A stretch of 64,000 nucleotides of DNA from Bispira polyomma (taxonomy: Eukaryota). Under the pieces are notes generated by a model. It saw only the letters and a program-made list of their open reading frames with translations. It was not told where the DNA came from and ran no database searches. The stretch spans positions 36,332,001-36,396,000 of the forward strand of contig OZ287755.1 in NCBI GenBank assembly GCA_965649765.1. Direction: 5' to 3'. The position numbers were made by a program, and so were the translations under genes. Positions 1-64,000 of the stretch are shown here, one piece after another (the first letter of the stretch is position 1; every line of letters starts with the position of its first letter).

Positions 1-85
1 CATATAGAGCTCTACTTAGCTCAATTGCTACGCCAGATCAGGTGGAGTTGGGCAAAGTTCATTTTACCACCTCAAGGCAAAAAAG

Positions 86-171
86 GTGATTCTAATACAG
101 CCTCTGATGAGAACACCCATAGGAGTTTGAAATATATTAACCAATATTAATATATAAGGCAGTCAGATTAC
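86..171 (+). ncRNA. Type I hammerhead ribozyme motif (slightly degenerate)
   Basis: Core CUGAUGA 104-110. Stem II GAACACC/GGAGUUU 111-128 with loop CAUA. GAAA 129-132. Perfect 9-bp stem III 132-140/147-155. NUH=AUA with predicted cut after 156. Stem I ACAGCCU 97-103 / AGGCAGU 157-163, extendable 86-93/165-171. Confidence 0.75.
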
Positions 172-2784
172 TCTAGTCACCTGCACCAAGTTCAAACAAA
201 CTTTTATATAATATATTAATATGTCAAAACACAAGTTTTGACTCCCATAGTTACTCCTACTCTATGATAACCTTAATTACATGATTAAGGTGAGTGACCC
301 TAAACTTCATACAATTTAAAATGGTTATCTAAATCTTATAAGATGACCTTACCTTGAAGGTTAGGACTAACTTAAGTGAAACTAGTTTTAGTATGTAGAG
401 TATATATATATATAGTTTTGTATGGAATATTTCCCTATAGCTTAGTTTAACTTTTATGCATAAGCCAGGATTACTTTGGTTGATATAGATATGGTTTGTG
501 TACTGTACACAAATATTGACACCTTGTGAGCTTTGTTTACCTGACTAGTTGACCATCTACTTCACCCAGAAGATTACTTTCGTTTCTACAAAAGCACAAA
601 TTACTTGGATGTATATGGATGTGGTTTGTGTACTGGCTATAAACAAATCAAAAGCTTGGTTTGAAGTTTTACATGTTTTCTTATTTACTAATTAGGATTA
701 TTTCCAAAAAAACTGACACTCTGTGCAAAGCATCAAAGCAGTTTAATCGAGAAAGGGGTATTTACCTTAAAATGGCTGGTACAATTAATGCAAGACTTTG
801 TGAACAAACATACACCCCCTTAAAGCTCCATTTTGCAAGACAATGAGAAAAAATGCTGTGACAGATCATTTTTATTACTATACAGATTTAAAATTATATT
901 TCTCAATCCACATGAAGTAGTACATTAAAAAAAATCATTAATTTAAAAGTAGAACTACATATCAAACTTTCACATCCGGCAAGAGTTTACAGATCTCAAA
1001 TTCATCAACCCTGCATGAAAAATTACATACAAGGGTAATAACTGTCACTAATATTTTTATTACTCTTTCCACTTTTTACAATAACTAACAGTCTCCAAAG
1101 ATACAGATGCTTAACCTCTTAGGTCACATTAGTTGACCTTGAGGTCAGATGCTCATGAAGTTCTTTCAGTATGTTTCAGTTTCACATGTGTCAGTGTTAG
1201 GAAATGTCTGATGCTGTTTGGGATAATTTATTTTACAATTTCTAATTTTTACAACTGTACAAGAATTTTAAGCAATTCTTAAAATTCAAAATGCCACTTT
1301 GGCTACCATAAAATACATAAAAGTAGGTAAAACAGTAATAAAAGAACACCATGTAAAAAGAGGTGCTAAGAAAGAGGTAAACATTCCTCTATATAATAAG
1401 CTTACTATCACATTCTTAATCCTCTTGACTTAATAACGTCTCATCATTTACGCCAATCAACAATGCACAGATAGGCTAGCTGGAAGCTTGTTCATAATAC
1501 ATAATCATCATTAACCAAAACCTAGCCTTTTAATAAACGGCCAGAATCACTATAAAATTCTGCATATATCCTGCTTTTAAGGTGATTATTCCTTCGTTAA
1601 CTCAAGCGTATTGCTTTTGGTGTTTTTATTATATCTTGCTTTTAAGGTGATTATTCCTATTCTAACACGACAACATTATTTAACAAAATATACTTCCGTT
1701 TTGTTGACCTTATTTTCTTTAAAACAAAATATAACTTGGCTCTTCCATATTGCAAAATGGGTGTAACCAAACTTTACAAAATTGTATGTTGTGAAAAAAA
1801 AGTTATTAAATAAAAGAGGTTATAGGGGAAAAAGCTTTAATGCAACAAGGACTAGATTAGGACAACAAAATGATAATGTAATAGAAAATGTCAACAACAT
1901 GTACAACACTTTCAGTGTTTCAAAAATTTAATTTACTTATACTAACACATATGATTTTTTTTTTTAATCATATTATTATGGTATATTAAATACAGACACA
2001 ACCAAATGATAATGTAATAGAAAATTTCACCTTCGGAAAATATAAACAAACGGAAGCATGTTTTGGTTCTTCCATCAAATGTACACCAACACTGCATTCA
2101 AATCAGGATGTACCCTACATTTTAACCTTGCACTCAACCAATCAGAATTGTGGACACAGCCGTGTCATGTTACAATCCTCATTAACTCTTGGTGAATCAA
2201 GTAAATTAATCTACAGATTACTGATTAACTTCTAAACAGATTAGTAGTTAGTCTTGATATAATCGTCAATATTAAAACCACAAATAATGAGATTAACTTC
2301 CTATTTTACCTACCCGTTGGTATGCATGAGTGCATAATAATCCCAATTGGCGACTGCATAGCAAGCACACTCTACCAAAACAAGTAAACTAATCTACAGA
2401 TTACTGGTCAATTTTACCTGACCGTTGGTATGCATGAGCACATAATAGCCTCGTTTGGCGATTGTATACCAAGTGCACTATACCAGGTCATTATGACCCT
2501 GTAACCGAGCATTCTCCATGCAATTGTTAACCTAAAACGGGTACATCTAATTACATTTATATGTGAAACCTGTGATACTTATAAGTGGTAACTATATAAT
2601 TTTGGGTTAAAATTAAGCCCATTAATGGACGGCCACACCATAAACGATATTGAATATACCAGTTCTTGTCCTGAAAACACCTTATTTTTGTTATTAAAAT
2701 GCTCAAAGTCAAGTCTCACACAAGTTAAAACAAGAGGAGAGTGACCTTGCGGTCACAAATCTTGGAGACATGTATCTATTTATC

Positions 2785-3325
2785 AAGCTGTTTACCTAAA
2801 AGTAAACCAATATTATCTGTCAATGTATAAGTTACAACCAAAAAAATATCTGTCTACCTATAACCTAAAGTACAATTGTCAATATATAAGTTACAAAAAA
2901 GGAAATTATTTGACAACCTATTTCAATATTAAAAAAAAAATATTATCTGTCTACCTGTCAACTTGTCAACCTGTCTACCTAAAAGTAAAAAAAAAATAAT
3001 CAACTGTCTATCTGTCGACATATCAACATGTTACCTGACAGGTTGACAAGTTTAAAAAAAAATTTTTTAATTTTTTGATTGAAGGTAGTTTTTTATGGTT
3101 TAGGGTTAGGGTTTGGGGGAGTTAGCCCCTTAAGCCTAAAATAATTTCGACTTGACAGCTAATCATTCTTAAATAATTAAAAAATTAGTCCACCTGTCGA
3201 CCTTACTACCTGTCCAACTGAAAAAAATTAAATTTCTACCTGTCGGCCTGTCTACCTAAATTTTTTTTTGTTAACCTGTCGACCTGTCTACCTAGAAAAA
3301 AAAAATTTTTTTTGGTCAACCTGGG
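2785..3325. repeat. Degenerate ~10-bp CTGTCTACCT-type repeat array with a short GGTTAGGG tract; probable non-autonomous element interior
   Basis: Many ctgtctacct/ctgtcgacct/ctgtcaac variants at 2810-3050 and 3190-3320; tagggttagggtt at ~3101-3113. Confidence 0.45.
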
Positions 3326-3354
3326 GAAAAAACAAATACATGTATATATGATTA

Positions 3355-3893
3355 CCAGAGGTTTCGCTGTACGACGTTTTCGCTGCCATTTTGGTGGGTT
3401 CGCTATAAAATTCCTTGACTCCTTTCAACATTAATTTTCTCAGCTAACATATAACATATTTTTATTCCGTAAAAAGTTCCAGAAAGCATATTTATCTGGC
3501 TTTATGAATATATAATATGAAAATCGGCATCACCTATATTAATTGAGATATAAGCGTTTAATCAATGACTGTCACTCTAAAAACTTGTATTTTAAACAAT
3601 TTTAAGTATACAGTCCAACTTTAACTATAAATGCTTTAATTATTATTTATTAGAATATATATTGGAGACGCCTATTCGAGAGTACATAATAAGAGCTTTT
3701 TAATGATACTAAAACCAACATTTTATGTCAAGTATTAAGACAGATACAGCCATTAAATCAATTAAAATTTTCGGGGAAGCCGTCAAAAAATAATAACGCG
3801 GAACTTGTAATTAAAATATATATTCAGCGAACCCCCCCGACTTTGACAGCAAAATAACTATACCGCGAATCGGTAAAACAGGGAAACCTCTGG
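3355..3893. mobile_element. MITE-like non-autonomous DNA transposon
   Basis: 16-bp terminal inverted repeat CCAGAGGTTTC(G/C)CTGT at 3355-3370 and 3878-3893, subterminal ttcgct repeats, non-coding interior; no TSD recognised. Confidence 0.55.
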
Positions 3894-6269
3894 ACACCGT
3901 ATATATAATAGGATCTGTAAATCAATTTATTTAAATATCCCTACTCAGTACACGGAAATAGATGTATTTATACAACTGAGTGGAATACTAGACTTCTTCA
4001 GATATCCCAATATAGTTTCTAAAAGCAATACATTGCTATACGAAATTTAAAAGCAAGAACGTATCAATACAGTATTTTCACTATAAATCCTTTAATGTCG
4101 CCCATTTCTGGGTCGCGTTTTAGACGAAACCTCGCCTAGTGTGTTAAATAAAAGATATTATAGTGAGGGAGGAAGTTCTGAAAGCCGAGTACCTCCATAA
4201 AATGCCCCAAATATGATGATAATGTAGACAAAAATAGAAGGAGTTCGCAGACTTTGCTTCGACTCGTGTGTTCATAAAATGTATTCTAGCGAGATAGGAA
4301 GTTTTGAAAGCCGATTACCCAACCGAAATTCCCCAAAAGTGATGAGAGCATAAGCGATTTGCAAGCCGCTCATGTCAAATAAATTATTTGAAAAGTGATG
4401 ACATCAGCACAGAAATGCTACTACCGAGTATCTAAATACTTAAAAATAAATAAAAGACTGTAGTGTGGCACCGTCTAGCGGTCGAAACCGAAGTTAAACG
4501 GCGTGCATTCTCGCTAGCTGGAATCAAAATTAGAAGAAAAAGATTTTTCCGTCAATATGGGTGTATATATATATCGTATATATATCCCAAACCCTAGTCT
4601 TTGTCACATATATATATACCTATTGAAACCCACGAATCTGACTGGCCCCACGAAAAATGGACATACCAAAATATGCGGTAATTGGGAGGTCAAAGGTTAA
4701 ATCTTATTTTACAAACAAAATAAAAAAATAAATAGATATATTAAGGCTTCTGACTAGTCCTTAGTACCAACCACATGTAAATGCCAAAAACGGACTTAAA
4801 ATAATGGACGAAACTGGTAGAAAGTGCTGTCTACAGACCCAAAACATCTTCTCAATACATGATCTCGGATGGCTCCGCTCTCCGAGATAATAATATCTAA
4901 TTTTATTAATCGTACAATATTGTCTGGTGTCCCTCGTGGTAACTGTGTCTGTTGTGACAGGGAGGCGTACAAAAAGTACAGGGACAGAAAATACCAAGAT
5001 TTTAAAGCTTTTTTTTCACAAAATTTCATGAACGGTCAGTTTACAGGTGGATGTTACTTTATTATGTTTAACGTCGCTTTTCAACACGTTTTATGTCATT
5101 TATGACACGACGAAGGCCTAAAACACACCTAGCATTGTGATATGTCACACTACAAGACAAAATAAAGGGTTAAAAATAAAATATAAGGTCGAAACTCACA
5201 TTGCGTTACGATTATGGATGAGGACATTACAAATCTACACTGTCAGTGACGTTGCAAAAAAAGCTACATGAGGCATCTTTCTAATAACAGGGTAATGTAA
5301 ATCAATAACTCATGGTAAGCTCAGACATCAAACGCAGATTAAATGCTTTTACTTACTTTTCTAAAATTGCAAATACAAGTAAAGTATTGTGTCATTTGCA
5401 TCCATTATCACCCACACAGGGTCAATATGCATATTCAAAATTAAGAAAAAAAACATTTTCAACAAAGGAACGGCTGATACATACCGAAACTCTATAATTA
5501 TAGATAGAGGGCCTTTATTACAGAAAATATGGTATAGAGTAAGGAAATGTCAAATTCGCTATTGTATTTGAAATTCGCCACCCCTAAAATTTAAGCAAAA
5601 TCAATGAAAAACGGCCAACACAATACCTGGAATTTAGGTCAGAAGGGCAAAATTAGTCACAAAAATCTCCATTTCAGCAAATATTACCTAAAATTCCACC
5701 TAAAACACAACAGTTTCTGAGTGGCGAATTTCAGGTACAGTGGCGAATCTTTGATTACTTTAGTATTTTTGTTTTTCTTCATTCTTTGTGTGTACATGTC
5801 CTCTTTATCATGCAACAAACGCCCTTCAGATACACAAAGAATAAAAAAAACCCAGTACAACCCCCATTATATCAAACTTAGGCTGTCGAAGTATCCGATC
5901 TTATAAACTAAATTAAAAACAGGAACTTTGTATAATATCCAAACAAACTGTTGCTGCTCTCCCAACATATTTGAAAAATAGAGGACCCACTGTATTATTT
6001 TGTAATACTAGTTATTATATACCTTGACCATGGTGTGACTTCTGTGAGTGTCGAAGTTCACTGGTGATGTCATGCAAGTTCTCAACCTCCTTGTACCTTG
6101 TATATAGATTTTATGTTCTCATAATATTCATCGTCAGACAAGCACTACAAAGTTTTTATTTGTTTAGCGATAAGAGGTTATCATTGGAATCAATATACCT
6201 GATAACAACTTAGGTCGATTTAATGGTGAAATAAATCAATACTAATCCACTAAAACCCACAAAGCTACA

Positions 6270-6380
6270 GCAAGTACCTGGCAAATGTTCCCACATAAAG
6301 GATCAAACAGGTTTGAACCCACATTGTGAGAGACTAATGATCGTGTAGCAGGCGTTTCTAACCAATAAGCCATGAGGTCC
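6270..6380 (-). mobile_element. Old tRNA-SINE fragment (similar relics at ~9380-9495, ~18390-18610, ~22600-22690, ~32220-32510, ~51590-51740)
   Basis: Degenerate A/B-box pattern (TGGCTTATTGGTTAG...GGGTTCAAACC on the minus strand); no TSDs resolved. Confidence 0.4.
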
Positions 6381-8250
6381 ACATTGAGCCATAACGATAA
6401 CAAACCCCAGCATAGAATAAGATAAGGTTGAGCACTGTGGTTGTTTTGCTACAAGGACTGTGCGACTCATGGCTATATAAATTCAAAACTGATTTATTCT
6501 TTTAAAATTATTGCAGCATGTTGTATTCATTTAAGTGGTCCACCAACTAAAGATCTGTATAAATTGACGGTGACTCGTGTCTACTGATGTAGTTTATCAG
6601 TAGGATAACCAAAGACCAGTCACAGACCACTGTACATCAATTTCCACTGCTTGCAAGATCAATGCAGACCACAGCAGAATGAAAGTACTTTTACAACATT
6701 CATAGCATTCAGTACTGATAACATTTCCTCTTTTATTACAAAATCAGGGCATTCAATACTGACCAGGTTTTGCCTTGAATTAAAACATTAATAGTAATAA
6801 ATACTGAAGCAATTTCATCGTTTATTACAACATTCATAACATTCAATACTGCCTCTTTCACTATAACAATAACATTTGCAAATTTCCTATTTACAGAACA
6901 CCAATCATAGGAATGTCAGGACAGGTGTTTGAGACCTGGGCACCTTTTATTTCCTCCGTTCTGGAATCTCCCGGTGTGTTATTAAAGCCCCAGTCACACG
7001 GAGGTTAAAACCACTTTGCGACCCATGAACATAAGCAGTTCCTTTCGATCATTTTGGACAGTCTTGGTAGGCACACATATTATTTGATTTTTTAGGATGG
7101 GCAACCTTTCTTACGATGGTCTGCGTCACATTTCTGTTGCACAGATTATGAGAGATCTATACAGACTGGTTGTGTGATGCAGTATCAAAGACTGTTTGCA
7201 GATATTTGCACGATGGTCCCTACTGGTAGCACGTCTAGGGAAGACCTCTCCTGGGTCAGACTATAAATAGCTGGCCCAGTGCACTAAATGATCAGTATAT
7301 CAGATAGTTTAAAGATTTTATATTGGTTGGCGACATGTAGTAAGTCGGATCGGGATAGGTCAAGGATAAGTTAAAAAATATCTTTGTTGGTCACACCTTT
7401 TCTATTATTGTTTGATTAAGCGGCGACAGGTGGTGAGACTTGTCGTGGATTGTTTGTAGAACAGATTAAAGATATGTCACCACCCAGCTGGGACCATTGA
7501 AGCCTGGGTTTAAGGCTTTAGTAACGTAAATACATAAACGGTCGGGGGTAAATCTTGCTATTTTTACGATAGCCATTTCTAGTCTGTATAACAACTTTGA
7601 GGACTTTAAAAAGTATACTTTGGTAAGCATACATGGTGCATCATGTAAGGAACTATGCGGGGACACTAACGTGAGAGATCTTTAGGTAGACTAGGCTTCA
7701 GCTAGCGGTCATTGGCTTACACCTCACTGCTTTTTATCGTACATTTTAGTGTTCGTTTTACACAAATTTATATAAAACACTATTTTACATTAAATTCTTC
7801 GAGCTAAGGCCACTTTAACTTAATTAACTTAAACTCAACTTTAATTTTTCTTAAGTTCACAAGGCCTTCACAATATGGGGGGCAACACATGATTGTAGTC
7901 ACATTGGGGATGTTATGGACTGGGCACTGGTATAACAAAATGTAACAACACTTGGGGGCTTATGCTCAGTTGTGACTCCAGTTTCATCTATATTAAAAAA
8001 TATGATGGGGTTTTTCATGTGATTGGTACTTATCCGTCATTTCTTTCAACTCCCTGAATTATTTCTCAACAAAAGGTATGCTAAGAGCTGTAGCTCTAGC
8101 TTGACCAAGGGACTGTGGTTTTCTAACACTTAATTATGGATTTTTTTTGCAAGAAACTCTCTAGTCAGTTTTTAGTTAATGGTGTCAAGTTCCTACATTT
8201 ATTTACTTTTTCCCTCAAACCTAAATAGACAGCAGTGTCTACAACAATTT

Positions 8251-8535
8251 TCAAAACGTCCTGACGGAAATATCCACGAGATAGCCATAAGATAACATCA
8301 GCTTGATGTGTTCAGAAATAGCATTTTCTTGAGCTTGGTTGAACAGTGTGTCAGATCCAGATCTAAACTTAAAAGGCTCCACAAAACCACATGTACGATC
8401 CCTTAAGGTTTGCCTTGGAACACCAGTTACTTTTGCAGTCTTGTAAACTGACACTCTTCCTTGACACAGAGTGTATGCTTTATTAAGCTGGTCCTGTGAA
8501 TAATGTCTATTCTTTCCTCTCTGAAAGTTTAACAT
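8251..8535 (-). pseudogene. pogo/Tigger-like transposase N-terminal relic (HTH_psq/CENP-B-type DNA-binding domain)
   Basis: RHYSQDQLNKAY...SVYKTAKVTGVPRQTLRDR fits the pipsqueak HTH pattern and is followed by the start of a second HTH (LFNQAQENAISEHIKLMLSYGY); no DDE domain seen. Confidence 0.6.
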
Positions 8536-10393
8536 TCAGTAATATGTTTAAAAGTTTTTTACTGATAACTTTTTTTATATTTGGATTTTAGTATAGCTCA
8601 TTTACGGTATTACTATTCAGAATATGAAGGACACTTTGCAGACAAAAATTATGACAGCGATCAAAATATTTGTCAGAAAATTGTATGAAACTTTCATTAT
8701 TTACTTGAAGTAAACCTATTTAATTTTAGTACTCTCAATACAGAAACGTCTACAGCTATTGCTTTGTATTTTGTGTAAAATAAAGGAATAAATACCCTTT
8801 GTCTTGGTATTTTGTTGCAATGTTACAATTTATATCGAGAAATACGATGAACAAATGATGGTGGTTTGAATGAAGCTAGCTGAAAATAATAGGCCGAAAA
8901 TACGAGGTAGGACAAAAACGTGAGGACAGATCAGGAGGTAACCTCAACTTCATAACTTAAGGGTCAACCTTAACATAAGGTGACCTTAACTTTATGGTGG
9001 CCTTGGCTTAAAAGTTTGTAAATAATATAGAACTAATCTAGAAGATAAACTACTATTCCCAACTTCCATTTTGTTATTCTTGTGTTATCACCATCAAGGT
9101 CACTGTACGGCACTGAGGTTATATTTAATTTAACTCAAACCTTAAAGCAAAGCTAACAACGTCAATCGGATCTACTTGGCAGAATTGTTTACCATGCTTA
9201 CACACATAACACCTTCAATTTAAAGTAAACGTCTTCATTTTAAAGACAGTGCAGTAGCAAGCATACTTATAATATATGTGGTATTCCAGAAATCTCATCA
9301 TAGTAAATCTGTCGGGCATTTTACCTAAAAATCTGGCTGGTTCAAAGTTGTACTGTGAAAAAGTAAACTACTAACCTGCGGCATCTATCTGACAAATGTT
9401 CCTGTGTAAAGGAATCAACAGATTCAAACCCCGATTGGTGACAAGCAAACGATTGTGAAGCAGGCACTTCTAATCACTACACCATTGCACCCCAATGTAG
9501 TTGTCCAGATGATCATCTAAAATGGCTCAGTCGTCTGTCATTGGGGGTAATTACATTGGCAGGAATAAAACCATTTGGGATTAATAACACTTTCAGGCAG
9601 TTTAAATTAGTTCGATGTTTAAATATTATTGTTACAATCCAATACATTTCCAATATATATACAACCTGCACTTTCACATTTTCACAGCATGATCTGTACC
9701 CAAAGAGGGTGAAAGCTGTCAAAAAGATGGATTGATTATAAAACGAGAGTTTCTGGCATTTAATCTACACACAATCGAATTGTACTTTATTCAAATTTAT
9801 ACACATATTATTATTTACTTGATATTATCTAACTGGCCTTCACCTAGCTGAATGCCCCAAGGGATAAGACCCAATAATAGAAGACCACCACTTTCAATGG
9901 CCACCTAAGTCCCTATATATCTGACTATACTTGTTTGCCCCAGGCTGTGATCGAACTCAGGTCCTCTGTGTTCCATTAAGGGAATGTGTCATGTACAAGG
10001 CCACAGTGCTAGTACAATGTTAGCATATTTGGATAAGATAGTATTACGAGACAAATAGTAACGGTAAACCTTTATTGCATATGTTGATTTTGTAAGACCA
10101 TGTTCATGCTGACATCATACTTTACAATGTCATATATGACATCATTGAATGTTTGAGGATTAATTTACCATGAATGAAAATTGCCAGGTTCTAAACATAC
10201 GGTTCTTGCTTCAGACCTGGATCAAGGTATCAGTACTGTTGTAATATCTTTAGAGTTTATTGTCACTTTATTAAATTGGCAAAAACAACAGCTATTCTCA
10301 GGTCAAGTCAAAAGAAGAAAACAATGCATGTAACCATGCTGTGCTTCATCATACTTAAAGGTGGAATATCAAATCAACAGCATATTTGAAATA

Positions 10394-13300
10394 TTAAACA
10401 ACCATTTCAGAAAGAAGCACTCCAGTAAATGAGTTCTGTTCGGGTCCATACATGTGGCTGTCATCAAATACACATCTCACCCAGACAATGTCACCTGCAG
10501 CACACTCAATCACGGCCACACCAGCAATGCCCTGCTCATAATCTCCATCATTACTTGCACCTATAAATTTTAATGATACTAATAAGGTGAACGAGAAAGC
10601 AATGCATGTTAGCAAAATTATAACACATAGCTGTGCAAGTGTGATGTTTGTTTTCTTTTTATTGTTTTTTTTTACATTATAATTTTTACAACTGATCTAA
10701 TCATATTTATCCGTGTTGCAAAAAAATTACTTTGAGGGTTTTGTCATAATATTGAAATTTAACATCATAGACATCGAATATGCAGAAAGACTTTAGACAT
10801 TATACTTGTAGATTATATAAGAACATTAGACTAGATCACGATTACCAAGAACAAAAACACTTAATATAGACACAAAAATTCATCCCTAAAACAGTTTCCT
10901 TTGCTTTGCTTATTGCGCTGTATACACAATCCTTACTGGTAAATAAACTGAGTGCATGAGAATACTCCAAAGAACTATGAAAAGAGCCATTATTTATTGA
11001 TCCATACTGATATTTCATGCTGGTATGCTGCACCCGTCTATATATGAACACTACTGTCTAGGTTTCAAAATGGGATATAAAAAGTAGTGCTTACTGCGGT
11101 AGAATGGCGCATAACAAAACACAAAAGACTTTTTCAATGAAAGGAGTGACATTTAACTAAACACGCCTATACAAAATTACAAAGTATTCATGATATTTGT
11201 GAGTATTCATAATAATGCTAATATTTCTATGTTGAAATAAGCAAGTAATTTACCTTACTACATGGTTACTAATGCTTACTTATGGCATGTATGTTAGACA
11301 GTTGGTACAAAGCCTTGCCCAACTACCCTGCTCTAATGGATTCCATCAGTAAACTGCCCACAGATATGACAAAATATGTGTTAAAAACACACACATTTGT
11401 TAAAACCTCAAGTTATTAGCCAAACTTACCTCTTAGCAAATTGTCCTCATTTCTCACTAAGTCAACGACCATCCTGTCCAGAGCCTGGGAATACACTGTA
11501 CTACTGAATAGATAGACCCCACTCACTGGGCACGTGAAGAAACCTGTGTGTGTATGTGTGACCATTACAGATAAACATTGGTTGTTTGTATTTACTGTTT
11601 ACTGTTTCCTTTGGATCTAGCGTTGATCACTAGCAACACTTTCTAGGTTTTGGAGAAAACATAAAACCTACCTCTTCAAATTCACTTAGTTCCCTCGCTG
11701 TACACTGTGACATGGCTACATGCAACTATTTGGTTTATTAATTAAATTGTAATTAAAAATGGATATCCAATAAATTATACTAATTAAATATATTTTATTT
11801 GGAGTTGTATTTGTAAGTTGTATTGTTTGAGGCCTTGCTGAATTGACCAAATGTTAGGGTGAGATTGGTACAAATTTATGACATTATTTTTCAGGAAGTG
11901 GTCGATAACTTCTTTTGCGTATACAGTTTACAGCCATAAAAATGTGAGTGTCCATGGTACACTGGGGCAATAGCAGGAGTGTGACAGAGAGTGATGACAG
12001 CTTGTTTACAACTTATATTTTAATGAAGGAAATTGAAAGTTTTAATATCATTTGCATGAGTATAAGACCAATTTAAATGTAGCATGTGGATGCACCACAG
12101 CATTAGTGATGTCATAATATCTATATAAATCCCTGTTTGAACCCTGTTTCTCATACTTTTGCAAAGACACCCAGCTGATGAACAGACTGAAGCTTTTAGT
12201 AGATTTTTTGTTGTTCATATTTGGTATACAGATCATTATGATCTTGACATTGTATCAGTTTAAATCGGATGAAAAGATTAGGTCTAAAGGTTGACTGTTA
12301 AAATTTGGACTCAGAATTTTAGCTTCAACATGGACATCCAATTTAGACTTAAACATTTAACACTCAATGGTTTTGGGAGTTGTAATGTCAGAGCTGCTGT
12401 TCATATTTAATATTTATATCAGCCCAAATTCAGAAATATTTATAAACTAAGATGAAAACACAAGATGTTGATAGAAATGGCCAGTTTATTCAACTGTCAA
12501 AAATGTATATAGTAAACCAAGCATACAAGATCTTTACAATTTGATTACATCACACAAGTGACTTATATATGCATTATTTATTTACACAAATGTGGTGAAG
12601 AACATTTGATGAGTTTAAATATTGTATAAAAAATATATTTAAAGGTTGACTCTTAAGGGAGTTTGGACTTATATATGTTACACAACTTTATGTGTGAGTA
12701 TTTGTGGGCTTCAATGTCAGGGTTGTTTTATTGTTGAACTAGGATGTTCATAATTTGTTTACCAATAGATATAACCTTGACAATTTACATTTTTGTGTCA
12801 GAGCTGCTGTTCATATTTGATATTTATATTAGCCCAAATTCAGGAATATTTATAAACTATTTTGTGTCATTTAAAAGTCTATTAAGTATATTGTAAATAA
12901 ATATTAGGAACTTACAAAGAGCAAGAGAGTAAATTTTCTAGCTATATGTGGGGTCCTGTTGATTGAGTTTGACTACTGATTGAGTTTGACTACTAATTAT
13001 TAACTGGGTGTCATGAATATTTTTGATTGGATATTACACTAATTCCTAAATGTCTGTCATGAGCTTCAATATGGTGATCGGATATTACACTAATTGCTAA
13101 CTGCTAATTTTTGGTTGGATCGTACGTGTTCAGATCGTACCGTAACGGAGCCGGTTAGCAAGAGTCTTAACTGTGAATATCTCTTAGAAGTACTGATATT
13201 TTAAATAGAATATTGTGGTATTAAATACAGAATAACACACTGAATGGGCCAATGTGTTGATAACATATTGAAAAGCTATTTTTAAAGATTATTTTCAGTC

Positions 13301-16300
13301 AAACAAAGGGCATTATTAATTGTTGGGGAGCCTTATCTGTTACAGCACTAGTACTAATTAAGACAAGGAACTCATATTTATATTAAACATGTTTCGTTTC
13401 ATTTCAAACTTGTCTCAAATTTGTGACAGTGTGTCTGAGAGGGAGACTTTCGGGAGATGAAAAAAGACAATGGAGTCATCTATATGTGGCAGAACAGTCC
13501 ATTCGTAGCATAACCTGCCACAATGAACAGTCACAGATGTATGCCTTGATAAGATTAGGACTTAACATTGTTACCACATAGATAGCAGGAACATCAACTT
13601 TGTTACAGCATATGTCCTTGTATGTATTAGTTTTAACTTAGACTTAGGATTAACATTTATGTCTAAAATAATATATTATCCTAATCATAGTTATGTCACT
13701 AGGACTAAGACTAAAATTTTAACATCTTACGATCAAAATCAAAAACCTAAATCCTAAGACTCAGTTAGAATGAAGACCTTTGTGAATACAGCCCCTGTAA
13801 ATTGAATTCATGCTTACAGGATACATGTTTTGGTAGATGCTTTAGGAAAAGGCTTTTGCTATAGTTATAGATATACATGTATATGGCAGGTTCTAAAACT
13901 TATCAATTCCAAAACTTGTGGTTACACAACTGTTACTATAAAATGTAAATTGTCAAGGTTATATCTATTAGTATACAAATTATTAACATCCTAGTTCAAC
14001 AGTAAAACAACCCTTACATTGAAGCCCACAAATACTCCCTTAAAAGCTTGTATGTCACTAAACACATAAATATTTGTTTTCTGTACTTGGTATAAGCTGT
14101 GCTAAAAGAGCTTAGAGATAGTATCCTCTGATTTCAAGTATTGCCTATGCCTACCACAACTGTCGGTGCTCTATCATTTTCACTTGATAAATTGTGTTAG
14201 CCACAAAGTCTCTATCTACAGTTAGGGTAGGGACTGGTGCTAGTTGGCTGATCTTGGGTAGTCAGTAATAAGGTTACTTAGTACTTAATACCAGTGGCCG
14301 TATTCTTAAGTTCAAAATCAGACCCAAGCTTAAGATGTTTGCTCAGATGAGTTTTTTTTTTTACAATTTGGTGTTCTCGAACACATTTTTACTCAACCAC
14401 AGATTTTTCACCATAGCAAACTCTCAGAGTTGTGTCTGACTTTGAACTTAAGTTTTTTTTCCAGAAAATGGCCGCTGATATATGCAGTGAATATATATAA
14501 ACTGCAAAACAATACAAGAAGGTAATGTATATTGCTGTGTATCAACTTTGTTGCCTTTTTTAACCAATTTATCTGTAAGACAAGCAAATACCTTACCTTC
14601 AGTGGAATTATAAGCATTGCCCACATTGGCCAAAACTACAGGATACTGTACCCTCTCCCCCGCATTATAAAAGGTATCCACTGAGGCTCTAGCTGTAAAG
14701 GCTATCTCCCCGGCTTTATACACACTGTCTGGGTTGGTTTTTTTTAAATCACAAAACAGACACAATATAACAACATATTATATCAGTAATAATTATCAGT
14801 GTATCATCAGACACAAAATAAAGATATTACATATATACCTGATACCTGCAGTAAATACATATCCAATACCATGTACATTTCACTAACAAGGACTTGTCTC
14901 ATCTGGTTATCCAAAGAACATGTTGCTATAGAGAGCGTTCTGTCCAAAAAAGTTTTGAGCAAATTTTTGCATCGTTTATCAACCAAATTATTCAACCGTT
15001 TATGTTTGCTTGGCATTAACAGTAAAAAATATATATATTGGAAGAAAGCAATTCAACGAATTAAAATATTAAAAACCAAGGTAAATTTGGAGTGCAGACA
15101 TCACAATTCTTGCCCTCTTGCAAAAAAATAATATTTACACACTGTTTTGTGTAACCAGTGTGTGTTTCCATGTTCGCGGCTTGTGGATGTGGCTATATTT
15201 CTTTCGGCTTGAAGAAATAATCTATGACAAACCATATATATATATAGGTATATCGAGAGAGATGGAATTATACCATAATTTTAAGGCGTAGGAATACGAA
15301 GAATAAGTTTAAGTTTCAAACTATTCTCCAAAATGTGATATTGTAGTAGTAGATTTTACCAGACATTTGAACCAATCGGAATTGTTGACACAAACAAGCT
15401 TGTCATGTTAGAATACAAGATAAACCAAAAATGTTATATTTTATCCCGAGCCCGGTTTTATCTTCTTGAGTCATATTTTGTTTTAATACACCACTAGGGT
15501 TGTTTTACATTGATTATCCACTTATAAAATATAATTATTATGCTTATATAGGTCAAAATATGACACAAAACAGTCAGAAAAAGCTCCCAAATATTGGAAA
15601 TTCACGGCAAAATACATAATACAAACTAAAAGTATTAGTATTAGTACAGTTGTGACCTGAAATAATAAGCTTCAAATACAACCTTTTACCACTCTAAAAA
15701 TCGGCTTTTGTACAAAATAACATTGCATATTGCTTATATTTTGTATATTTTAAAAGTTTTTAATAATTAATGGACTATTTTGTTAGCTGTGATCATATAA
15801 AAACAACCCAAAACTCTATATATAGTTTTGTTTACGTTTTAAAACCTTCCATTAGGACGTCACAATTCAAATCTGAAAGCCAAGAAGTACAGAGTTGTTA
15901 CCATAAAGAATTATGTTATTGTTGTTTAGGGTCCATATTTTATGTTAATCACACTATTTAGCAACTTTCTGTATGAAATATTGTGTAAAATTGAGATTAA
16001 AACATTGAAAATCTGGTAAATGCTACTTTTTTTAATATATATACACATTCACCGGCGCTGGTTGATACGGCTCCTTGTATCACCCGGCCCGTATCAGCCA
16101 TAAAAACGTCTTACTGACGTCACAGTGGATAATAAATAGAAATCTACACTGGTAATCAAATATTTATATTATACCCTGTGTCAAATATTGCTTTTTAGTA
16201 AATTGTGTTGGGTAGTGACAAACTCATATAACGTTCTGACCCAATGATGTATTGTGTGTGATTTTGAAAAGTAGAAGAATACTGCATTGGACCAACCCAG

Positions 16301-17586
16301 TACCTTTTTCTTGGAAATGCTCCCTCAACTCAACCATGTCCTGTCTAAGTTCACCGACCATGTCTTCCAAAGTTGACACCATCTGATGTACATCTCTGTA
16401 TATGGATGTCACTTGGCTGTCAAACTCTTCTTTTGCCACATACTGCAACATCACCAATAACATTTACTTTTGTTAATGTTTTCAACACTTGCATATTATA
16501 GGACGACCGCAAAAGTAGTAGAAATTATTGAACATCTACTGGTATATCTGAGGAACACACAGTTAGGAGGCGTGTGTAGAGAGACTAGTTTATTCAGATT
16601 TCTACACTGTAAACCACTGGGCTGCATAAAATCTACTACTCCTTTCCCCACTTGAATGCCAGAAGAAATCGAGTGGAAGGCGAGTATGTTGCCCCTTCAT
16701 CAACAAGACGGGGCCGCGGTGGCTTAGTGGTTAGCAAGCATTGCGCTTCACAATCACTGGTCTCTCACCTCTGGGCGGCGTGAGTTCGAATCCTGTCGAT
16801 GCCTATGTGGGAAAGGTGGTAGTTCCTTACTGTGGGCCGCTGGTTTCTCTGCAGAACCTTGACCGACTGTATGCAGTGTTTCCTCCAGCGTTTCTAACTA
16901 CCCGTCCCAATATAACCTACTAAAAGGTACTAGAGTGGACGTTATATATCCAAATTCAAAAATTCATCAACAAGACACATATCACCCATAGGAAAGACAC
17001 CAATTAAAATTTACTTACAGAGTAATACAGATAGCTCAAATGATAACATACATTTGCACATATTGAATAATAAATAGTCATATTGACATCATATTTTTTT
17101 CATTACAAGTAACACTTTCAAGTTATGCTATATGTTATTTGAACTTTGGGTATGTAAAATAGTTACTACAGTTGTCTATAAGGAATAATTAGCACACATA
17201 CCAGAGTAATGTAATTTAATTTACTTGTTTTTTTTTTGTCACTTTCAATAGCTTTAAAGGTGATAGCTGATAGCACAACAGCAAAAATCATCGACCTACA
17301 ACCTGACACTAACTTTTAAACAAATAGGAGTAAAAAGGAATTGAATCCACATTGCTAAGAGGCCGGGCAAATGTAGACACAACAGTTGTTATAATTATCA
17401 TAAATATATAAATACAAATGAATATAACTACATATAAATACATATGCTTTTCAATCAGCAATAAACTGAACATTTATTGATTAAGTCAAATTTTCCTCAA
17501 AATATTTCTAGTACAATCAATATGTATACCTGGGTGGCTGAAGTCAGTCCTATCACAAGGATTACACAAACTGTCCCAAGGAACAT
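10394..17586 (-). CDS. Secreted C1q-domain-containing protein (signal peptide + coiled coil + globular C1q), gene A, 231 aa, 6 coding exons
   Basis: Exons 17586-17530 (MFLGTVCVILVIGLTSATQ), 16442-16304, 14925-14839, 14728-14597 (EIAFTA...NVGNAYNSTE), 11543-11430 (GFFTCPVSGVYLFS), 10560-10394 (...NSFTGVLL...stop). All introns GT-AG, phases 0,1,1,1,1, 696 nt with no stop. TATA-like at ~17661-17668; AATAAA at ~10256. Exon 3/4 boundaries are the least certain. Confidence 0.85.
12696..14037. repeat. ~98-bp inverted repeat pair in intron 4 of C1q gene A (foldback/MITE-like)
   Basis: 12696-12793 is the near reverse complement of 13940-14037. A 63-bp direct repeat (12387-12449 / 12797-12859) abuts the left arm. 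Confidence 0.75.
16710..16962 (+). mobile_element. Full-length tRNA-derived SINE, antisense in intron 1 of C1q gene A
   Basis: A box TGGCTTAGTGG, B box GTTCGAATCC, AAATTC-type tail, exact 14-bp TSD TTCATCAACAAGAC (16696-16709 / 16963-16976); near-identical copy at 36909. Confidence 0.9.
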
Positions 17587-18949
17587 TGCAACGTTGTCAC
17601 ACTGGGATCGTTAATAAAACTTTTGTCAACAGCTCTTAATCTACATAGCTAGCGAGGCTGTTATATATGTTTAATACATGTAGGAAATATAACAGGTGTA
17701 TATGTTATGTACGCATGAAACCAGTCTTGTTTCTGCTGATAAGTAGCAAAAACAAATCAATTAAAAAAAATTGTTCTCATTTTGAGACAAATATAACTGA
17801 TATATATTTTTGCTCTTATCAGTATAATGCATATACTTATGAATACCCATTTTGTCCAAGAAATTTAAACTATACTGTTCGTAAATTTAAAAATGTGTCA
17901 GTTAGAACTGCTTCAAATCAGCATTATTATCATGGATAATAAACTCAATCACCAACTGTGATCCCAATTTATACTAATCACCATCCTCACACTTAAGCTG
18001 ATCTGTGTAAGATAATTGAAAACTTGAAATGAATTTGAATTAGTTTGTGTTTCCTATAAGTGAATTTAGAGCTTTCTCAACAGCCTGTTGAGTTTAGATC
18101 ACTAGAAACACTTTTTGGGTTAGGAGAAAACTTAAAATCTATATTTTCAAACTTGAAATCCTTAATTCCCTCCCTTTACACCCAGAACATGCCTTGCACC
18201 AGTAAGATACGTTAAAAATGCAACAATACAATACAATGTATCAACACTGATGAGTGTATTTGAACTGATAATTTTAGTTTACCTTTGAGGCCACAGTAAA
18301 TACAGCTCATATTACTAATTATGAAGTCTGTAGTAGAAGAACAAATAAGAACAAACACTTACAAAGGATTTAAGTTTAAGATTGATTGGGTTTAATGACA
18401 CTTTCAGCACATTGTATTGATAATATCATGGCGGGGAGTTTTACTGGTGGAGTAAAGTAGTGTATACTAGTAAGTAAAGATGCTGCACAGTAAAGCACCG
18501 GGCATCGGCAAATAACCGCCAATTTTCATACATACAACTGAGGCAAAGATTTAAACCCACAACCTAAGAGGTGGAATACAAGTGTGTTAACCATTAAGCT
18601 CCCGAGCCTCTTTTCAGGTTTAAGAAAAATTAGCGAAATAGTTACTGAAATAATTAGCATATTCTTCTGCCATCAACATTTTTTGCACCCACAGGGAGAA
18701 CATTTGATTTATTTAGTGTCTTTAGCCATATGATCATACCATAAGAGTGTTTCTTCTCTAGAATTAGTGTTATCCAAATCTGCACAAAAATGTACTGGTA
18801 GGCTTTTTCTTGGATATGCAATATATATATAACCGTCTCCAAGGTGTGGCCAGCTTTGGTCAAGGAATATTTGTGTAATATTGTTAGCAAATAAAAGCAA
18901 CAACCAGTGGTGAAACCTTCTTTGTTGAGGTAATCACAGTAGCTATTAT

Positions 18950-20140
18950 AATGATGAGAACTGCCAGCAGGCCCAAATTTAGTACTTGTCAATGTGGTAG
19001 TTCAAGTCACATATTAGTACATTGTGCAATAACATAATCATATGTAATATGCATGCGAGTACAATCCTTCGTCCATATTATCTAAACCCATGTTTAATAT
19101 TAAGGAAACAGGTATAATAGACCGAGTTCTTGGTCGCCAAAATAGCCATTTTTTACTGAAGTGCGGCTGTCGGGAAATCAATGTAATTGTGAAATGGTAT
19201 ATTTAGACACACACTTCAGTTGTTTTAAATATATGAAATTATTACTTGGATAAAGGTTATTTTCCATTCACCATTTTTTATTTAAGAAAAGCCACAGTAT
19301 AGACATATATCACAAGATTCATAAATGTTCCGGTACTTTGTCCACTGTTTAGATTAGTGTCAGCAATCATGTGACCATCAGAATTATGTACCATATTGTC
19401 AGAATTAGTTCAAATTCTGATCAAACTTGGCTCTTATAATTTGATATATATCATTTAGGATTGTTTGTATTAACTACAAATTTACAGATCTTATTCTGTC
19501 AAATTATTCCTATCGGAAAACCCCCCATTGAATCCCTTAGTAAGAGATGGTGTGTGAATGCACCAACTGGTTGTCACAAGAACAAGGAGGTAGAAAATAT
19601 GGAAACATATAATATATCTCATTTAAATATTTTAATCAGCATTGAATAAAGGTTGTTCTGTAAAGTATTGATATTAATTTTTAATTCCATATAATTTGTA
19701 GTAGGCCATTCATGATTTTAGAGTATATTTTTATACTTTTTCATTTCCATTACACATTTACAATGATTTGCTATTGTAAACAACTCTGTCCCTCGTCGTG
19801 TGTACCAAAAAAAATAATAAAAGCATTGGGGACGGGACAGAAACTCTGTTTATATGTGTATCTTATTTCTCTCTGCAAAGACATACATATTAAGAAAAAG
19901 GTAATCTGAATATGAAGTACCAAATATTGTGTTGAAAATGGTTAATATGTAGTTCACAACACTCAATTTCGGGTTGTACCTCATATGGGTTAACAGTGCC
20001 TACTATGGGGTTGTCAATTGCTACTATGGACTGTCAGTTCCGACTATGGAGTTACCAGTTCCTAATGTGGGGTGTCTGTACCTAGTTTAGGGTTGTCAGT
20101 ACCTAATATGCGTTGCCAGTACCTCATATGCGGTTGCCTT
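18950..20140 (+). repeat. Interspersed repeat with terminal 21-bp minisatellite; related copy at 48800-49125
   Basis: 18955-19100 aligns with 48801-48970. About 8 degenerate GGGGTTGCCAGTACCTCATAT units at 19971-20140 and about 3 at 49055-49125. Confidence 0.55.
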
Positions 20141-22910
20141 ATCTTTAAATATATTTAATATGAATGTCATGTATGCAAATATATCTTGTTATGTCACACT
20201 ATAGTACAAAGGTTATACAATTTTGTGTCAAAAACACCTCAATTAATGTTGTTCTGAATGTGCAGGTACATTGATACAGGATACAACCTATAATAAAATT
20301 TGGTACAGAACAACGATGCAGGCATAATTATTTTTTTATTCATAATCAAATATCTTCACCTTTTTGGGGTTCTTGGGGTTCAATACCTGACTAAATTTAA
20401 GACAGACTCTACAATTGAAAGAGATTGATATCTACTCAAGTATACATGACTGTTTTTAGATGTCTAGAAACCTAAATTGCACGTGGACATTTTCCCAGGG
20501 ACAAAAACACAGTCTCCAACGAAGAACACTTAAATGATATAATATATATTGTATGAACATAAAATAACTAAAACCCCAAAACAACACAGGTTTTCTAAAT
20601 TTGTATATCACACTGCAAGCAATCTGTGTAATTAAGGACTCTAAATTTATACGGAACTTGTATAAATTTTATATGTTACAAATAATCGTAAATTGACTGG
20701 ACATAGTTGTAAAGATATCTAAATAGTAAATTCCCAAATGCAATTGCTATGAGTTAGTACGGATGAATGGAAAAGTGTTAACTAAGATATGAATACGAAT
20801 GGAAGTCTAAATAGTCTTAATACAAATTTTAAATGGCAAAGTCCCACACGAAGACATTGTTACATTTAAAAGTTATATTAACATAATCTAATAGTCCATA
20901 ATAATACAATACCTTAAACTATCACGAGTTAGGGTCACACGTCAAGCGTATCAAGCAAGAGAGTTTTTTAAAATGTAACCTTACCATATATAGGTGAATA
21001 GAAATAACAAGAAATACAAAAATAATCCAAAACAACCTGAATTAGTTTTATTGGAAAGACAAAACAAGTGAATTGTTAGCATGGCAGAAACGTATAATGT
21101 ATAAACAGTATCGGAAGTACAAGTTAACAAAATTGGTCTGAACCAAAATTTATCTAAAATCTCAAGTTATATTCTCAATTTTAAGACCGAAACAGTCTCA
21201 GATTGGCTAGTTATTCACAAAAAGAATTGACACCAAATTTCCTCTCAGACTAATATTAAGTCAAGGCTTGTTGGGAAGAGTTTCAAGTATTTAGCAAAAT
21301 ATCTCAAGCATTAAATAGCATAAATACAGGGCTATATCTTTTTTTTAGGTTCTCAAATGAACTAGAAATATTTGAAGATATTTGTTACTGCACATATTAT
21401 ATAGTATTTGATAAATAACAGCCACATCATTTCCCTAAGATTTACCTTCTTTTTTTTTTGCTGCAAATCAAACATTTCAGTAGATTATGTGCAGCTTTTT
21501 TACTAAAAAGTATATTACAAAGCTTGTTTTAAATTTGAAGTACACATATCTACGTTTTTTATCAAATGTTCAATGTATTTATATGTTTACAATTTTACAA
21601 ATTTCAGATTCGGTCTCTCAGAATTCGCTGAAGTGGAATGTTGTTTTAGAAAGCCTAAGAGGCACAAGAATCTCTAAACGTATAAACAGTTTAATCAGCA
21701 GTATCTAACTTATCTCAAGTTGTACCTTTTCATGTCCTTTCATGCCATGTAATCAGAAAGATTACCTTGGATCTTGGGTGGGATGTACCCAATAGAGGCA
21801 TGGTCACAACTAAAACTATGATCACAAACCTCTTCTCTTATCGGACTATTATTTTGCTTACTGACTTGGATGTGCGCTTCAGAGCATGCCTGGACATCGA
21901 TGGTGGCGCTATAGAAGTAAACACATTAATATGAGAGGATGCCTGGACATCTATTTTGGTGATATAGAAGTTTAACATTCATAACTTGGTTCCAGTAATA
22001 CTGCCCGTCGGTATATGACCTACGCAATATGTTAAACCCCAATCGATCAAAGACCAAGGCATCCAGGTGTCATGGCTCTCAGTTGCATGTATTACTTCCT
22101 ATTGTCCTAGTGGTCCATTAGTCAGTGCCTTATCCCTTCTGAATAGGCGGAAAACCCCTTCATATTTGATCACTATTTTTCTAGCTATCAATGAGACAAC
22201 ATTAAATATAATATTGTTGAACATATGTTAGATTTTATGTTTTTTTATTAAAACCGCATGGCACCCTATCTAAGAAGTACAATTGCTCTGACTTTTGGTG
22301 ACCAGCATGAGGAAAGACAGTACTCCTGCTGTAGACGTTCGAGTTAACCAGCATACAGTGAGTATACAGATCATGGTTGAGCTAGAAACTCAGGAGGGAG
22401 GAAATACAGGGTCGTTTCAAATGTGCTTCCTCATGGGCAGCCACTATGGGCACCAAGGCTTGCTTGCTTGAGGACGACAATTTATCAACGTCCGCAATGA
22501 TCTTTAATCTGCCACTGGACATATTTCTCAGTGACAGAGGACAGCCATTTTAAGTGGTCACTAGGCAAACTTGTGTTCACATCTTGTCCAATAATGTTAT
22601 CCCACCAAATGAAACTAGCAGCCGGTACCGGGAATAGAACCAGGGATTTACTGATCATCAGACCAACACCCAAACCACTAGACCATGGGAGATCAGATGA
22701 AAGCCAGTCTGTGCAATAAAACTTACCATTGCAGTTTTTATAACAAGGGTTCCTGTAATAGTCGCAACAAAATATTGCCTGACAGCTTAGCCAACAACTA
22801 TACTTCTATTCTTGTAGGCGATTATTTTCAAAGCTTGCATGTTTTCTACCAGGGGTTCTGTTTTAAACTATCGGCCATACTGGCCAATATTTTAATTTTT
22901 TTAAGCTTTT

Positions 22911-23981
22911 TCATAAATTACCCATACATACTATGAGATGAACAAAGAAAAGACCTCTGACTAGTGCAAAGAAACACTCAATGAGATCTGATGTTCTGGG
23001 AACCAAATTTCCCTTGAAAAGTACGAAAGAATAAAGAAGATAGAGGTCAGATAAGACATTTTGTGTCAAGAATTTACAATTTGCATTTTGCTTGGCAAAG
23101 CCACTACCTTTACTAGTACCACGGCCACTACTGGTATGAACCACACTATTATTTGACACGTGCCTCTGTGCATGGGCCCTTCTCAAACGGTCTAATTTTT
23201 CCACGTCGGACCACGAAAGCTTGTCCATTTCCATGTGCGTCATGATAACTGCATGACAAGCCTTCGCCGCCTCCCACGAGAAGTCTTCCGCATCTTCCAT
23301 GAGGTTGGACATATAATCCAGCATTGTTTCTCTAACCGAGTTACACTTCTCCTCCTGAATTATTCTAGTAAAACCGCATACCCACTGGGTCATGGACAGA
23401 TCATTGTACGTGGGTCTAGCACGAAAACTACCAGTGAGCACATGGTTTTGGGGCCATTCAACAACACGTTTAATTACTACGTCCACCCCACCCCCCCTTT
23501 GAGATTTGAGCTTACCCTGACTGGGAGCTTCATTCAGACGTTTTAGTTCTGCTAGCCGTAATTCGACCTGACTCTGAATTTGTGTGTTGTTTCGCAGGAA
23601 ATCAACACTAGGTACCACATTCTGAACATTTTCTTCTCTGATGGGAGGGTCAACTACTGCGGTTGTATTAATTACAGAATTATCACTAAAATTCAAATTA
23701 CTGGCCTGTTTTTTGTTTCCATCCACTGCCAATGTTGCCTCGGCGAGTTGCACACGCTGGTCCATTTTTTCCATCATCTGGCTCATGGACTGGAGCTGAA
23801 GCAGAATTTGATTCGATACCGTGTTCAGCCCCACGTCCTGAGCCATACCAGTATCTGTGTGCTCCTCGCCTTGGTCATCATTAGCATCAGAAGTGGAAGA
23901 ACCCTGAGATAGCAAACACCCAGCCCCAACCGGCCTAGCACGTTTCCCCAGACATTTAGAACAGTTTACAACCGCAGGCAT
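22911..23981 (-). CDS. Gag-like ORF1 of YR retrotransposon, truncated before the C-terminal zinc finger
   Basis: Clear paralog of 44401-45471 (QGKLKSQR, WPQNHVLTGS, QWVCGF, SWEAAKACHAV, RRAHAQRHVSN); the last ~50 aa are read-through into unrelated DNA. Confidence 0.75.
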   Translation of the reverse strand: MPAVVNCSKCLGKRARPVGAGCLLSQGSSTSDANDDQGEEHTDTGMAQDVGLNTVSNQILLQLQSMSQMMEKMDQRVQLAEATLAVDGNKKQASNLNFSDNSVINTTAVVDPPIREENVQNVVPSVDFLRNNTQIQSQVELRLAELKRLNEAPSQGKLKSQRGGGVDVVIKRVVEWPQNHVLTGSFRARPTYNDLSMTQWVCGFTRIIQEEKCNSVRETMLDYMSNLMEDAEDFSWEAAKACHAVIMTHMEMDKLSWSDVEKLDRLRRAHAQRHVSNNSVVHTSSGRGTSKGSGFAKQNANCKFLTQNVLSDLYLLYSFVLFKGNLVPRTSDLIECFFALVRGLFFVHLIVCMGNL

Positions 23982-24920
23982 GTCAGTATTTATGTAACAA
24001 TTTGTAAGACAGAAAGGACACGATACACTAGCAGACGAGCTAGTTTAGTTTTTAAACTGGTTTAGAATTAATGTAAAACTGAACTTCGAATGTAACAACA
24101 TGTCACAAATACTAGAACTTCGTTTTGACCAGCATGTTTTACAATACTGAACTTCGAATCTAACAACATGTGTTACAAATACTGTGCTATGATAGAATAA
24201 TTCACAGCAGTTTAAACACTAAGGCAAAACTTCAAAACTATCAAAACTATAAACACGTGTAGAACTTCGTTTCTGCCAGCATATTTTACAATGTTGAACT
24301 TCGTATCTAACAACATATGTTGCAAATAATGTTTTACAATACTGACTATCGAAACTATCAACACATGTAGCACTTAGTTTTTGATGTTATAAAATAGAGT
24401 CTTGCGAGTACTGCTCCTGTTTGTGAGCTAAACTAGAGGCATGTATTCAAATTTATAACATAGTTACTGATTTAGACACTCGACTACACCTTATATATTG
24501 CAGGCTGGTTTTCTAGCATATAAAACGGCTCATAGTCACCCTTATAGGGACGAGTACACAGTATATTAAACACATATTGCTGGCTGGTTTGTTAGCACAT
24601 AAAACGGCTCTCGAGTATCCCTTATAGGGACGAGTATACTGTATATTAATGAAATATTACACAACATATGTTACAAATGCTGTGATAGAATAAAAACAAC
24701 GTGAAACTTCGAAACTATCAACACGTGTAGAACTTTGTTTCTACCGACATATTGTTACAAAATAATGTTCCGTGGTCGGCTGTAGTTTTCAAAAGGAAGT
24801 TATATTCAGACTGCACAGCTTTATATAGGGAGAGCAGCAGTCAGTGACGCGTTTACAAAAACAAATAGACTGTTACCCCAGCACTGAAAGCACCAACGCT
24901 GGGGGCGCTGCCTTATAATT
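23070..24920 (-). mobile_element. 3'-truncated YR retrotransposon (5' leader + gag only)
   Basis: gag homology to 44401-45471 ends at ~23070 (NCKF). 24874-24920 aligns with 45655-45701. TATATAAA at 24827-24820. Repeat-rich leader. Confidence 0.8.
24075..24770. repeat. Degenerate tandem repeats in the gag leader (GAACTTCG-cored ~35-bp units plus a ~78-bp duplication)
   Basis: gaacttcg-type cores at ~24081, 24116, 24149, 24262, 24296, 24703, 24730; duplicated block ~24495-24570 / ~24575-24650. Confidence 0.7.
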
Positions 24921-25539
24921 AGTATTTGTTCCGATTCCATACACCTGTCCATATCTCAGACTGCATCGAAGCTGTTTCAGATGCTCGGCATTCTCAAACA
25001 TCTCAACAAATCGACTCTGGAGCTCACTTTTAACGACATTATTACTCAGATGATTGCTTAAGTACAAAGCACATTCTCACAAGAATGTCCTTCAGGGTAA
25101 CCAAACGAGGGTCAAATCTGGTCAAAACTATAGCTCAGAAAATACATATTCTGCATCACCGGAAACATGTTGACGTTTGTTAGTTCAGGGGGCAGTGGGT
25201 CAGATGCAAAATGCCCTTCGCATCTCTCATGTCCATTTATTGTGCAAATTTCTTTTTTTTATTTTTAACTATTTATTTCACCTTATAGCACATATATTTT
25301 TTTACCATACTCATTATTTATAGGTATACTTCACTTTCCATTCCCTTACTCAGAAAAAGGTCCCAGAAAAATAAATATTTTTTTGCAAAAGGAATCCTTA
25401 AATTAAATATCTGTTACTCTATATTTTTTTTAAAAGGAATTCCCAAAAGTACTCCACGAACCGTAAAATCACACCTTGTAAAAAACATTCCTGTCTTTCT
25501 TACTCAAAGGATACTTAGGGACACCTCTAATCTACGTTG

Positions 25540-26200
25540 GCCTGCATGAAGCTGGAGGATGGCAGATTACATTGGTTTGACAGTATGCAATGGGCCCTCA
25601 AGTGGGCCAGCTACAGACAATCTGGATTGATTAATCTGCTAGGCAATCCACCACAGTTGAAAAAGAAAATCCATGTTTAGACTTTCAAAACGATCTATGT
25701 TTGGTTTGAGATGGATCACTGAAATTTACACATCTGTGCACATAGTTACGGAGCAATGAAGAGAATCTGTACACATCCAGAATTCAATTTAAAATTTGAC
25801 CACGGACCACAAATGAAAAATTTAAATTGATATCCTCTTTGGAATAGGCCAAACTGAGTAGTAAAGATGGAAATGACCGGTTTAAATAATATAGTCACTC
25901 CACTTGAGTGTCAATGTAATGATGGCAGGATAAACAAATGTATTGTAATGTAAATCAGATTGTAATGACATTAGTAATAATCTCAATTATGTCAGAAATA
26001 TTACTAAGGGTGATTTCTATGATAAAACATTCCTTGCTATGAATAATGTCACCACATGCATAATATATATTTTTATGGAACAGGTTATAGATATTGCTAG
26101 TGGTAGAATGAGTGACACTAATATCATGGGCTTTATAGCCTGCAGTGATGTTAACTTTAATTTAACTGGTCTAGATAGAGAACCAGTTACTCTCTCTGGC
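25540..26200 (+). mobile_element. Highly decayed YR retrotransposon relic (gag and pol fragments)
   Basis: MKLEDGRLHWFDSMQWAL (~25546) matches IQGRLTWGDATQWAL (~27905); GFIACSDVNFNLTGLDREP (~26130) matches GFIRLSNTDYEFVGPDREP (~29005). Confidence 0.55.
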
Positions 26201-26342
26201 CTTGATGTGTTTGTTAGTGTCACAGAAATTATTATCATCCCTTTGACACCTATGATGTCGGCTGGCAGTTGACAGCATTTGTTACTCCCAGAATCAAGTC
26301 GATACCACCACAAAAGTACTTATTCAACAGCCAGTACTTCCT

Positions 26343-26420
26343 TGTAATAGGAAAATTGTTAGTGCAACAAAGAGCCCCGGTTTGAATCCCAGCCACGGAA
26401 AGTTATTTCTGTAGTTTACA
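26343..26420 (+). mobile_element. Short internally deleted LTR-like copy related to 63176-63293
   Basis: Starts TGTAATAGGA, ends TTTACA, shares caaagagcc...agccacgg(a/c)aagttatttctgt with the 63176 copy and has a B-box-like GGTTTGAATCC; no TSD seen. Confidence 0.45.
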
Positions 26421-29400
26421 ATATGTTTGCAGTGTAGTGTCTGTAAACAGAAGTCAATTTAATTTGGCCAGGTTTAATAACGCTGGCTCTAGACTGAGTC
26501 ACTTCAGGAGCCCTCGAGGTTTCTCAGCCACACCCATTAGAAGTTGTATGGCATCATCACTCACGACCTAATATTATATGCTCTTTTCATTTAACAGTGT
26601 CCGTTTTAAATCTCTAATATTTTTATTTTTCCTGAAGGGCATTTGGTTAATATATGTTTTCTAAACAATATTTGAATTTAATCCTGGTACATTTAAGGAC
26701 AACAATCTAGATGCACATTCTTTTATCTTAATTCATAATTTATTTCATTGTTTGCAACTTCATTGGTACACAACTTTATTCTGTAATATTAATAAGTGGA
26801 ATTAATTAAACATTTTCAAAATAAAACTTACTGGATATCAAGCATTTCTCTAATTCTTTTAGCATATGTAGACATTTTAAACTGATAGTTATCAGCTATT
26901 CCTGCAATTTGAAGCTAATTTATGTGATAATACACTTTTCAAAATTGACCTAACAATCAATTTAGTCATGCTCTTACGATTTGTAACAATAATTTGTTTA
27001 CATCAAGCAAGAAGTGTGTTTTAATTTTAAAGAGAAAATATTTTTACTTGGTATTTAGTGCTTTAATTAGTATCTCACCAATATGGGAAGAACAAAGAAG
27101 ACATCTGTCAGTGTTCCATCAAGGGGAAAGAAGACACAGACTACTAGAAAACCAAGTAGCATGAATAATCAAGGTACTGTAGTCAGTAGTATTGACCCAC
27201 TGGCTGTAAATCTCCAAAGTATGCTAGCGGACGTAGCTACAGTCCCAGAAACAAGTACCGTTCAATCGGGTATGGGAGAAGTACTTTCTGTGTTAAAGTA
27301 ATTAGAATCTGCGAATAGACATACACAAATGTCTGGATCGGATGGCCAAATTAAATTGGAGGCATGCGGCTTGTGCAATTCAACTCCCTTAGGTTCACCT
27401 ACAGGGGCTTCACTCAATGGTACCATCAAAGATCACAGGCAGACGGAATTCGCATTACCCCCCACCCCCCTCTCAGGGATCACAGCTGGGGTCGTGTTAC
27501 TCACACTCATCTGCAATCCGGACAAGAGGACTATCAGTGGGACAGAATTATCCCTAAGGTTGACGTGTTGCGCTCAGTTCCTGAGGCCACGGCTGCTGTA
27601 AACCAAAGACTGCCCAGTTATGATACCTTACAAGGCAAAAATCAGGCTGTTATTACACTACTGACATAGCGGGGGCTGATCCACAACTCAGGTGGCCAAA
27701 CGAGGGTTGTGTAGGGGTGACCACATGAAAGCGGCCTAACTTTGATGACCTTTCATTGCCAAAGTGGGCAGCAGTTCAGCTATTTAATGTCTCACAAGTG
27801 CAAGACCCAGTGTTACTCAAACAGATGTTAAACCAGGTAATATTCTCATTACACAATGCTTCCTTCCTGCCAAGGCCCGGGTTAGGGCCGCATGGGCAGC
27901 GAACATCCAGGGGCGTCTCACGTGGGGAGATGCTACACAATGGGCATTGTCGCGCATGAATATCTCACAACCTACACTCGTGAATAGCCAAAACTCTCAG
28001 CAGTCACACAGACCAGGAAACAGTAAGGGTAAACTGATCTGCAAATATTTCAGTCTAGGCAAATGTCACCATGAGGGAGACCACGGTCAATATAAACATG
28101 TATGTTCTCATTGTAGTAGGATGTTCAACAAAGAATTACCTCACTCGTCAGTTAAGTGTGATAAAAATAATGCAACTAGCAACGGTCAAGGGACTAATAG
28201 TAAGGAGTAGGACATATGTCAACAACTAACCGAAAGAACAATCAGAGAGTGCGGGTATGATAGCAGTAATGTGTATAAAGATGACAATGAAGTAGACTTA
28301 GTAGATTGAAATGATAATTGTAAAGCCTTAATTGATAATGTCATGTAAGAGGACATAATAGACAATGGTAAATTGGACGTGGCAGGCAGTAAATCAGATA
28401 TTGCTAATTCAAAGAAACTAGTGTTTAGTAATTGTAATGTTACTGACAATACAGACCAGTCAATATATAATGTACATGTCTATAATTGCAATCATATGAG
28501 TATTTTAGAGTATCATTGGGCAAATGGTGTTAATTCCAAAAAATAATTGAAATCCAACTGAAATTATACATGTTACAGAAATGGTTGTTATCATTAATCC
28601 AGTTCAGTGGGCTTATCACCAATATACTGAAAGGCAACAAGAACAGGCTGAATTAGCACACTATCAGTAAAACAGAGACCTCGACTGCATGAACCATTAT
28701 GGTTGTGTTTATACACAACACATTGAGAGCATTATAGACAAGTTAATTGAACATGATGACATTGATAGTGCTAGTCATAATGCACACTTGTATGATAAAA
28801 ATGTTCTAATAAATATTGCTAACAATACTAACTTGACGTACGCTCGGGTGTCACAACGAAGCGTCAGGGGCTGGTCAGGTGACCAGACCCATAATCCAAT
28901 CAATAATTATTATCAGGGCATGGATGACACCACACTTAAGGTTAAGGTAAGTCACTTTTCTTCGAAAACTGGAACAACAGATTCATTGTGAATCCAAAAC
29001 AGTAGGTTTTATTAGGCTTTCCAACACGGATTATGAATTTGTAGGCCCTGATAGGGAACCTCTAGCCACTACTAGTGTTGAAAGTATGCTTCGCACTGCT
29101 GAAATAATTAGAGACACTGGATTACCCAATTATAGGTCTTCTAGGATCCCTCTTAAGTATGGCCTCAATGTGGCAGCTTGGGAAGAAATCATGTTTGACC
29201 ACCCAGATAGGTTGTTGTTGCAATATATTAAATTTGGGTTCCCCCTTTCATTAGATGACCCTAAGTTACTCCATAATACCAACACTGATAACCACCATTC
29301 TGCTATTCAATACTCTTCAGAAGTGCTTCAATATTTTCAATAGGAACAGTCTCAGGGAGCCATGTTGGGCCCAGTTAAGATAATTAATGATATACATTTC

Positions 29401-30298
29401 CATTCTTCACCCTTTTAACCAGGCCAAAGCACCTTGACAAACGTAGGCTTATACTTAATCTTTCCTACCCACATAACTTGTCTGTCAACAGCTAAGTAGT
29501 TAGAGATACTTTTGATCACACAAAATTCATCTTAAGATTTCCCACCATAGATCATATTACTAGGGAGATTAGAAACACTGATAACCGTGTAGTATTTAAG
29601 ACAGATGTGGCACAAGCTTTCTGTTACCTCAGGGTCGACCCTGTTGATGCAATAAAACTGGGTATAAATTGGAATGGTAACCACTATGTTGGCGCTGCCG
29701 TGGCATTTGGCTGGGCCCATGGCAGCGCAGCATTTCAGCGATGCTTAGATATTATTGCTGACTACATGAGGTCCAGTGCTAGTAGAGCAAATGAGGGATA
29801 CACCCTCTTACATGACATACTTGACAAATTAGGGCTCCGTATAAATGAAGACAAATCAGTTACTCCTGACATTTCCATGATGTTTCTAGCAATCGACATT
29901 GATATTATTAAGGGTACCATAAGTATCAGCCAAGACAAGATAGATCAGATTTACCAAGACTTACAGAACATTATTATTAAGTCATGGCTATCACGTACTA
30001 AATATCAAAGCATGTTATTAAAATTACTCTATATACAGAGGGCCGTGTAGCCTGCAAGAATATTTATAAACAGATTATTGGCTGTCTTTAGAAACAATCC
30101 AGGTGCCAAAAGATTTAAGATCACAAACAACATTAGGCAAGACATTACTTGGTTTTTTTCATTCCTACCACAGTGCAATGGCATAACATACATATCACCT
30201 ACAAACATACCAAATATGCACGAATTTTACTTGGATGATCAACACTCTCAAACAGATTTCCAAAACCTTTCTTAGTTGCTTTTTTCGGGTTCCTGAGA

Positions 30299-30823
30299 AT
30301 GTTGAATATCGCTCCTCATTTAAAAGCCAAATTTGATCATTCTAGGCATATCTTTCGTCAAGATGTTATATTTGGCCCTCCAGAGGCTCATCTAATACTT
30401 AAATGGGCAAAGAACATGCAAAATAGGTCAGACACTCATATCATTCAGCTTCCTTCATTGCAGGACAAATTGCTTTGCCCAGTAACTGCATTAGTGAAAT
30501 TATTGCAGTCTAGACTGCTCAAACCAACTCAACCGCTTTTTGCTTCATTAGCCCCTCCTCATTACCCTGTTGTAGACTCCCACATCAGATCTGCACTAAA
30601 ATCAGTTCTACAACACTTAGGGGTGGACCATAGTTATCATGGATTTCACGAATTCCGTAGATCTGGTGCTTCCCTAGCCTTTAATAATAATGTTTCTCTA
30701 CAACAGATTATGTCACACAGCTTGTGGCGCAGCTCAGCAGTATGGGCTTATCTTCAACAGTCCTCATCTCAAGCTTCCATAGTCCCACTCACATTTACTT
30801 CCATTATCCCCTCTTCCTCTTAG
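30299..30823 (+). pseudogene. Tyrosine recombinase C-terminal fragment
   Basis: LKWAKN, GFHEFRRSGASLAF and HSLWRSSAVWAY align with 40972-41946; N-terminal half deleted. Confidence 0.85.
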
Positions 30824-30831
30824 CTTGGGTT

Positions 30832-32062
30832 TGGGCATATTTAAAATCTCTACTGAGGTTGAAATTTTAAACCTTTTATGATTTATGTACATATGAAAAT
30901 ACTATTGTGTACAGAATAAATTCTGCAAACCTATCTATTATTGACTTATCAAGGTCTACCACAGCTTTACTCACCTAAGTGGACTTTATTTTCTATTAAT
31001 GTGGAACTGTGCCTGGCACGACCATAGAGGTTTCTGCTTGTTCAGTTCTAACCTTTAATTCTATCCTACCTTAATTAATTAGGTCCACTCCTTCATCTCT
31101 CCTTCTGTCCATCATCCTGAGCCAATTAGTTTCCTCCCCTGATTTTGCTTATAGCTTTCCCTAAGCATTCCACCATATTACATTCGTATTTACATCAAGC
31201 AAGAAGTGTGTTTTAATTCCCACCTTCCTTCCCCTTATCATCCAACCTGATATTAGGCTTTACTTTTGATATTTTACCTATTTTCCATCTTGTGATGGCT
31301 TTACCCCCTTGTCCTCCTATATTATTGAGGAAATTGTTTACACACTTAAGTGCCACTGTCAGTGGTTTGAACCCGGATCCGTGTGGTGCTGGTTCTCAGC
31401 TGTAACTACCCCCTGGTGTGGGCTACCAGGGAATTCAGCTCTGCAGTTGGGAACCTTCACTGCAAGGCGATTAGGTGCCGGTTGGAGTGGTCGCGTGAGA
31501 GATGATAATACTACGTATTAAGGAATATTACTTTTCATTCTATATCACTTAACAATTGGTAAAGCACAGTAAAGCGTAAACACTACACTCTACCTATGAG
31601 GTCCACTGGTATAATCTTACATGTGATTTCAGGAATCATAATGAGAAACAAAGTCACTAGCAGCATAATGTACTATTACATGCTGCTACAACACACTGAC
31701 ATGTGTACTTATCATTTAAACTTATTTACAGTTTAATCTTTATTTTACTCTGTTGTTTTACCTCTTCATTTTATTCGGGCGTGGTGAAAGCCACTCAATC
31801 ATTCCTAGTTGTATTACAGGGATTTGTTTTGTTATGTTTAACCAGGGCTAGTCCCGTTCACATGATATTGCACATGCTAGTTATGGGCATATTTAAAATC
31901 TCTACTGAGGTTGAAATTTTAAACCTTTTATGATTTATGTATATATGAAAATACTAATGTGTACAGAATAAATTCTGCAAACCTATCTTTTATTGCCGTA
32001 TCAAGGTCTACCACAACTTAACTCCCTTAACTGGACTTTACTTTCTATTAATGTGGAACTGT
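30832..32062 (+). repeat. 179-bp direct repeat pair (B1 30832-31010, B2 31884-32062)
   Basis: Ungapped manual alignment with 11 mismatches (~94% identity). Confidence 0.95.
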
Positions 32063-33095
32063 TTAGACATCTGTTTACTGTCTTTAGAATATATATATAT
32101 TTTGATTCAATGTTTCCAGTTTAAAATACTTTCTAGGAAATATTTATATCTTTCTACAACTAAAATGTACAAATTTATTTTTTTCTGTACAACTATATTA
32201 TGACTATCATTTGAATTTCTGTGGTTTAGTGGCTTGAATTTGGTTCAAAAGGTCAACCCATGCTGCTGGCCAGGAGATTATACCCTTGGGCAAGGTACAT
32301 TTCACAAAGTTGCTCCTCTCCACTCAGGGTACCTAGCCTCTAAAAGGAGTGTTAGTATGAACGCTGTTTGTGGAAGCATGGCTAGTATGCTCCCGTAAGG
32401 AGCTGAGAGTGAACAATTGGTTAAGAGGTACAATAACCCAGGCTTGGGGTGTAAACTGTGAAGTTGGATGTTGCCTCATCATGGGCACTAACAGGCAATA
32501 AATCTACATTTTTATTATCAATCAGTACAGTTTGGTTTAATTTTGTGGTTTCGGAAATCAGTAAATAGAGCTGTGAAGCAGACAAAATCAATTGCAGTAG
32601 TAATTAAAATTAAATTTCATAAAATATAATGAAAGGAAATGAAACATTACAAGTAGATCTACAAGAATTCTGCCATGTAAAAAATATATTCTATAAATTT
32701 ATTACCTTTTTTCAAGTGTTTTGACCTGATACTTTCGTATTTTTTGTTGAAGATAAGTACAGTTTACATTTGAAATTCCAAACGATCAGCACTAAACTGT
32801 GGTCACATGATCCAGTAAAATGGATAGTTTGTTACTGATCGGTAAAAGGAAGTAATCGATACTAGGAAGTTTGACCATACATAGAAATACTAAGGTTATT
32901 TGAATGACATAGACCATGAAACATGTGAAGACAAAACACATCATTCTCATCTTCACTTGTAGTTAAATAAAAAATATGTATTACTTTTAATTTTTCAAAT
33001 ATGTATATAACAAGCTAACAAACATGTATATACTATATATTTGACCGATTGTTTAGAGATATAATAATAGGAAAATAACAAAGTGTCCTTGATAT

Positions 33096-35857
33096 TTACA
33101 GCAGCTCTGTGCTTTCCTCTAAGAAATCATCAATGCCACCACTTTGTATTGACTTTGTACAACACTTGTGTCTCAGATAACAAGGATATTCACTTCCATA
33201 TAATCTGGAGGCTAATCTAGCCCAGAACAACTCCTGTCTGTGTTTGGTTCTGATTGATACACAACCTTTCTTAGCCTCAGACCACTGGAGATTTTTCTTT
33301 GCATCCAGGATTTGCCGCACAAAACCAGGTAGTTCAACAGTATGAATGTCGCCAAATTTGATCACTATCAGGTCTTTCTTCTTCTCTATATGTTCAGCGT
33401 AGGCTCTCTTTAACTCAAATGTAGGCCAATGCTTTTTGACAGAATTCTCACTGATGACCACAATGTGAGCTTTACTCTCAGACATATGTTTCATTATCTC
33501 ATCATCTATGCCTTCTCCAATAAGGAAATCTCTAAAAATAATTCAATGCTTCATTTAAAATGTTAATACATCTTATTATAAATGATCTGCAGCGAAGTAG
33601 TCATGAGACAGATGTAATATATTCTACAATATTCACGCATGGATATTATTAACAGCTCAGTAGATTAATAACTTGAAGCAATATTTCTACTAGAGAATTA
33701 TATCTTGTATTTTATGTGGACAGATATTACATTCAGTAAAGAATGTAGTAAATATTGCACATTTTCTACTGCAGTTGGTAATTAAGTTTAGTACAATATA
33801 AGTTTCCAAATAATGGTGTAAGGAACTATGATTAAAGGTTCTACAAATGCATATGCAAAGAAACAAATATAGATATAATGTGTATTTATGTATAAATAGT
33901 TTATTATTGTAATTAACTCACCTGTAATGAATGCAGAGTTGGAAGTTATATTTTTTTTCTAATGTCTTCATCAACACACCATGAACCCAGAATCTGTCCT
34001 CACTACAGTAAGATATAAACACATCATACTTAAACACTGATTGAGTTGGTGTAATCAGCTTGAGCTATAGTAAAGCGTGAAAAGATGAAACCTGTATTTT
34101 CATGCCAAAACAGAAGAGCTACAAATGGCGATAATGATTGACATGACGGTTAATGCAATTAAGATCACTGGCAGCCTCTTCGGGTAACACAGATGCTCAA
34201 CATCTTCCAGTTTATCTTGGTAATAAACTGGTATCCTGCGCTGAAATAAGTGTGATTACATACATATTGATCTATTCCCACAAAGATTCTCTCTGAATAT
34301 ATCCCTAACCTTTTTGGTAAAATACTGAATATGGTTATGGCTCACATTTACATGGTCTACATGCAACATGTTTAAAAGGTCACTGCCAAGTTCTGATTCA
34401 TCAATGTTATTGAATGCAAGATTTAAGTGTAATAATCTTGTACAATTCCTGAAGAATCCATGTGGAATTCTTTGTATATTTGAATGTGAGATGTCCAAAT
34501 GCTCTAGCATTGAATAAAGTAGACACTGACTTACTGAGATAAATAATGTTTCCTTGTAACTTTAATTCCCTAAGATTAGTAGATCTTGATATAAACTCTG
34601 TTGTTGGCAATGTTATATTGAGTCCATTATAGCTAAAGTCTAAAGCAGAAAGTTGCTCTAATCCCCAAAATTTGCTCTGTACCAAAACTTAAAAAAGCTA
34701 GCGGAAATGTAACAACTCAGCATTGTCAAAACAAGACAATTTCTTCAGGCTATTAACTGCAAGGCATATTGTCAGAGTCTCTGGTGGATTGTAAACTTGG
34801 TTAACCACTAGATTCATGATATTAAGAAATAATTCTCTTATATTTTTGCCAATTGGAAATTTTATTGGTGGGTTGCAGCTTAAATCCAAAAGCGAACTAG
34901 TTTGCATTTGTAAAGGGAATACTTCACATGAAATATTAATTCTTGCAATGCATTGTGCCAGTTTACATACTGATGCTCTGTCACCTAGTCTAATTGCCGA
35001 TATGAAGTATTTCTCACACTCAAAGGTCAGTATGTGGTTTCCTCTTTTTTGATATTTCGTAGGTTGTCCTCTGTGGTTTAGATATTGATAAACTTTGCTG
35101 AGACACATTGATCACCTCCAGAATTGGATTTAACATCACTTCTAAGAGACAGTTGTAATTATTGTGATCTGCATTAAACATGTTGTTTGATAAATTTATG
35201 ATTCTAATATGTGGTAAAACAGTTGTCAGGCCCACTTCAAAAGACATGATATTATTATTGCTTAAATCCAAACACTCAAGACTTGCATTTTTAATGGAGT
35301 CGAAGAATTATATAGGTGATATATGATATAGTTCCTGTACTGTAGGTGACTGTAGCTCATTCAGCTTTAACCCTTTTATTGTTTGTATTATTGAATTCAT
35401 GTTTTGGTTCGTATAAAATCCAGCACAATCTAACAGCTCCAAATATGGCATGCTGCGAATGAACCTGTAGAGACCCCCATTATTCACATCATATGACAAG
35501 TGTAAATGCAACTGTCTCACACTAAGTACACGTGTATTATAACCATACCCAATTGTCATCCTTTTGACATATCTTCGAAAGTCCCCCATTGACATCTATT
35601 GTGTCGCTTTGATAACCATTTACTGGTTCAACTGAAATATGCAGTTTTTTAACATTGGACGAGATGTTGGTTAAAAGGGCTGCCATTCCCAAGGATGTAG
35701 TATGGGTATATACCAAATCAGGCCTATTAAATTCATTTAGATAACACAATATCTTCAAATCCTCTAATTCAGTTTGTACAACATCTGAAAATGCTGCACT
35801 TGAATATATTACTAACTCACATGTCACACAAAGTAGAATTTGAATTTTTGACACCAT
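33096..35857 (-). pseudogene. Toll-like receptor pseudogene (signal peptide, LRRs, TM, TIR)
   Basis: LRRs (LDLSNNNI, INLSNNMF, LDFSYNGL, LDISHSNI, LNLAFNNI) are spread over six frames. TM VILIALTVMSIIIAICSSSVLA is followed by a premature TGA (~34101). TIR FKYDVFISY...LCIHYR^DFLIG...WPTFEL...FW has a phase-2 GT-AG intron 33921-33532. About 8 disruptions upstream of the TIR. Confidence 0.88.
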
Positions 35858-35941
35858 TTTGTCTAAAGAATGTTTTTTGAAGAATTCATCTACTGATTAG
35901 GTTAATTGTGGCACAAAGATGAAATATGTTTATGTTTTATG

Positions 35942-35986
35942 TTTATATATATACAACATAAGGAAGTACAGTATCAGGAATTTCCC
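35942..35986 (-). promoter_or_regulatory. Putative TLR promoter: NF-kB site, ETS core, TATA box
   Basis: GGGAAATTCC 35986-35977, AGGAAGT 35961-35967, TATATATAAA 35951-35942, ~85 nt before the ATG; second kB-like GGGGAATTTTC 36582-36572. Confidence 0.55.
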
Positions 35987-36908
35987 TATTCTGTAAGTGC
36001 TTTGGGTGTGAAAATATGGATCTTTAATCACTTCTGTGTACAGTGTAAATAATAAACTGCAAAATATATGAAAATAAAGTAAGCATTTTCCTTTTGAGAA
36101 TCAGTGAAGTCTCAATAAAACTCTTGCCTCACACTATAGGTTTGAATATTGTGCATCTGTTAAGTTTTCCTAGACTGTAAGTTTGAGAAAATAATTATAA
36201 GAGATTGATAGTATAAACAAGTATTTATTTGGGCTTCAAATTTATCGTAAGAATATAAAAAAATATTTAATGTACACCTATACGAAAGTTTAAATTACAC
36301 TTTGCTAATGTCCATATGATAGTTGACTGTTTTACCTTGTTTTTTAAAAATCAAAAGGAAATAAGGTTTACATTCTAAAATGACACTTAATAAATGTCCT
36401 AGCTGACTATGATTTACACTCCCAGGCTATTGGCCTAATGTTCTTTGATGACCACTTCACTAAAAGGAAGTGAATAGTTAGACTTTCCAAAGTTTTCATC
36501 TAAATATATCAATGTGTGTGACAGGTAATTCATCTATAAAGAAGTAAATATATAAAGTTGAAAAATACGGTGAAAATTCCCCAAGACACAAAGAGGGCTC
36601 CAGGTTGCAAAATGATAAAACAATGCCAATGAGAATAAACTTATACTCGTCAACTTGCATAACATATGACTAATGATTTAATCATACAAACTATATAACA
36701 TACTTCCCCATCTGACAAGAACTTACAACACCAATAATTCAACTTCATCAACCCAGGCTGAAAATTTACATATATCAACATACAAAGGTCAGGTAGGACA
36801 TTTAATTGAGGGAGGGGTAACATGATGGACAACAATGCCATCAACGATTTTAATATTGATTCATCTATTAGCAAGGCTAGTGCTGATGCTATTTCTCAAC
36901 ATTAAACA

Positions 36909-37079
36909 TCCCGTCGATGCCTATGTGGGAAAGGTGGTAGTTCCTTACTGTGGGTCGCGGGTTTCAGTGCAGAACCTTGATCGACTGTATGCAGTGTTAT
37001 CTCCAGCGTTTCCAACTACCCGTCCCAATATAACCTACTAAAAGGTACTAGAGTGGACGTTAAATATCCAAATTCAAAT
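36909..37079 (+). mobile_element. 5'-truncated copy of the 16710 tRNA-SINE
   Basis: Near-identical to ~16790-16960; exact 13-bp TSD TCAACATTAAACA (36896-36908 / 37080-37092). Confidence 0.9.
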
Positions 37080-40000
37080 TCAACATTAAACAGACATTTC
37101 ATAAATGTGGTGTATTTTTAAATGTTTAGAAAATTTTACTTTTTAAGGTTAAAAAATATTCTGTTGATTATACATTGCCTCCTCCCGCCATTTGTCATGC
37201 CCACTGTGCCAAAACATCCCCACTTCTCAGACCTCTAGGTCTAGATTTGACGTTGGCCGATATGACAGATACAAACGGAACGGTATTGTACCCAACCTGA
37301 CTGTTTAAAAAGCTGTGTCAGGCGTGAGTGCCATTGTTACACATAAAATTACACAATATGAGAAACAACCGAGTAGAGACATGTTACAAGGTAACAAACA
37401 CACACATAATCTGGACGATATAGTACCCAAGTCATATGTCTACAGGTTTGTGATGTATGTTGACCCAACAAAGGCTGTATCACGGGTCATTCACAAAAGA
37501 CTGTTTCAATACACTAATTTTCAAAGTGTAACGATGCATCTTTGGGTGGGGGTGGGGGTTGGGGGTTGGGGGGTGTTGCCCAAGATCTCAATAATGTAAA
37601 TAACAACAGGGTAGCAGGAGGTATGTACAATATTGATTTAACTCACTTATTGACTGGGTAATTAAAACCTTTTGAACTTGTGATGTAACACAGAATAAAT
37701 AGTGACACAGAAAATTAGAAACATATATAATCTGAATTTACAAATTGAGTTTAACAAGGGATTTAATAATTCATCCACTGAAAGTAGCCTGCACATAATC
37801 TCAGTTCTCTAAATACACGACAGTGGTCCACCATACATATACACACTAGCTCACACTCATGTTCCATATCGCTCCAAGCCCTAATTCAGATAATCAGTTA
37901 TGAGTATGAATGACCCACTCATATCAAGAATCTATAGTTTCGACTTACTAAGTAGCAAGTTATTTAAGTGTGGTGCACGCTTTCTCCTGTGGATCCAGAA
38001 ATGATTAGGCTGTCTCTTATTAGTGAGGTCAGTGAAAGCCGCATTACAGCATAGGTAGCATGTAATTCCGGTAATATACAGTGAGTCCTAAAATGAACTG
38101 CACATTCTTCTTTGTCTTTTGCTTTGGAGCATCCCTAATTTTCAAAGTCAACACTGTCTGTAGAACTCTCAGTAATTGCTACACCTGACAAATAATGATC
38201 TATATTACCGCAGGCAGCTTCATTGGGTTGAGACATGGTATTTCACAACAAGGACAAATTGATGGAATACTGTGGTGGTTCAGCATAAAAGGTTGAAGTT
38301 AAGGTTAATTTAGTTATATTGATGAAAAGCAATATCTTATATGTCTTAATATTTGAAAAAAGCCACTTTAATCAATATTTTAAAACCCTGAAATTTTTCC
38401 ATCTTAAGTCAAATTTAAAAGTAGTTAAATAACTTCTATTTTTAAAAGCCAAAATCCCAACTCATTTTTAAGATAGGAACAGAGAGTACTTTTTTGAATA
38501 TCAGTCAAAAATCAATAGGCTTAATCTCAAAATTAACTGGTGTCGAAATTTGCATTAGTAATGTTTATGCTAAATTTGGGTCAGCTATAAGAAACACTTT
38601 TGTAGAAAAGTTGATAACAAGAACATTTGACCCGGTGGTTAGGTCAAAATCCATGATAAATGTCATAAATAATTTTGATACATGCAATACTAATAAGAAT
38701 AAAGGAAGAGAAAAAAGTTAATATATATAGCATAGTACTCATTTTAGTTGCTTGGTACTTATTAAGTACCACACTTATAGCTCTAGCATTTTTCACACCA
38801 AGCAGAAATTATAATAACAGGTCTAGGCATTTGCAATTTTTATGTCAATTTTTGTTGCGCTATGACAAATAATTACTAATGGAACACAGCTACAAATACT
38901 TTTACACCCACAAGGTCATGTGACCTTTAAGTATGTGAAAAGGACATGTCTGAAATCTTTTCCCATATCTGGTTAAAATAAGTGTCAAATTTGTTTTATT
39001 CCAAATAATATTGAAAGAGATATTCAAGAGAAATCATAATGGTATGCAGCGGGGGCAGGGAAACCAAATATAAAAACATGTAGGCGCCCTTTCAATTATT
39101 ACCAGAAAAATGGACATTGTGTGAGTAATCAAAATGCAATATTTGTGCAGCAAAATCAATGGCTTTAGCATAATACTGCAAGCTTGTAACTGTCATGTCC
39201 TTTATCTTATTTAGATATTGTGCAAAATCATTTTCCTTCGAATGTGACCTTTAAACAGGGAAGTAATGATACACAATTTGCAAGATTTTGATATATCCCC
39301 ACACATTACTTATGGTTGTCTTTTGTGCAGAGTCCTTTGTAAATGTAATAAAACGAAAGAAATATGAACATTTGCCATTACATGCAAAAGTATAAACCTC
39401 TACTCAGCAAAGTTATATCTTTAAGTTTGTTTGAACTCACTATATCATTTCTATTGAAATTTATTACATTGAAAATCGAAAAGTACCTCACAAGAGCTTT
39501 TTATTGACAACAAAGCAAATATTGAGCCACTTGATCAATGGAAATGTTTGGGTAGTCCAATATCAAATAATGGAAGACTCCAGTGCATCAGTTCATGTGT
39601 GGATGAATACTTTTCTCACTTTGCTTTAAGACAGATATTGTTCCTCTGACTTTAAGAATGTGTGACTTTATGGTGGCCTTAATTCAGTCCGTTTCTGTCT
39701 TTTGATGCACACTAAAATGTGTCTGCTGCGGGAATGGGAGAAACGTGAGAGGTTGAGGAATGTACTTGAGAAGTTTACTTAATAATTCAGAGTGAATCTA
39801 TTACTCCAATAAAACTTTATATCAGGACTTGAGGACTTGTCGTGGGAAAACACATTGGGCTAAATATGATATACTATAGTTGTTACAAGTGTTAATACTG
39901 TGTAGTTGTATGTGACACAATATGCACTAGAAAAATACAGTAATATATAGGCACTGCATTTCAGAGCAACTAACAAACGCAAACATGTAATTTGAACCTT

Positions 40001-40971
40001 AAAGCCATGCACATGACCATAGATGAAACTTCAAATTGTTCAGTAGGGGTGCAAAATCAAATGAGAAGTTGAATGGGTGTAGAATGTTTTATGTTATTAA
40101 ATTTTGTTTTACAGACAAAACATCATTTATTATAAAAATGATCCAAGTCATTATGTTGTTGAACACTAAAATCATTTAATAAAACAATTGTTGGTTTCCT
40201 TGGGTCAATAACACTCTTTATTTTCCACTCTGCTGTGAAATATGACACTTTGGAGTGCAATATAGATCAGGATATACATATATTCACGATGCTTGGCCTA
40301 CCGGGCTGGTATTGTACCCTTTATCTTCCTTTGTCATATAATGTTTTAATATACACCACGTAGATTTACAGTTCTATTGCATCTTTAAATATGTAATAAT
40401 TGTTAAATATTGTATGAGGTATACAATTATATGATATTGATATTGTATATCATTATGATCATACGTAGTTAGGGAGGTGACCTGGTGATGAAAACGGTTT
40501 CCAGTTCCTCGGGGTAGCCTGAGGCAACTGAATTAACCGAACAAGTCATGAAAAGACAATACTGCGGTTAAATATATTTTATTTTATATTTACAGCTACT
40601 ATTACTAAGATATTTATGTACAGTTCTTTGACATGATATACACCTTGTGTGAGCATACGGTCCCCTTAACTCAATTGAGTTTAGGACTTTAGGTTAAACC
40701 AGAATGGGTTTAAGTAACTCTAACTAATAAAGAAGTTGAATTCAGAAATTTTGATTTAAGTTGAAACTTACATATGACTTTGAAGATTAACAAATTAAAG
40801 TTTGACTTAGGGTTTAAGTGCAACTTTAATTAGATGAGTACAATATGTACTTTAATAATACAGGGGGACCTTATGCCCACAGTTAATTCATTTAGTTTAC
40901 AGGTAATTAATATGGTACTTGCAATGTTAAACTGACTAGATCTTACAGTCATGCCACCAAACCCCAAAATT

Positions 40972-41946
40972 CTAGTAGGTATCTTGTAGAATAGTTTTGA
41001 AGGAATCGGCAACCTGGGAACCAGCATTGGCAGAATCGGAAATGTAACGCCAGACGCAATCAGACGTCCAGGTGCCATGCCTTTGGATGTCCTGAATGGT
41101 GACATTATTGTTAAAGGCAAACGTGGCACCTGAACGCCTGAAAGCGTGAAAGGTCAAGCCAGAGTACTGCGGGCCCAGCATTAGTAAGACATTCTTAAGA
41201 TGCCTGCGAACCCTAGTATCAGTAAGGGGAATCCAACTGGCATTCTGCTTAAATTGAAACAAGGGCAGATCTTTCCCTTTGGGAGAAATAGCAAGTATGT
41301 TTTTTACAGCTTGAACCGGACATAGAATGGAATTGGTTAAAGCTGGTATGGTGAGCAAGCGAACAGCATTATTGTTTTGAAGGGTTTTAGACCATTTAAC
41401 AATGAGGACAGCATACCCTGGCTTGAAAAGGACATCCGCCCTCGCAAGCTGCTTAAGAGGAGAGTAAGCAGCAACCGAATGAGCACAGAGGTTAGACAGC
41501 CTCAGAAACGAAAAGAAACTGACAAGATAAACTGCTTTAAAAATTTGACCCATGTAAGTGCTGTTACACTTTATAATAAGAGACCTAAGCAACTGGAGGT
41601 CGAAAATTGACTTAAGTTTGACTTGCAATGGTCTATGCATTGCCAAAGCTTTATTATAATAGGTAATTCTTTTATCAGAAAAAGCGTCTACAGATATATG
41701 GAAGAGGACACACTTTGCCTTAATGGCAGAAAGATGATTAAGAACTAGACTCGCCGACACCCCATTAAACGTTAAGAACTCTAAATAAGCTAGGAGATAT
41801 AACACAGTCACCTTATGAGGAGGCCAAGACATAAAGGCTCCAAACGCCAAGAACAGCCTGAACATTCTGTTGTAGGCTCTGTTAGTGGCAGGGGTGAAGG
41901 CCAGTTCAAGTCTGTCACAAGCTTTCTGCATCAAGGAGAAGCCCAC
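40972..41946 (-). CDS. Tyrosine recombinase (phage-integrase family) of YR retrotransposon
   Basis: Complete catalytic set: R (FLRLSNL), K (KWSKT), HxxR (HAFRR), H/W (HGTW), Y (WRYI). The ORF-track start is GTG; the true start is probably supplied by splicing. Confidence 0.93.
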   Translation of the reverse strand: MGFSLMQKACDRLELAFTPATNRAYNRMFRLFLAFGAFMSWPPHKVTVLYLLAYLEFLTFNGVSASLVLNHLSAIKAKCVLFHISVDAFSDKRITYYNKALAMHRPLQVKLKSIFDLQLLRSLIIKCNSTYMGQIFKAVYLVSFFSFLRLSNLCAHSVAAYSPLKQLARADVLFKPGYAVLIVKWSKTLQNNNAVRLLTIPALTNSILCPVQAVKNILAISPKGKDLPLFQFKQNASWIPLTDTRVRRHLKNVLLMLGPQYSGLTFHAFRRSGATFAFNNNVTIQDIQRHGTWTSDCVWRYISDSANAGSQVADSFKTILQDTY

Positions 41947-41980
41947 AGGGTGTATATCTGGAAAACATGACTAACAGGTG

Positions 41981-44380
41981 CTATATAAGTGAGTTAACTT
42001 TTAATAAACTCTGGCAAGCAGGCAGCCACTGGACAGACCCAGCTAACCTAAATAACGACAAATGGTTGGCTTCAATTTCAGTCCATCTTGACAGCAGATC
42101 TGCAATTTTCTTTTCTTTACCCAACACATGTATGACAACAATATCAATATTAAACTTGCTAGCTAACATGTATATGTTCCTGGAATACGTGGCTAAGTCC
42201 GGATCTCTGGTGCGCCCTGTCTGTAAGACACTTACAACTGCCCGATTATCACATCTGACCAATATTCTACGACCTCTCCATTTATGAATCCACAATTTAA
42301 GAGCTACCAGGATGTTAAGCATCTCCAAAGAAGCAATATTGAGCTCACTCATTTCTGGAGGAATGTTAATTTGGTACACTTGTTTCTCAAAAATACCCCC
42401 CATTCCAGTAAGGCAGGCATCTAATTCAATCTCACCAGTTATGGGCTTAGGCATGAAGAAAGAAACTCCATTGAACTGTTCTGCAAAAGTAGTAAACCAG
42501 TTTAAGTCACGCCTGAATGCAGGGGTGATGGTAATGTACTTTCTGGCGTAATTATCTCTTAACAACTCGAGCATCCTATTCAAAAAGACACGAGCATACT
42601 TTACACATTTAGAAATATATAATAACAAGCCAAGTAAAGACTGGAGCTCTCTCTTAGTGCAAAATTTCTTGGATCTCCATTCCTGACACTTATCTTTAAT
42701 TTCACTTAATTTTTCAACCGGGATGGAGGTAGTACCTCGAATGGTATCCACTACTATTCCCAGGCAGACAACCTGTGTGCTGGGAGGAACCAATTTTTTC
42801 TGACTTACTGTCAACCCCAATTCTTGTAGCAGTTCTTGCAATCTAAGGAAAGTTTTTTGAATTTTGCTGGGAACCGAAAGAGCCAAAAAATCGTCGATGT
42901 AGTTGTGGACATTATGATTTTCAGAGTGCATTATGAATCGCACGGCATCCGAAATTCTCTGAAAAATCGTGCTACCATTACAATATCCGAACGGCAGAGA
43001 TTTGTCCACATAATAGGACTTCCACTTTAGACCTAGGAGGTCCACGTCGCCAGGGTCAATGGGTACGTGACGGAAAGCCCTACTTATGTCGACCTTAAAT
43101 ATCTGACATCCTCTACCCAATTTTACCACCTCACTAGTGAGATTATCAATAGATGGGTCAGACAATAAAAATTCAACACCCAAGTAAGATGACGGAGATG
43201 CTCCCGCATTAACCGACCCCCCTTTAGGCCAACTCAAGTCTACGATTACTCTCCGGTTAATTGAATTCGGTTTATGTCTCGTCATAAGGGGGGAACAATG
43301 CAAGCCCGGAATAGGAGGTTTGTCAAATGGCCCTAACATGGCTCCTAACTCACATTCTTCTCGCATATAAGCTTCTACATGCTGGGGATGTTCCTCAGCC
43401 GACTTATGATTAATCTCACTGGATTCCAGTTTTACTGAATGATCCACGTCTAGGGGGAATCCATATTTTATGAGGAGAGGCAATTGCCAATCCCAGTAAT
43501 TGTTAAGGTATTTTTTCCAACTCTCGGGTCTTAATTGAGAGGGAACAGGGATTTGCAACCCTTCATAATTGTGTCTCCCATCAGCCCGAATTAAGTCATG
43601 CATTTCCAATATGGAAAGTTCGGGCCCTCCCCCACCATGATCTGCAATCTCACAGCCCAGAGCAGAGAGAGGCGTGAATCCATAAGGATATTGACTTTGA
43701 GCTTGCCATTTTCTGTAAGTAGGATTTGAGGCAGCCTTAGCTAACATGCCTTTCTTATTTACTTTCTGCTTCAAAGCACAGGAGTATTTATCGGGACATT
43801 CGGAACTTTCCGGGCTATCTTCGGAAGCAGTTTTACTCCTCGCCTTGCCTCGGCTAATGGGCTTGTCACTAGTAACAGAAAGGAAGCGAACGGGCTCGTC
43901 AACCTTTCCACTATCATCGACCGGCAGCGACATTAAAGCTGCATACTTGTTAGCAAGAGGGAGGTCAGCCACATCCCCATTGACCCGCTGCGCTTCGCCC
44001 CCATTCAATCTCGAACAATTGACCTCCTTTGTTCTCACCTTGTCTTGTTTCGCACACATGTCAGGCTTCACAATGGGTGTCAATTGGCTCACAGAGGTAC
44101 CAAAGGGCCTCACCAAGGTGTCACTTTTGTTAGGTAATATATTCACCTTACTCTTGTCAAGCCTTTCCTGTTTTACCTGTACATAATTAATACTTCTATT
44201 TACACACCCACACTTTTGAACTGGGCCATTCTTTTGCAACGCCTGGCTATAGCTCAAGCCTGGTCTGGTGCCCTTCACATATTTACACATTTTCTGACAC
44301 ACAGACCTCTCAAATAACTGTACATCCTTAAACTTAGTGTTATAAACAAACCTACTTTTTCGCTCACCCCTTTTAGCCAC
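41981..44380 (-). CDS. Reverse transcriptase-RNase H (DIRS/Ngaro type)
   Basis: RVIVDLS, KVDISRAFRH, LPFG, YIDD; RNaseH residues ELDACL, LEMLN, CDNRAV, IADLLSR. Begins at GTG, and the frame is open back to the gag slippery site. Confidence 0.95.
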   Translation of the reverse strand: MAKRGERKSRFVYNTKFKDVQLFERSVCQKMCKYVKGTRPGLSYSQALQKNGPVQKCGCVNRSINYVQVKQERLDKSKVNILPNKSDTLVRPFGTSVSQLTPIVKPDMCAKQDKVRTKEVNCSRLNGGEAQRVNGDVADLPLANKYAALMSLPVDDSGKVDEPVRFLSVTSDKPISRGKARSKTASEDSPESSECPDKYSCALKQKVNKKGMLAKAASNPTYRKWQAQSQYPYGFTPLSALGCEIADHGGGGPELSILEMHDLIRADGRHNYEGLQIPVPSQLRPESWKKYLNNYWDWQLPLLIKYGFPLDVDHSVKLESSEINHKSAEEHPQHVEAYMREECELGAMLGPFDKPPIPGLHCSPLMTRHKPNSINRRVIVDLSWPKGGSVNAGASPSSYLGVEFLLSDPSIDNLTSEVVKLGRGCQIFKVDISRAFRHVPIDPGDVDLLGLKWKSYYVDKSLPFGYCNGSTIFQRISDAVRFIMHSENHNVHNYIDDFLALSVPSKIQKTFLRLQELLQELGLTVSQKKLVPPSTQVVCLGIVVDTIRGTTSIPVEKLSEIKDKCQEWRSKKFCTKRELQSLLGLLLYISKCVKYARVFLNRMLELLRDNYARKYITITPAFRRDLNWFTTFAEQFNGVSFFMPKPITGEIELDACLTGMGGIFEKQVYQINIPPEMSELNIASLEMLNILVALKLWIHKWRGRRILVRCDNRAVVSVLQTGRTRDPDLATYSRNIYMLASKFNIDIVVIHVLGKEKKIADLLSRWTEIEANHLSLFRLAGSVQWLPACQSLLKVNSLI

Positions 44381-44410
44381 TGCATCTACGCAGTGGCCCC
44401 TCAGTTTTTT
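44375..44410 (-). promoter_or_regulatory. Predicted -1 programmed ribosomal frameshift signal, gag to pol
   Basis: A_AAA_AAC 44410-44404 in gag frame right before TGA; 5-nt spacer; stem GGCCACUGC/GCAGUGGCU 44398-44375; -1 frame is continuous with pol. Confidence 0.8.
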
Positions 44411-45471
44411 GCCCCTTTCTTATGACATTCACTAGTCTTATGGCTGCCCTCGCATGTCTCGCAATGATGTCTATAGAACTGACCTCCAGTATTGTGAGAG
44501 CTGGGAAATCTACAATTTCCTTCCTGATAAAAGCGACAAGACATTGCACCTTTACAACCGCCAGATTTACTGCTACTAAAGTTACCTAGCCGTCCACTAA
44601 CCCCAGAGGAATTTCTACTGTTCGACACATGGCGCTGAGCATGGGCTCTTCGAATTCGATCCATCTTATCTACCTCTAGCCAACCTAGCTTATCCATCTC
44701 CATGCTGGTCAATACGACTGCATGGCAGGCCTTAACTGACTCCCAAGAACAATCCTGGGCATCCTCCATAAGACCCCCCATGTAATCCAGCATGGCATTC
44801 TTCACTTCGATCGACTTTTCTTCGTGAGCGATCCGAGCGAAACCACACACCCATTGCAACACGGTTAACTCATCGTAGCTAGGCCGAGACTTAGAACTAC
44901 CCGTCAGCACATAATTTTGAGGCCAGGCGGTGACCTTCTTTACCAATACCTCATTCGCCCCACTACGCTGGGACTTCAGTTTACCTTGCGAGGTGGTTTC
45001 ATTCAACGTTTTCAGATCTTTCAATCTCTGCTCCACTTGGAGCTGTATTAGGGCATTCTGGTTTAAAAATTCCATGCCAGGAATTATACTGTCGGACGTA
45101 GCGATAGATGGGCTCTTACCTACGTCAGCAGAGCAACTAGCAGGCCTGACAACACTAGAATTCAACAAACTACTACTTGCCTGAACGGGGACCTGATGAC
45201 TTGCCTGACTACTGGTAAGGTTCGCCGCCAATGCTGCCTCATTCCTCTGAACCCGCTGGTCCATTTTTACCATTAATTCATTCATCGAGTGCAGTTGAAG
45301 TAATATAGCGTTGGTAACTGTATCGCCTGACTCACCGTTCGCGGGTTCAGTGGCTGAAGCAGCATCGATCTCCTCCCCAGAGACAGAGTCAGAAACTTCT
45401 GCAATAACGCAATTTCGCCCGACAGGACGCTCATGTTTGGTTAAGCATTGACTACAATCAAAGACAGGCAT
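44401..45471 (-). CDS. Gag-like ORF1 of YR retrotransposon
   Basis: ATG start; N-terminal CxxCxxxH...C motif; coiled-coil segments; C-terminal Cys/His finger CRFYQEGNC...HCETCEGSHKTSEC; position directly upstream of RT. Confidence 0.9.
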   Translation of the reverse strand: MPVFDCSQCLTKHERPVGRNCVIAEVSDSVSGEEIDAASATEPANGESGDTVTNAILLQLHSMNELMVKMDQRVQRNEAALAANLTSSQASHQVPVQASSSLLNSSVVRPASCSADVGKSPSIATSDSIIPGMEFLNQNALIQLQVEQRLKDLKTLNETTSQGKLKSQRSGANEVLVKKVTAWPQNYVLTGSSKSRPSYDELTVLQWVCGFARIAHEEKSIEVKNAMLDYMGGLMEDAQDCSWESVKACHAVVLTSMEMDKLGWLEVDKMDRIRRAHAQRHVSNSRNSSGVSGRLGNFSSSKSGGCKGAMSCRFYQEGNCRFPSSHNTGGQFYRHHCETCEGSHKTSECHKKGAKN

Positions 45472-47159
45472 GACTAGATGGTGTTTGACTAAAATATTGT
45501 AAATTATAAAATCATATACACCATAAACAAAATGTCACCCAAACAAAATTTTAAACTAGTTGTTGCTCTGCTGACGAAACGATAAAGGCGAGAGAATTTG
45601 AAAAGGAGAGCCTTATATAGTCGTACACCATCCCATAATAGTAGAACAGGCTGGTACCCCAGAACTGAGGCCACGAACGCTGAGGGCGTTCGCTTACAAT
45701 TCCACCCCTTTATTGGGGGAGTTGGTCTGGTGATCATAAGGTTCCTATTTCGACTGCTGTTGATGCCTCTACGTTGTTTTGTTGTGAGATAAGATCCTTT
45801 GGTAAGATGTGAACACAGAATTGCTGAATGCTGACGATCCAGGTTTGGTTGTAGTGGAACAAGCTCACCAAATTATGATGTAAAGATTACTATATAAATG
45901 CTTTATAATATAACCTATTATTTCTATTTCAGTGATGTTGGAAAATGGAAAACGCAAGTAAGTTTTCCACTTTTGTTATTTGTAAACCCACCCACCAATA
46001 TGCCTTTCTGTTGGCATGATGTGGTGGTTCTGATTATTATATAAGTACTACATGCTTCTTTTTCACTGGGCCACCCAAAAAACATTTTATGTAATTAAAA
46101 TGCATCATATATGAAATTTGGGCATGTATTAATATTGCATTTCCATAGATCTTTTTCTACTTAACACAAATACATTGTAAGCTTTACAATATTCTACCGT
46201 CGATTTACTTATCAAATGGCTCCCATATAAACTTAGCCATATCTAAAATATTTACAAGTATGTGAGTGCAGCTAAGTGACAGTGTGTAATTAATTTGGAT
46301 TAAATAAACTTCAGTTACTTTAGAAAGGCTTCTTATATCCAATATATTTTGAATGATAGGAATCACTACAGTGTAAACCTCCGGCATTAGGTGCAACATC
46401 GAAACGGTCTTTCTTTATACCCCAGGTTCCAGTTTCCACATAGCCCTCGACCATCAGACTTATCTGTGCTATTCAGAAAACTGACTCCTTCAGCAAAGTT
46501 TTCAAACATATTCTATCCACATAGCTTATATGGCTTATCTTCCCATCAGTAACGATAGGCCAGGATCATTCCGTTGTCACGTATCCCAAGTTATTGAGAC
46601 ACGTGCCAATGATAGGTAGTTAGAAAAGGCCCATGTTTAAAGATAACTCAGGCTTTCTAAAAGATAAGTCAATGGGATGGCTCCTATTTAAAAGATAACT
46701 CCGGCAGACAAAAGATAACTCGGCGGTGACAGCAATAACTTTGGAGAAAAATCTTATTGGCCAACGAGTTTTGGAGTGGTTGCCAGTATACATAAAAGAC
46801 CATGACAGACGTCTTCATCATAATCAATTCCAGCATAAAGAGAATACTCATATATTGGAACAAAAGACATACTGTACTGAGACAGGGTCTTTATTTGAGT
46901 GATAAAATAAAATATTATAATGCCACCAAAACGGAAAGTAACAAAGAGGAGGACAGAGACAGTGGAGGAGGAGGAGTAAAGGGAGTTCCATCTGGGGGGA
47001 TATACTTTGTAAGAAAGCGTGCCAGAAACACAGCTGTCGCAGATGGTATTGAGGTTGAAGGTGAATGAGACCCAGGATAAGACAGAAGACACAGGAAACA
47101 CATGACACCGCTGGGGAGAGTGAAGTGACTGGTATCATCAGGAGGCAAAAGAAAAGGGA

Positions 47160-47881
47160 AAATGATTACAGTTTTAGCTACGGCTGACCAAAAGCAGGCC
47201 GTGGTGGATTTCTTCAAGGATCTTGAGTGGCTGTACAACAAGAGACACGCTTTATACAAAGACACACAGAAGTAGGGCATGGTTTGGCAAGATTTCTGCA
47301 GATAATGAAGGAGGCCACTTAAATGAAGAGAGAGCTACCCAGAGGTGCTTTACTGAAGCTGACTCAGAGGCAGAATAATTTCCAGATTTACCCAATTCAG
47401 GAGAGAAGCTTTCAACCTGGTGAGCAATATCCAAGAAAGGGCTATTACTTCCAAACATGTGGTGCCATACTTTTAACCACATCAGTCAACAGTTTCATCC
47501 ACAGCCTATGTCCTCATATTAGCTGACGTCACCTTCCTCCATCCCACAGCAACCACAGCAACAAGAACACTTTGTGTACCACCAGCCACTGTGTTTCGTG
47601 GCTGCCCTGCTAGGATTCCTACTGACATGTAGGTTATTCTTCAAGTGCTTCCTGTGTCATGGGTGGGTCGTCTTCTGGGGCTGCATTGCCTGGTTTATAG
47701 TAGCGGTTCTCATCATACTTTGTAGGTCACCAGCTAGGGCTACGGTGGCTACCATTGGTGGTTCTTGCTGCATGGTAGTGAGTAGAATGCTAAACCTCTG
47801 TTCTATGATCCGAAAGGAATTCTCTACCATCCTTCTCTCCCACAAAATCCTGTAGTTGTAAATATTCCAATTCAGGTCCAA
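47160..47881. mobile_element. Decayed PIF/Harbinger transposon (Myb/MADF-like ORF on +, transposase C-terminus on -)
   Basis: Minus: YNYRILWERRMVENSFRIIEQRFSILLTTMQQEP resembles the DDE_Tnp_4 C-terminal motif. Plus ~47190-47295: AVVDFFKDLEWLYNKRHALYKDTQK*GMVW resembles the Harbinger MADF/Myb protein. AAAGATAACTC repeats at 46640-46740 may be subterminal. Confidence 0.6.
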
Positions 47882-49209
47882 CCCTGGTCTAGAAAAGGAA
47901 ACAGTCGGGGTGGTGGAGGGGAGTTGTCATTGGGTACAAACAATAGGTTGGAGTGTGGTTTTACTTCTTTTTTGGGTTAATGTCAGCTGGAAGAACTTAT
48001 CGTGGTCGGGGAGGTTGGGGTCATGGATCGTTATGACCAACCAAACTAATTTATCTCAAATTATGCGAAAAATCAATCGGTCCTGATGAACGACCTATTG
48101 GTTTAGACTATAAGTATAATCGGACGGCATAGATTGCAGGCTTTTTGACACAGGTTGGGGCGTAAAGGGGTAAAATACCTACAAATGACCACTATATAAT
48201 CATTGGGGCCTTGCCCCGATCATTCAGATAACTGGACCATGGGCCTAGTTTTGGTTTACGTTATTTTTAACAACTTAGGTCATATCACGATGACCAGATT
48301 CAAAGGTGTAAAATATATAAATTATAAATATATAAAATAATTTCCAGTATCCATCACCCCTTAAATATATTTGAATTAAATCATGTACTTCAGTTAACCT
48401 TCTAAAAGGATCCCATATCCATTATATTTTGTATGATACCAATTTGTATTGTGAAACCCAACGGAATTAGGTACAGCATTGAAAGAGTCTATTCTTTAGT
48501 CGCAGACCTCTCAAAGTCAGTCGTCTGATATTAAAAACTAAAAAGAATACTGCATTTGACCAAATAGTCATTTGCTAGTAGCTTATAATGTATTAAGGAA
48601 AATACTCATTCAAGTACGCACTTAATACTAAGTACTCACTAAGGTTTATCTGAACCAAATTGTCCTGGTATTTTCCTTTGCTGATGCAATAGTCCCTCAT
48701 TTTTGTGTAATCTTGCTTACAAAGAAAAGAAACAAACCAAGAGATAAGAGTGAAAGCATAACCTTTGTGATAGAGGTATTAACAGTGGCTATGAAAAAGG
48801 TGAGAACTGCCGGCAGGCCTAAATTGTGTGTACTACTGATATGCAGCCCAAATGCAGTACTTATCAATGGGCTAGTCGAAGTCACACATCATGACCCTGT
48901 TACACAATCATATGTAATATGCATGTAAATAAAGTATTTCGCCAATATTATATCAAACATTGGTTTATTATTCGGTTGCCGTTGTGACATGCTTAATATA
49001 CATGCAACATATCTCTGCCAAAAAAATACAGATGATTAGTGTATGTAATATATATGGGTTTGTCAGTACCTCATATGGGGTTGCCAGTAACTAATATGGG
49101 GTTGCCAATACCTCATTATGAGGATGCCAATGATTCAGTAAGAAACACAAACATATTAAACCTAAAATACCCATATGGAGCGTATTTAAACGACAACGTG
49201 AAAGAGTCC

Positions 49210-49345
49210 ATTATGTACTGAAAGGGGACCTTATGCCCAAACAGAGAATTAACTGTCAAAGTTTACAATATAATATTTTAAATAACTGACTATTATATTA
49301 AACCAGCAAACCATTGAATTGGGTGAGACCACCCGCCCATAATCA
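49210..49345 (-). mobile_element. Relic of a related YR-element 3' repeat region
   Basis: atgtact...ggggaccttatgccca...agtttaca resembles 40845-40900; ends in ATTATGGGC (minus strand), like the start of B2 at 31881. Confidence 0.4.
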
Positions 49346-50613
49346 AAACAATATTGCTAACTAACACATTCATAGTTTAACCAAGTAGAGATATGTACAG
49401 TTTTTAACACATATATTAAAAAAGCTAAAATAAAACTCCCAAAGCTTTTGTGTATAAGTGGTCTTCATTTTATTTGTTAAATACATGTATTAAACTATCA
49501 TGAAAAGACGGCAGTTGGCCTGCTTTGCTGGCCTGATACTTAGAAGGCTTCATCACTGGCTTACCTAACCTTTCATCTTTTTTGATTTCACCTTTCTCAC
49601 TGTTGCATCTGCTCGGGCAATGACTTCACTTACTTTGAATCCAAGTTCGATCTTGGTAGTAAACTGTTGTTACCACAGCAGAATCAACGCTTTGGAATCA
49701 CATGTAAAACCGATGTAGCATTTTTAGCAGTATTTTACAGTAAAATCAATTTTATGTTCCCCCACAAGGTAACAAAATTGATTTACAATTCCCCTCTACA
49801 ATTTATACTACCGCTGTCCGAATTAGTTTTAGCATTGGCTTTGCAATTAACTGTTTTTAACCAATAGATGCAGGCTTTAATAAGAGTCTATCTAATAGGA
49901 AGCCATTCTGTCCCTTTTTGTGAGTCCATCATGTTTGTGGTCGTGACCACGTTTCAGTTGAAACTAAGAACTTGGTTGGCTTTGCCTAATTTAACAGTTC
50001 GGGTGGTTTGGCCTTAGAATGGGGGGGGGGGGGTGGGGGGGGGTGGGGGTGGTTATAGTATGTGGCTGGGTTTGACATGTGTAATACTGTGCATGGAAAA
50101 ATACTGGGCCAGGTGGTGGCTTTTCATTGGAGTAATGTGGGGTGATGTATCAAGCTGTGCATGTGCCAGCTTTTGATTGGTGGGGTATGGGGTGATGTGT
50201 CCTCTAGCTGTGCAAACTGCCAGCATGGTCAGTGTGGAGTTTGGTCAGCTAGCAGAAGCATCTTAAATATTCCCCTCCCACCCAATAGTACCCTTTTTGT
50301 TAAACTGTATGTTCTTTTGTATTTGAGCCAAATATATCTTCACAAGGATGATGGACATACTGGAGGCAACAGAAGTCAGCTTTGCTTATCACAAGATGCG
50401 GGATGCTCTATCTTTGTAATTTAAACCACATTGTTTTGTATGACAGGGACATGACTATCACCATCATTGATTAGCTCTTATCGCAAAACTGTTGATGCAC
50501 CTCTTTATTTCTTTTCCTGGGATTTTATGTGTGCTATATATGTAGTCATAGGACAAGACATTGAACTACAAAGACGCACATAAGAACTATTGCTCTGTTG
50601 ATTTACCAGAAAT

Positions 50614-53600
50614 ATGATTAGCAATTTATGTATTTTGACATTATTTGTAGCTGTAGTGACTGGCACTTCTTCAGGTAATTTGAACATAAATATTACCTAA
50701 ATTTACTTAAATTTAGCCAATATATAAAAGTTTGTGTTTGCTCTTACACTTTTGTTTTTAAATGTGTCTTATATGTGGAGGTTTTTTGGTGGTTGTTTCT
50801 AATTTTTTATTGGTCATAATAGTAAAACATATACACTAATAAGTGCTATTGCTAGTGCTATTGCTAAGTGCTATTGTATAGCGCCACAAAGAATAAAAAT
50901 AAGGACATAACTTGGGACAATGAAATTATATGTAACATGTTATTTCTCCAGTAACTTTACCTGAAAGTCTTCAGTAACTGTGCCTCAAAGTCTTCAGTAA
51001 CTGTGCCTCAAAGTCTTCAGTAACTGTGCCTCAAAGTCTTCAGTAACTGTGCCTCAAAGTCGTTCAGTAACTGTGCTTGAAAGTCTTCAGTAACTGTGCC
51101 TGAAAGTTTTCTGTAACTGTGCCTGAAAGTCTTCAGTAACTGTGCCTGAAAGTCTTCAGTAACTGTGCCTCAAAACTCTGATTTGAAGTGAAACAAATAA
51201 TGTTAACGAATGGATGTTGGTGTTTCTTCAACCGAGTGGCATCACCTAGTCCCTCAAAGACAAAACACCATGCATACTTATCATGTAGTATGTATATTTG
51301 TGATTTAAGGAATCACACAGGAAGAACTGTATCACTTGATCAGTGATATGTCTGTAGTGCTACAGCAGCAGGCTAAATTAATTGCCGGACAGAGCAAGGA
51401 TATCTCTCTTCTACAGCATCAGTATGCAGCCATAGGTATGAATATAGTATATTGTATTATACTATGTATATTTTTTAACACGATTTATTGATGTGTGGGG
51501 CATCTTCTAAATCAAAACAACTGAATTAATCAACCAATCATGTGTCCTACAACATAGATTGGGTCGTCATCAGTAGTTGCAATGGTGCGTCAACACCTTG
51601 ATATAGACTGTTGTTTCATCAATCAACCCATCAGAAGGAGTCAAACTGTAGACCTTCTGATCACGAGACCAACTTTCTTCTATGAGTTGAACTAAGGACC
51701 TTCTCATCACCGGACCAACTCCTTAACCACTAGGCTATGGAGACCAAAATAACAGATTGGATACCACAGCTTCAACTTATCCTTAATTTAAAGTCACCTT
51801 AACGGCCTTCCAACTATAATAGTAACATTTATATGTAAAAATTCTGTACTTTATGATTTGAATGTTGTACACATAATATATATTCCTTAATATGTTTCAA
51901 TTGATTATTCCACAGATGAAGTTGGTTGTCCCAATAAAGTTTTGAAAGTGATGCAAAGACCAAAATTAACTGAACTAAGTACACAATATTGCGGTAATGC
52001 TAACTGTACAAACAATGTACCTTCAATATCTTGGAATCATTTCTAGAATACGAGGTGTTTTTTTTTTTTTGTTTTTTTTTCAGTATTCTTATAACACTGT
52101 TATTTCAGCTCAGAATAAAGACAATGGCCAAATTGCATTCACAGCAACAGCTTCAGAAGACAGAACTTACAATGCTGGAGAAACGATACAGTTCTTTAAT
52201 GTATTAACAAACATGGGAGGGGCATACAATGCAAACACAGGTACTGAATTTCAGTATTTTCTGCAATACAAAGCTGCTTATTGAAACAAATGTAATAGTT
52301 GTTTGTCACTAAACTGAGGCCATTAATACTGACGATGAAATATTTTGTAACTAATATTTCGGCAGAAACATAACCTCTTACAGCACAGACATACTTGCAT
52401 GATACACATAAGCTGATCAGAATGAATATTTAGTTTCATTTTTCTTGTTAATATATTTGTCCTAAATTCATATTAAGTTCATATTTCAGAAATTCAATTT
52501 TTGTTCCAATTTATTTTTACCTTTGTATGTGTAATTGTTTTATTCATAGTTATATATTTCCTACTTTTTGTTATATTTGTTATCTATACTATAATATAAA
52601 ACGCCTTAATTGAACAAACATACTACTGTGTGCTCACAGGTATCTTTAAATGCCCTGTCCACGGTGTGTACTTGTTTAGTAGTACGATCTTCACTCACAA
52701 TGATAATGCAATGCTTTTTAAGATAACATCATCAAGCCGGGGAGAATTTCTGTATGGTGAGAATATTTTTTTAATATTTTATTTTGTATAATAAGACATA
52801 AAAATGTTTTTTTACAATACATACATGACATGTATTACAATTATCAAAAATTAACAAAACTGCGTTACCTTTTACACCAATGTGGAAAAATTAACCATTT
52901 TTGTAACGAAATTATAAAAATAAAAAAACAGATATGCATGTAGATAAAATAAAAAATAAATTGTATGAACACTATACATTTGTTTGGCTTGTCTACATGT
53001 CTAAACTTTTTCACTACAATCTTTAGTTACCAGCTTTTAAATATTCTGCATTTTCTACCAATCCAAACAAAAATTGCCATTTACTTTGATGCGTGTTTAA
53101 ACTTTTATTTGCATTCTGTATTATAGTGTTCTCTAACTTGTAAGTATAGCATATAATATATTTAAAATGATCTATACTTAGACTACTTTCCTTGCATTTG
53201 GTTACAAATATATAATACTTTCCAAGATAAAATATATGATTATTCAATTTATTATTCTATCATTTTCCCCTTTGTATCCAAGCAGAACTGATTTGGCTGT
53301 TATGATCAATGATCAATTGATAGATATTGATTTATTAAACATTTTACTTCATCCCAAAAAAGTTTTACAGTTGGGCAGAACCAGAATAAATGTTTCATAC
53401 TTTCAGGTGTTTTGTTACAGTAATATTTGTCCGAATCCTCCATTTTACAAATAAATAAGTATTTATTTGTAGGTAAGACTCTCAGCAGTAATTTTTATTG
53501 GAAGCTGCTTAATTTACTTTCGATAGAACACTTAAAGTTTAATAAATAAAAATGTATCCAATTATCTTTGTCAATTTCTTCATCTAAAAGCTACCGACCA

Positions 53601-54080
53601 TTGTGGCCTATGGTGTGTAATAACAGACAATTTTTACATAAATTTTGAATAAACCCCATGAAATATTTTGCTTATCTAATAATTCAGTGAGCCTTACTTG
53701 TTTGATGTCATTTTTATGTCGTTTATCTTTTAGTCCTAATTTTCACTCTCTGGGAATACAATTCTTTAGATTACAATAATCCACAAATTGTCTTAAATAT
53801 TTTAAATGTTAAGCTTACGACTAAATTAAGACTAGGACCTTTAATGAATAAGGCCCTTGATTTCTGTGGCACTTTTTTTTGTGTAATATTTAATGTTTTG
53901 GTATTTTAATTAGGTGACAGCGCCCCAGGGTATAATCAGAGCACTGCTGGGATAGCAGTGGTGGAGTGTGCCATGGATGAAGAGGTCCAGGTTCAAGTAA
54001 GAGGTAATGGTAACCGCTTACTGGGGGGTTTGACTACCAGCTTCACCGGAACTCTGTTATCCATACTGGCAACGTCTTAA
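50614..54080 (+). CDS. Secreted C1q-domain-containing protein, gene B, 226 aa, 6 coding exons
   Basis: Exons 50614-50674 (MISNLCILTLFVAVVTGTSS), 51310-51435, 51916-51993, 52109-52240 (QIAFTA...NMGGAYNANT), 52640-52756 (GIFKCPVHGVYLFS), 53914-54080 (...TSFTGTLL...stop). All GT-AG, all phase 1, 681 nt open. TATA-like at ~50535; AATAAA at 54161 and 54174. Confidence 0.88.
50949..51174. repeat. 23-bp minisatellite, ~10 copies, in intron 1 of C1q gene B
   Basis: Unit CAGTAACTGTGCCT(C/G)AAAGTCTT repeated head-to-tail without spacers. Confidence 0.95.
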
Positions 54081-54769
54081 TGATCTAAAGTTTTCTAGAA
54101 ATTATTCAGTTTGAAACCTTGACATATCTGAAGTTTGCAGTATGCTGCAGAAACAATCTAAATAAATTCTACCAATAAACAGTTTATCTGCAATAATGTT
54201 GTTTTACCTTGAAGCAAGGTATTAATATATGTCACATACAAATTTACTGATTCTAATTTATTTATTGATTGATTGATTCAAAGTACATGCAAAGTAATTA
54301 AAATACAACTATATTTCATAGAAAATGTAATACTCACAAGTTATAATACAGATAAATATAAAACATTTATTCTGTATGTACAGTCAAACCTGTCCAACCT
54401 AAAAGAGAGATAACCGCTACTTAAAGACCACTTTGAATCTTTCTGTGAATTTTGTTAGGCAAAGAGACTTTAGAGAAAGATCACTCTTTAGTTGTGCCCA
54501 AATATTACCTCAATTATTCCCAGTTATATTTGACTTGTGAGAGCGAATTACAGGATATATCAAAAGTTTATAGTCTAAGTCATTTCCTCTTTTGCCCCCA
54601 GTTGTTCCGACAACAAGGTCTGCAAAACAAACTGTCAATATTATAACTGAAAAGATAACAGTGTGCGAGGTGGCACTTTGTTTTACTTGGATTATTATTA
54701 AAAGTTATTCTATGAAAAGTACATTCTACGCCAAAAGTTGGAACATTCTACGAATAGTGCATGACATTT

Positions 54770-55425
54770 AAGCTAAGCCCAGTCTTAAATCTGAGACTTT
54801 TGTCTTAGCTAAGTTTTGTCTTAAAATGGTATTCACAATTGGTGACTTAGTAAAGACTATGTTCAGACAAAAGTCTTAACTTTAAATTGTTCTATTTACA
54901 ATAATACAAAATATTATTTACATTTTTACACACACTAATATACTACATAATTATTTAGGCCTATACATACTTCCCAGAGTAAAAAATCATTATATAATTA
55001 ATTTTTTTTATTTCATTGGGCTTGGACTTAAGACTGGTTAAGTCCCCTTCAAAGAATAAATGATAAAAAATATGTTAGGAATTGTACTACTTTTTTCTTT
55101 GACTCATCACAAGTTACGGTAAAGATTGTTTTCTATTTGATATCATAATATCAAAGTTAATTGTTTATAGTTTGTTATGTACTGCAAATTTACTATGTTT
55201 TATTTGTAAATTCTGTCTAAAAACCCAAAGACTTTTTACTATAAAATTAAGCCCACCACCTTCCTGTCCTAAAGTTAAGCCCTTGGCTAAGTTAATACTT
55301 AGACTTAGCTGCTTTGTGAATACCGCTAAGACTAAGACTTATTTCTTAGTATTTTTTACCCAAAAGTTAAGACAAAAGTCTTACCTTTAAGCCTAAGACT
55401 TGGCTAAGTCTGTTAGTGAATACGG
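54770..55425. mobile_element. Probable MITE family with TAAGAC-rich arms and GTATTCAC/GTGAATAC ends
   Basis: Repeated ttaagact/agtcttaa motifs, ggtattcacaa at ~54828, gtgaatac at ~55316 and ~55417; related fragments at 13550-13797, ~14295, ~53810-53856. Confidence 0.35.
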
Positions 55426-55979
55426 TTCACATCCCCCTAACGTAGGTTTTTTTACTCCTGCAGATTTCTCCTTATTGCTCCTTTGCTCTGGAGCAGGAGA
55501 GATTTTTTGGTGGAGTAGGATAAGTATTGATATTACTTATTGAGTTATAAGTGAATATATTTATTATTACTATTTTTATTATGCATTTTTAATGCGCTTT
55601 ATTGATGCTAGGCATCTTTTAAAGCGCAACAGGAGAATCAGTGATCCAACCGTAAAGTCCATGGGCATAGCAAGGTCATAAGGATAGGGGGTTAACAACT
55701 GGTTAATCAGCAAGCAACCAGACCAGGAGTTCCAGGAGCTGGTTTTATGTGTGTGGCAGACTGTACGCCTAAGGTGCCTATGGCAGTAACTAGGGTCTCT
55801 TGAGAGGTACTAGCTGACATATTGGTATCCATAGTTAAAATCAAAATAATAAATGTCTGGCAAATAAAGGCATACTTGAAAAATGAAATAGAATTTGGAG
55901 CAATGCATATGTACAACCCCCATTATTCGAATTACATATTTTTCTATTTATGTCAAGTTAGAAACCGGGCGCCTCTCAT

Positions 55980-58750
55980 TGAAGGATAATTAAAGACTTG
56001 AGTTATCCTAAGGAAAAGTCCATGCAGGAGTAGTCTCAGATTCATACTTAGACCCACCGTTTATGTTAGCTTTACTTTCTATAGATATTATTACTTAAAA
56101 AGTTAGAGAGTTAGGCAAAGGATCTAAATAATAAAAAATTGACATAAGCCGGGCGTTTTGCCATGTGAAATTTGATCTGGCCGACTATAACCTTCTAAGC
56201 TTGAAATTAAATAATTATTATGTAGACACATCTGGTTTTAGACACAGAAGGTCCATATTCCAACATCCCAGTGATGCCATCAGATTCATCATGCGATATT
56301 ATATTGATGATGTAACAGGATATGTCATAAGATATGGCACCTTAAGTGACAAAACTTTACAAAAATTACACATATTGTTGAAAGAATTAGGTTTTGCCAT
56401 TAGTACGAAAAAATTAGTAGAACCCAGCACAGAAGTAATTTGTCTGGGCATACTCATTAACATGTAAAATTTCACAGTTTCAATTCCAGAGGAGAAACTA
56501 ACTGACATCCTAGCAACCTGTAAGGCATGACAAGGAAAAAATAAGTGCATAAAGCGTCATTTATAGTTTTTACTGGAAACATTGCTTTATGTCTCTAAAT
56601 GTGTCAAAACCTCAAGAAGTTTTCTAAATTGTATGCTAGAAACGTTAGTGAGAGCCAGTAATCGCGACAATATTAAACTCCAGATGGAATTTCACCAAGA
56701 TCTAAATTGGTTTTGCCAAATCCTCCCCATGTTTAATGGGGTCGCCTTCTTCGATCATATGCCGGTTACAGATTTACTAGAGCTAGATGCCTGTTTGCAA
56801 GGCCTATGCGGTCGCTGTAACAACACAGTCTACACAAAAGCAATACCACTAGGCTATAAGGACTTTCATATCACTCAGCTAGAAATGTTAAATATACTCG
56901 TGGCAGTGCGATTTTGGAAGCACTTGTGGCAAGGAAAATGTCTTCTGGTGTTTTGTGATAATGATGCTGTGGTAACCATATAGAACTCAGCTAAAACCAA
57001 TGATCGCACTTTAGCAGCGATTGCAAGAAACATATTTATGGAAATTGCTATGTGTGACATTAGTCTAAAGACGCTATTATCTTGGGGCAAAATAATCTTG
57101 TAGCAGACTTCCTCGATGGTCTATCCAAACAAATGTAAATAACAAATTAAGTTAGTACATAAGCAACCCACAATGGAATCATGTGGAGGACAGCCTCCTA
57201 GATATAGATTGGTCAATTTAATTCCATGTATTCCATCATCAGTTCGCCCCCCTAGTCTCACAGACGACGGCCAGGGCCCAGCTTGCATTTAGACTGGCTA
57301 CGCAGCGTTCCTGCTCAAACATGTTTAGACTGTTTGTTGCTTATTGCTTTATTATTCCTACTGTCATTCTTGGAAGTCTTGGTGGTGAATAAAGTAAGTT
57401 CAACAGCTATGGCCAGGCTTTCACTTCATGGCCTCAATATCTCAGCGTTTGCCACCAGAAGGCACTGGTGTTAAACAAACCATTTAAAGCTAAACTAAAC
57501 CATATTATTGATACTTCCCTGCTTGAAAAAATAGCTCTCACGTGTGACGCCATGTACATCGGACAAATCTTTAAGGTAGTTTATCTGTTAGCATTCTTTT
57601 CCTTTTTGAGAATTTTCAGTCTAGTTCTTCACACAATATCACGTTACTCTCCCCTTCAACAGGTAGCTTACACATGATCATCAAGACATTACAGAATAAA
57701 AACACAGTAAGAGTATTGAAAATTCCCAGCTTAGGCCATTCCCTACTGTGTCCGGTTAGGGTATCAGAAATATGTTGGCAATCACTTCGGGACACAATAA
57801 CTCTCAATTATTTTAAGACGCTAACAAAATGGGTACCGTTACGGACACTAAAGTGTGCAAAATCCTTCACAGTATTCTGGCAAAATTAATCCTCAAATAC
57901 TCAAACATTACCTTCTACACATTCCGAAATTCGGGTGCTACTTTTGCATTTAATGCTAATGTTGCCTTCATGATAGTCAAAGCCATGGCACCAGGAGCTC
58001 GGAGTGTTTGAGGAGGTATATAACACAAGATCATAATGCATCACAGGAAGTTGCCCTCGCTTTTCAGACTGCACTACATCTTACCTACTACCTCCTAGGT
58101 AGGGTTTGGGCTATTATAATGGTGGTAACTGTTGTATTATTGGTCAATGTAAACTATATGCTTAATAATGTAAGGCTACCTTAAGCCCAATCTAACCTAA
58201 CCTTAAATTCAGGTTATGGTGACCAAAACAAACTGGTATGAAAAACCATACCCTAACTCAAGTTAAGACTACCTTAACTTAAATTTATATTAACCTTAAA
58301 GTCAGGTGTTTAAGTTAAGGCTACCTTAAGTTAACATTTAACCTAACCTTAACGATTCAGGTTAAGGTCAGCTGAAGGTGATTGCTCAAATTTAAGTTTT
58401 GGGGACCATAACAAATTGGTATGAAAAGCCATACCCTAACTCAAGTTAAGATTGCCTTAATTTAAATTTATATTAACCTTAAAGTCAGGTGTTTAAGTTA
58501 AGGCTACCTTAACTTAACATTTAACCCAGGTTAAGGTCACCCTATATGTGACGGCTATAACCTTCTTTTGTAAAAAACTTAACAAGCATACTTAAGGTGG
58601 TCTCCTTTTAATAGTATGTACAAAATGTAGACATTACTGGAATAAATGTAATATCTAAAGACCTGCTTATCAATTCACTTGGTCGTTAGAGATATCATTA
58701 ATTATAAGCTGGAGGGGTACTATGGTAACAGCTGCCTTAAATATGAGACT
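55980..58750 (+). mobile_element. Decayed, 5'-truncated YR retrotransposon (RT-RNaseH, YR, 3' UTR)
   Basis: Frameshifted homology to 41981-44380 (YYIDD, ELDACLQG, LEMLNILVA, CDNDAV) and to the YR (FFSFLRI, TFYTFRNSGATFAF); AACCTTA-rich 3' region. Confidence 0.88.
58218..58526. repeat. ~125-bp direct duplication (period ~182 bp) within AACCTTA/TAAGGTT-rich sequence
   Basis: 58218-58344 aligns with 58402-58526. Confidence 0.85.
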
Positions 58751-59599
58751 AAGTCTTACATAGTATCAATGTCAATGTCTCCACATGCAACTGTAACTGG
58801 AGGTGCGCCTTGTCCAAGACAAACACAGTAAAACACAGACTTGACATAGAAAATTGTCTTTTCTTGCATAAGGCTTACAGCAACACAAGTGACACCCGCA
58901 GCACTGACTCTAAAATACACAAAACTCCTCACAGGAAACATCTGTAAATTACAGTAACTTAGCTTTAAAGCTTAACGGAAATAAATTAAATACATTCAAT
59001 ACCACAAACTTTAATGGCCGTACGCAAATGTAAGTACAGAAAAAATTTAAACGAAATTTCACTTGAAAATGTACATTGCCAATAATCACTAAATAAGTTA
59101 TATTACTATTTACAGTTAAACTAATATACTATCCGACAACTACAAGCTCAAATAACATATACATAACATGCCATAATAAATATATGCATTAATTTTGCCT
59201 GAATTCCTGAAACTAAAATGTGAGTATAAAACAGTCAAATACCAGGAACCAAGCATCAATTACTTAAATACACTTTACCAATCTAAACCAACTGACCTGC
59301 AGCATTACATGCAAACTGTAAACATGCATACACTGTGTGCAAAACCAATCAAACAACAATCAAACAATCAAACAACAAGCAGCTCGAGTGGAAGTATGTG
59401 ACTAAACCTAAAAAATGACAAAAATTTAAAAAAAACCGAAGTATGTTGCTTCACAAAAAATCTCTCAAAAATCTCAAAACTACTTTTATGTTACTATATA
59501 CAAATACTTTCATTCAAGTCAGTCACACACAACTAACTTAAGTAAACCAATCATATTTTGCAACAGTACAATTTTTTGCAGTTTGTATCTCCGACCAAC

Positions 59600-62500
59600 T
59601 GTAGCCTAATTCACCAACTTCGATACCAATGAAAAGCTATAAACAAAATCAGCTCTGAAATGACCTTGTGTTTTACCCTAGCTGACCTCCTTGGAGCAGG
59701 CACAGGTGCTGTACTACGCGATGACTGTGTGAGTCGAGAACTATGTTCTTCGGAAACTACAGAATCATCTCCATCCGCGATAACACTAGGATCTTCCATA
59801 TCTGCAACAGATTCCTCTAGATCTAGTCTACCTATTCCTGAAATATCTAACTCCTCATGAAGTCCAACCAAAGAATCAACCACATCTTCACCATCATCAA
59901 CTAAGGAATGCATCCCCGCTAGAATCAGTATAGAGTGTGAATAGTTTGTTGTAATCAGCAAAACCCAATATAGGCGTCTGACAACAAATTGCTTTGAGCT
60001 CCTCAAATGTTTCCTGCTGCTCCTCTCAACACTTCAGGGGTAAATACTTAACCTTGGTCTTGGTTTTTAACTGGTGAAGGGGTTTTACTAGCTTAGCAAT
60101 GTACTTTATAAACTTGCAGTAGAAACTGGTGAAACAATGAAAACTCTGAACTTGTTTCACAGTCCTTGGGATACGCCATGCCTGCACACAAGCTACTTTC
60201 TCAGGGTCCACTGCTACACCCTTCTCCGAAATCATGTGTCCCAGGTATCTCCTTACATAAGAAGTGGCACTTTAAAGAGCTAAGCTTCAAACCAGCCTCC
60301 CTCAAATTACTAAAAATAGCTTCCAACCACCGAGATATATGTTCCTCATAAGTTTGGCTATACACAAATATATCAAGATACATCAAGCAGTAATTCAAGT
60401 TCAAATCTCCCATGCAGTTTTCCATCAACCTCTGGAAAGTGGCAGGAGCATTGGTGAGTCCAAATGGCATTTGCTCACACTCCCAAAAACCAAGAGGCCC
60501 AACTGTGAATGCGGTTTTGCACTTATCCTCCTCTGCCAAGTGAACTTGCCAATATCCTGATTTTAAAACGAGTACAGTGAACCACTTGGCACCAGACAGA
60601 ACAAAAGTGGAAACTGTACGAGGTAAGCTGTTGGAGTCACAATTGTTTTAGAGTTCAAAATTCTCATGTCCAGGCAAAATATGAGCACTCCAGTTTTTTC
60701 TGCACACTATCACAACATTGGATGCATATGGACTCTGACTTCTCCTAATCACCCCAAGGGTTTCCATCTCCTTCAAGTGCTTCCTCACCTCTTCAAACAT
60801 ATAAGGGGAAATAGGCTGTGGCCTTTCTTTGAATTGTGTGTTGTCCTTCAGGTGAATGCGATGGACAGCATTGCCAGTCAATCCAAGATCCAAGTTGTGC
60901 AATGAAAACACAGACTTCCACTTTAACAATAGTTTCTCCATTTCCCCCACTTGGGCATCTGACAACTCTTCTCTCGATTGTAGAAAATTCTTTAGAAACT
61001 TTAGAAATGTCTGCTTCGGTGCCAGCAGATAATGAAACATCACTATCATCTTTACTTCCAACAAATCACATCCTCAGTGCTGTATAAGTCCTAAGTTTTG
61101 GGCCTTGCCATCCTGAGAGAGGTGATTCACAAGCTGCAATGGCAACTTCATCCTAGTCCTTCCTGGTAAAACCAAGTTAACACTTGCTGTGGCTAACACT
61201 CCCTTTGGTAACCCATTTACCCCATCAACGCAAATTGTCAAATTCTGACAAATGACCCCAACTCTGGTTTGACAATACATTACCACAGGACTATTTGTGG
61301 ATATGGTAAGGGATTTGGTACTAATCAGCCCACCTGAGGACTCTGTCTTTCGAAGTATATATTCATGTTTCACCAGTATATTTTTCCAAATTGGAGTTTT
61401 GGTCGCAACATGACATCTAACAGCACTCAGAATATTAGTGCCAACAAGCACAGGTACTCAAGCATGACAGGTAGTATATGGTACCAGACGTATAATGACA
61501 GGAAACTCCTGCAACTGGATACTAGAATAATTTAGGGTGACTTCCATTACCTCTAAGTATGATATTATCTGAGGGTTGTATTGGCAGCCCCAGTGTGAAA
61601 CATATGATAAAGATATGGTGCTAACCATTGAATTTGTATCCAAAAGAGCTGAAACCTGCTTGTCGCTAATACCCAATGACACTTCATTGGCTTTTCCAAT
61701 CACAGTGTGTACCATTCCTTGGAAGTTTGTAAATGAGTAGTCAGATCGCCCCCACTTCCCGACTCCCTGTAGTTTAAATGACAATTCCTGGCAATATGTC
61801 CGAGCTTATGGCATTTAAAACAACGAATACATGTTTTCCTCGGCGCCTGGTTTTGAAAGTTAGGGTTATACTCCGGCCTCGACTGGGGCTGCTCCTTGAT
61901 ACCATGTTAGTAATACCCAAGGCCAAAATCTCATCAAAACCTTGTTTAATAACCGGTGACGTCTCTGTCTGCACTTGATGAACCTTAACCATCTGTGCAG
62001 CAAATTCACTCTCAATCATTTTGCCTTAATTATAAACTTTGGATCACCTTCCATTTCATCAAATTTGTGCCTGTGCACATTCCCGATCTTGTCATAGTGC
62101 ATCTTCGTCCAGAATTGGGTATTCACCAAAATGTCATATTTATTTGGCATCCTTCCTGGTGATTTTACTGGCCAGGTCTAGAATACCAGTCAGTAACCTT
62201 CTGTGAAGCCGCATTAAACTGCACCAAGAGAACATGTGGTAGATTCACATCTCCAAACATCAATCGACTTGACTCAAGATATCGGCTATGGTTGCATCCT
62301 CACCCATGTGCAATATAATCTCCTGCACCTGTCCTTTGATGGATCTTTTAATTGCTGTCAGAATCATACTTTCAGGACATACCTGTTTGACTAGACAATG
62401 CACATCATACCTAAAAAAACGAAATAACCAAACTGAAAAGAATGTTCATCACAAAGAAAAATAGCATGTTTCTCACAGGTGCAGGAAACGGGTTCATTAC

Positions 62501-63134
62501 TCGGGTATTGCCCATTGGAGTATGGACAATTCTAGCCCTGGACTCATCACCTCCAAACCCAGTGGGGTTCACCCTTTAACATGCAGCTGAACCTACCCCT
62601 TGACTGCTCTCAACTGCTGTTTCTAGTCCACTGTCATTCGTGCTATGGCTTCCAGTATGTCACTTAGTTGAGAGCTCACCTTAAAACCAGGCTTTGGTTC
62701 CTGTTGTCTCGTAACTGTAGTATTCTGGCCTACAGCACCAAATAGACCTGGTTTGGGTTGCATTAGTATTTGCTGCAACTCAGAAGTAAATTTAGAGACC
62801 ATACCAGCACCATCGTTGAGCAATAACCTCAGCTAACAGCTGATCCCTAAACATCACAAAAAGTGGTGTTACGTTCCAGAATAACCTCTGCTGAATCGCT
62901 TTCTGAGTATAACACCTGACAAACTTTCAAAGTTACGAACACGGGTGCCAAGCTACTGATGTAGATAATATTGACATCGTACTTTTATTAAGTTCACTCA
63001 ACTATCCTTCCAAACAATTTCAATCGATTGTACACTAAAGATCTACTGTGTGAACGGTCAAAATCATGATTAAAAAAAACCATCAGCCACCTGACTCTGC
63101 TATCTAATCAAGGCTTATAACACCAGTTTACCAC
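59600..63134 (-). mobile_element. Decayed Ty3/Gypsy LTR retrotransposon (gag, protease, RT; RNaseH/integrase deleted)
   Basis: Zinc knuckle CFKCHKLGHIARNC (~61785-61825), protease ALLDTNS, RT SQSPYASNVV and MPFGLTNAPATFQRLM, VDPEKV. PBS-like TGGCACCCG 62950-62942. Candidate 5' LTR ends at 62960 with AATAAA ~25 nt inside. No 3' LTR found; boundaries approximate. Confidence 0.85.
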
Positions 63135-63175
63135 AACTATTAGTGTACTGGACTGTTAAAATACACGATAAATAC

Positions 63176-63377
63176 TGTAATCGGACTTCTAGGGCTTCTA
63201 GGGTTTCTCCTTTAGCTCAACTGTACTGGACTAATAATCTTACGATCCAAAGAGCCTAATCCAAGCCACGGCAAGTTATTTCTGTTGTTTACATGGTGGA
63301 GATTAGTGGAAAGTTGAGTTAATGTAGTAGTTGAACAAGACTTTAGGACAGGTTTTCATGGAGGAGAGGCATGTAAT
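63176..63377 (+). mobile_element. TRIM-like miniature LTR element with tRNA-like LTR
   Basis: TGTAA...TTACA 63176-63293, PBS TGGTGGAGAT 63294-63303, purine tract GGAGGAGAGG 63360-63369, then TGTAAT at 63372. Confidence 0.5.
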
Positions 63378-63413
63378 ATCCGAGTATATCAGCACATTAA
63401 ACACTTTTCCTTT

Positions 63414-64000
63414 TTGGCAATCCAAGGCCATTGCAAAAGAGTGTCGAAGACATTCAGGAATCTCTCTCCTTGGGTATCATTTGTGCTGATCCTTTCGGGT
63501 GATATCAGTCTAAATCCTGGCCCTGATCCTAGACTTTTCTCCAGGTGTCTGCTCAACGTTAGATCCATAAGGAACAAGTCTGCTGCTTTCCTGGATTTTG
63601 TAAAGAACAGTTAGGCTGATTTTATCGCAGTCACAGAGAGTCACTCAGTATCTGAGCAGGACTTTACAATCCTCCCCCTCTAAATCATGTAACCTGACCC
63701 CATTCCGACCTCACTGGTCAAAGAGTGTATTGACATACTTGCAACACCAATTACTCACTCAAGGAGGGCAGTTTTCCAAACTGCTTTAAGACTGCTCATG
63801 TCACCCCTTTACTAAAAAACCTAGCTAGAAACAGAAACAAAAAACCCAGCCAGAGACAGAAACATCCTAAAAAATTACAGACCGGTGTCGAATCTCAGTT
63901 TTATTTTAAAACTCATTGAGAAGGTCGTGGCTAAACAGCTTAATGGATTCATCTCCTAAGAAGGTATTGCAAATGTTAACCAATCTGCATACCGGCGCTC
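63414..64000 (+). mobile_element. Internally deleted L2/CR1-group LINE ORF2 (APE start fused to RT start); runs off the window
   Basis: LILSGDISLNPGP, LLNVRSIRNK, FIAVTE (APE motif I), then FKTAHVTPLLKK, NYRPVSNLSFILKLIEKVV, NQSAYRR; stops and frameshifts present. Confidence 0.85.

Follow-up and report, generated by a model that had tools for sequence, protein, structure and literature searches.

A likely hammerhead ribozyme at the start of the window

The window, by which we mean the whole 64,000-nt stretch analysed, opens inside a copy of an element that carries a putative hammerhead ribozyme. The features of this copy and of the adjoining flank are:

1..212 (+), 3' part of a copy, truncated at its 5' end, of a 1,269-bp unit that almost certainly derives from a Penelope-like element (PLE), 93.4% identical to the reference
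28..47 (+), GC-rich hairpin 5' of the ribozyme, perfect in family copies and with two changes here
84..182 (+), likely type I hammerhead with an extended stem I, cut predicted after A156
100-103 / 157-160, stem I (GCCU/AGGC), from the sequence
104..110 (+), core CUGAUGA, read from the sequence and invariant in 16 family representatives
111-128, stem II, with a G-U closing pair and one A.A mismatch, from the sequence
129..132 (+), core GAAA, read from the sequence and invariant in 16 family representatives
132-140 / 147-155, stem III, 9 bp, from the sequence
156, last position of the cleavage triplet (A156), from the sequence
205..212 (+), site S1, a preferred 3' end of copies about 50 nt past the predicted cut, putatively a reverse transcriptase (RT) start
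213..420 (no strand assigned), flank with AACCTTA/TAAGGT words, outside the element and not of tyrosine-recombinase (YR) type

A preliminary description had proposed a type I hammerhead fold here, and sequence, folding and family comparison bear it out: CUGANGA, GAAA and NUH follow in order around three helices, with helix I open. The positions of the triplet and the stems likewise agree with the cut it had placed after A156. The folding energy of 80-175 in isolation is not significant against shuffled sequences (z -1.16). With the context of 77-183, the hammerhead fold comes within 0.5 kcal/mol of the MFE in the window copy and is itself the MFE in a typical copy, and distal stem I extends to 182, beyond the end at 171 first given.

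The core pattern matched 638 times genome-wide and never in a reversed control. Among 13 distinct stem variants, which are related and not independent sequences and whose pairing counts are no probability, stem II pairs in 60 of 78 cells (shuffle mean 30, maximum 48) and stem III in 86 of 91 (mean 38, maximum 56). Position 3 of stem II occurs as A-U, U-A and C-G among the copies. In place of the G10.1-C11.1 pair the window copy has a G-U pair at 10.1-11.1. Because position 128 is C, giving a G-C closing pair, in 28 of 30 copies, and because four of the six CpGs of the reference unit have decayed in the window copy, we conclude from the aligned copies that T128 and its G-U pair are a decayed G-C, as had been proposed from CpG loss.

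In Rfam, Hammerhead_1, the model that had been suggested, had no match at E<=10. The only relevant match was RAGATH-1-hammerhead at 74-161 (29.2 bits, E 0.014), yet this score and the 34.2 bits of typical copies lie under its gathering score of 56.3, and no Rfam family attains its own gathering score for the ribozyme in the window or in typical copies. Overall, the type I hammerhead fold at 84-182 is real, slightly decayed and beyond chance occurrence, and self-cleavage is likely. Since its helix III is long, it is predicted to act as a monomer, short helix III being associated with dimer action in the available text of PMC4209133.

The ribozyme lies in a non-coding derivative of a Penelope-like element

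A 141-bp query drew 476 candidates from the 1.04-Gb genome, of which 40 were scored, at 96-97%. The copies share a unit of 1,269 bp, found in partial tandem arrangements, as inverted arms and in one long array, with tandem units at L014, L016 and L019 and in the array (L069/L074). The window copy measures 726 bp in total, from 513 bp upstream of the window to about position 212, and spans unit positions 599 to 55 at 93.4% identity to one reference copy. A hairpin noted earlier at about 18-53 does belong with the ribozyme, lying at 28-47 within the same element; that element is not the YR retrotransposon first supposed.

The unit contains a broken GIY-YIG C-terminus, and a search with this piece reached long open frames. 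Compared with one such locus (L061), unit 1-253 corresponds to the leader and the start of an upstream frame, ORF-A (87%), unit 254-491 to the GIY-YIG tail and 3' UTR (91%), with the end of the long ORF 3.1 kb further on, and unit 1101-1269 to the region preceding the ribozyme (77%). Unit 254-687 runs on through the parent 3' spacer, and at 727-753 the unit holds the beginning of another parent ORF. The deletion junction at 253/254 is sharp, and the same join occurs in contigs from two sequencing runs of one study, possibly the window's own source. Splicing was rejected as the origin of the deletion, the junction being without GT...AG ends. What the unit retains is the hammerhead, the start of the upstream ORF, the final ~60 GIY-YIG codons and a spacer rich in CRE-like sites.

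Because it matches an RT-GIY-YIG element piece by piece, the unit is, almost certainly on this mapping, a non-autonomous PLE derivative with multiple deletions, and it is likely mobilised by the parent's RT-GIY-YIG protein. With only broken ORF pieces it is a tandem non-coding unit of the kind that characterises non-LTR retrozymes, and at 1,269 bp it is outside the small monomers of that class. We found no autonomous copy with exactly the unit's ribozyme sequence; the nearest parent family is 77-91% identical.

Further derivatives comprise a sister subfamily at ~90% (L071, L072), forms of 1,706 bp (L109) and ~840 bp (L110), and L117. Each of these has retained the hammerhead together with ~55-70 codons (about 165-200 nt) of ORF-A, and L109 and L110 additionally keep the S2 motif (see below) and the spacer. 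Several derivatives arose independently from PLE parents, keeping similar pieces.

The long array (G000:C7:61483.6-61496.4 kb) holds ~12 units of 1,269-bp and 922-bp forms, the latter being the unit minus 582-927, and their repeating order suggests expansion at the DNA level. One unrelated element of ~700 bp interrupts several unit copies (L012:2729, L015:1772, L023:1754 and L004, oriented coordinates). L017 and L018 are segmental duplicates, as are L002 and L003, which are identical in insertion and flanks.

The parent is a three-ORF Penelope-like element

One complete parent period, 5,488 bp at L073, runs hammerhead, ORF-A, RT-endonuclease (RT-EN), spacer, C2H2 zinc-finger (ZF) ORF, hammerhead. 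Periods elsewhere measure 5,436 bp (L107) and 5,963 bp (L108), so that parents span about 5.4-6.0 kb, and at L108 all three ORFs are intact (259, 813 and 353 aa). A zinc-finger query of the genome scored 149 matches, the most distant at 48% identity, and among the 20 regions read this gene order recurs in divergent families. ORF-A encodes a predicted helical protein of ~260 aa and the RT-GIY-YIG frame one of ~800 aa. Pfam identified RVT_1 (E 8.7e-8), GIY-YIG (1.2e-5) and zf-C2H2 (5.2e-10), the first two on one long ORF and both above the Pfam cut-offs.

The parent has the PLE-type RT and the C-terminal GIY-YIG domain with CCHH motif of endonuclease-bearing (EN+) PLEs, together with their partial tandems, 5' truncation, inverted arms, target duplications and a hammerhead in the repeat; it departs from their single ORF in having three conserved ORFs. 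RT-EN carries a DKG motif, a CX5CxxC linker, present in P0001 and L061 and with its last C altered in P0005, and a CxxC inside GIY-YIG. In the available text of PMC8557442, a CX2-5CxxC linker before the endonuclease and a DKG motif are marks of Neptune/Nematis, and by its DKG and CX5CxxC motifs the parent would be of this type.

Between families, RT-EN is 65-89% identical, ORF-A 42-70% and the ZF protein 32-76%. Judged by dN/dS over the 11 of 40 pairs that were free of synonymous saturation, all three ORFs are under purifying selection, with values of 0.07-0.18 for ZF (from 4 of 28 pairs, the others being saturated at synonymous sites), 0.13-0.18 for ORF-A (4 of 6) and 0.08-0.12 for RT-EN (3 of 6).

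ORF-A matched no Pfam family above cut-off, and its Atlas matches were under 0.9. Structure prediction gave a helical model (pLDDT 67) that matched nothing in the PDB at E<=0.001. An ORF-A profile found 172 clusters in public data; since the best 150 of these are all <=290 aa, they would be stand-alone proteins. None of ten relatives that were looked up carries a name.

In the alignment, the ZF protein shows two C2H2 fingers and an acidic end, and S/T-Q-T and G-x-N-T motifs are conserved in it. We take the two motifs to resemble LC8 dynein-light-chain TQT sites, and the acidic end presumably resembles activation domains. Its C-terminus is acidic and amphipathic in L073:1331-2104 and relatives (alignment A6). 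The relatives of the ORF were only generic C2H2 look-alikes and three unnamed full-length proteins. Tentatively, the ZF protein could be the element's own transcription regulator.

Four families and the unit each have one or two perfect TGACGTCA sites in the spacer 5' of the ZF ORF; we assume these to be CRE promoter elements. Beside the CRE-like sites, a strong 5' splice-donor consensus lies on the minus strand (L073:~1190-1200, unit ~640-650); it is present in B-family parents and in the unit, and may mark an antisense transcript.

Insertions end at two preferred sites that are used in pairs

Across loci L001-L060, 62 of 86 3' ends fall at one of two sites, and the 87 5' ends are scattered. 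S1, at unit 48-58, accounts for 26 of the 86 and S2, at unit 482-500 and ~50 nt past the endonuclease stop, for 36. The sites are 440 nt apart in the unit and ~3.45 kb apart in parents (2.0-2.5 kb the other way); the end sites thus lie 0.44-3.5 kb apart, unlike the 30-40-bp tail of EN+ PLEs. Just after both, a T-rich stretch and YTGGGY occur in all families read. A 5-bp stem is conserved at S2; at S1 the families have no RNA structure in common, and no stem-loop is shared by both sites.

Among 48 whole stretches, 19 (two of them one duplicated insertion) have S1 and S2 at opposite outer ends, 8 combine a standard with a non-standard end, 18 are one-armed (14 ending at S2, 4 at S1) and 3 are of other kinds. 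A second set of 34 whole stretches, drawn from 48 larger loci of six reference families, gave S1+S2 in 24, of which 18 were called by script and 6 by position just outside the script windows. Among these, all 8 whole regions that had been selected for carrying two ribozymes in opposite orientation were S1+S2, though this choice should favour S1+S1, a combination seen in neither the 48-set nor the 34-set. S2+S2, absent from the 48-set, was seen once, in (TA)n (L062+L073). Of 43 inverted insertions, 42 are therefore S1+S2 (under free choice P would be about 5e-12, for loci chosen by ribozyme, EN or ZF queries and not at random), and the pairing is near-obligate.

Target duplications of 12-16 bp with 81% A+T flank 15 of the 19 S1+S2 insertions, both outer ends adjoining the duplication, and three others lie in (TA)n. 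In 12 of 18 insertions the two arms cover overlapping parts of the unit, and in 4 of 18 they exceed one unit, which requires a multimeric or circular template. S1 arms cross the cut site in 17 of 18 insertions; only one of the 86 3' ends coincides with the predicted cut, and no accumulation of 5' ends is seen there. The one such end, in place of S1, belongs to an inverted insertion with a 14-bp target duplication (L040, G000:C1:65309396) and may reflect priming on a self-cleaved RNA end. The window copy is a one-armed S1 product that lacks S2 and most of the putative promoter and has a weakened stem II; it is probably inactive. Its candidate target duplication is of 7 bp only.

A proposed life cycle

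We consider it highly probable that a decayed, likely self-cleaving hammerhead here ends a retrozyme-type internal-deletion derivative of a three-ORF PLE, likely mobilised by the protein of the latter, and we include in this reading the following priming scheme. A promoter in the CRE-rich spacer would drive read-through transcription of tandem units, and the hammerhead would cut these transcripts to unit length. The unit-length RNAs might then be re-joined into circles. The RT-EN protein would bind near the start of ORF-A and introduce two nicks ~12-16 bp apart, one in each strand of AT-rich DNA. From each 3'-OH, cDNA synthesis would begin at a separate internal RNA site, S1 for one strand and S2 for the other. 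The expected product would be a pair of head-to-head arms in which both outer ends are 3' ends.

Two-site twin priming, taken alone, seems to us probable. In the available text on the anole PLE in vitro (PMC11167929), both strands are cut and extended, RT begins at two adjacent internal sites that match the 30-40-bp tail, the first 172 nt of the ORF are required, and the ribozyme is dispensable for insertion, uncleaved RNA being the main substrate. The first three of these findings agree with the scheme. In view of the dispensable ribozyme, we weigh a circular template and uncleaved tandem RNA about equally at this step.

The strongest competing account, to which we give somewhat less than an even chance, makes uncleaved tandem RNA the template and keeps the ribozyme outside copying, where it would serve expression, separating a capped ZF message from an ORF-A/RT-EN message, or be a passenger. 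The predicted cut does sit between the ZF ORF and ORF-A, ribozyme mutants still insert in vitro (PMC11167929, as far as that source is available), and the near absence of ends at the cut, with S1 arms running through it, is as this account expects; the same observations, however, also fit a re-ligated circle. Moreover, the ribozyme stays intact in non-coding derivatives, which have no messages to separate, and invertebrate retrozymes occur as circular RNAs (PMC7229834, available text).

We regard as unlikely the proposal that the S1+S2 asymmetry reflects one priming event followed by snap-back or self-priming, or that S2 is the physical 3' end of the transcript. Self-priming has been proposed for inverted PLE junctions (available text of PMC3846280), and S2 lies just 5' of the putative promoter, a place at which transcription of a unit could stop. 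Against this proposal, both outer ends adjoin the 12-16-bp duplication, and each site also occurs alone, in the one-armed insertions. The similar T-rich and YTGGGY sequence after both sites in all families read points the same way, towards twin priming at two sites.

A wider reading, which we put forward tentatively, is that twin priming at S1 and S2 belongs to an undescribed and widespread three-gene PLE lineage (helical ORF1, RT-GIY-YIG, C2H2 regulator with CRE promoter). Such a lineage would carry out programmed asymmetric twin priming on hammerhead-processed circular RNA at obligate sites 0.4-3.5 kb apart, and its retrozymes would map the minimal cis set of hammerhead, S1, ORF-A start, S2 and promoter.

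Two other origins of the stretch

It is very improbable that the stretch is merely what remains of an autonomous PLE's truncated pLTR and that no independent non-autonomous family lies behind it. The window copy ends at S1 and hence is without the deletion junction, as such a remnant would be, but the 513 bp upstream of the window match the 1,269-bp unit end to end (93%), including parts missing from the parent, and sister copies at 95-99% continue into the junction.

The preliminary description had tentatively linked the ribozyme to a YR retrotransposon, and this link is refuted. Among 30 loci picked by ribozyme similarity, 26 have PLE ORF pieces and one has a YR match within 1.5 kb. For 115 ribozyme-bearing loci, which overlap and were partly picked by PLE proteins, the counts are 109 with PLE ORF pieces and 5 with DIRS/YR protein matches nearby. 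No DNA is common to the unit and the window's DIRS/YR elements, the unit matches nothing else in the window, and the nearest YR-type ORF is more than 22 kb from the ribozyme. The linked recombinase and RT-RNase H ORFs and the shared terminal repeats that define DIRS/YR elements were not found with the ribozyme. The AACCTTA/TAAGGT repeats at 270-380, earlier likened to YR 3' UTRs, fall outside the element, in a flank (213-420) that has one other weak genome match (65%) and no likeness to the window's YR elements. Literature searches combining hammerhead ribozymes with DIRS or tyrosine recombinase returned PLE work only.

A DIRS-type tyrosine-recombinase retrotransposon as host of the ribozyme, suggested by the DIRS/YR elements in the window and by the 5 of 115 loci near such matches, has a negligible probability and was rejected: the unit maps piecewise onto an RT-GIY-YIG element, PLE pieces predominate in both sets (in the larger partly by selection), and at L147 a copy has inserted into a DIRS element and is flanked by a 12-bp duplication of its own.

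That L147 copy consists of two units lying between the gag-like and RT matches (G000:C9:23088500-23096500). In the window, a DIRS-type element on the minus strand at 40972-45534 has open gag-like, RT-RNase H (812 aa) and tyrosine-recombinase (332 aa) frames, and degenerate DIRS relatives lie at 22911-24044 and 29496-30823.

Comparison with known systems

The ribozyme itself is ordinary; its context opens two PLE questions to testing. One concerns inverted PLE insertions with unequal ends, for which distant and near-obligately paired sites let strand-specific priming be read from the genome. The other is the origin of animal retrozymes, where independent deletion derivatives beside intact parents indicate the RNA pieces that a PLE protein requires. 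The single-ORF picture of endonuclease-bearing PLEs would also be extended by a conserved zinc-finger ORF and a separate ORF1. The comparisons below draw on the available portions of the sources cited.

It was already known that PLE repeats contain hammerheads (PMC4209133), that animals have retrozymes (PMC7229834) and that the latter originate from PLEs (bioRxiv 10.64898/2026.07.22.740005). The ribozymes described here share type I topology, G10.1-C11.1 and a terminal-repeat location with PLE hammerheads (PMC4209133) and RF03152, although they score 29-34 bits against the gathering score of 56.3 of that family, RAGATH-1-hammerhead. Metazoan PLE hammerheads have a minimal helix III and act as dimers (PMC4209133), whereas the helix III of 7-10 bp found here resembles fungal and protist variants in the same source.

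EN+ PLEs of Neptune/Nematis type share with the parent the DKG RT, the C-terminal GIY-YIG with internal CxxC, the CX5CxxC linker, the hammerhead, partial tandems, inverted 5'-truncated arms and AT-rich or (TA)n targets (PMC8557442). They are described as single-ORF elements (PMC8557442; PMC6431247), whereas the present parents add a conserved upstream helical ORF-A and a downstream C2H2 ORF. An upstream gag-like PLE ORF is reported, in the available text of PMC8557442, only for two Chlamys families of Chara, and the word 'C2H2' occurs 0 times in the supplement of that paper. We found no C2H2 ORF or three-ORF PLE in the literature searched; Repbase, subscription journals and the preprint supplement might hold such families.

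Anole Poseidon PAc (PMC11167929, PMC3846280) likewise has two internal starts, priming on both strands and often unequal inverted ends. Its start sites are 30-40 nt apart and its tail is optional, whereas the sites described here are 0.44-3.5 kb apart and their pairing is near-obligate; the literature searched contained no distant paired RT starts or 'twin priming' in Penelope elements. The first 172 nt of the ORF that the anole PLE needs (PMC11167929) compare with the ~165-200 nt of ORF-A kept by the derivatives.

With animal non-LTR retrozymes (PMC7229834; bioRxiv 10.64898/2026.07.22.740005) the unit shares non-coding tandem units with one type I hammerhead each, low GC, an occurrence as both dispersed monomers and arrays, and derivation from PLEs. 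It differs in size, at 1,269 bp (with families of ~1,706 and ~840 bp beside it) against ~300 bp typically and 972 bp at most in known retrozymes, a published maximum that comes from a search limited to 1,000. It differs also in how its descent is recognised: that of known retrozymes by similarity to the pLTR, that of the present units not by such similarity alone but also by internal deletions that have kept pieces of the parental ORFs.

Follow-up and report, generated by a model that had tools for sequence, protein, structure and literature searches.

A probable programmed −1 frameshift signal at the gag-pol junction of Ngaro-like retrotransposons of Bispira polyomma, and a likely UAG readthrough counterpart in a sister clade

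Described recoding signals and the element in the window

Programmed −1 ribosomal frameshifting and stop-codon readthrough are both textbook recoding mechanisms. The heptamer AAAAAAC is used by MMTV, HTLV and astroviruses, with spacers of 6–9 nt (PMC3835772, part covered), and few heptamers make mammalian ribosomes shift as readily as A_AAA_AAC does (PMC5009743, covered portion). The MMTV stimulator is a pseudoknot, not a plain hairpin (PMC5009743, covered portion). HTLV-2 uses a simple 10-bp hairpin, for which 9% was reported in lysate; reporters with plain hairpins of 6 and 10 bp gave 3.5% and 13%, respectively (PMC3203594, part covered). UAG-G is the type III readthrough context (PMC3159437, part covered). 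For retrotransposons of the order DIRS, the Ngaro layout is A1-[ORFs]-B1 A2 B2 with split direct repeats and the ORF order gag, RT/RH, YR (PMC8547959, part covered), and Ngaro elements are without methyltransferase (PMC3266345, part covered). Overlapping or frameshifted ORFs are noted, with no recoding mechanism in the parts covered, in PMC3266345, PMC3783388, PMC6681497, PMC7192593, PMC5633606, PMC8547959, PMC6238403 and bioRxiv 10.1101/2021.08.05.455354. The covered parts of PMC8547959 and PMC3266345 state no mechanism for expression of the Ngaro RT or recombinase, and the covered portion of PMC5009743 makes no mention of DIRS. A search for DIRS, Ngaro or YR retrotransposons together with gag-pol frameshifting found nothing in literature whose coverage stopped short of the founding Ngaro paper, the main review, the 2003 recoding survey, Repbase and supplements.

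The window, the whole 64,000-nucleotide stretch of B. polyomma DNA analyzed here, carries on its minus strand an element (45698–40502) composed of a gag-like ORF1, pol and a tyrosine recombinase ORF (Table 1). One 601-base probe of the same genome returned at least 40 matches of 94–100% identity, and heptamer and stem were identical in 29 of the 30 copies fetched with it. Among 20 longer family copies, seven repeat the first 152 bases past the 3′ end (A2), and all seven continue through ∼730 shared bases to a point where the last 465 bases recur (B2). The fuller copies are thus A1-ORFs-B1-A2-B2 split direct repeats, whereas the copy in the window carries just A1 and a single B. Owing to these repeats, the ORF order and the absence of methyltransferase (no match in pol at E up to 10), all shared with Ngaro, we file the element, on structure alone, as a young Ngaro-like retrotransposon. 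Different from Ngaro, the window family has ∼730 bp between A2 and B2, and no hydrolase ORF was seen in it. DIRS1-like identity was rejected, since there is no methyltransferase domain and self-comparison of the element revealed no inverted terminal repeats with an internal complementary region.

Several further features of the repeats were observed. The ∼730 bases between A2 and B2 (L281–L287) hold no shared ORF of 100 aa or more. A2 and this part are missing from 13 of the 20 copies, including that of the window, perhaps through B1–B2 recombination. Repeat B contains short palindromes at 40664–40685 and 40793–40831, with possible roles in replication or integration. Elsewhere in the window, a probable exon of the host lies at 51979–52284 (+), where a C1q domain begins (below cut-off at Pfam E 0.00085), and 50903–51220 is a tandem repeat with a 23-nt period.

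The pol product contains an RT (Pfam RVT_1, E 8.5e-11) and an RNase H-like region that is below the Pfam cut-off, and it ends just past the latter. The initial annotation of this locus had proposed a Gag-Pol fusion with no visible protease. In agreement, the strict protease motif occurs in none of 33 linkers, and the linker of the window has no Pfam match. The structure model of ORF1 has a pLDDT of 76.5 and a pTM of 0.46, its helical domain being modelled only within the larger chain. Foldseek gave no match at E 0.001; a wider fold search with ORF1 was filled by the coiled coil (best Z 5.1), and the Atlas matches were nameless. As none of this matched a capsid fold, ORF1 is called Gag by position.

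Table 1. Positions in the window of the junction, element and splice-site features; a slash marks a splice boundary
Feature	Position	Strand	Content or evidence
Slippery heptamer A_AAA_AAC, gag phase	44404..44410	−	sequence, family copies
Gag stop TGA, immediately 3′ of the heptamer; first 3 nt of the spacer	44401..44403	−	
Spacer UGAGG, 5 nt	44399..44403	−	
Predicted stimulatory hairpin, 9 bp and 6-nt loop, tenth G-U pair possible	44375..44398	−	folding
ORF1, gag-like by position, 356 aa from ATG 45471	44401..45471	−	coiled coil, helical core, C-terminal Cys/His fingers
Pol ORF, −1 relative to gag	41981..44419	−	∼260-aa linker, RT, RNase H-like
First in-frame AUG of pol (rival start)	44288..44290	−	
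Tyrosine recombinase ORF	40972..41970	−	motifs FLRLSN, HAFRR, HGTW, RY
Repeat A1, 152 bp, element 5′ end	45547..45698	−	
Repeat B, 465 bp, 3′ end of window copy	40502..40966	−	
Predicted phase-1 splice donor AAG/GTAAAC in gag, last exon base 44985	44979..44987	−	
Predicted phase-1 splice acceptor TTTTCCAG/ at recombinase start, last intron base 41958	41956..41970	−	
Decayed sister-clade element: gag stop TAG-G at 28208, CAACTA (+13..+18) at 28223–28228	28208..28228	+	

The heptamer and the frame of pol in clade 1

The initial annotation had read the end of gag as GCA AAA AAC TGA with A_AAA_AAC in phase, followed by a 5-nt spacer and a 9-bp stem. The sequence at 44410–44401 agrees, and both spacer and stem were located on the minus strand. 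The stem arms are 44398–44390 and 44383–44375; the predicted hairpin folds at −17.4 kcal/mol (z −5.5), and none of 200 shuffles was equally stable. The spacer is 5 nt when counted to the outer pair and 7 nt when counted to the conserved stem core. Both strands of the window contain 819 X_XXY_YYZ heptamers, including 37 AAAAAAC, and the gag-end site is the only one of the 819 with a stem of −12 kcal/mol or lower starting 5–9 nt downstream, these thresholds having been picked after the site had been seen. One second hairpin (44367–44342) is not evident in other families and was left out of the signal. The −1 frame reads KKLRGHCVDAVAKRGER into RT; as claimed, it runs into the RT-RNase H frame, within a stop-to-stop ORF of 812 codons.

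Compared to the gag-pro signals of the deltaretrovirus HTLV-2 and of MMTV and to that of astroviruses, the heptamer is the same AAAAAAC; its earlier equation with the MMTV gag-pro heptamer agrees with a table in PMC3835772 (part covered). The predicted simple hairpin resembles the simple hairpin of HTLV-2 and differs from the pseudoknot of MMTV. Unlike all three, the shift predicted in the window would open RT-RNase H, with neither protease nor integrase; the stop codon abuts the heptamer on its 3′ side, a spacer of 5 nt precedes the stem, and the signal sits in a tyrosine-recombinase retrotransposon.

Using Gag, recombinase and junction probes, we gathered 420 loci from the same genome. The Gag zinc-finger end is present in 361 of them, 348 of which have an RT match; they correspond to 308 distinct places. 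With Gag identity set at 80%, these fall into 50 clusters, and a few clusters consist of damaged members of other clusters. The loci are best-scoring matches plus hand picks, not a random sample; the clusters are related, many copies are decayed, and every DNA junction comes from one genome. One quick tree, built from 44 representatives of the clusters plus 27 outside homologues and with a midpoint as its only root, shows two groups. The two junction types separate on one branch with SH-aLRT 100, in a tree with no named reference elements and no methyltransferase-bearing DIRS outgroup. The group of the window element, clade 1, comprises 215 places in 35 clusters, of which nine places with a Gag tail longer than 25 codons were dropped, leaving 206. 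The window also holds a Gag remnant of one clade-1 family (22911–24044, minus strand), broken before the zinc fingers and without a junction.

The last Lys-Asn of Gag is written A_AAA_AAC in 190 of the 206 clade-1 copies, is spelled otherwise in six and is absent from ten. The heptamer is present in 32 of the 35 clusters, among Gag cores down to 40% identity, and its three synonymous positions are fixed in the clade; other Lys-Asn pairs in the same Gags are spelled A_AAA_AAC in only 2 of 35. The codon 5′ of the heptamer varies in amino acid and ends in A in 32 representatives, which were picked for having the heptamer. Their gag stops are TAA (14), TGA (10) and TAG (8), and across clade 1 the stop lies 0, 1 or 7 codons past the heptamer. 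Outside this genome, 77 Gag homologues were found at the protein level in other assemblies; 22 of them end in KN and 22 in KNE. The metagenome search gave one locus, L421, of 1.5 kb (RT match 154–1124), too short for a junction.

Pol lies in the −1 frame in 100 of the 106 clade-1 copies with an open linker, and each of the six exceptions has an indel just past the stop. That heptamer and frame are both kept across the clade supports the earlier reading of a Gag-Pol fusion made by −1 frameshifting. The same annotation had described the pol 5′ end as having no ATG. There is indeed none at the very start; however, one in-frame AUG at 44290, upstream of RT, weakens this argument for the window copy. 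It is codon 44 of the ORF, 37 codons past the gag stop, and its context AAAATGT places A at −3; Met occupies this column in 10 of 12 aligned near families. Pol might therefore be translated alone from this AUG, by reinitiation or from a shorter RNA, with heptamer and hairpin serving otherwise. We consider this very unlikely. Nine open-linker copies from five clusters have no Met at all across the 258–328 codons before the conserved RT start, and the first Met of the other clusters falls anywhere from codon 6 to codon 160. Moreover, conservation in the −1 frame extends to residues ahead of the first Met, and both the fixed −1 relation and the fixed synonymous sites would be needless if pol had its own start.

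The sister clade and the predicted recombinase splice sites

The second group (clade 2) was found through one decayed element in the window (27000–31000, plus strand), in which a zinc-finger remnant (28097), an RT remnant (29496–30050) and a recombinase remnant (30239–30823) were observed. It comprises 93 places in 15 clusters; four places with a Gag tail of more than 25 codons were dropped, leaving 89. Five of its loci (L169–L172 and L339) mark four copies in tandem with 5583-bp spacing.

The initial annotation had asked whether relatives lack the signal or carry pol in another frame. Clade 1 keeps both, as described above, but the sister clade does not: the heptamer is in none of its 15 clusters, and pol shares the gag frame in 40 of 41 copies with an open linker; one such copy, L412, has lost its TAG. 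Gag ends in TAG followed by G in 82 of the 89 copies, and none of 25 outside homologues of this clade ends in KN or in KN plus one residue. Because UAG-G is near-invariant and pol is in frame, the sister clade would also make Gag-Pol fusion by recoding, and it likely reaches pol by UAG readthrough. The arrangement gag-UAG-G-pol in one frame is that of type III readthrough in gammaretroviruses, luteoviruses and tombusviruses. A possible difference from these is that alignment folding, local folding and a duplex search within 1.4 kb predicted no downstream structure, neither pseudoknot nor hairpin. In 13 of the 15 clusters, C-R-R-C-Y-A occupies +13..+18 past the gag TAG, with a fixed third-position A (for example L334 and L378). 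This CRRCYA is similar to the tobamovirus CAR-YYA motif but lies 12 nt further away; it may act in readthrough or encode a short protein motif.

Both clades also share predicted splice sites for the recombinase. The mid-gag Gly codon is GGT, a phase-1 donor, in 45 of 48 clusters, and the three remaining clusters have an in-phase GGT at or near the same spot; for other Gly codons in the Gags, GGT makes up 153 of 446. The acceptor could be scored in 36 of the 50 clusters (14 were left out): in 35 of these 36 a phase-1 YAG stands ahead of the recombinase, at one shared position in 33 of them, compared to 9 and 9 in the other two phases. In the window, the predicted intron is 44984–41958 (3027 nt, minus strand), and the predicted join gives an open frame of 490 aa, 162 residues of which come from Gag. 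Contigs from two sequencing runs, which have no bearing on expression, contain the DNA and show no joints. Another donor just 3′ of the hairpin (GG/GTGAGC, 44374 region) has no fixed place across families, and the gag donor was preferred.

Given the strong, conserved phase-1 donor in gag, a splice joining this donor to some linker acceptor might give access to pol as well; for the sister clade, TAG/G, which matches YAG/G, could itself be the acceptor. This is highly improbable. By ad hoc weights, the best phase-1 acceptors of 33 linkers lie at scattered positions, in contrast to the recombinase acceptor with its one position in 33 of 36 clusters, and in 14 of 15 clusters the sister TAG has a negative acceptor score. 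In addition, joining the phase-1 donor at the sister TAG would throw pol out of frame.

The stem behind the heptamer and the proposed expression scheme

Across clade 1, the stem stays ∼5–9 nt behind the heptamer while stop, loop and stem sequence change. Among the 32 representatives, 24 fold at z < −2 and 24 are in the lowest 5% of flanking windows; several of the eight that miss z < −2 look mutated or deleted. Alignment of the junctions across families, which the initial annotation had proposed for heptamer conservation and stem covariation, confirmed the former but not the latter. In 23 homologous stems, 87.4% of cells pair, compared to 80.0 ± 1.5 in shuffles, with C-G/G-C swaps, and the numbers of paired cells and of two-sided cells exceed all 500 shuffles. 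However, only three pairs show two-sided change, which is no better than shuffles (275 of 500), and the main swap is probably one event between subclades. The six core pairs are almost invariant and therefore yield no covariation; read in the −1 frame, this core also specifies His-Cys..Ala-Val. At the same position, L227/L292/L312 and L232/L305 carry stems unrelated in sequence, which is stronger evidence than the covariation statistics.

One further arrangement was observed in the L221 cluster (eight places), where interleaved stems 8 nt past the heptamer, GGGGU.UGG with CCA.ACCCC and CUAGUCAUG with UAUGACUAG, would give an H-type pseudoknot instead of the hairpin. Each stem was predicted separately, and loop 3 would be only 3 nt.

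The palindrome CCACTGC-N6-GCAGTGG, whose core is nearly invariant, looks like a tyrosine-recombinase site in having two arms about a fixed 6-bp spacer, and could accordingly be a DNA-level site (for recombinase binding or a cDNA hairpin) or a protein motif, with KN as a C-terminal motif of Gag. This reading is extremely improbable, as G-U pairs are in use and several clusters swap in unrelated stems with longer loops at the same spacing. Furthermore, the sister clade, whose recombinase is related, has no such palindrome, the known element ends are elsewhere, and what is fixed at the heptamer is codon choice, beyond mere Lys-Asn. It is barely conceivable that in-frame Gag-Pol arises by polymerase slippage on the A6 run, or is supplied in trans by rare pre-fused copies such as L092, L108 and L149, which are fused by nearby indels: these copies are isolated and their indels differ, six A make a short run, and the hairpin spacing suits a ribosome. 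In-frame fusion of gag and pol was observed in the single copies L092, L108, L149, L369, L110 and L127, through indels, deletions or stop loss.

Since slippery heptamer and hairpin are kept in dozens of diverged families, ribosomes likely slip back at this site, and we regard it as very probable that heptamer and predicted hairpin together are a functional programmed −1 frameshift signal. From the sequence, the reading frames, their conservation and the tree, we infer that one RNA with one start codon may give three products: Gag, Gag-Pol by −1 frameshifting, and GagN-recombinase by splicing. Most ribosomes would terminate at the gag stop and release Gag of 356 aa. A minority would shift by −1, bypass this stop and produce one Gag-RT-RNase H fusion of 1163 aa. 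From hairpin reporters of similar length (PMC3203594, part covered), the rate of shifting would be a few to ∼10 percent. As no protease is visible, the fusion likely either remains uncleaved or is processed by an enzyme of the host. The recombinase would come from a spliced RNA in which gag codon 162 is joined to the recombinase ORF and both the frameshift site and pol are removed.

On a wider claim we stand evenly divided, namely that animal Ngaro-like elements in general use one RNA and one start codon for Gag by termination, protease-less Gag-Pol by recoding and GagN-recombinase by splicing, that sister clades have swapped −1 frameshifting (A_AAA_AAC with exchangeable stems) and UAG-G readthrough (with a new CRRCYA element at +13), and that none of this is in print. 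For each of the three steps the locus supplies short cassettes that can be put to the test, and dozens of diverged families back them. If true, the start-less RT and recombinase of DIRS-order elements would gain an expression route, and annotation would change, with RT and recombinase proteins beginning in Gag. Low-ratio Gag-Pol fusion would then be used by retroelements without protease and integrase, and frameshifting and readthrough would be interchangeable in sister lineages.
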